Shown: piece by piece, positions 1 through 24,489 of the stretch | How positions within the stretch are numbered: the first letter of the stretch is position 1 | Layout: each line of letters opens with the position of its first letter | Assembly: GCA_027622665.1 (NCBI GenBank) | Contig: JAQBYT010000050.1 | Location: 1-24,489 of the forward strand | Source of the DNA: Verrucomicrobiota bacterium | Lineage (GTDB): Bacteria > Verrucomicrobiota > Verrucomicrobiia > Opitutales > Seribacteraceae | Length of the DNA: 24,489 nucleotides | Direction of reading: 5' to 3' | Program-made: the position numbers and the translations under genes | Notes under the pieces: model-generated | The model's input: the letters and a program-made list of their open reading frames with translations, nothing else | What the model was told of the DNA's origin: nothing | Databases searched by the model: none

Positions 1-29
1 GCCTCAGTCTCCGACCGGCCAGCCAGTAG
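1..29 (+). CDS. 3' end (partial) of an FGE-sulfatase/CLec-fold domain gene (...LSLRPASQ*)
   Basis: Identical to 11844-11872, where it is the end of ...LGFRLSLRPASQ* of an FGE-domain C-terminus; TAG at 27-29. Confidence 0.75.
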
Positions 30-110
30 CGGAGTGAGCCGTAGGGAGCCGCCGAGCAGAGCGGAGCCTGCCCGGGGAGCGACTGAGGCCGAACGGAGCG
101 CCGCTTTTTC
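1..110. repeat. 110-bp GC-rich structured repeat at FGE-gene 3' ends, copy 1
   Basis: 108/110 identical to 11844-11953; GCCTCAGTC (1-9) is complementary to GACTGAGGC (81-89). Confidence 0.95.
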
Positions 111-166
111 GCTTACGCCGGCAATGCCGCGAAGCAGGCTATCATCGGATAGTCGCCTGACCTCTC

Positions 167-286
167 CAGCCTCAAGAATAATATAAAACCCATCCAACCG
201 TTTGGATGAGAATCCATTGATGTGTTGACCGAAGGGGAGCGGGGAGTAGGGTTGGAGGGATGACGGAAACTACTTGCCGCTATGTT
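167..286 (+). promoter_or_regulatory. Repeated promoter/start module, copy A, with a relic of the MRKLL.. signal-peptide start
   Basis: CAGCCTCAA..ATATAAAACCC-CATCCAACCGTTTGGATG..CATTGATG..TTGACC(225-230)-N16-TAGGGT(247-252)-N7-ATG(260); then atgacggaaactact..atgtt, similar to atgaggaaactact..atgtt at 8597. Confidence 0.75.
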
Positions 287-324
287 GAAAATCCTAGATT
301 ACTAAAATTGAAGATGTTCTAAAT

Positions 325-948
325 ATGAAACAAATTTTACTTATTTTCGCTCTGCCTCTTATTCTCAATGGGATAGAAATATCCAATAAGCAAGGAGCTT
401 CCTTTGATGGAGCAATTATTGAGTTAATCCTCACGACCGAAGGAAAAGAATCCATTAAAGTCCGACAAAGTTCAGATAAAAGAGTTTACTCAATCCCACT
501 AAATTCATTAAGCGAACCTACTCTAATTGCAATTATCATGGCACAGGGCAATTTAAACAAAGGTAAAAAACAAGCTCCAAATATTGCTGCAGTCCCGAAA
601 AAACTGAATGCTTTACCCGTTGTCGCGAATAACAAAACATGGAAAGATTTCAATGACCACAAGATTGTTGATTTTCGATCAAACCCTATTCGTTGGAATG
701 GTAAAACAGTAAAAGTTGTGGGAAATTTCGAATACAAGAGTTCGTTCGGTGAATCGTTTTCGATTGAACAAGGAGATGATGATATCGACGTTGTGTACAA
801 GGAATTGACGAGAAGAGAAAAGGAAGAAGTGTTAAGGCAAGAAAACTTTTCTAATGTTCTTATGAGAGTATCTGGTCGTTTAGAAAAACATTCTTTTTCT
901 GCGAACAGCTTCGAGATCATAGCAAAGAAGATTGAATTCCTAAAATAA
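325..948 (+). CDS. Secreted hypothetical protein, SHD1-like N-terminal domain plus possible OB-fold C-terminus
   Basis: 207-aa ORF with signal peptide MKQILLIFALPLILNG; NKQGASFDGAI..YSIPLNSLSE resembles SHD1; GKTVKVVG..RVSGRL suggests an OB-fold; visibly AT-richer than its neighbours. Confidence 0.75.
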   Translation: MKQILLIFALPLILNGIEISNKQGASFDGAIIELILTTEGKESIKVRQSSDKRVYSIPLNSLSEPTLIAIIMAQGNLNKGKKQAPNIAAVPKKLNALPVVANNKTWKDFNDHKIVDFRSNPIRWNGKTVKVVGNFEYKSSFGESFSIEQGDDDIDVVYKELTRREKEEVLRQENFSNVLMRVSGRLEKHSFSANSFEIIAKKIEFLK

Positions 949-1007
949 GTCCACTTTCAAGTACATGAAAAGAATGGTGAGGAGACTACACACCTGACGA
1001 CCGCCTG

Positions 1008-1024
1008 AAGGCGTCCCGATACTT
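1008..1024 (+). repeat. 17-bp post-stop motif AAGGCGTCCCGATACTT, copy 1
   Basis: Exact copies at 1991-2007 and 12007-12023. Confidence 0.9.
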
Positions 1025-1071
1025 ACCAAGCTTCCCCTTGCTCTTCGGTTCTGCGGGGGCTTGACCCGAAA

Positions 1072-1176
1072 TGGGACGCTTGGGACGGGTAATTTCTATT
1101 TTTTGGTAAAGATAGTAAGAAACGGAATTGGTAGTATACGTAAAAGAAGTTCAAAACTGCCGTCCCACCCGTCCCA
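1072..1176. repeat. Inverted pairs of TGGGACG repeats flanking an AT-rich core (origin-like)
   Basis: TGGGACGCTTGGGACGG (1072-1088) vs CCGTCCCACCCGTCCCA (1160-1176), 15/17 complementary, around ~70 bp of AT-rich DNA. Confidence 0.7.
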
Positions 1177-1208
1177 CGATACTTTATAATCCTTCCCAAC
1201 TCTCCCCG

Positions 1209-1313
1209 ATACCCGAATCAGCCTCAACATTAATATAAACCCCATCTCACCGTTTGGTGCGAATGCATTGATGGGTTGACCGAGGGGGAGCGGGGAGTAG
1301 GGTTTGGGGGATG
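1209..1313 (+). promoter_or_regulatory. Repeated promoter/start module, copy B
   Basis: ATACCCGAATCAGCCT..ATATAAACCCC..ACCGTTTGG..CATTGATG..TTGACC(1276-1281)-N16-TAGGGT(1298-1303)-N7-ATG(1311). Confidence 0.75.
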
Positions 1314-1381
1314 AAGGCTCGTTACAAAATCAACGGAAACTTGTAATAGGCAAATCAATCGCAAGGCTCTACAATAACGAG

Positions 1382-1981
1382 ATGAAACAGTTACTGGTCA
1401 CTTTTATCGTCGCCCTACTGATGGTAGAGTGTGGGGAAAAACCGGGAGGGGATAGTCCCGAATCCAGCAAGAAGGACGGACTTCAAACTGATTACTACGA
1501 TAACGGGCAGAAGAAGTCTGAAGCAAACTGGAAGGACGGTAAGCGGGACGGACTTTTTACGTTTTGGTACGAGAACGGAAAGACGAAGTTCCAAGGAAAC
1601 TTGAAGGAGGGCAAGCATGACGGCCTTGGGACGATGTGGTACGAGAACGGGCAGAAGCAGGCGGAAGAAAGCTACAAGGACGGCAAACGGGACGGCCTGA
1701 ATACGTCGTGGTACGATAATGGGCAGAAGAAGTCTGAAGCAAACTACAATAATGGCAAACTGGACAGGCTCTGGACTAGTTGGTACGATAACGGGCAGAA
1801 GAGAGGCGAAGTTACTTATAAGGAGGGAAAGCTAATGACCTTCGTTTCTTGGAAACCGGATGGCGATAAATGTCCCGACACCAATATTTTCGACGGTAAT
1901 GGGGTTACGGTTGCATACAATGACAAAGGGACGGAAATTGCTCGCCTCACCTACAAGGACGGCGAACCCGTCCGAAACTAA
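1382..1981 (+). CDS. MORN-variant repeat (YwqK-like) putative lipoprotein
   Basis: ~24-aa repeats (W/Y)Y(D/E)NGQKK.E..YK(D/E)GK.DG; signal MKQLLVTFIVALLMVECG; ATG 1382 is preceded by TACAAT-N6, so it is preferred over the TTG at 1304. Confidence 0.85.
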   Translation: MKQLLVTFIVALLMVECGEKPGGDSPESSKKDGLQTDYYDNGQKKSEANWKDGKRDGLFTFWYENGKTKFQGNLKEGKHDGLGTMWYENGQKQAEESYKDGKRDGLNTSWYDNGQKKSEANYNNGKLDRLWTSWYDNGQKRGEVTYKEGKLMTFVSWKPDGDKCPDTNIFDGNGVTVAYNDKGTEIARLTYKDGEPVRN

Positions 1982-1990
1982 AGCTGCCTA

Positions 1991-2007
1991 AAGGCGTCCC
2001 GATACTT
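1991..2007 (+). repeat. 17-bp post-stop motif, copy 2
   Basis: Exact match to 1008-1024 and 12007-12023; starts 10 bp after the MORN gene stop. Confidence 0.9.
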
Positions 2008-2054
2008 CAAAAACCCCCGCTTGACCTGAACTACCGCTGGTATTGGATGGAGGG

Positions 2055-3101
2055 ATGAAGAAACTACTGGTCGCTACGTTCGTCGTATTATGTCTTGCCC
2101 TTTCAGCAGAGGAACCGGTTCGTACTTGGACCGACCTCAAGGGTGCCACAATAAAAGCCGAATTCGTCCAGTTTGCGGACGAAAAGGTCATCATTCGCCG
2201 TGACGACGGGGTTTCCTTCAAGGCGTCACCCGCAATCTTTTCTGCGAAAGACCGCAAGTACTTGGATGAGTTGAGTCAGAAGCTGAATCAAGTCGGCAAG
2301 GCAGCCCCAGAAGCTCCCGTACACTTCAATGATGCCAAGCTGGAGGCCGCCCTCCGTGAGGTGCTGGGAAAACCAGCAGCCCCCCTCACCCGCAGGGACA
2401 TGGCCTCACTGAAAGAGTTTAAGGCCCTAGAAAAGGGAATCACCGACCTCTCCGGCCTCGAACACGCGACCGAACTGACTGGCCTGAACCTCGCCAACAA
2501 CCAAATCACCGACATCTCGCCACTGGCGGGACTGACCAAGCTGGCGACGCCGTATCTCAGCAACAACCGAATCACCGACGACCAACTAGGCACGCTGGCG
2601 AAGTTGGCCAAGCTGACGATTCTATTCCTCCCAGGAAACCTAATCACCAACATCACGCCGCTAGCTGGGTTGACCGAACTGACCGATCTAGGCCTCAGCG
2701 ACAACAATATCACCGACCTCACGCGACTCGCGGAGCTGGTCAATCTGAGTGATCTGACCCTCTACAACAACCAAATCACCGACATCTCGCCACTGGCGGG
2801 ACTGATGAAGTTGGAGACACTGTTTCTGGAAGAAAACAAGATCACCGACCTTACGCCGCTGGCGGGGCTGGCCAAGCTGACCGAACTATTCCTCGACGAA
2901 AACAAGATCACCGACATCACCCCATTGAAAGGATTAGCCAAACTGGTGATTCTGTTCCTCAACGACAACAAAATCACCGACGCCAAGCCGCTAGTGAAGT
3001 TGACCAAACTGGAGGGACTGCTCCTTGGCAACAACCCCATCACCGCCGACCAGCAGGCCATGCTCAGGAAGGCTCTGCCGAACTGCGACATCGAGTTCTG
3101 A
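2055..3101 (+). CDS. Secreted SHD1-domain plus internalin-like leucine-rich repeat protein
   Basis: Signal MKKLLVATFVVLCLALSA; RTWTDLKGATIKAEFV..FSAKDRKYL (SHD1-like); F.DAKLEAALR cap; 22-aa LRRs L..L.L..N.ITD..PL; exact 41-bp DNA duplication 2495-2535/2765-2805. Confidence 0.9.
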   Translation: MKKLLVATFVVLCLALSAEEPVRTWTDLKGATIKAEFVQFADEKVIIRRDDGVSFKASPAIFSAKDRKYLDELSQKLNQVGKAAPEAPVHFNDAKLEAALREVLGKPAAPLTRRDMASLKEFKALEKGITDLSGLEHATELTGLNLANNQITDISPLAGLTKLATPYLSNNRITDDQLGTLAKLAKLTILFLPGNLITNITPLAGLTELTDLGLSDNNITDLTRLAELVNLSDLTLYNNQITDISPLAGLMKLETLFLEENKITDLTPLAGLAKLTELFLDENKITDITPLKGLAKLVILFLNDNKITDAKPLVKLTKLEGLLLGNNPITADQQAMLRKALPNCDIEF

Positions 3102-3188
3102 CTAAAGCAGCAAAACACTCCCCGTGAACCTCCGAACCCGCATCTCCAGAGCCGACGGCTACAGACAGCTGGAAATGTTCGCGGACGC

Positions 3189-3214
3189 ATACCCGAATCA
3201 GCCTTTTTTTATAT
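3189..3214 (+). repeat. Left half of the repeated promoter module (ATACCCGAATCAGCCT..ATAT)
   Basis: 16-bp exact match to 1209-1224; the remainder of the module is absent here and appears at 8519. Confidence 0.7.
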
Positions 3215-3270
3215 CTCTATAGCAAGAGCCGTGGAGTGCAGTTCAGCCCAGTTTAGGGAAAGAGTGCGCA

Positions 3271-3308
3271 TTGCCGAGCCGAAGGGATGCGAATAGCTTT
3301 GGGGCATG
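3271..3308 (+). promoter_or_regulatory. Orphan sigma70-like leaderless-type promoter
   Basis: TTGCCG-N17-TAGCTT-N6-ATG followed by only a 9-codon ORF. Confidence 0.35.
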
Positions 3309-3466
3309 ATATATTTGCAGTCTGGCCTGGCATAGAACGTTACGATTAACAAATTCTGATAGCTGAATCAACTAGACCTTGCATCGCTTATAATTCTTTC
3401 GCTGCAGAGTAACTCCCTAACTGACCATTCCATTGAATAGGTGGATGTTCATGGCTTCGCAATCTC

Positions 3467-5572
3467 TCAATATCCAAACCAATCTTTCGCACCTTTCCAT
3501 CCACTATCTTTGTAGGATTGATCAGGGTAAAAAGGAATATCATCGGGCTTCCGGGGTTTGTCCTTCAGTTCACCTTTGCAATATTTTTTCCACTCGGCCC
3601 AACCTTTTAGTTTTAGCTTCCGGACAAATGCCCGTGCTTTTTCAAATGAGCGGTAGATTCTGTCTCGGGTGGCAATTCTGCCGGTTCCAAGCCAGTCGCC
3701 CATTCCTTTCCACCCGCTATCTTTGTAGACTCTTTCTGGGCCAACTGGAATATCATCGGGCTTCTTCGGTTTGTCCGCCAGTTCGCCTTTGCAATATTTC
3801 GCCCACTCGGCCCGGCTCTTTAGTTTTAGCTTTCGGGTGAAAGCCCGTGCTCTTACAAGTGAGCGGAAGGTTCTGTCTCGGGGTACAATTGCATCGGTGC
3901 CAAGCCAGTCACCTAGATTTGTCCATCCGTTATCCTTGTAGAATCCATTGGGGCTCGTTGGAATGTCATTGGGCTTCTTCGGTTTGTCCTGCAGTTCGCC
4001 TTTGCAATATCTTTGCCAATCGTCCCAACTTTTTAATTTTAACTTCCGAACGAACTCCCGAGCTTTAACAAAAGAGCGGTAAGTCCTGTCTCGGGTGGCA
4101 ATTCTGCCGGTTCCCAGCCAGTCGCCTAAGCTTTTCCACTCCTTGCCTTTATATTTGTCACGGGGATTTGCCGGGATATCATCGGGTTTGGGGGGTTTGT
4201 CCGCCAGTTCACCGATGCAATATTTTTGCCACTCCGCCCAATTTTTGAGTTTTAGGTTACGGACGAAAGCCCGAGCTTTAGCAAATGAGCGGTAGTTTCG
4301 ATTAAAGGTCGCAATTGTGCCGGAACCGAGCCAGTCGCCCACGCCTTTCCATCCCTTCTCTTTATAGCTTTTGCTGGGATTCGCCGGGATATCGTCGGGT
4401 TTCTGCGGTTTGTCCGCCAGTTCACCGATGCAATATTTTTGCCACTCCGCCGAATCCTTTAGTTTTAGTTTCCGAACGAATGCCCGGGCTTTGTTAAATG
4501 AGCGGTACACTTTATTATAGTTGGCAATTGTACCGGTTCCCAGCCAGTCGCCCGCGCCTTTCCAGCCTTGGTCTTTGTAGATGTTCCATGGAGCCGCTGG
4601 AATATCATCGGGCTTGGGGGGGGTGTCAGCCAGTTCACCTTTGCAAAACTTCTTCCACTCGGCCCCATTTTTCAGTTTTAGCTTCCGGACGAATGCCCGT
4701 GCATTTTCAAATGAGCGATAGTTTCTATTAAAGGTCGCAATTGCGCCGGAACCGAGCCAGTCGCCCATGCCTTTCCAGCCCTGATCTTTGTCGATTCTTT
4801 CGGGACTGGTTGGAATGTCATCGGGTTTCTGCGGTTTGTCCGCCAGTTCACCTTTACAATATTTTGACCACTCGTCCCGACTCTTTAGCTTTAGCTTCCG
4901 GGCGAATGCCCGTGCTTTTTCAAATGATTGGTAGATTCTGTCTCGGGAAGAAATTGTACCGGTTCCGAGCCAGTCCCCCGTGCTTTCCCAACCCCTGTCT
5001 TTGTAGGTGCTGGTGGGGGTCGCTGGAATATCATCGGGTTTCTGCGGTTTGTCCGCCAGTTCTCCTTTGCAATATTTCAACCACTCGAACCAACTTTTGA
5101 GTTTTAACTTTTGAGCGAATTCTCGGGCTTTTCTAAAAGGGCGGTAGATTTTATCTCGTGGAGCAATTGTTCCGGTTCCAAGCCAGTCACCTACGCCTTT
5201 CCACCCCATATTCTGATAGATTGCAGCAGGGCCTGCCGGGATATCATCTGGCTTCGCGGGTTTGTCTGCTAGTTGGCCTTTGCAATATTTTTTCCATCCA
5301 ACCCAACTATTGAGTTTAAGCTTGTGAACGAATGCACGTGCTTCTTCAAATGTGCGATAAGTTTTATCTCCTGGAGCAATTGTGCCGGTGCCGAGCCAGT
5401 CACCTCGGCCTTTCCATCCCTTATCTTCGTACGCTTGATTTGGATTTGAAGGAATATCAACGGGTTTTCTTGTATTGCCCGCCAGTTGGCCTTTGCAATA
5501 TTTGTTCCATTCGGCCCCACTTTTTAGTTTCAGCCTGTGAACGAATGTCCGGGCCTCTTCAAAAGGCATCCA
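3467..5572 (-). repeat. Coding tandem array of 213-bp units (9 full plus 1 shortened terminal unit)
   Basis: 2106 bp = 9 x 71 codons + 62 codons + stop, read from the translation. Confidence 0.95.
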
Positions 5573-7582
5573 AGAAAGCTTTGCCAGTTTGCCCCAAACC
5601 TTAAGCTCCACTTGCTTGGCAAATTCATCGGGGTCGACATCGATTCCATCAGGCACGGAGAAAACAAACTTTCTTTTGCCGACCGCAGGTCGTTTGCCCT
5701 GAGATACCGAGCGGAAGTACTCGACGATACGCTCATCATTGGAAGCCAAGGCGCGAAGAACCATAAGAATGGCATCATACGCTTCATTTTGCTCGATGCG
5801 TTTCTCCAGTTTCTTGGAATCGAGAACAATCGGGATAACAACGTAACCACGCTTCTTCCCTTTGCTTGGCCGCAATGCGCGACCCACGGCTTGAACGATG
5901 TCAACGGTGCTTCCTTTCGGATCGGCGAAGAGAATGCCGTCAATTTGCTTTACGTCCACGCCCTCGGTCAGGCAGCGGGCATTAGTGATTAGGCTGCGCT
6001 TGCAGGAAATGGCTTCGTCCAATTTGCGTTGTCGCACCGAGGTGGGCATTGCTCCGGTGACGTGAAACGTTTCCAGTTCCCCAAACTCACTGAACTTGCG
6101 GGTGATTTTATCCTGCGTCAGCTGGAATGCCTCTGCCCGAGCAATGGTCGAATGAAAGGAAATGCAATGCCGCAGGGGATGGGCCTCCATCGATTTACGA
6201 AGCTGCAGGGCGGCGGCAAGCATCTTGGCCTCAAGCTCGTCATTCCATTGCCCAAGCTTTGGCTTCACCAGTACGTTGGAGCGGATGAGCTTCTTCACCT
6301 CGTCGGTGGTTACCACCATCGTGACGATTTGGTAGTCACTGAGGATAGGTGGTTTGCAATTCAATGCTTCTTTAAAGGAGAGTAGCTCGAAGGTTTCCCC
6401 ATATACATCGGGCTCATCCATGCTGAGGATGTCGTCCCCAGTCCCTTGATATCGTCGCTCGGTAGCCGTCATGAAGAGACGCTTATCAACCTTGATGTTC
6501 CGGTCGAATAGGAGATGACCGAACAGTTTGCCTCTTGCCCCAACCGTTTTGTGCGCCTCGTCAAAGATGCCGAGATCGAATCTGAACTTGGCCTTGCGTG
6601 AAGCCTGGGCTAGTACTTGTCCGCTTTGATATGTGACTAAGGCAATGCTCGTTGACTGGGGGCGTTTGCGCAGCCATGCGGTGATTTGTTCCGGCTTGCT
6701 CTTAATTTCCACACCCAGGTCTTGCGTAAGGACAGCGACATCGTCCTTTGAAACATCCTTCACGCTTTCATCGCTACATACGCATATCCACCTGATGTCT
6801 CGTTTCGTGGCTAGTGATTCACGAGCCCAAACCTCTAGTGTTTGCCTAATGAGGGCTAAGCTCGGGACGGCAATGAGGATGCGCTTGGCTTTCAGGTCCT
6901 CGGCAATCCAGTAAGCACCGAGACTTTTTCCCGCACCACAGGGCATAATCATTTTCCCTCGCTTATTCTTTTCCTTAATAAAATGTTTCCTGGCATTGCG
7001 GATAGCGCGTTTTTGATGCTCGCGAGGAGTAAACGCTTCGATGCTTTTTGCCTTTCCGGCGATGTCGGCGTGGATGCGAGTGAAGAAGTCTTCGTCCAGT
7101 CCCCTCCATTTTTCTCCGGAACAGAAAGTGACCCTGTCGGCGTGATAGAGCTTTAGCTTGTAGCTGAAGCGGTCAACCGATGTGCATACGAGTCCAAGGG
7201 AGATGCCGTTGCATACGGTAAAGGATAAATCCGTGAAGGTGCTAAGTTCCTTTCGAGTCAGTGATTGGGCTTCATCTGTCTTGTACTTGCACTGAATAGC
7301 CCAGTAATCGCCTTCCTTGGTCTGGGCAAGCAAGTCGACACCCTCGTCGCTGTGAGGCAGGTTGAGCTTTCGATGCAGGGCATGGGGCACTTCCCCTTTG
7401 TTGATATTCCATACATGCTTCAGTGCAGTGGCGTAGGTGGGGTCCAGTTTGAGGTAATACTCTGTTAGAGCCTCGAAGCAGTTTCCCTTTTCCTTCTCCG
7501 ACAAGTTAGCGAGCTGCTCCTTGAAGGAAGCCCAATTCTTTGACTTCTTTAGAATGCCAATCGGTGAAGCAGTAGTTGTCAA
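3467..7582 (-). CDS. Mrr-like restriction endonuclease plus SF2 DEAH helicase plus ten 71-aa C-terminal repeats (INT_rpt-like)
   Basis: EKGNCFE..GVDLLA..WAIQCK nuclease motif; PREHQ, MPCGAGKS, FDEAHK, MTATER, LTEGVDV, QAVGRALR helicase motifs; repeats YRSF..AR.F.RKLKLK...EW.KYCKG...KP.DIP..P...YK..GW...GDWLG; TTG start overlaps the upstream TGA. Confidence 0.9.
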   Translation of the reverse strand: MTTTASPIGILKKSKNWASFKEQLANLSEKEKGNCFEALTEYYLKLDPTYATALKHVWNINKGEVPHALHRKLNLPHSDEGVDLLAQTKEGDYWAIQCKYKTDEAQSLTRKELSTFTDLSFTVCNGISLGLVCTSVDRFSYKLKLYHADRVTFCSGEKWRGLDEDFFTRIHADIAGKAKSIEAFTPREHQKRAIRNARKHFIKEKNKRGKMIMPCGAGKSLGAYWIAEDLKAKRILIAVPSLALIRQTLEVWARESLATKRDIRWICVCSDESVKDVSKDDVAVLTQDLGVEIKSKPEQITAWLRKRPQSTSIALVTYQSGQVLAQASRKAKFRFDLGIFDEAHKTVGARGKLFGHLLFDRNIKVDKRLFMTATERRYQGTGDDILSMDEPDVYGETFELLSFKEALNCKPPILSDYQIVTMVVTTDEVKKLIRSNVLVKPKLGQWNDELEAKMLAAALQLRKSMEAHPLRHCISFHSTIARAEAFQLTQDKITRKFSEFGELETFHVTGAMPTSVRQRKLDEAISCKRSLITNARCLTEGVDVKQIDGILFADPKGSTVDIVQAVGRALRPSKGKKRGYVVIPIVLDSKKLEKRIEQNEAYDAILMVLRALASNDERIVEYFRSVSQGKRPAVGKRKFVFSVPDGIDVDPDEFAKQVELKVWGKLAKLSWMPFEEARTFVHRLKLKSGAEWNKYCKGQLAGNTRKPVDIPSNPNQAYEDKGWKGRGDWLGTGTIAPGDKTYRTFEEARAFVHKLKLNSWVGWKKYCKGQLADKPAKPDDIPAGPAAIYQNMGWKGVGDWLGTGTIAPRDKIYRPFRKAREFAQKLKLKSWFEWLKYCKGELADKPQKPDDIPATPTSTYKDRGWESTGDWLGTGTISSRDRIYQSFEKARAFARKLKLKSRDEWSKYCKGELADKPQKPDDIPTSPERIDKDQGWKGMGDWLGSGAIATFNRNYRSFENARAFVRKLKLKNGAEWKKFCKGELADTPPKPDDIPAAPWNIYKDQGWKGAGDWLGTGTIANYNKVYRSFNKARAFVRKLKLKDSAEWQKYCIGELADKPQKPDDIPANPSKSYKEKGWKGVGDWLGSGTIATFNRNYRSFAKARAFVRNLKLKNWAEWQKYCIGELADKPPKPDDIPANPRDKYKGKEWKSLGDWLGTGRIATRDRTYRSFVKAREFVRKLKLKSWDDWQRYCKGELQDKPKKPNDIPTSPNGFYKDNGWTNLGDWLGTDAIVPRDRTFRSLVRARAFTRKLKLKSRAEWAKYCKGELADKPKKPDDIPVGPERVYKDSGWKGMGDWLGTGRIATRDRIYRSFEKARAFVRKLKLKGWAEWKKYCKGELKDKPRKPDDIPFYPDQSYKDSGWKGAKDWFGY

Positions 7583-8456
7583 AATTCGACGTCTCGGCAG
7601 CGGAGTTCCAGTTGGTAGCTGATTTTTCTTTTTAGACTATCGTCGATGGTCGGTGTCTTTTTGAGAACTGCTGAGCGAATGTTCTTTGGGTTCAGTACCA
7701 ATAGAGGATCTCGACTAGTGCTTTCTACGAACCAACCGGGCAAGGCGAGTATGGGAAAAACCTCAATGGAAGTATCGAGGCTAGCGCTGAGGTGCTTGGA
7801 CAAAAGGCGAGCGTTGTGCGTTGCCTGGCCTATGCCTTTCTTGGTGGTGCGATGCGGGAAGCGGAGTTCCTTGCCGTCGAATTTCACCTCGTAGTTTTTG
7901 CCGTTGGCGGCTTCCGTGGGTTTGCGGTAGGTTTTAGTCTCGATGGCGAAGACTCCGTTGGGGCCAACTAGTATGTGGTGATGTTGCCCGTCTTGCCGTC
8001 GGGTTCGATTGGGAAGTCGTGAAAGACTTCAAAGCCATCCTTTAGCATCGAGTGAAGCATTCCCCCTACAAGCCTCTCGCCCCTGAGACCGAGGAAGTAA
8101 TTCGCCAAGGAACGAATCTGCTTGGACAAAAAGAACGAACAGGCAAACCCCGCCCCGAACAAAAGAGCAAACCAAACCCACGAGCTCAACCCGAACCAGA
8201 GCAGTCCTGTGGATACTTTGCCGGCTGAGGAAAGGAAAGAAATGGGTCCCAGGCTCAAGAAGACAAGAGTGAGCAGGCATCTCTCCGTCCGCGCCTCCAC
8301 CTCGAGCCCCAAACTGTGACCGGGCTCTCTCATCATCTTCTCTCCCGTAGGCACGGGGCTCTTGTGGTAAAGAAAGGTCTTGGAGCGAAAGGCAAAAAGC
8401 CAAGTGCCCCCAACCAGACCGCAAATGTAACCCAGCGTGAGAATCGAGGTAATCAT
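7579..8456 (-). pseudogene. Membrane-anchored NERD-domain nuclease with a 1-bp frameshift (or sequencing error)
   Basis: ORFs 7968..8456 and 7579..7887 join into G..GE..V..HD..GNI[D]HILVGPNGVFAIETK if one G is restored between 7980 and 7979 (ATC[G]ACCAC); hydrophobic N-terminal segments. Confidence 0.85.
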
Positions 8457-8518
8457 TACTCTATCTCTTAGAGACTAAGGAGTTCAGTCAACGTTTTAGA
8501 GTTTTGACTATCCGGCGC

Positions 8519-8599
8519 ATATAAACCCCAACTCACCGTTTGGATGCGAACTCATTGATGTATTGACCGAGGTGGAGCGGGGAGTAGGGTTGTGGGATG
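8519..8599 (+). promoter_or_regulatory. Repeated promoter/start module, copy C
   Basis: ATATAAACCCC..ACCGTTTGGATG..CATTGATG..TTGACC(8563-8568)-N16-TAGGGT(8585-8590)-N6-ATG(8597). Confidence 0.8.
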
Positions 8600-9271
8600 A
8601 GGAAACTACTGACTACCATGTTCGTCGCACTGCTGATGGTAGGGTGTGGAGGAGAAGAAACTACTAAAGTCGTTGTGGATGAAGACTCTACATCGAAAGC
8701 TATCACTAAAACTGATTGTTCCGCCGTCAAAGGCAAAGCTTTCACCATAGCCGACCTGTCCATGGAGATGCTTTGGGTGGAGCCGGGGACGTTCGAGATG
8801 GGTAGCCAGACTACGGAGGCGGGTCGTGGCAATAATGAAACCCCGTACACGGTGACTTTGACGAGCGGTTTCTACCTCGGCAAGCACGAGGTGACGCAGA
8901 CCCAGTGGGAGAAGGTGATGGGAAGCAACCCGAACAAGTTCAAGGGAGCGGACCGTCCCGTGGAAGAAGTGTCTTGGAACGACGTGACGTCTTTCTGCGA
9001 GAAGCTTACCGAATTGGAGAGCGAGGCTGGGCGCCTGCCTGCGGGTATGACTTATCAATTGCCCACAGAAGCGGAATGGGAGTACGCCTGCAGAGCGGGG
9101 ACTACGACGGCCTTCTCCTTTGGCGACGAATTGACTGCAAAGGATGCCAATTACGCCCACGATGGCTATGGTACAGGTTTGCAACGAACGTCTAATGTCG
9201 GGGAGTACGCTGCCAACCCATGGGGCTTTCACGACATGCATGGGAACGTATGGGAGTGGTGCGCGGACTGG
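8597..9271 (+). pseudogene. FGE-sulfatase/SUMF1-domain lipoprotein, 5' part (interrupted after WEWCADW)
   Basis: Lipobox LMVGC; PGTFEMGS, HEVTQ, PVEEVSW, LPTEAEWEYACRAG, NPWGFHDMHGNVWEWC; family similarity stops at 9271 although the ORF reads on to 9388. Confidence 0.85.
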
Positions 9272-9399
9272 GTTGGGAAAATCTCTGTTTTGACTTTTCA
9301 GGCGTGCGGTTTTGTTCTGTCGAGCGGATGTGTCACAATGGGTCTCGTCCGAAATCGAGCTTCAAACAAACCAGCGACGACACGTTGAAGGATTTTCGC

Positions 9400-11418
9400 A
9401 TGCGATTGCATTGGGTGTTGTATTTAGGCTGTTTGATATTGGCCGCGTTGCCAAATTGCATTCGCGGCGAAGATGGTCCCGTTTCCAGCGTTCAAGAACA
9501 GCGTGAGAGATTTAGAACACTATTCGTTACTCGCTCGTTGGATCATGAGCGTTTGATTCCCTATCTCACATCGGCTCGCCCCGACATCGTGCAGATTGGC
9601 AACTACGGCGCGATGTTTCATGGTTACGCGGACAATCCGAAATCGACAAAGACACCGATGATGTTACCGGTGGTCGGAGAACGAGCGGCACTCGAGTTTC
9701 AGCGCAAGCTAAACAAGACAGTTCACGGGCTCGGATTGACTGTGGTTGGCCACTTTCGTCTGATCAAGGTAATGGGTGACTGGGAAACTCAATCCGGCTT
9801 CGTCGACTATTACAACAATCGTTGGCCGGAAGACCTGCTCGGGGCCAAGCCGCATCCAGATCTAAGCGAGCTGTTACAGCGAGATGCCGCGGGCAAGCCG
9901 ATTCAAGTCTCTCGATACGACAACCCGCAGCTTACCCTGTGCTTATCGAGTCCGCACGCGCGGAAAATGCTAAAGCAAATGCTCAAGTGCGCCGTCGATC
10001 AGGGCGTCGATGGAGTCGTGACGACTTACAATTACCGCTTTGCATGCGTCTGCCCACATTGCCAAGACGCCTTCAAGACTTGGCTGGCAGAGCATCAGAC
10101 TCCGGAGCAGCTGAAAAGCAAGTTGGGCATCGACAATTTGCAGGAACACAAATTCGCCACGATTCCGGCAAGCATCCCAGGCTATCCGATTGCGGAAGAA
10201 GCCAGCGAACTGGATTGGCTAGCCGCCCGCTGGGGCGCCGAGCACTTCAAGCAGAAATACGACGAAATCTTTCTGCAGTATGGTCGCTCACTTCGTAAAG
10301 ATTTCGTGGTCGCTCAGTGGAATCATCTGAGTCACGTCAGTCTCAAAGAGGAGCGGGCGTTTCTTCCACTGGAACAGTGGGGCCGAGGCGAGGACTACTT
10401 TTGGTACTCCGGCGGAGCGTCCTTCGTTGGCAAGAACCTTGCATTAAGTGAACGCAAGGCTGGGGACGCTTGGCTAAGCTGCCTTTACATTCGCGAACTT
10501 TCTGGCCGCAAACCGTTTGTGATGGGAAAGTACGACAGGATCCGCCTGGCTGTTAGTATGGCGGAAGGCTATGCCACCGGCGGACTCGGCATGGGTCGCT
10601 ACATGAGGTTCGAAAACCCCAGCGGCTACGAAACGCTGGTTCGCTATACCAACTTCATGCACAAACACCGCAATCTTTACGACGGGGCAAGGCCATGGTC
10701 AGACGCCGCGATCATTCTGCCGAGACAGACTATCCTGAACCGTCGCCCCGCCGCTCTCGATTCCTTTCGCCACATTGGCCAAGCACTCGTCGAGCGACAG
10801 CTGCTGCTGGATGTCGTCGTCGATGAGAATATTTCCAAGGAACGGTTATCGCAATACCGGGCCGTTATCCTGCCCTCCGCCGTAGTGCTCAGCGACACGC
10901 AGTTGGAAATACTCCGCGAGTACGTGGCAAACAAAGGGCTGCTGCTTTACCACGGCGATTTGGGTTCCGTAACCGAAACGGGGAATCCGCGCGAATCGGC
11001 ACATCCTGAGGGCAGAATCGCGAACTCAATCGAAGTAACCGACTCGCTGGCGAAAGATGCAGCCAACTCCATTTACAAACGAATTCGCAACGCTGGAGTA
11101 ACTACATTCTTTGGCCCCTGGACTTTACGAACCGCCGCCTACATGCAACCTAATCGCGTGGTCCTGCACCTCGTTAACTATGATAGAGATGAAACCGTCG
11201 ATAAGAGCAAAAGCGGGCCTGAGCTTGAAAGACCCATCGCTGCCGAAAACGTGTCGATCAAGATGCGACTTCCAAACGGTCGCACCGCGACGAAGATCAC
11301 ACATCACTCTCCAGACCAGGAAGAATCGAGCCAAATCGACTTCAACACGTCGAGTCCCGGCTACATCACGTTTACCATACCGCGAATCGACGTTTACTCT
11401 GTAATTACAATTGAGTAG
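9400..11418 (+). CDS. Secreted glycoside-hydrolase-like protein (GH42/beta-galactosidase trimerisation-like C-terminal region)
   Basis: Long ORF; ATG 9400 follows GAAGGA and starts a signal peptide; CVCPHC motif; LSQYRAVILP..LSD.Q...LREYV..G GATase-like segment; VVLHLVNY. Confidence 0.7.
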   Translation: MRLHWVLYLGCLILAALPNCIRGEDGPVSSVQEQRERFRTLFVTRSLDHERLIPYLTSARPDIVQIGNYGAMFHGYADNPKSTKTPMMLPVVGERAALEFQRKLNKTVHGLGLTVVGHFRLIKVMGDWETQSGFVDYYNNRWPEDLLGAKPHPDLSELLQRDAAGKPIQVSRYDNPQLTLCLSSPHARKMLKQMLKCAVDQGVDGVVTTYNYRFACVCPHCQDAFKTWLAEHQTPEQLKSKLGIDNLQEHKFATIPASIPGYPIAEEASELDWLAARWGAEHFKQKYDEIFLQYGRSLRKDFVVAQWNHLSHVSLKEERAFLPLEQWGRGEDYFWYSGGASFVGKNLALSERKAGDAWLSCLYIRELSGRKPFVMGKYDRIRLAVSMAEGYATGGLGMGRYMRFENPSGYETLVRYTNFMHKHRNLYDGARPWSDAAIILPRQTILNRRPAALDSFRHIGQALVERQLLLDVVVDENISKERLSQYRAVILPSAVVLSDTQLEILREYVANKGLLLYHGDLGSVTETGNPRESAHPEGRIANSIEVTDSLAKDAANSIYKRIRNAGVTTFFGPWTLRTAAYMQPNRVVLHLVNYDRDETVDKSKSGPELERPIAAENVSIKMRLPNGRTATKITHHSPDQEESSQIDFNTSSPGYITFTIPRIDVYSVITIE

Positions 11419-11486
11419 ATCGAACGATGGCAGATCGTCAACCTATCAGCACTCTTCACTGAATCGATTACTAAGGTTAAGCCAGC

Positions 11487-11700
11487 ATGATTCTTCGCAT
11501 CGGCGCTTCAGCGCTCCTCACTTTTTCGCTCTTCAATCTCCCTGTGCAACACATTGCGGCTCAGACTGACGTTGATATCGTCGTTTATGGTGGCACGTCA
11601 CTGGCGTGATCGCAGCGGTGCAAGCCAAGAAGCAAGGGAAATCGGTCGTCATCGTCGGCCCCGACAAACACCTCGGCGGTCTTTCCAGCGGCGGACTTGG
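11487..11700 (+). pseudogene. 5' fragment of a secreted FAD-dependent oxidoreductase
   Basis: MILRIG..DIVVYGGTS[A]GVIAAVQAKKQGKSVVIVGPDKHLGGLSSGGLG with one G missing at 11600/11601; truncated at GGLG. Confidence 0.85.
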
Positions 11701-11872
11701 TGCAGTGAGTGATCCTGTCGGCCCGGCGGACGGCTCCAGTCGTGCCCCTCGTGGTGGTTCCTGGAACTTCACGGTTGAGGTAGCCCGTTCCGCGGACCGG
11801 CACGGGCGCCCGCCCGCCCGCACCCACTCCTACCTTGGCTTCCGCCTCAGTCTCCGACCGGCCAGCCAGTAG
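11699..11872 (+). pseudogene. FGE-sulfatase/CLec-fold domain, 3' part (continuation of 8597-9271)
   Basis: GAVSDPVGPADGSSRAPRGGSW..ARSADR..YLGFRLSLRPASQ*, the canonical C-terminus that follows WEWC.DW. Confidence 0.85.
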
Positions 11873-11953
11873 CGGAGTGAGCCGTAGGGAGCCGCCGAGC
11901 AGAGCGGAGCCTGTGCGGGGAGCGACTGAGGCCGAACGGAGCGCCGCTTTTTC
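11844..11953. repeat. 110-bp structured repeat at FGE-gene 3' ends, copy 2
   Basis: 108/110 identical to 1-110; arms TTCCGCCTCAGTC (11840-11852) and GACTGAGGCCGAA (11924-11936) are 12/13 complementary. Confidence 0.95.
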
Positions 11954-11970
11954 TTCATCGCTCCGCCCTC

Positions 11971-12023
11971 AGGAACGGCATACCCGTGAGAAACTAAAGC
12001 ACCCCGAAGGCGTCCCGATACTT
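11971..12023 (+). repeat. Relic of a MORN gene 3' end (RNGIPVRN*) plus 17-bp post-stop motif, copy 3
   Basis: aggaacggcatacccgtgagaaactaaagc resembles aaggacggcgaacccgtccgaaactaaagc (KDGEPVRN*, ending at 1984); AAGGCGTCCCGATACTT at 12007-12023. Confidence 0.75.
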
Positions 12024-12204
12024 CTCCCTGCTCGCCTTGCTGTAATCCGATCCGGCAAAGCACCCCTTCACCTCGCTCCCTTTATGCAAAAAATGGTACG
12101 GGGTAGGAACTATTATACGGTAATCGCGTGACGGATGTCGCGACCCCCGCCCCCCTAAAGTGATGCAAAAGACATCAGTAAACATTCACGGACGATACTG
12201 AACA

Positions 12205-12257
12205 CATTGTAGCTTTCATTGTAGCTTTACCCATTTCGCATAGGGGATTGAAGCTAC
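12205..12257. repeat. Tandem CATTGTAGCTTT x2 plus inverted AAGCTAC; candidate integrase arm sites
   Basis: 12205-12216, 12217-12228 and inverted core 12251-12257, 20-70 bp from the tRNA-Phe 3' end. Confidence 0.55.
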
Positions 12258-12277
12258 TCCCCGCATGTTTACTGAAA

Positions 12278-12353
<76 letters not shown>

Positions 12354-12676
12354 TCGTGGAAAAGAAAGGCCGAAATAAAACGTCAGAGGCTTGCTTGGTC
12401 AATGGGAAATATTGCCTGGCGTCGCTTACTTTTGAGGTTGGGCTCTGTAATCGGGAAGGGAGGGTCTCTGTTGAATCGGGTGGAGAGGGCTATTTAGGTT
12501 TGTCGGGTCGGTTGGATCATTCGTTGCCCTCTCGGCGGTTATGCACGAGGAAGATATCCCGACTATCAAAGATGCAAGCAGAAGGAGAAGTTTCGTTTTC
12601 ATCTATTAATGCTTTAGCAGGTTTTGAGAAAAGTCAAAATACGACCTTAGGGTCTGTTGGCTCTTTCCCTATATTC

Positions 12677-12712
12677 AAAAGAAAGTCGCCTCGAAATTAC
12701 TCGAGGCGACTT
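12677..12712 (-). terminator. Rho-independent terminator after the DUF6370-like gene
   Basis: AAGTCGCCTCGA/TCGAGGCGACTT 12-bp stem followed by a T-rich tract on the minus strand. Confidence 0.8.
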
Positions 12713-12736
12713 CGTTAAAAGGTGCTTTAGGAGGAG

Positions 12737-13108
12737 CTATTCCTTTAGGGCGATGCTAGTGACCTTGAGCTCATAGTTTTCGCCGACCTTCTTGGCTTGG
12801 CCCACGGCTTCGGCTTTTTTGGCCTTGGGGTTTTCCTTGGCGAAAGCCTTGGCTTTTTTTCCTTTGAGAAAATAGAGTGCTTTTTCAGTTTTGAGTACAG
12901 CTGCGCAGGAATCTCCTATCTTGAAGTCGCAGTGGGCGCACTTGAGTTCGCCAGTTACCGTCACTTTAGCAGATTTGCCTTTCTTTTTCCCTTTTTCGGC
13001 CTTTTCGGCTTTGGCGGGCTTTTCGGAATCGGCGGCCTTCTTCTTGTCGGCATAGGAACCGAGAGCGAGAAGCGAACTAGTTAGTATCGCGAGAATTAGT
13101 TTTTTCAT
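12737..13108 (-). CDS. Small secreted Lys-rich protein, DUF6370-like
   Basis: Signal peptide; VTVTGELKCAHC..C motif. Confidence 0.7.
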   Translation of the reverse strand: MKKLILAILTSSLLALGSYADKKKAADSEKPAKAEKAEKGKKKGKSAKVTVTGELKCAHCDFKIGDSCAAVLKTEKALYFLKGKKAKAFAKENPKAKKAEAVGQAKKVGENYELKVTSIALKE

Positions 13109-13195
13109 GATTGGGTACTTTGTTTTAGTTGATTTATAAGGAAAGATAAAATTACAGCGACGCCTGAGAGGCTTTTTGTCCGGAATAATTAACTT

Positions 13196-14623
13196 TTAGG
13201 TGAGAATTGATTTAATAACATGGGCTTTTTCTTCCACTCCGGTGAGACGGAAGTCAAGGCCTTGGAACTTGTAAGTGAAGTTTTCCGCCTTGATTCCCAA
13301 TTGGTGCAGGATGGTGGCATGAAGGTCTCGGACGTGAACCACGTTTTCTTCGGCATTGTAACCGAATTCGTCGGTATTGCCGTAAGACATTCCGCCTTTC
13401 ACGCCTCCGCCGGCCATCCAGATGGAGAAACCCTTTATGTGGTGGTCGCGGCCTGAACCTTGTGCCATGGGCGTACGACCGAACTCGCCGCCCCAAACGA
13501 CGAGGGTGTCTTCGAGCATGCCGCGTTGCTTGAGGTCTTGAATAAGGGCGGCGGAACCTTGGTCCACGCGCTTGGCTACTCCTGAAATGGCGCCTTTTAC
13601 ACCGCCGTGGTGATCCCATCCGCGATGGTAAAGCTGAATGAAGCGCACCCCGCGCTCAGCAAGACGTCGAGCAAGGAGACAGTTGGAGGCAAAGGAACCA
13701 TCTCCCGGCTTGGCGCCATAAAGATCGAGGACGTGTTTGGGTTCCTTGGAAACGTCCATGAGATCCGGCACACTGGTCTGCATGCGAAAGGCCATTTCGT
13801 ACTGGCTGATCTTAGTGGTGATTTCAGGATCGGCGACAGTGGCGTTACGAAGGGAATTGAGCTCGTTTACGGAATCGATAAGCGAGCGCTGGTCCTGCTT
13901 GTTTACGCCGGCAGGATTACTAAGATAAAGGACAGGGTCTCCCTTGGAGTTGAAATTGACTCCTTGGTACTTGCTGGGCAGAAACCCGCTGTGCCATTGT
14001 CGAGAGGCTATGGGCTGGTTCTGGCCACCGCCGACTGATGTTAGGACAACAAAACCAGGCAGGTTCTGGGTATCCGCCCCAAGCCCGTAGAGCACCCATG
14101 AACCCATACTGGGTCTCCCGGAAATCTGAGTTCCGGTATTCATGTAGGTGTGAGCGGGATCATGGTTGATCTGCTCGGTGTTCATGGATCGGATGATGCA
14201 TATGTCGTCCGCAACGGAACCGACCTTTGGAAACTGGCTGCAAATACTTTGTCCTGATTTCCCGTAGCGCTCGAATGCGTGCTGGGGACCGAGGCACTTG
14301 AGGGCGTTCTTCTTGCCTTGCAGCTGGGCGATGGGTTGGCCCTCGGTAATTGACTTGGGCATGTCTTTACCGTCCATTTCGCGAAGCTTCGGCTTGTCGT
14401 CGAGGGTTTCGAGATGAGAAGGTCCTCCGGCCATGCACAGAAAGATGACCCGCTTGGCTTTTGCAGGAATACCTGCGCCTGCAGGAAGGTTGGCGGACCA
14501 TGCGGGAACAGCACCCTGGGCGGAATTGCCGGAGAGCATCGAGGCGAGGGCGGCTGAACCGATACCTACGCTGGTTTGATTGAGAAAGGAACGTCGTGAT
14601 TGAAGGTTCATGGCAAGAAGCAT
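13196..14623 (-). CDS. DUF1501 domain protein (Tat-exported, sulfatase-like)
   Basis: SRRSFL Tat motif; AKRVIFL.MAGGPSHLE, LLARRLAERGVRF, GWDHH, WGGEFGRTP, GRDHH. Start may be 14611. Confidence 0.92.
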   Translation of the reverse strand: MLLAMNLQSRRSFLNQTSVGIGSAALASMLSGNSAQGAVPAWSANLPAGAGIPAKAKRVIFLCMAGGPSHLETLDDKPKLREMDGKDMPKSITEGQPIAQLQGKKNALKCLGPQHAFERYGKSGQSICSQFPKVGSVADDICIIRSMNTEQINHDPAHTYMNTGTQISGRPSMGSWVLYGLGADTQNLPGFVVLTSVGGGQNQPIASRQWHSGFLPSKYQGVNFNSKGDPVLYLSNPAGVNKQDQRSLIDSVNELNSLRNATVADPEITTKISQYEMAFRMQTSVPDLMDVSKEPKHVLDLYGAKPGDGSFASNCLLARRLAERGVRFIQLYHRGWDHHGGVKGAISGVAKRVDQGSAALIQDLKQRGMLEDTLVVWGGEFGRTPMAQGSGRDHHIKGFSIWMAGGGVKGGMSYGNTDEFGYNAEENVVHVRDLHATILHQLGIKAENFTYKFQGLDFRLTGVEEKAHVIKSILT

Positions 14624-14634
14624 TGGTGATGGAA

Positions 14635-17600
14635 CTAGAAACGAGCCGTCGTCTCGTAAATATTAAGAAGAGCTCTGGAAATGCTCGTCCAAGCGGCAAG
14701 CTCATGAGATTCGTGATTTCCTGAGGCGGGCTTGGAGCCGGTTGCGATCAATTTCTTGGCGTCTTCGGGGTTGGCTTTATAGCGCTCTCGCTGGGCGTTC
14801 AGCAACTTGGTCAGGATTTGACGTTCCTTGGGCGTAGGTTCGCGGGTGAGGGCAAGTCCAAAGGCTCGGGTGAGGCGTGCGGCGTCATCACCTTTCACTT
14901 CAATGAGCAAGCGTTCGGCAAGGACGCGTGCGGCTTCTACGAACACAGGATCGTTCAGAAGGACAAGGGCTTGCTGAGGAATATTGGATCGTGGACGTTC
15001 GGCCACGCATTCCTCACGACTGGGAGCATCGAAGGCGACCATAGCAGGGTGGGGGAAGCTCCGGCAAACGTAGGTGTAGAGACTTCGGCGATAAAGTTCG
15101 TCCCCCTGGGATTGCTGCCACTTACGAGCGGGGAAGTTCAGATGCCTCCAGTATCCGGGGGGCTGGTAAGGCTTGACGCTCTTGCCGCCGATGCTGGGCG
15201 ACAGGAGATTGCTTATTGACAGGGCAGTGTCTCGCACGAATTCAGCATCCAAGCGGAAACGGGTTTGGCGGGCGAACAGGCGATTAGCGGGGTCTTTGTC
15301 TAGGAGTTTCGCGGAAACGGCGGACGACTGCCTGTATGCTCCGGAGGTGACCATGAGCTTCACAAGGCGCTTAACATCCCAGCCGTTGTCACGGAAATCT
15401 GCGGCAAGGTAATCGAGGAGTTCAGGGTGTGTTGGGGGTTCGCCTTGGCCACCCAAATCGTCAAGACGTCGTGAAAGACCATAGCCAAAGAATAATTTCC
15501 AGGCCCGATTGACGAAAGCTCGGGAGGTGAGTGGGTTTTCCTTGGATATCACCCACTTGGCCAAATCCATGCGACTGGCTCGCTTGTCGCCCGTTTCGAG
15601 TTTCCCAAGGAAAGAGGGTATGGCCGGCTTTACTTCTTCGCCGGATTGGTCGAGCCAGTTTCCACGTGGTAGAATCTTCACCATGCGGGGGTTGGTGGAT
15701 TGGGATACGAGCATGGAGCGTTCGCCAGAGCCTTTTGTCATGGCTTCCTCACTGGCTTTCAGTTTGGCGAGCTGGTCCTTCTCCTTGGCGAAATTGGCGG
15801 TGCTCGGTTGATGGACATAAGCTAAGTAGTGGGAACGAAGGGTCTTTTTCTGTTCTTCGTTTCTTTTGTCCTCGGCTATCTTAATGGCGGATTGGACCTT
15901 TGATGGTAAATCCTTGGCATTCTTGTTTAGGTTGGCCCAGACCTTTAGCGAGAACGCCGGATCTTTGGTGGGGTCTACGACGGTGACGATCCCCGCCTTG
16001 TCCCAATAGACCTTTCCGTCGAACTGCGAAAAGGCCCAGCCATTCAAGCGGGAACCGGGCTTGAGACCGACTTGGGCAGGATCCACTTCTAGTCGCACCC
16101 ATTTTCCGGTTTCCGGCAGAGGTCCCATTTTTCTCTTACTGACCGTACCCTCTTTGCCGAAATTAATTTTGGATTCGCCCCAGTAGGCGCGGTGCTCCCA
16201 AGTACCGTCATTGAACTGAAGCATGATTTGCTTGGGAGGATTTAGGGTGTCGAGATAAACATAAGTGAAGAGGATTGAACCCTCGGCCAAATCAAGGGTT
16301 GGGTTGGCGGCAACAAAGAAATGCTGTTTCTGGCCATTCGCCTCACGAACACTAGATTTTTGCCCGCTGAATACCGGTTCTGGCTTACTTACGAACTTCC
16401 AAGGCGTATCGCCCTGGGCACTAGCTCCCGGGGGTACGGCGTCTTCAATCCAGACCTTTTCCACGGGTTCCGGCTTCTTGTCCAGCTTCGGTTCTTCGTA
16501 GGAAAGCTTCGAAGCTTTGGATAACAATTCCTTCTCTAATGCTTCCTGTTGCTTCTTGATGGAGGCAAGCTCCTCGTTGTCTTTTTGCACGGGAACCAAC
16601 CACTTACTTATCGTGGTGGATGGAATCTTGAAGTTGGGAGTCCTTCGCCCAAGTATATTTTCCTTAATGTCGGCGAAGAAGGCGGCGAGGGAATAAAAAT
16701 CCTTGGTCGTAATCGGGTCGTACTTGTGGTCATGACACTGTGCGCAACCGGTGGTGGCGGCTAGCCAGACGTTGCCGAAGTTTCGCACGCGGTCCGCCTG
16801 ATAAATGGTGACGTATTCATCTGCTTGAGCTCCGCCTTCTTCAGTTGTCTGCAGGAGACGATTATAGCCGGAGGCAACCTTTTGCATGGGAGTTGCCTCC
16901 GGAATGAGGTCGCCGGCAATGTTCTCGATCACGAACTGATCGTAAGGCAGGTTTTGATTGAATGCGCCTATGACGTAGTCGCGATAGGAGGAGACCTCCA
17001 TGAAGTTGTCGCTGTGGTAGCCCGAGGTGTCGGCAAAGCGCACAAGGTCAAGCCAGTGCAAGGTCATACGCTCACCGTAACGAGGGTCAGCTAGAAGTTT
17101 GTCGACAAGATTGCCATAGGCACCCTTCGACGTGTCCTTCACAAACACTTCGGCATCTTCGGGAGTGGGAGGAATTCCCAACAGGTCGAGATAGAGACGA
17201 CGAAGCAGGGTCACCTTCTCGGCCTCCGGTGATGGCTTGGATCCTGAATCAATTATCTTCGGGAGCAGAAGTTGGTCGATTTCATTGTGAAGGAAGGGAT
17301 CATTGGACTTTGGTTCAGCCAGTTTCGGCTTGTTCAATGGACGGTATGCCCAATGTTTTTCGTATTTCCCACCCTCAGCTACCCATTGCTTCAGGATTAC
17401 GATCTGATCGGCAGATAGTTTCTTTCCGCTTTTCTTGGGCGGCATATGGTCGTCCTCGTCTTCCGTGGTGATGCGAGCGATTAGTTCGCTCTCCTGTGGC
17501 TTTCCGGGTACGATAGCCTGGTGACCACCCAAATCGGCGAGAGGACCTTCGGGTATGTCGAGTCGCAACTTTGCTTTGCGCTTATTCTTGTCCGGGCCGT

Positions 17601-17724
17601 GACAGTGAAAGCAGGTTTCCGACAAAATGGGTCGCACGTCTCGAGTAAAGTCTACCTTCGCGAGGATGCCTCCCGATAAAGAAAAGAAGAGGGCAGCAAA
17701 GAAGCCGATACGTAAATTTTTCAT
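14635..17724 (-). CDS. PSD1 and planctomycete cytochrome c domain protein (PSCyt1/DUF1549/DUF1553)
   Basis: VDF.RDVRPILS..CFHCHGPD, WLDLVRFADT.G, CAQCHDHKYDP, PTHPELLDYLA, PQQALVLLND; usual pairing with DUF1501. Confidence 0.93.
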   Translation of the reverse strand: MKNLRIGFFAALFFSLSGGILAKVDFTRDVRPILSETCFHCHGPDKNKRKAKLRLDIPEGPLADLGGHQAIVPGKPQESELIARITTEDEDDHMPPKKSGKKLSADQIVILKQWVAEGGKYEKHWAYRPLNKPKLAEPKSNDPFLHNEIDQLLLPKIIDSGSKPSPEAEKVTLLRRLYLDLLGIPPTPEDAEVFVKDTSKGAYGNLVDKLLADPRYGERMTLHWLDLVRFADTSGYHSDNFMEVSSYRDYVIGAFNQNLPYDQFVIENIAGDLIPEATPMQKVASGYNRLLQTTEEGGAQADEYVTIYQADRVRNFGNVWLAATTGCAQCHDHKYDPITTKDFYSLAAFFADIKENILGRRTPNFKIPSTTISKWLVPVQKDNEELASIKKQQEALEKELLSKASKLSYEEPKLDKKPEPVEKVWIEDAVPPGASAQGDTPWKFVSKPEPVFSGQKSSVREANGQKQHFFVAANPTLDLAEGSILFTYVYLDTLNPPKQIMLQFNDGTWEHRAYWGESKINFGKEGTVSKRKMGPLPETGKWVRLEVDPAQVGLKPGSRLNGWAFSQFDGKVYWDKAGIVTVVDPTKDPAFSLKVWANLNKNAKDLPSKVQSAIKIAEDKRNEEQKKTLRSHYLAYVHQPSTANFAKEKDQLAKLKASEEAMTKGSGERSMLVSQSTNPRMVKILPRGNWLDQSGEEVKPAIPSFLGKLETGDKRASRMDLAKWVISKENPLTSRAFVNRAWKLFFGYGLSRRLDDLGGQGEPPTHPELLDYLAADFRDNGWDVKRLVKLMVTSGAYRQSSAVSAKLLDKDPANRLFARQTRFRLDAEFVRDTALSISNLLSPSIGGKSVKPYQPPGYWRHLNFPARKWQQSQGDELYRRSLYTYVCRSFPHPAMVAFDAPSREECVAERPRSNIPQQALVLLNDPVFVEAARVLAERLLIEVKGDDAARLTRAFGLALTREPTPKERQILTKLLNAQRERYKANPEDAKKLIATGSKPASGNHESHELAAWTSISRALLNIYETTARF

Positions 17725-17802
17725 ATGAGGGATAAGATATAAATTCCTAGAGACATCGGTAAAAGCGAAAAACGGTATAATAAAGAAAGAATGATTACAG
17801 GG

Positions 17803-18420
17803 CTATGGAGAATTTGAGTAGTCGGATAGCTTCATTTCAATCGGTGAATAAGTTGGAGGAGGTGCCGTTTTTTCAGTATGTCCGTAAAAGATTAGCGCGA
17901 TAACTCGTTCGTCGGGAGGGGGATTAGGTATACCGACCACTTGCCGGAAATCACGATGCTTCCAAACGGGTCCCGTGCTCCACTTTGCGGCGATACCGAG
18001 ATTGTGCAGGAGCAGAAGCAGGTTTTGGCAAATGCAGGCGCAGGTCGCATAGTCTTCCTCGATTGCGTTGGGTTTGCTGGCGACGAGTTCGGATGAGTGG
18101 TCTGTAAAACAGGTAACTACGATCAATCCCGGCGAAGAACTCCATTCCGTAGTTTTTTTCGCGGCACGGTCAATGAGGAATTCGTCAGGAGAATCACCGG
18201 CGACGATTTCGCCGAACAGACGTCCGACTTCCTTGATTCGAGATTTGTCCAGAAGGTAAAAACGAGCAGGTTCCGTTCGGTGGTGATTAGGTGCTTTACG
18301 AGCAACGTCGATGGCATGTCGAACGTCAGCATGGTCGGGTTCTTGATCGTTGAACCATGACGGCTTTGAGGTTCGACGGCTAGAAATCAACCGTTCCAGA
18401 TCTTGTTGAGAAACAATCAT
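17803..18420 (-). CDS. Nitroreductase family protein
   Basis: ISSRRTSK, APNHHRTEP, EEDYA..C..QNLLL.L...GI..KWSTG; ATG 18420 avoids overlap with the upstream gene. Confidence 0.85.
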   Translation of the reverse strand: MIVSQQDLERLISSRRTSKPSWFNDQEPDHADVRHAIDVARKAPNHHRTEPARFYLLDKSRIKEVGRLFGEIVAGDSPDEFLIDRAAKKTTEWSSSPGLIVVTCFTDHSSELVASKPNAIEEDYATCACICQNLLLLLHNLGIAAKWSTGPVWKHRDFRQVVGIPNPPPDERVIALIFYGHTEKTAPPPTYSPIEMKLSDYSNSP

Positions 18421-18442
18421 TGCTTGGTGAATTGTCGCAATA

Positions 18443-19702
18443 TTAGGTCCTGCCAAAAACCAGAGAAACATTGGATCCGCCAAATCCGCTGCTGTTGCTG
18501 AGAATTCGTTCCGCTTGGCGATCGATTGTTTCGCGAAGGAGGTCTAGGTGACCAATGGCATCGTCGGGTTCCTCCACATTGGCCGAACCTGGGAGAAAAC
18601 CGTCCTTTAAGGCGAGGCAGCAAAAACCCGCTTCCATAATACTAGAAAGGGAGAGTCCGTGGCCAGTAAGACCCTTGGTGCTAGAAAAAGAAATACTTTG
18701 CGGTTCAGGGAAAACTTTCTTGATAGCACACAGCTCAGAGGCATCCCCGATGGGGGTGGATGGGGCATGTGCGTTTAGGTAGTCGATTTGAGAAGGTTCG
18801 ATTCCAGAGTCGCGAAGAGCATTTTTCATAGCGTTTTCGAGTCCTCTACCTTCGGGGTGAGAAATCGCAACATTGTGCCCATCGGAGGCTTGCCCCCAAC
18901 CGAGAAACTCAGCGTAGGAAGTCGCTCCTCTTCGGTTTGCTTCTTCCTCCGTTTCGAGAACTAAGCAGACGGATCCCCCTGTGCCGACGAAACCATTACG
19001 GGTCTTGTCGAATGGCCGTGATGCCATGGTTGGGTCTTGATCAAGTGAAAGAGCCCTCATTCCGGCAAAAGGAACGATGCTTTCGAAGTTACAATCTTCC
19101 GCTCCGACCACCAGCATACGTTTCTGCCGTCCGAGCCGAATCTCATCCAATGCGGTGCCAAGGGCATGCCCTGAAGAAGCGCACGCAGAAACAAACCCCG
19201 ATGAGGAACCTCGTATGCCGAGTGCCGACACAAGATTAAAACTGAGCGTGCCTGCAATTGATGCAATGATGGCAAGTGGGTTGCATGCCATCACGCCAAG
19301 GTCGTCCATTTTCTGAAAATGCTTGTGAATACTTCTCATTGAGCCGCCGGAAGCCGTGTATAACCCGGAAGCAGGGTTCGAGATATCTCCTTCCGATAAT
19401 CCGGCGTCCTCGATTGCTTGCCGTACGGCACACCAAGCGTAAAGGACATGGGGCGAAAAACTACGTATGAGCGTACGAGGCACTTGATATGCAGCGGGGT
19501 AAGTCCAGTCCTCAGGGTCTGACGACTCTAGGTCGAACTCCTTGACTACCCCCGCAACTTTCACCGGCGAAGATTCAACTTGAAGTTCTGGGTGCCTTTC
19601 TATCCCGGAAGTCAGTTTCCGCAAACTGTCCGTAACAGTAATCCGATCATTCCCAATGCTGGTTATGAATCCGATTCCGGTAACAAAAATCTTTAGGTCC
19701 AT
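18443..19702 (-). CDS. Beta-ketoacyl-ACP synthase (FabB/FabF family)
   Basis: Cys-His-His triad: SACASSG, NAHAPSTPIGD, STKGLTGH; SNSSGFGGSN. Confidence 0.92.
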   Translation of the reverse strand: MDLKIFVTGIGFITSIGNDRITVTDSLRKLTSGIERHPELQVESSPVKVAGVVKEFDLESSDPEDWTYPAAYQVPRTLIRSFSPHVLYAWCAVRQAIEDAGLSEGDISNPASGLYTASGGSMRSIHKHFQKMDDLGVMACNPLAIIASIAGTLSFNLVSALGIRGSSSGFVSACASSGHALGTALDEIRLGRQKRMLVVGAEDCNFESIVPFAGMRALSLDQDPTMASRPFDKTRNGFVGTGGSVCLVLETEEEANRRGATSYAEFLGWGQASDGHNVAISHPEGRGLENAMKNALRDSGIEPSQIDYLNAHAPSTPIGDASELCAIKKVFPEPQSISFSSTKGLTGHGLSLSSIMEAGFCCLALKDGFLPGSANVEEPDDAIGHLDLLRETIDRQAERILSNSSGFGGSNVSLVFGRT

Positions 19703-19792
19703 GAAGAAGTTAAACTAGGCTCTGGTATTCGGAATGAGCAACGCTAAATGAGTCACGGCATGGTGCGAGGAGACGCAGATGGAAGAACTGGC

Positions 19793-20383
19793 CTATTTTT
19801 CGAATTTCGAGTTTTGAGAAATAGGCAAACCATCGACGTGCTTAATTTCTTCAACAAGCGTCCCATCGGAATCCCAGTTACGCCAGACTCCATGGGGAAT
19901 TCCTTTTTCGTGTCGCTGCTCCCGCCACTTTACCCCACTCGGACGCCAAATTGTAGACAAACCATCCTTTTCGCCGTTAAGAAAAAAACCGGCCATTTTC
20001 TTTTTACCGTCGGGATACCACATGGTGAAAGGACCATTGTTTTTTCCATTCTTTTTTTGCCCTCGCCAACGCGGTAAGCCATTGTCGTAAAAAGTGCTCC
20101 AGAAACCCTCAGCTCGGCCCTCCTGTAGTTCTCCTTCAAAAATCTTTCGGTTTTGTTCGTCTAGACCGACCGTCGAACCCTCGGCTTGACCGTTTCGCAT
20201 TTCGTATAACTGGCGACCGTCCGTAGTTTTTACTATTCCATTAAATCGGGAACGATTTACGTCGGAATTTTGAAAAAGGTCGGCTTCGTCTGTCGCCTCC
20301 TCAGTTCTGTCCTGCAATTCCTTCTCACCACAGGATTGGATCAATATAGCGGAAAGGAACAAAAACGTGCGCAAAGTCTTCAA
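19793..20383 (-). CDS. MORN-variant repeat lipoprotein
   Basis: Lipobox IQSC; G.W..(F/W)Y..G..K..G....G...G repeats. Confidence 0.8.
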   Translation of the reverse strand: MKTLRTFLFLSAILIQSCGEKELQDRTEEATDEADLFQNSDVNRSRFNGIVKTTDGRQLYEMRNGQAEGSTVGLDEQNRKIFEGELQEGRAEGFWSTFYDNGLPRWRGQKKNGKNNGPFTMWYPDGKKKMAGFFLNGEKDGLSTIWRPSGVKWREQRHEKGIPHGVWRNWDSDGTLVEEIKHVDGLPISQNSKFEK

Positions 20384-20462
20384 CAGAGTAGGGTCAAAGT
20401 CCTCAGGAACAGGTCATGCAAAACACTCTACAAATACTCGCTCATCAGGGGCACCGATTGAG

Positions 20463-20512
20463 TGGTGGAGCCGATCGGGCTCGAACCGACGACCTCCTGC
20501 ATGCCATGCAGG
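20463..20512 (-). other. Displaced 3' fragment of tRNA-Ala(GGC), att site of an integrated element
   Basis: CCTGCATGGCATGCAGGAGGTCGTCGGTTCGAGCCCGATCGGCTCCACCA (anticodon arm to CCA); no D-arm or 5' acceptor strand upstream; integrase adjacent. Confidence 0.9.
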
Positions 20513-20570
20513 GTTGTGCCGATTTCTGTAATCAGCATTTTTAAAGCGTAAATAGACGGGAAACCCAATA

Positions 20571-20606
20571 AATAAGCACCTCTCAGAGATGGGGGGTGTT
20601 TTTTTA
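20571..20606 (+). terminator. Terminator-like hairpin near the att site
   Basis: GCACCTCTCA-GAGA-TGGGGGGTGT (with G-U pairs) followed by a T run. Confidence 0.5.
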
Positions 20607-20644
20607 TGTTGCCTTAAAATGTTCATTTATTATCAATTAATATC

Positions 20645-20830
20645 ACAAAACCGACAAACCAACTGACACCCAACTGACACCCAACTGAAAATAAGCGTAA
20701 AAAGAGATGAAAAAAGGATGAAAAAAGGACGAGGCAATGCTGACAATGCTTGCAATTGTTTTGATGACAAAACCGACACCAACTGACACCCAACTGACAA
20801 TGAAAATAAGCATAAAAAGAGACGAGGCAA
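20645..20830 (+). repeat. Imperfect duplication containing tandem CCAACTGACAC 11-mers
   Basis: Copies 20645-20737 and 20767-20830; 11-mers start at 20659, 20670, 20681 (partial), 20779 and 20790 (partial). Confidence 0.85.
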
Positions 20831-21855
20831 AAATGGCGGCAGGCAAGGCTTTCTGGAGGTTGTCCGTGTGGTCCGCAGGGAAGCGGTATAGGAAGTTTTT
20901 CAAAACGCACAGGGAGGCGCATAATTTCGACACATTGGCGTGGCTTTCTAATATGGCAAGGCTTGAACCTCGAGGGCCGGATACAATGGTGAGTGCCGCC
21001 GTTGCCGAATATTTACAGGAATATAAGGAGGTGAACATGAATCCCGCAAAACCCGAACCCAAAGGCCTGAGGACTACTCGCGATCGCGTCTTTAAGTGGC
21101 TGTGGTATCTGGACTCGCGTTCCGTGGTTTTCTGTCGCGACGTAGCGACAGCGCACCTCATTGATTATATTACTTCTGGGAAGTGCCAGTGTGGGCCACG
21201 GCGCGGTATGCCGTGGTGCGAGGAGTCGAGGAAGGCGTATGCCGCCGCCGCCATGACATTCATGCGATGGTGCGCGGAGAAGGGATATGGTGTGACGAAG
21301 GGCGAGTGGTTTGTCCAGACCACCACCAGCTCGCTGACATGGCGAAAGCAGAAGACTTTTGATTCTAGCCCAGGCATCTGCTCCCCTGAAGAAACCGCAA
21401 ATCTATTGAACTTTATCCATGAGCAGTATCGGCCTGCCCTAGCGATTATGTTTTTCACTGGGATTCGTCCGGAAGTCGAGATGTCGCTACTACGATATTC
21501 GGATATCAGCTGGGGGGAGTCCATAAAACTGGAGGCTATGCGCACGAAAACCGAGAAGGAAAGGGTCTTGTTCGACCTCCCGGAAAATTTATGGAAGTGG
21601 GTACCTAAAAGGAAAACTGGCAAAGTAATGCCCAGTTATGGAGCTCTCAATCAAGCCCGCCGCAGGGCGGCACGCAGGGCGGGCTTCAATTACCCAGCGG
21701 ATGGGGCTCGGCATTCCTTTGGGTCGTACGGCTTCTGGCTGGGAGTGGAGTGGGCGATAGACACGATGGGACACTCGAACACCAGTACGTTTTTTAAAAA
21801 TTATAAAAACAACAAGACCAACAAGGGAATGGCCAAGGAGTATTTCTCCATTTAG
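20800..21855 (+). CDS. int: Tyrosine recombinase / phage integrase
   Basis: FFTGIRPE (R), RTKT (K), GARHSFGSY, MGHS, KNY (Y); N-terminal GKRYRKFFKT arm-binding-like segment; ATG 20800 follows the repeats. Confidence 0.9.
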   Translation: MKISIKRDEAKMAAGKAFWRLSVWSAGKRYRKFFKTHREAHNFDTLAWLSNMARLEPRGPDTMVSAAVAEYLQEYKEVNMNPAKPEPKGLRTTRDRVFKWLWYLDSRSVVFCRDVATAHLIDYITSGKCQCGPRRGMPWCEESRKAYAAAAMTFMRWCAEKGYGVTKGEWFVQTTTSSLTWRKQKTFDSSPGICSPEETANLLNFIHEQYRPALAIMFFTGIRPEVEMSLLRYSDISWGESIKLEAMRTKTEKERVLFDLPENLWKWVPKRKTGKVMPSYGALNQARRRAARRAGFNYPADGARHSFGSYGFWLGVEWAIDTMGHSNTSTFFKNYKNNKTNKGMAKEYFSI

Positions 21856-21896
21856 CGGGGGGGGGTAAAGAAATGTTTACCCCCCCGCTAAAAAAT
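21851..21896. terminator. Strong hairpin at the integrase stop
   Basis: TTTAGC-G9-TAAA / TTTA-C7-GCTAAA inverted repeat; A tract on the plus strand. Confidence 0.7.
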
Positions 21897-21913
21897 AAAC
21901 ACGAAGATTCGTG

Positions 21914-21951
21914 TTGCAATTCATCAGTGTGTTTTTAGATTCAAAAACATG
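21914..21951 (+). promoter_or_regulatory. Leaderless-type sigma70 promoter
   Basis: TTGCAA-N16-TAGATT-N7-ATG, same geometry as the island module. Confidence 0.5.
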
Positions 21952-22185
21952 GAGGACAAGGAAAAGAGATTAGCATCCGAGGCATTCGACGCATTTGAAA
22001 GAGTGCGTCCTATACTGGAGGAGTATTTCGACAACTGGGTATTGACTGGTCATAGAGCCGGCTGTGGAACCAAAATTATTCTGGGCGATATATGCAAGGG
22101 GTCGTCCCTCGCATCTCAGGATATGCAACAGCAACATGACAAAGCTAAAGAGTGGAAAGCAATCCCCTTGGGAGATTCTCAATAA
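21949..22185 (+). CDS. Phage-like hypothetical protein
   Basis: 78-aa ATG ORF directly behind the promoter-like signal. Confidence 0.6.
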   Translation: MEDKEKRLASEAFDAFERVRPILEEYFDNWVLTGHRAGCGTKIILGDICKGSSLASQDMQQQHDKAKEWKAIPLGDSQ

Positions 22186-22387
22186 ATACCCACCCGTTCT
22201 GGTTCGGCTAACGGCGAAGACTCAACCACCGACAACGCGTGCGCTTACGGATCAGGAGGTAGCCATTAGGTCCGGGATTCCCTTGGGTGAAATCAAGAGG
22301 CTTTCCCGGCTGACCTCATGGGACGACGTTCCTATTGGTCCGGCTAGATCATTCTGCCTTGCCTGTAGTTTTGACCCCTTCAGTTAA
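22136..22387 (+). CDS. Small HTH-like hypothetical protein
   Basis: LTDQEVAIRSGIPLGEIKRL helix-turn-helix pattern; internal ATG 22136 of ORF 22064..22387 chosen. Confidence 0.5.
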   Translation: MTKLKSGKQSPWEILNKYPPVLVRLTAKTQPPTTRALTDQEVAIRSGIPLGEIKRLSRLTSWDDVPIGPARSFCLACSFDPFS

Positions 22388-22586
22388 TCGCCCGGAAGAT
22401 TTATTCAATATCCGCCACCAATGCGCACAGGAAGGCGCAGGAGCGCAGGCAACCTGCAAGTGGCAATGGTATCCGAGACCCTCCCAAACCGCGCTCCTAG
22501 GGTATCTCTTTGCAATTAGAAGACTCCTAGACGCGCCACTCCACAGGGTGTCAGATTCCCCCTAATGAAATTTTTCAAGACCTAAA

Positions 22587-23039
22587 ATGAAAACAGTGTC
22601 ATCACCTAATTTGTCAGCCATCGCCCGGCAGCATAAAATCACTCGGAACACACTGCAAAGGTGGCGCGACCAAGGACTAAACCTAATGGATCACGCCGCC
22701 ATCACTGAGCGAGTGGAGAGAATGCGCCAACCCAGCACAAGCGCAACCTCCGCACCACCAGGATCCGAAAGTTACAGCGAAGCCAGACGGCGAAGGGCGA
22801 TAGCCGATGCAGACCTTGCGGAGCTAAAAAGCGATCAGCAACGCGGTAAACTCATCGACCTTGCAACGGTTGAGCAAGCCTTTGCTGAGATCGGTTATGT
22901 ATTGCGCGCACGCTTGCTGGCTTTACCGTCGAACCTAGTTCCAGAACTGGAAGGATTGAGCGCATCACAGATGCACAAAACTCTGCAAAAACACGTCCAC
23001 CAGTTACTTCACGACATTCACGAGAACTCACCAATTTGA
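22587..23039 (+). CDS. Small terminase subunit, Nu1-like
   Basis: N-terminal HTH (NLSAIARQHKITRNTLQRW), then EARRRRAIADADLAELK....RGKLI....V..........RARLLALP..L..EL typical of Nu1-type TerS. Confidence 0.75.
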   Translation: MKTVSSPNLSAIARQHKITRNTLQRWRDQGLNLMDHAAITERVERMRQPSTSATSAPPGSESYSEARRRRAIADADLAELKSDQQRGKLIDLATVEQAFAEIGYVLRARLLALPSNLVPELEGLSASQMHKTLQKHVHQLLHDIHENSPI

Positions 23040-23057
23040 CACGTCCCGGAAGATGTC

Positions 23058-23627
23058 ATGTGCAATCTCCCACCCATCGCCAAGCAAGCAGAAATTGCCC
23101 AGATATTTGGAGTATCTACACGCACACTTCACCGATGGCACAAGGACGGCATCGACTTGCTCGATCCGCTAGATGTGGCAACAAAAATTGTTTCCCCAAA
23201 ATCAACCACAGATCCCAAACCACTAATACAACTAATGAACTCCCAAACGACTGAAGCCGCCGCAATGCAAGCGTTGCAAAACGATTCAAAACTTGCTGCA
23301 CGATTTGATGCGGAGATATTGCCCAAGACGAAAGGAAGAAATCGCAAGGAAGCGGTAAAAATAATTGTCGCAGCATTAGAGCAAAAGCAAGCTGCCACGC
23401 TCGCTAGTCAACGGGCAAAGGCAACGCGATCACTGGCTCAAACCGCAGCCCAAAAGCTCAAATCTTTAGCCGGAATCAAAGACAAGAGCAAACCTGCGGC
23501 AGCCCCCGCTAATCACCTAACAAATTACAACTCACTGCGCACCTCCAACCCATCGAAGGCTAGAGCCTACCTCCAACAGCACGGCGCAAGTATCCAAGCC
23601 GCAGCACGGCGCGCATCCACGATCTAA
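23058..23627 (+). CDS. HTH-containing, Ala-rich helical protein
   Basis: KQAEIAQIFGVSTRTLHRWHKDG is a clear HTH; co-oriented with terS. Confidence 0.7.
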   Translation: MCNLPPIAKQAEIAQIFGVSTRTLHRWHKDGIDLLDPLDVATKIVSPKSTTDPKPLIQLMNSQTTEAAAMQALQNDSKLAARFDAEILPKTKGRNRKEAVKIIVAALEQKQAATLASQRAKATRSLAQTAAQKLKSLAGIKDKSKPAAAPANHLTNYNSLRTSNPSKARAYLQQHGASIQAAARRASTI

Positions 23628-23638
23628 TCGAAATCAAT

Positions 23639-24181
23639 ATGACCGTAGAACTCCAAGCACCACCCGCCAAGCTGACCTTCACCAAGGACGAGAAATCCCG
23701 CCTCCAAGCTGCCGCCGCAGAAATTGAGAGACTCGAAAACCGCCTTGTCGAAATCGAAGCCCTCCGCAATGTCATCACCTCCGCAGAAGCCGACTTCGTT
23801 TCCGGGAAGCTGGACATAACCGAAGCCGCCGGGTTGCTCTCCGTCACGAATGACGTTAATGCCCGCAACGCCCTCCAGATGCGTCTCCGTAGCCCGGTGA
23901 AACAGGCTATGAAGGCAAGCGTGCAATCCGTTGCCGACCTACTCGCCAAGGCAGATCAGCACCGTGTCGATGCCCTAGCAGCACAAGCCAAGGACGTTGA
24001 AACATCAGAGCGCGAGGGATTCGATACGCACGGATTGAATCAAGACGAATTTCGCCCAAGCCCATTGCTCCTTGCGCTTCGCGAAAAGCACCGCCGTGCG
24101 CTCGATAATTCCAAGCGTATCACCTATACGAAACAGAGCCTTACGACCCTGCTTGATCTTTGTGATGATCGAACCGCATAA
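23639..24181 (+). CDS. Coiled-coil hypothetical protein
   Basis: 180-aa ATG ORF 11 bp after the previous stop and followed by a terminator. Confidence 0.7.
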   Translation: MTVELQAPPAKLTFTKDEKSRLQAAAAEIERLENRLVEIEALRNVITSAEADFVSGKLDITEAAGLLSVTNDVNARNALQMRLRSPVKQAMKASVQSVADLLAKADQHRVDALAAQAKDVETSEREGFDTHGLNQDEFRPSPLLLALREKHRRALDNSKRITYTKQSLTTLLDLCDDRTA

Positions 24182-24211
24182 ATTTCCCGCTTGTATGCTC
24201 ATACATCAAGC

Positions 24212-24242
24212 AGCCGTCTCCCGAGTGGGAGGCGGTTTTTTT
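24212..24242 (+). terminator. Rho-independent terminator
   Basis: AGCCGTCTCCC-GAGT-GGGAGGCGGTT followed by a T run. Confidence 0.8.
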
Positions 24243-24251
24243 ATCGTATAG

Positions 24252-24489
24252 CTACTTCTTCTCCCTTTTATCAAACCGCTCTTGCCACTCCCGACTAAGC
24301 TTTTGACCCTCCGCGATCTGCTCCTTTGTCATGCGTTTTGCGATGATATCCTTGTTTTTTTTGGCATTATCATTGCCTTGTGCGTGCGATAGGTTGTACC
24401 ACATGTAGGCTGTAACGTCGTCCTCTGGCACTCCATTGCCGTTGTCGTAGCAGACACCCAAGTTGGATTGCGCTTGTGCATGACCCTGA
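24252..24489 (-). CDS. Sel1-like repeat protein (5' end outside the window)
   Basis: QGHAQAQSNLGVCYDNGNGVPEDDVTAYMWYNLS..QG...A..MTKEQIAEGQ. Confidence 0.88.
   Translation of the reverse strand, partial: QGHAQAQSNLGVCYDNGNGVPEDDVTAYMWYNLSHAQGNDNAKKNKDIIAKRMTKEQIAEGQKLSREWQERFDKREKK

Follow-up and report, generated by a model that had tools for sequence, protein, structure and literature searches.

A methyltransferase-less relative of Type ISP enzymes carries ten tandem repeats that likely form a reshufflable DNA reader

The window, a stretch of 24,489 nucleotides from a Verrucomicrobiota bacterium (GCA_027622665.1, contig JAQBYT010000050.1), contains an open reading frame of 1371 amino acids on its minus strand at positions 3467–7582. 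The gene encodes an Mrr nuclease, an SF2 motor, the start of a coupler and ten units resembling INT_rpt, and all features described below lie on the same strand. The Mrr_cat_2 nuclease domain (aa 45–143; 7154–7450; Pfam E 1.9e-13) aligns to LlaBIII, with its catalytic residues at D79/D83 (7334–7348) and Q97-x-K99 (7286–7294). The SF2 ATPase/translocase (aa 184–572; 5867–7033) was matched by Pfam ResIII and Helicase_C and aligned to LlaBIII (26–676, E 1.2e-57); it contains a Walker A motif (aa 214–220; 6923–6943), a DEAH motif (aa 341–344; 6551–6562) and motif VI (aa 564–571; 5870–5893). The linker that leads to the repeats (aa 573–670; 5573–5866) aligns in its first part, up to aa 648, with the post-motor region of LlaBIII.

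A preliminary description of this DNA had reported an Mrr-type nuclease and SF2 helicase followed by ten Lys/Arg/Trp-rich repeats of 71 aa. We found the nuclease and helicase motifs intact, and the repeat units begin at aa 671 with a spacing of exactly 71 aa, the tenth unit having 62 aa. The array contains 14.1% K, 7.3% R and 5.3% W and has a net charge of +61. TRF detected a 213-bp period at 3534–5563 (9.5 copies, 74% matches). Unit 1 (aa 671–741) occupies 5360–5572 and is followed at the same spacing by units 2 (5147–5359), 3 (4934–5146), 4 (4721–4933), 5 (4508–4720), 6 (4295–4507), 7 (4082–4294), 8 (3869–4081) and 9 (3656–3868), and 3467–3655 holds the stop codon and unit 10, in which the linker between units is missing. 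A 45-nt tract of unit 6 (unit positions 19–34) is identical to unit 7. The residues quoted earlier for unit positions 18–20, 42–43, 45–47 and 56 all match, as do the SR/ER/M residues common to units 4 and 9. Pfam and NCBIfam hits to Exonuc_X-T_C, GIDA_C_1st and DUF7336 were discarded as spurious, their scores being summed over the repeats. Upstream lies a NERD-domain gene (7579–8456) with a frameshift near 7970–7990, the stop codon of which overlaps the start codon of the 1371-aa gene.

By its sequence, the 1371-aa protein is a single-gene, methyltransferase-less relative of the Type ISP enzymes. As had been suggested for its front half, homology to LlaBIII and LlaGI extends over the nuclease, motor and coupler start, which are likewise joined in one chain in those enzymes (E 1.2e-57 and 5.3e-45). 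PADLOC models for fused REase-MTases match the protein over aa 26–646 only, and PADLOC includes no model for the repeat array. The nuclease motif D-x3-D...Q-x-K is present in 75 of 77 homologues and a canonical Walker A in 65 of them, with variant P-loops in the remaining ones inspected. Unlike LlaBIII and LlaGI, which carry an N6-adenine methyltransferase and target-recognition domain (TRD), the repeat-array enzymes have 2–14 small tandem units in their place and no evident self-marking. Neither an N6-adenine methyltransferase nor a C-terminal TRD was found in the protein, whose aa 671–1371 are repeats throughout. All of the 120 nearest engines (nuclease-motor portions) bear repeat units, varying in number from 2 to 14, and methyltransferase motif IV ([ND]PP[YFW]) occurs in none of them. 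No methyltransferase gene was found within the window, a DNA methylase lies no more than two ORFs away at 1 of 40 related loci, and three unlinked N6-methyltransferases of the window's own genome lie on other contigs. The absence of a methyltransferase noted in the preliminary description thus extends to its closest relatives. According to one study, the MTase-TRD unit gates the ATPase of LlaBIII (PMC7049714), and another describes LlaBIII and LlaGI as near-identical at the front with a different recognition end (PMC3553950). That the array occupies the place of the MTase-TRD of LlaBIII favors a reading function.

Restriction enzymes need to discriminate self from foreign DNA; here a widespread family (5634 clusters at 50% identity) lacks the usual means and has a fast-shuffling array instead. 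At the profile level, the window units belong to the INT_rpt (PF14882) superfamily. Their best PF14882 score is 16.3 bits compared with a Pfam gathering cut-off of 26.5 bits, and the link therefore rests on homologues and profile comparison: the units are homologous to canonical INT_rpt units (hhalign 97.8%, Atlas 0.96), and most homologues of the window protein have a precomputed PF14882 annotation. A PF14882 search of the window's genome gave no match, and the control likewise matched nowhere. Thus, the INT_rpt likeness proposed earlier stands as superfamily homology while falling below the Pfam cut-off. HA-repeat (PF03457) helicases are similarly arranged, with an SF2 motor and then small helical repeats, and weak structural matches of the unit include giant-virus SF2 helicases (E 0.013–0.034), which presumably carry HA repeats. 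However, PF03457 gave no Pfam match with E up to 10, and no HA structure was present among the VIA matches. INT_rpt units are also found on VPA1269/GmtZ-like integrases of Gamma-Mobile-Trio (GMT) islands, where the homologous unit varies at equivalent positions. Compared with those, the window unit has an extended loop and linker (71 aa in all, against 59 aa for the unit of the locus L085 integrase), scores below the Pfam cut-off and forms a basic, not acidic, array on a nuclease-motor. A net positive charge, with a median of +4 per unit, was found for each of the 347 arrays counted, whereas the 8-unit array of the L085 GMT integrase has a net charge of −17. Our literature search found no function or structure for the INT_rpt family and no account of array-bearing nuclease-motors.

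To describe variation along the unit, diversity within arrays was compared with diversity among lineages for 1037 internal units of 121 arrays. At eight positions (19, 23, 42, 43, 45, 46, 67 and 68) the lineage share of diversity is 0.02–0.07, whereas the equally diverse positions 24, 35 and 38 have a lineage share of 0.20–0.29 and are homogenised within arrays. Of the hypervariable positions originally proposed, 19, 42, 43, 45 and 46 are indeed unit-specific in the family; positions 23 and 67–68 had been missed. Excess variability of positions 18–20 was not borne out within the window, where they reach 1.6–1.8 bits compared with 2.0–2.5 bits at the ordinary positions 5, 35 and 51, so that the two classes of position can be separated only by means of homologues. 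The eight sites are 41% N/Q/R/H and 10% K/E (position 42 left out), compared with 17.5% and 35% at ten other variable sites. At position 56, hydrophobic residues prevail throughout the family (30% M, 29% W, 12% Y, 9% L and 8% F). Co-varying pairs are 43–45, 64–67, 19–56, 19–23 and 43–46, and covariation between adjacent units is weak (best excess 0.095 bits). Residue words recur above expectation, yet 980 different triplets occur at positions 43/45/46 among 2158 units, which argues against a small TALE-like alphabet.

Per-site substitution, a check put forward with the first account, gave a pN of 0.34 at the eight sites in 18 young unit pairs compared with a scaffold pS of 0.09, while pN at the other variable sites was 0.04. 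The young pairs stem from few arrays (8 arrays, with 10 of 21 pairs from one array). Silent change at the eight sites of young pairs is raised too (0.16), indicating that patch replacement contributes. An array acting as a non-specific DNA tether, its variation a by-product of repeat recombination and of relaxed selection on exposed residues, would account for the observation that over all unit pairs in the window the eight-site pN (0.55) merely equals the scaffold pS (0.58), and repeats recombine whatever their role. We nevertheless consider this quite improbable: the ten other variable positions are homogenised within arrays, rich in K/E and low in pN in young pairs, and an intact nuclease-motor that neither selected its target nor marked self DNA would probably be toxic. 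Variation is instead focused at fixed positions and is apparently selected.

The predicted fold of the unit consists of four helices, with the variable residues, which co-vary across the family, at helix starts. No solved relative of the unit was found by sequence, Foldseek or VIA (best Z 2.9), an absence that does not prove a new fold. TAL effectors and C2H2 zinc-finger arrays likewise combine a fixed scaffold and focused variable residues with shuffling of units, but show no homology to the window units in the sequence, Foldseek or VIA searches. The roughly eight variable sites of the INT_rpt unit fall in three or four patches, an arrangement more finger-like than TALE-like. Global confidence is low for a model of two units (pTM 0.59), leaving a rigid TALE-like superhelix unsupported, and independent finger-like domains would fit better. 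Thus, the proposal of a TALE- or zinc-finger-like reader agrees with the focused, apparently selected variation and the base-reading chemistry of the variable residues, and is better served by independent finger-like domains than by a rigid superhelix.

Array exchange, also part of the original proposal, was directly seen at three scales: whole array, part of an array and single unit. Among sister enzymes with engines at least 93% identical, 34 of 54 pairs have no unit in common, and whole arrays have been replaced on engines 93–99.7% identical. Partial exchange is illustrated by P0105, P0273 and P0274, sister alleles on one engine with units 1–6 in common. In the window gene, identity between sister alleles ceases in the first helix of unit 1, near 5541. 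A marine sequencing run contains the same engine as the window with another first unit. In run X3, read depth was 114–140 over the contigs of the engine and 60 over that of the array; these values were set aside, as they do not measure a proportion of cells and that sample may itself be the source. Read joints that appeared to go back were rejected, because they arise where units 2 and 3 of the window gene align to its unit 1. A diversity-generating retroelement was rejected as well, since non-A bases vary and neither a second copy nor a silent cassette of the array was found in the window's genome (93.5% complete); the one reverse transcriptase of that genome is unlinked and interrupted by a stop.

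The same units, with the same variable positions, also occur on GMT integrases and on HNH and GIY-YIG nucleases, and such units are fused to a helicase-methyltransferase as well. Almost every fusion partner that was identified acts on DNA (integrase, HNH, GIY-YIG, SAP, helicases). This last point, together with the basic arrays and the base-reading chemistry of their variable residues, makes it very unlikely that the units act as a pattern receptor for phage proteins or DNA mimics, freeing the nuclease-motor for abortive killing, even though immune systems are known to place diversified repeats on toxic effectors and array-only genes occur in runs at loci L030 and L088.

A selfish homing-type or element-competition nuclease, aimed at a long site in an empty allele or a rival mobile element and not at phages at large, would explain several features of the distribution. 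A long site is appropriate for homing; the gene occurs sporadically, its full length being present in 1 of the 61 genomes searched, that of the window itself; integrases or transposases lie near several of the 40 related loci; jumbo-phage contigs carry the units with HNH and GIY-YIG domains; and P0295 has additional HTH-like repeats. However, arrays are wholly replaced on near-identical engines, whereas the target of a homing enzyme, if adjacent to its gene, would be expected not to change, and Type ISP motors cleave far from their recognition site (PMC3553950). We regard this explanation, too, as having little chance of being correct. Three window units matched one phage record and none of the plasmids searched. 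Genome scans confirmed matches with an alignment as query and none with the single protein. Against a role in defence, the window is not a defence island and neighbours at the 40 related loci are only loosely island-like. No conserved partner was found among 130 neighbouring genes of these loci. No relative of the NERD gene was found among the ORFs of 79 related loci, and no RNA dataset is listed as containing the window sequence.

The lack of a methyltransferase would also be explained if the protein were a Type IV (modification-dependent) enzyme, its units reading modified bases in short contexts and the array serving as a panel of detectors for foreign modifications, with a host free of such marks spared. 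Self-avoidance would then be solved, and Type IV enzymes such as EcoKMrr, MspJI and McrBC share the Mrr-type catalytic site and the lack of a cognate methyltransferase; the Mrr family of nucleases includes modification-dependent enzymes (PMC12707154). Hydrophobic position 56, co-varying with 19, could form a methyl pocket. On the other hand, the window protein has a translocase and a hypervariable array, and known readers of modified bases (wH, SRA, PUA) gave no sequence or fold match (best Z 2.9), which is weak evidence. Additionally, these units are also borne by integrases and homing-type nucleases, enzymes whose usual targets are unmodified DNA. Overall, we consider a Type IV enzyme unlikely.

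Taken together, the results make it likely that the ten repeats are a previously undescribed DNA reader that can be reshuffled. Somewhat short of an even chance, in our estimate, is the fuller model that the exchangeable array reads a long DNA sequence unit by unit and thereby activates motor and nuclease to attack foreign DNA, the host being spared by site length. Each unit would touch bases through the starts of helix 2 (19, 20, 23), helix 3 (42–46) and helix 4 (56) and through a linker turn (67, 68). By analogy with LlaBIII and LlaGI, target binding would activate ATP-driven translocation, and cleavage would occur when two enzymes meet. The weakest steps are that a composite site of 5–10 units may be too long to occur in the host's own genome, and that recombination in the conserved scaffold may maintain a library of arrays across the population, with selection picking out the ones that hit local invaders. 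A site absent by rarity from a 4.5-Mb host needs about 12 or more fixed bases, and such a site occurs in a random 50-kb phage less than 1% of the time; a site rare enough to miss the host is thus rare in phage, making blind shuffling an inefficient defence. Whether the array proves to read long sites or modified bases, the logic of defence would be a new one.

A bolder and rather doubtful extension is that INT_rpt units join TALEs and zinc fingers as a third class of programmable, modular DNA reader in nature: each unit would fold by itself and read a few bases through a learnable code, and microbes would shuffle the units into a library, spread over the population, that aims a methylase-free nuclease-motor (elsewhere integrases or a helicase-methyltransferase) at long sites. 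Such immunity would be anticipatory and protein-based and would need no guide RNA. The GMT study states that GMT islands insert at cognate sites only and leaves the site-reading protein unspecified (bioRxiv 2023.03.28.534373). Thousands of natural units, together with GMT integrases of known insertion site, could yield a recognition code, and if a code exists the units would provide a new programmable DNA-binding scaffold, naturally fused to nucleases, integrases and a methyltransferase. Allele pairs with a common engine and different arrays are ready-made natural experiments: P0036 and P0042 have two differences in their first 773 residues and differ throughout thereafter.

The nuclease-motor-array gene is a single ORF of 1371 amino acids on the minus strand of the window (3467-7582), and its nuclease and motor motifs are intact. 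The Type ISP-like front half proposed in the preliminary description was confirmed: this engine aligned to LlaBIII 26-676 (E 1.2e-57) and matched Pfam Mrr_cat_2, ResIII and Helicase_C. Ten units follow from residue 671, spaced by exactly 71 amino acids, with pairwise identities of 52-76% and a tandem period of 213 bp across 3534-5563; the residue strings quoted for each unit were all correct on re-reading. Whereas LlaBIII continues into a methyltransferase (MTase) and target recognition domain (TRD), both were tested for and absent here. Thus, the array protein is not a Type ISP enzyme, and any likeness would lie in its way of working. Additionally, no methyltransferase was found among the 20 other ORFs scanned in the window, which is the entire contig C52 of its genome, G000. 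That genome holds one copy each of the gene and the repeat unit.

The stop codon of a NERD-domain gene (7579-8456, minus strand), which has an apparent frameshift near 7970-7990, overlaps the nuclease-helicase start codon. Ordinary-type MORN-repeat and LRR-repeat genes flank the region (1304-3101 and 19793-20383). The contig end (20737-24181) is island-like, with a 372-aa ORF that resembles a tyrosine integrase by eye and has no Pfam match, a DUF1441-like ORF and an HTH ORF; short direct repeats lie at 20659-20729.

The unit had been likened to Pfam INT_rpt (PF14882). The best window unit tested scored just 16.3 bits against that model, and the identification instead comes from homologues, most of which carry PF14882, and from the family profile, which aligned to canonical units of a Gamma-Mobile-Trio (GMT) integrase with 97.8% probability. 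INT_rpt clusters also ranked first in the Atlas (0.96), a lead only given the low recognition value. PF26016 is precomputed on many homologues and was absent from our Pfam scans. AlphaFold2 predicted four short helices per unit (positions 4-13, 19-26, 44-48 and 56-60), with a turn spanning 67-69. The pLDDT values were 88 and 91, while pTM was 0.39 in the ten-unit model and 0.59 in the two-unit model; we read the models as well-folded units of uncertain relative placement. Sequence and structure searches of solved folds returned no match to the unit, giant-virus helicases gave weak structural matches, and a table row in PMC8078820 places PF14882 among repeat families without known structure.

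Because any repeat is expected to show a conserved core and a variable surface, we used controls in analyzing diversity across 1037 internal units from 121 arrays. At positions 19, 23, 42, 43, 45, 46, 67 and 68, diversity within arrays equals that of the whole family (lineage share 0.02-0.07); positions 24, 35 and 38, of equal total diversity, are homogenised (0.20-0.29). Pairs 43-45, 64-67, 19-56, 19-23 and 43-46 co-vary, with z of 12-17 against within-array permutations. Asparagine, glutamine, arginine and histidine, which are typical base readers, make up 41% of residues at unit-specific sites and 17.5% at other variable sites, while K/E account for 10% and 35%. Young pairs (scaffold pS <0.15) made up 18 of 1633 unit pairs from 80 arrays; about eight arrays supplied them, one contributing half. 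In these pairs, pN at the eight sites reached 0.34, versus 0.04 at ten other variable sites and a scaffold pS of 0.09; pS at the eight sites was also raised (0.16), and the site classes had been picked on partly overlapping data. In the older pairs from the window itself, pN (0.55) is no higher than pS (0.58). In the homologue P0288, units 3 and 4 do not differ by a single amino acid, marking a recent duplication.

The array had also been called recombinable, and whole-array, part-array and single-unit exchange were indeed seen. P0036 and P0042 match at all but 2 of their first 773 residues, then differ throughout 11 units, and have the same tail. Among 173 engines, 54 sister pairs (at least 93% identical; 12 groups) were compared by unit matching at 90%: 34 shared no unit, 11 some and 9 nearly all, and 9 of the 12 groups contained an unshared pair. 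Since replaced arrays are about as alike (69.7%) as units inside one array (72.8%), their sequences suggest reshuffling from a lineage pool. Of 17 hand-picked pairs, 12 lose identity within unit 1, after its first 8-13 residues; because the helix there is conserved, recombination may actually have occurred slightly earlier. P0105, P0273 and P0274 have units 1-6 in common and diverge in unit 7, and individual units recur at different array positions. X8, a sequencing run from a different study, contains the window's unit 1, and an X8 contig matches the engine to 5541 (5 differences in 491 bases) before entering another in-frame unit, absent from G000. Clustering at 90% biases such exchange data toward different arrays, and assembly chimeras are possible in them but cannot create units. 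Evolutionary signs that this family has a swappable recognition module are strong.

When the MTase-TRD of LlaBIII binds its target, the motor is switched on, and cleavage follows where two enzymes converge (PMC7049714, PMC3553950 and PMC4872093). The array occupies this MTase-TRD slot and turns over like a specificity module, and the same units also occur on GMT integrases. On these grounds we favor the array as a candidate sequence reader, one that would set off the nuclease-motor when it meets foreign DNA, a reading that is plausible if short of probable. At L085:3635-7456, a VPA1269 integrase with eight N-terminal INT_rpt units lies in a complete gmtY-VPA1269-gmtX trio, and its units vary at places equivalent to those of engine arrays. 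This array is acidic (net -17), which counts against a purely charge-based argument. GMT islands insert at cognate sites only, and the available part of that account (bioRxiv 10.1101/2023.03.28.534373) does not name the site-reading protein; such integrase arrays could allow units to be decoded by way of the sites of insertion. A long target site would spare the host but is rarely present in random phage, which leaves room for an array that reads modified bases (Type IV restriction enzymes provide the background, PMC12707154), an alternative we consider improbable. A programmable recognition code is possible, leaning toward doubtful.

The nuclease-motor-array family is real, widespread and uncharacterised, and no description of it was found in the literature searched, which covered few subscription papers. 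Of 7999 candidates scored in the array search, 2406 passed, and 5634 clusters (50% identity) passed the search with the unit profile. Verrucomicrobiota, Bacteroidota, Cyanobacteria, Proteobacteria, Chloroflexota and archaea are all represented among the 79 genome loci; occurrence is sporadic, the full gene being present in 1 of 61 searched genomes (G000 only). All 120 nearest-engine proteins (ranked by engine; 754-2400 aa) bear 2-14 units, mostly 4-8, and none has methyltransferase motif IV. Among 130 neighbors at 40 loci (up to two ORFs per side, from in-house calls on many short contigs), no conserved partner gene was found: a DNA methylase was present once, and the recurring genes were those for integrases, transposases and Fic proteins. 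In the clade of P0022, P0041, P0016 and P0099, the Walker A loop is of a variant form and DEAH is retained.

This engine occurs in 157 of 267 array proteins, 71 are array only, and 31 are other fusions, including GmtZ-like integrase, GIY-YIG and SAP domains. In the remaining 8, a different helicase follows the array, usually with Methyltransf_8 at the end. P0097, P0080, L006 and L093 have this order with an SF2 helicase and no nuclease detected, and the architecture occurs in both bacteria and archaea as well as on large viral contigs. L030:2245-11554 (Nitrosopumilus) carries five overlapping array-only genes, each with 4-5 units, alongside two further genes of one and eight units, and its helicase-Methyltransf_8 gene stands separately; in this split form, readers may be interchangeable subunits. 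The 14 viral loci, several on 300-500 kb contigs, include arrays fused to HNH and GIY-YIG domains, and also array-only genes in runs. Such runs on large viral contigs (L088, L089, L095 and L090), some with Cys/His-rich N-terminal repeats, are possibly decoys or regulators. Lastly, L084:4813-6594, from a 485-kb uncultured phage, encodes a five-unit array after a Cys-rich N-terminal region that is homing nuclease-like by eye.
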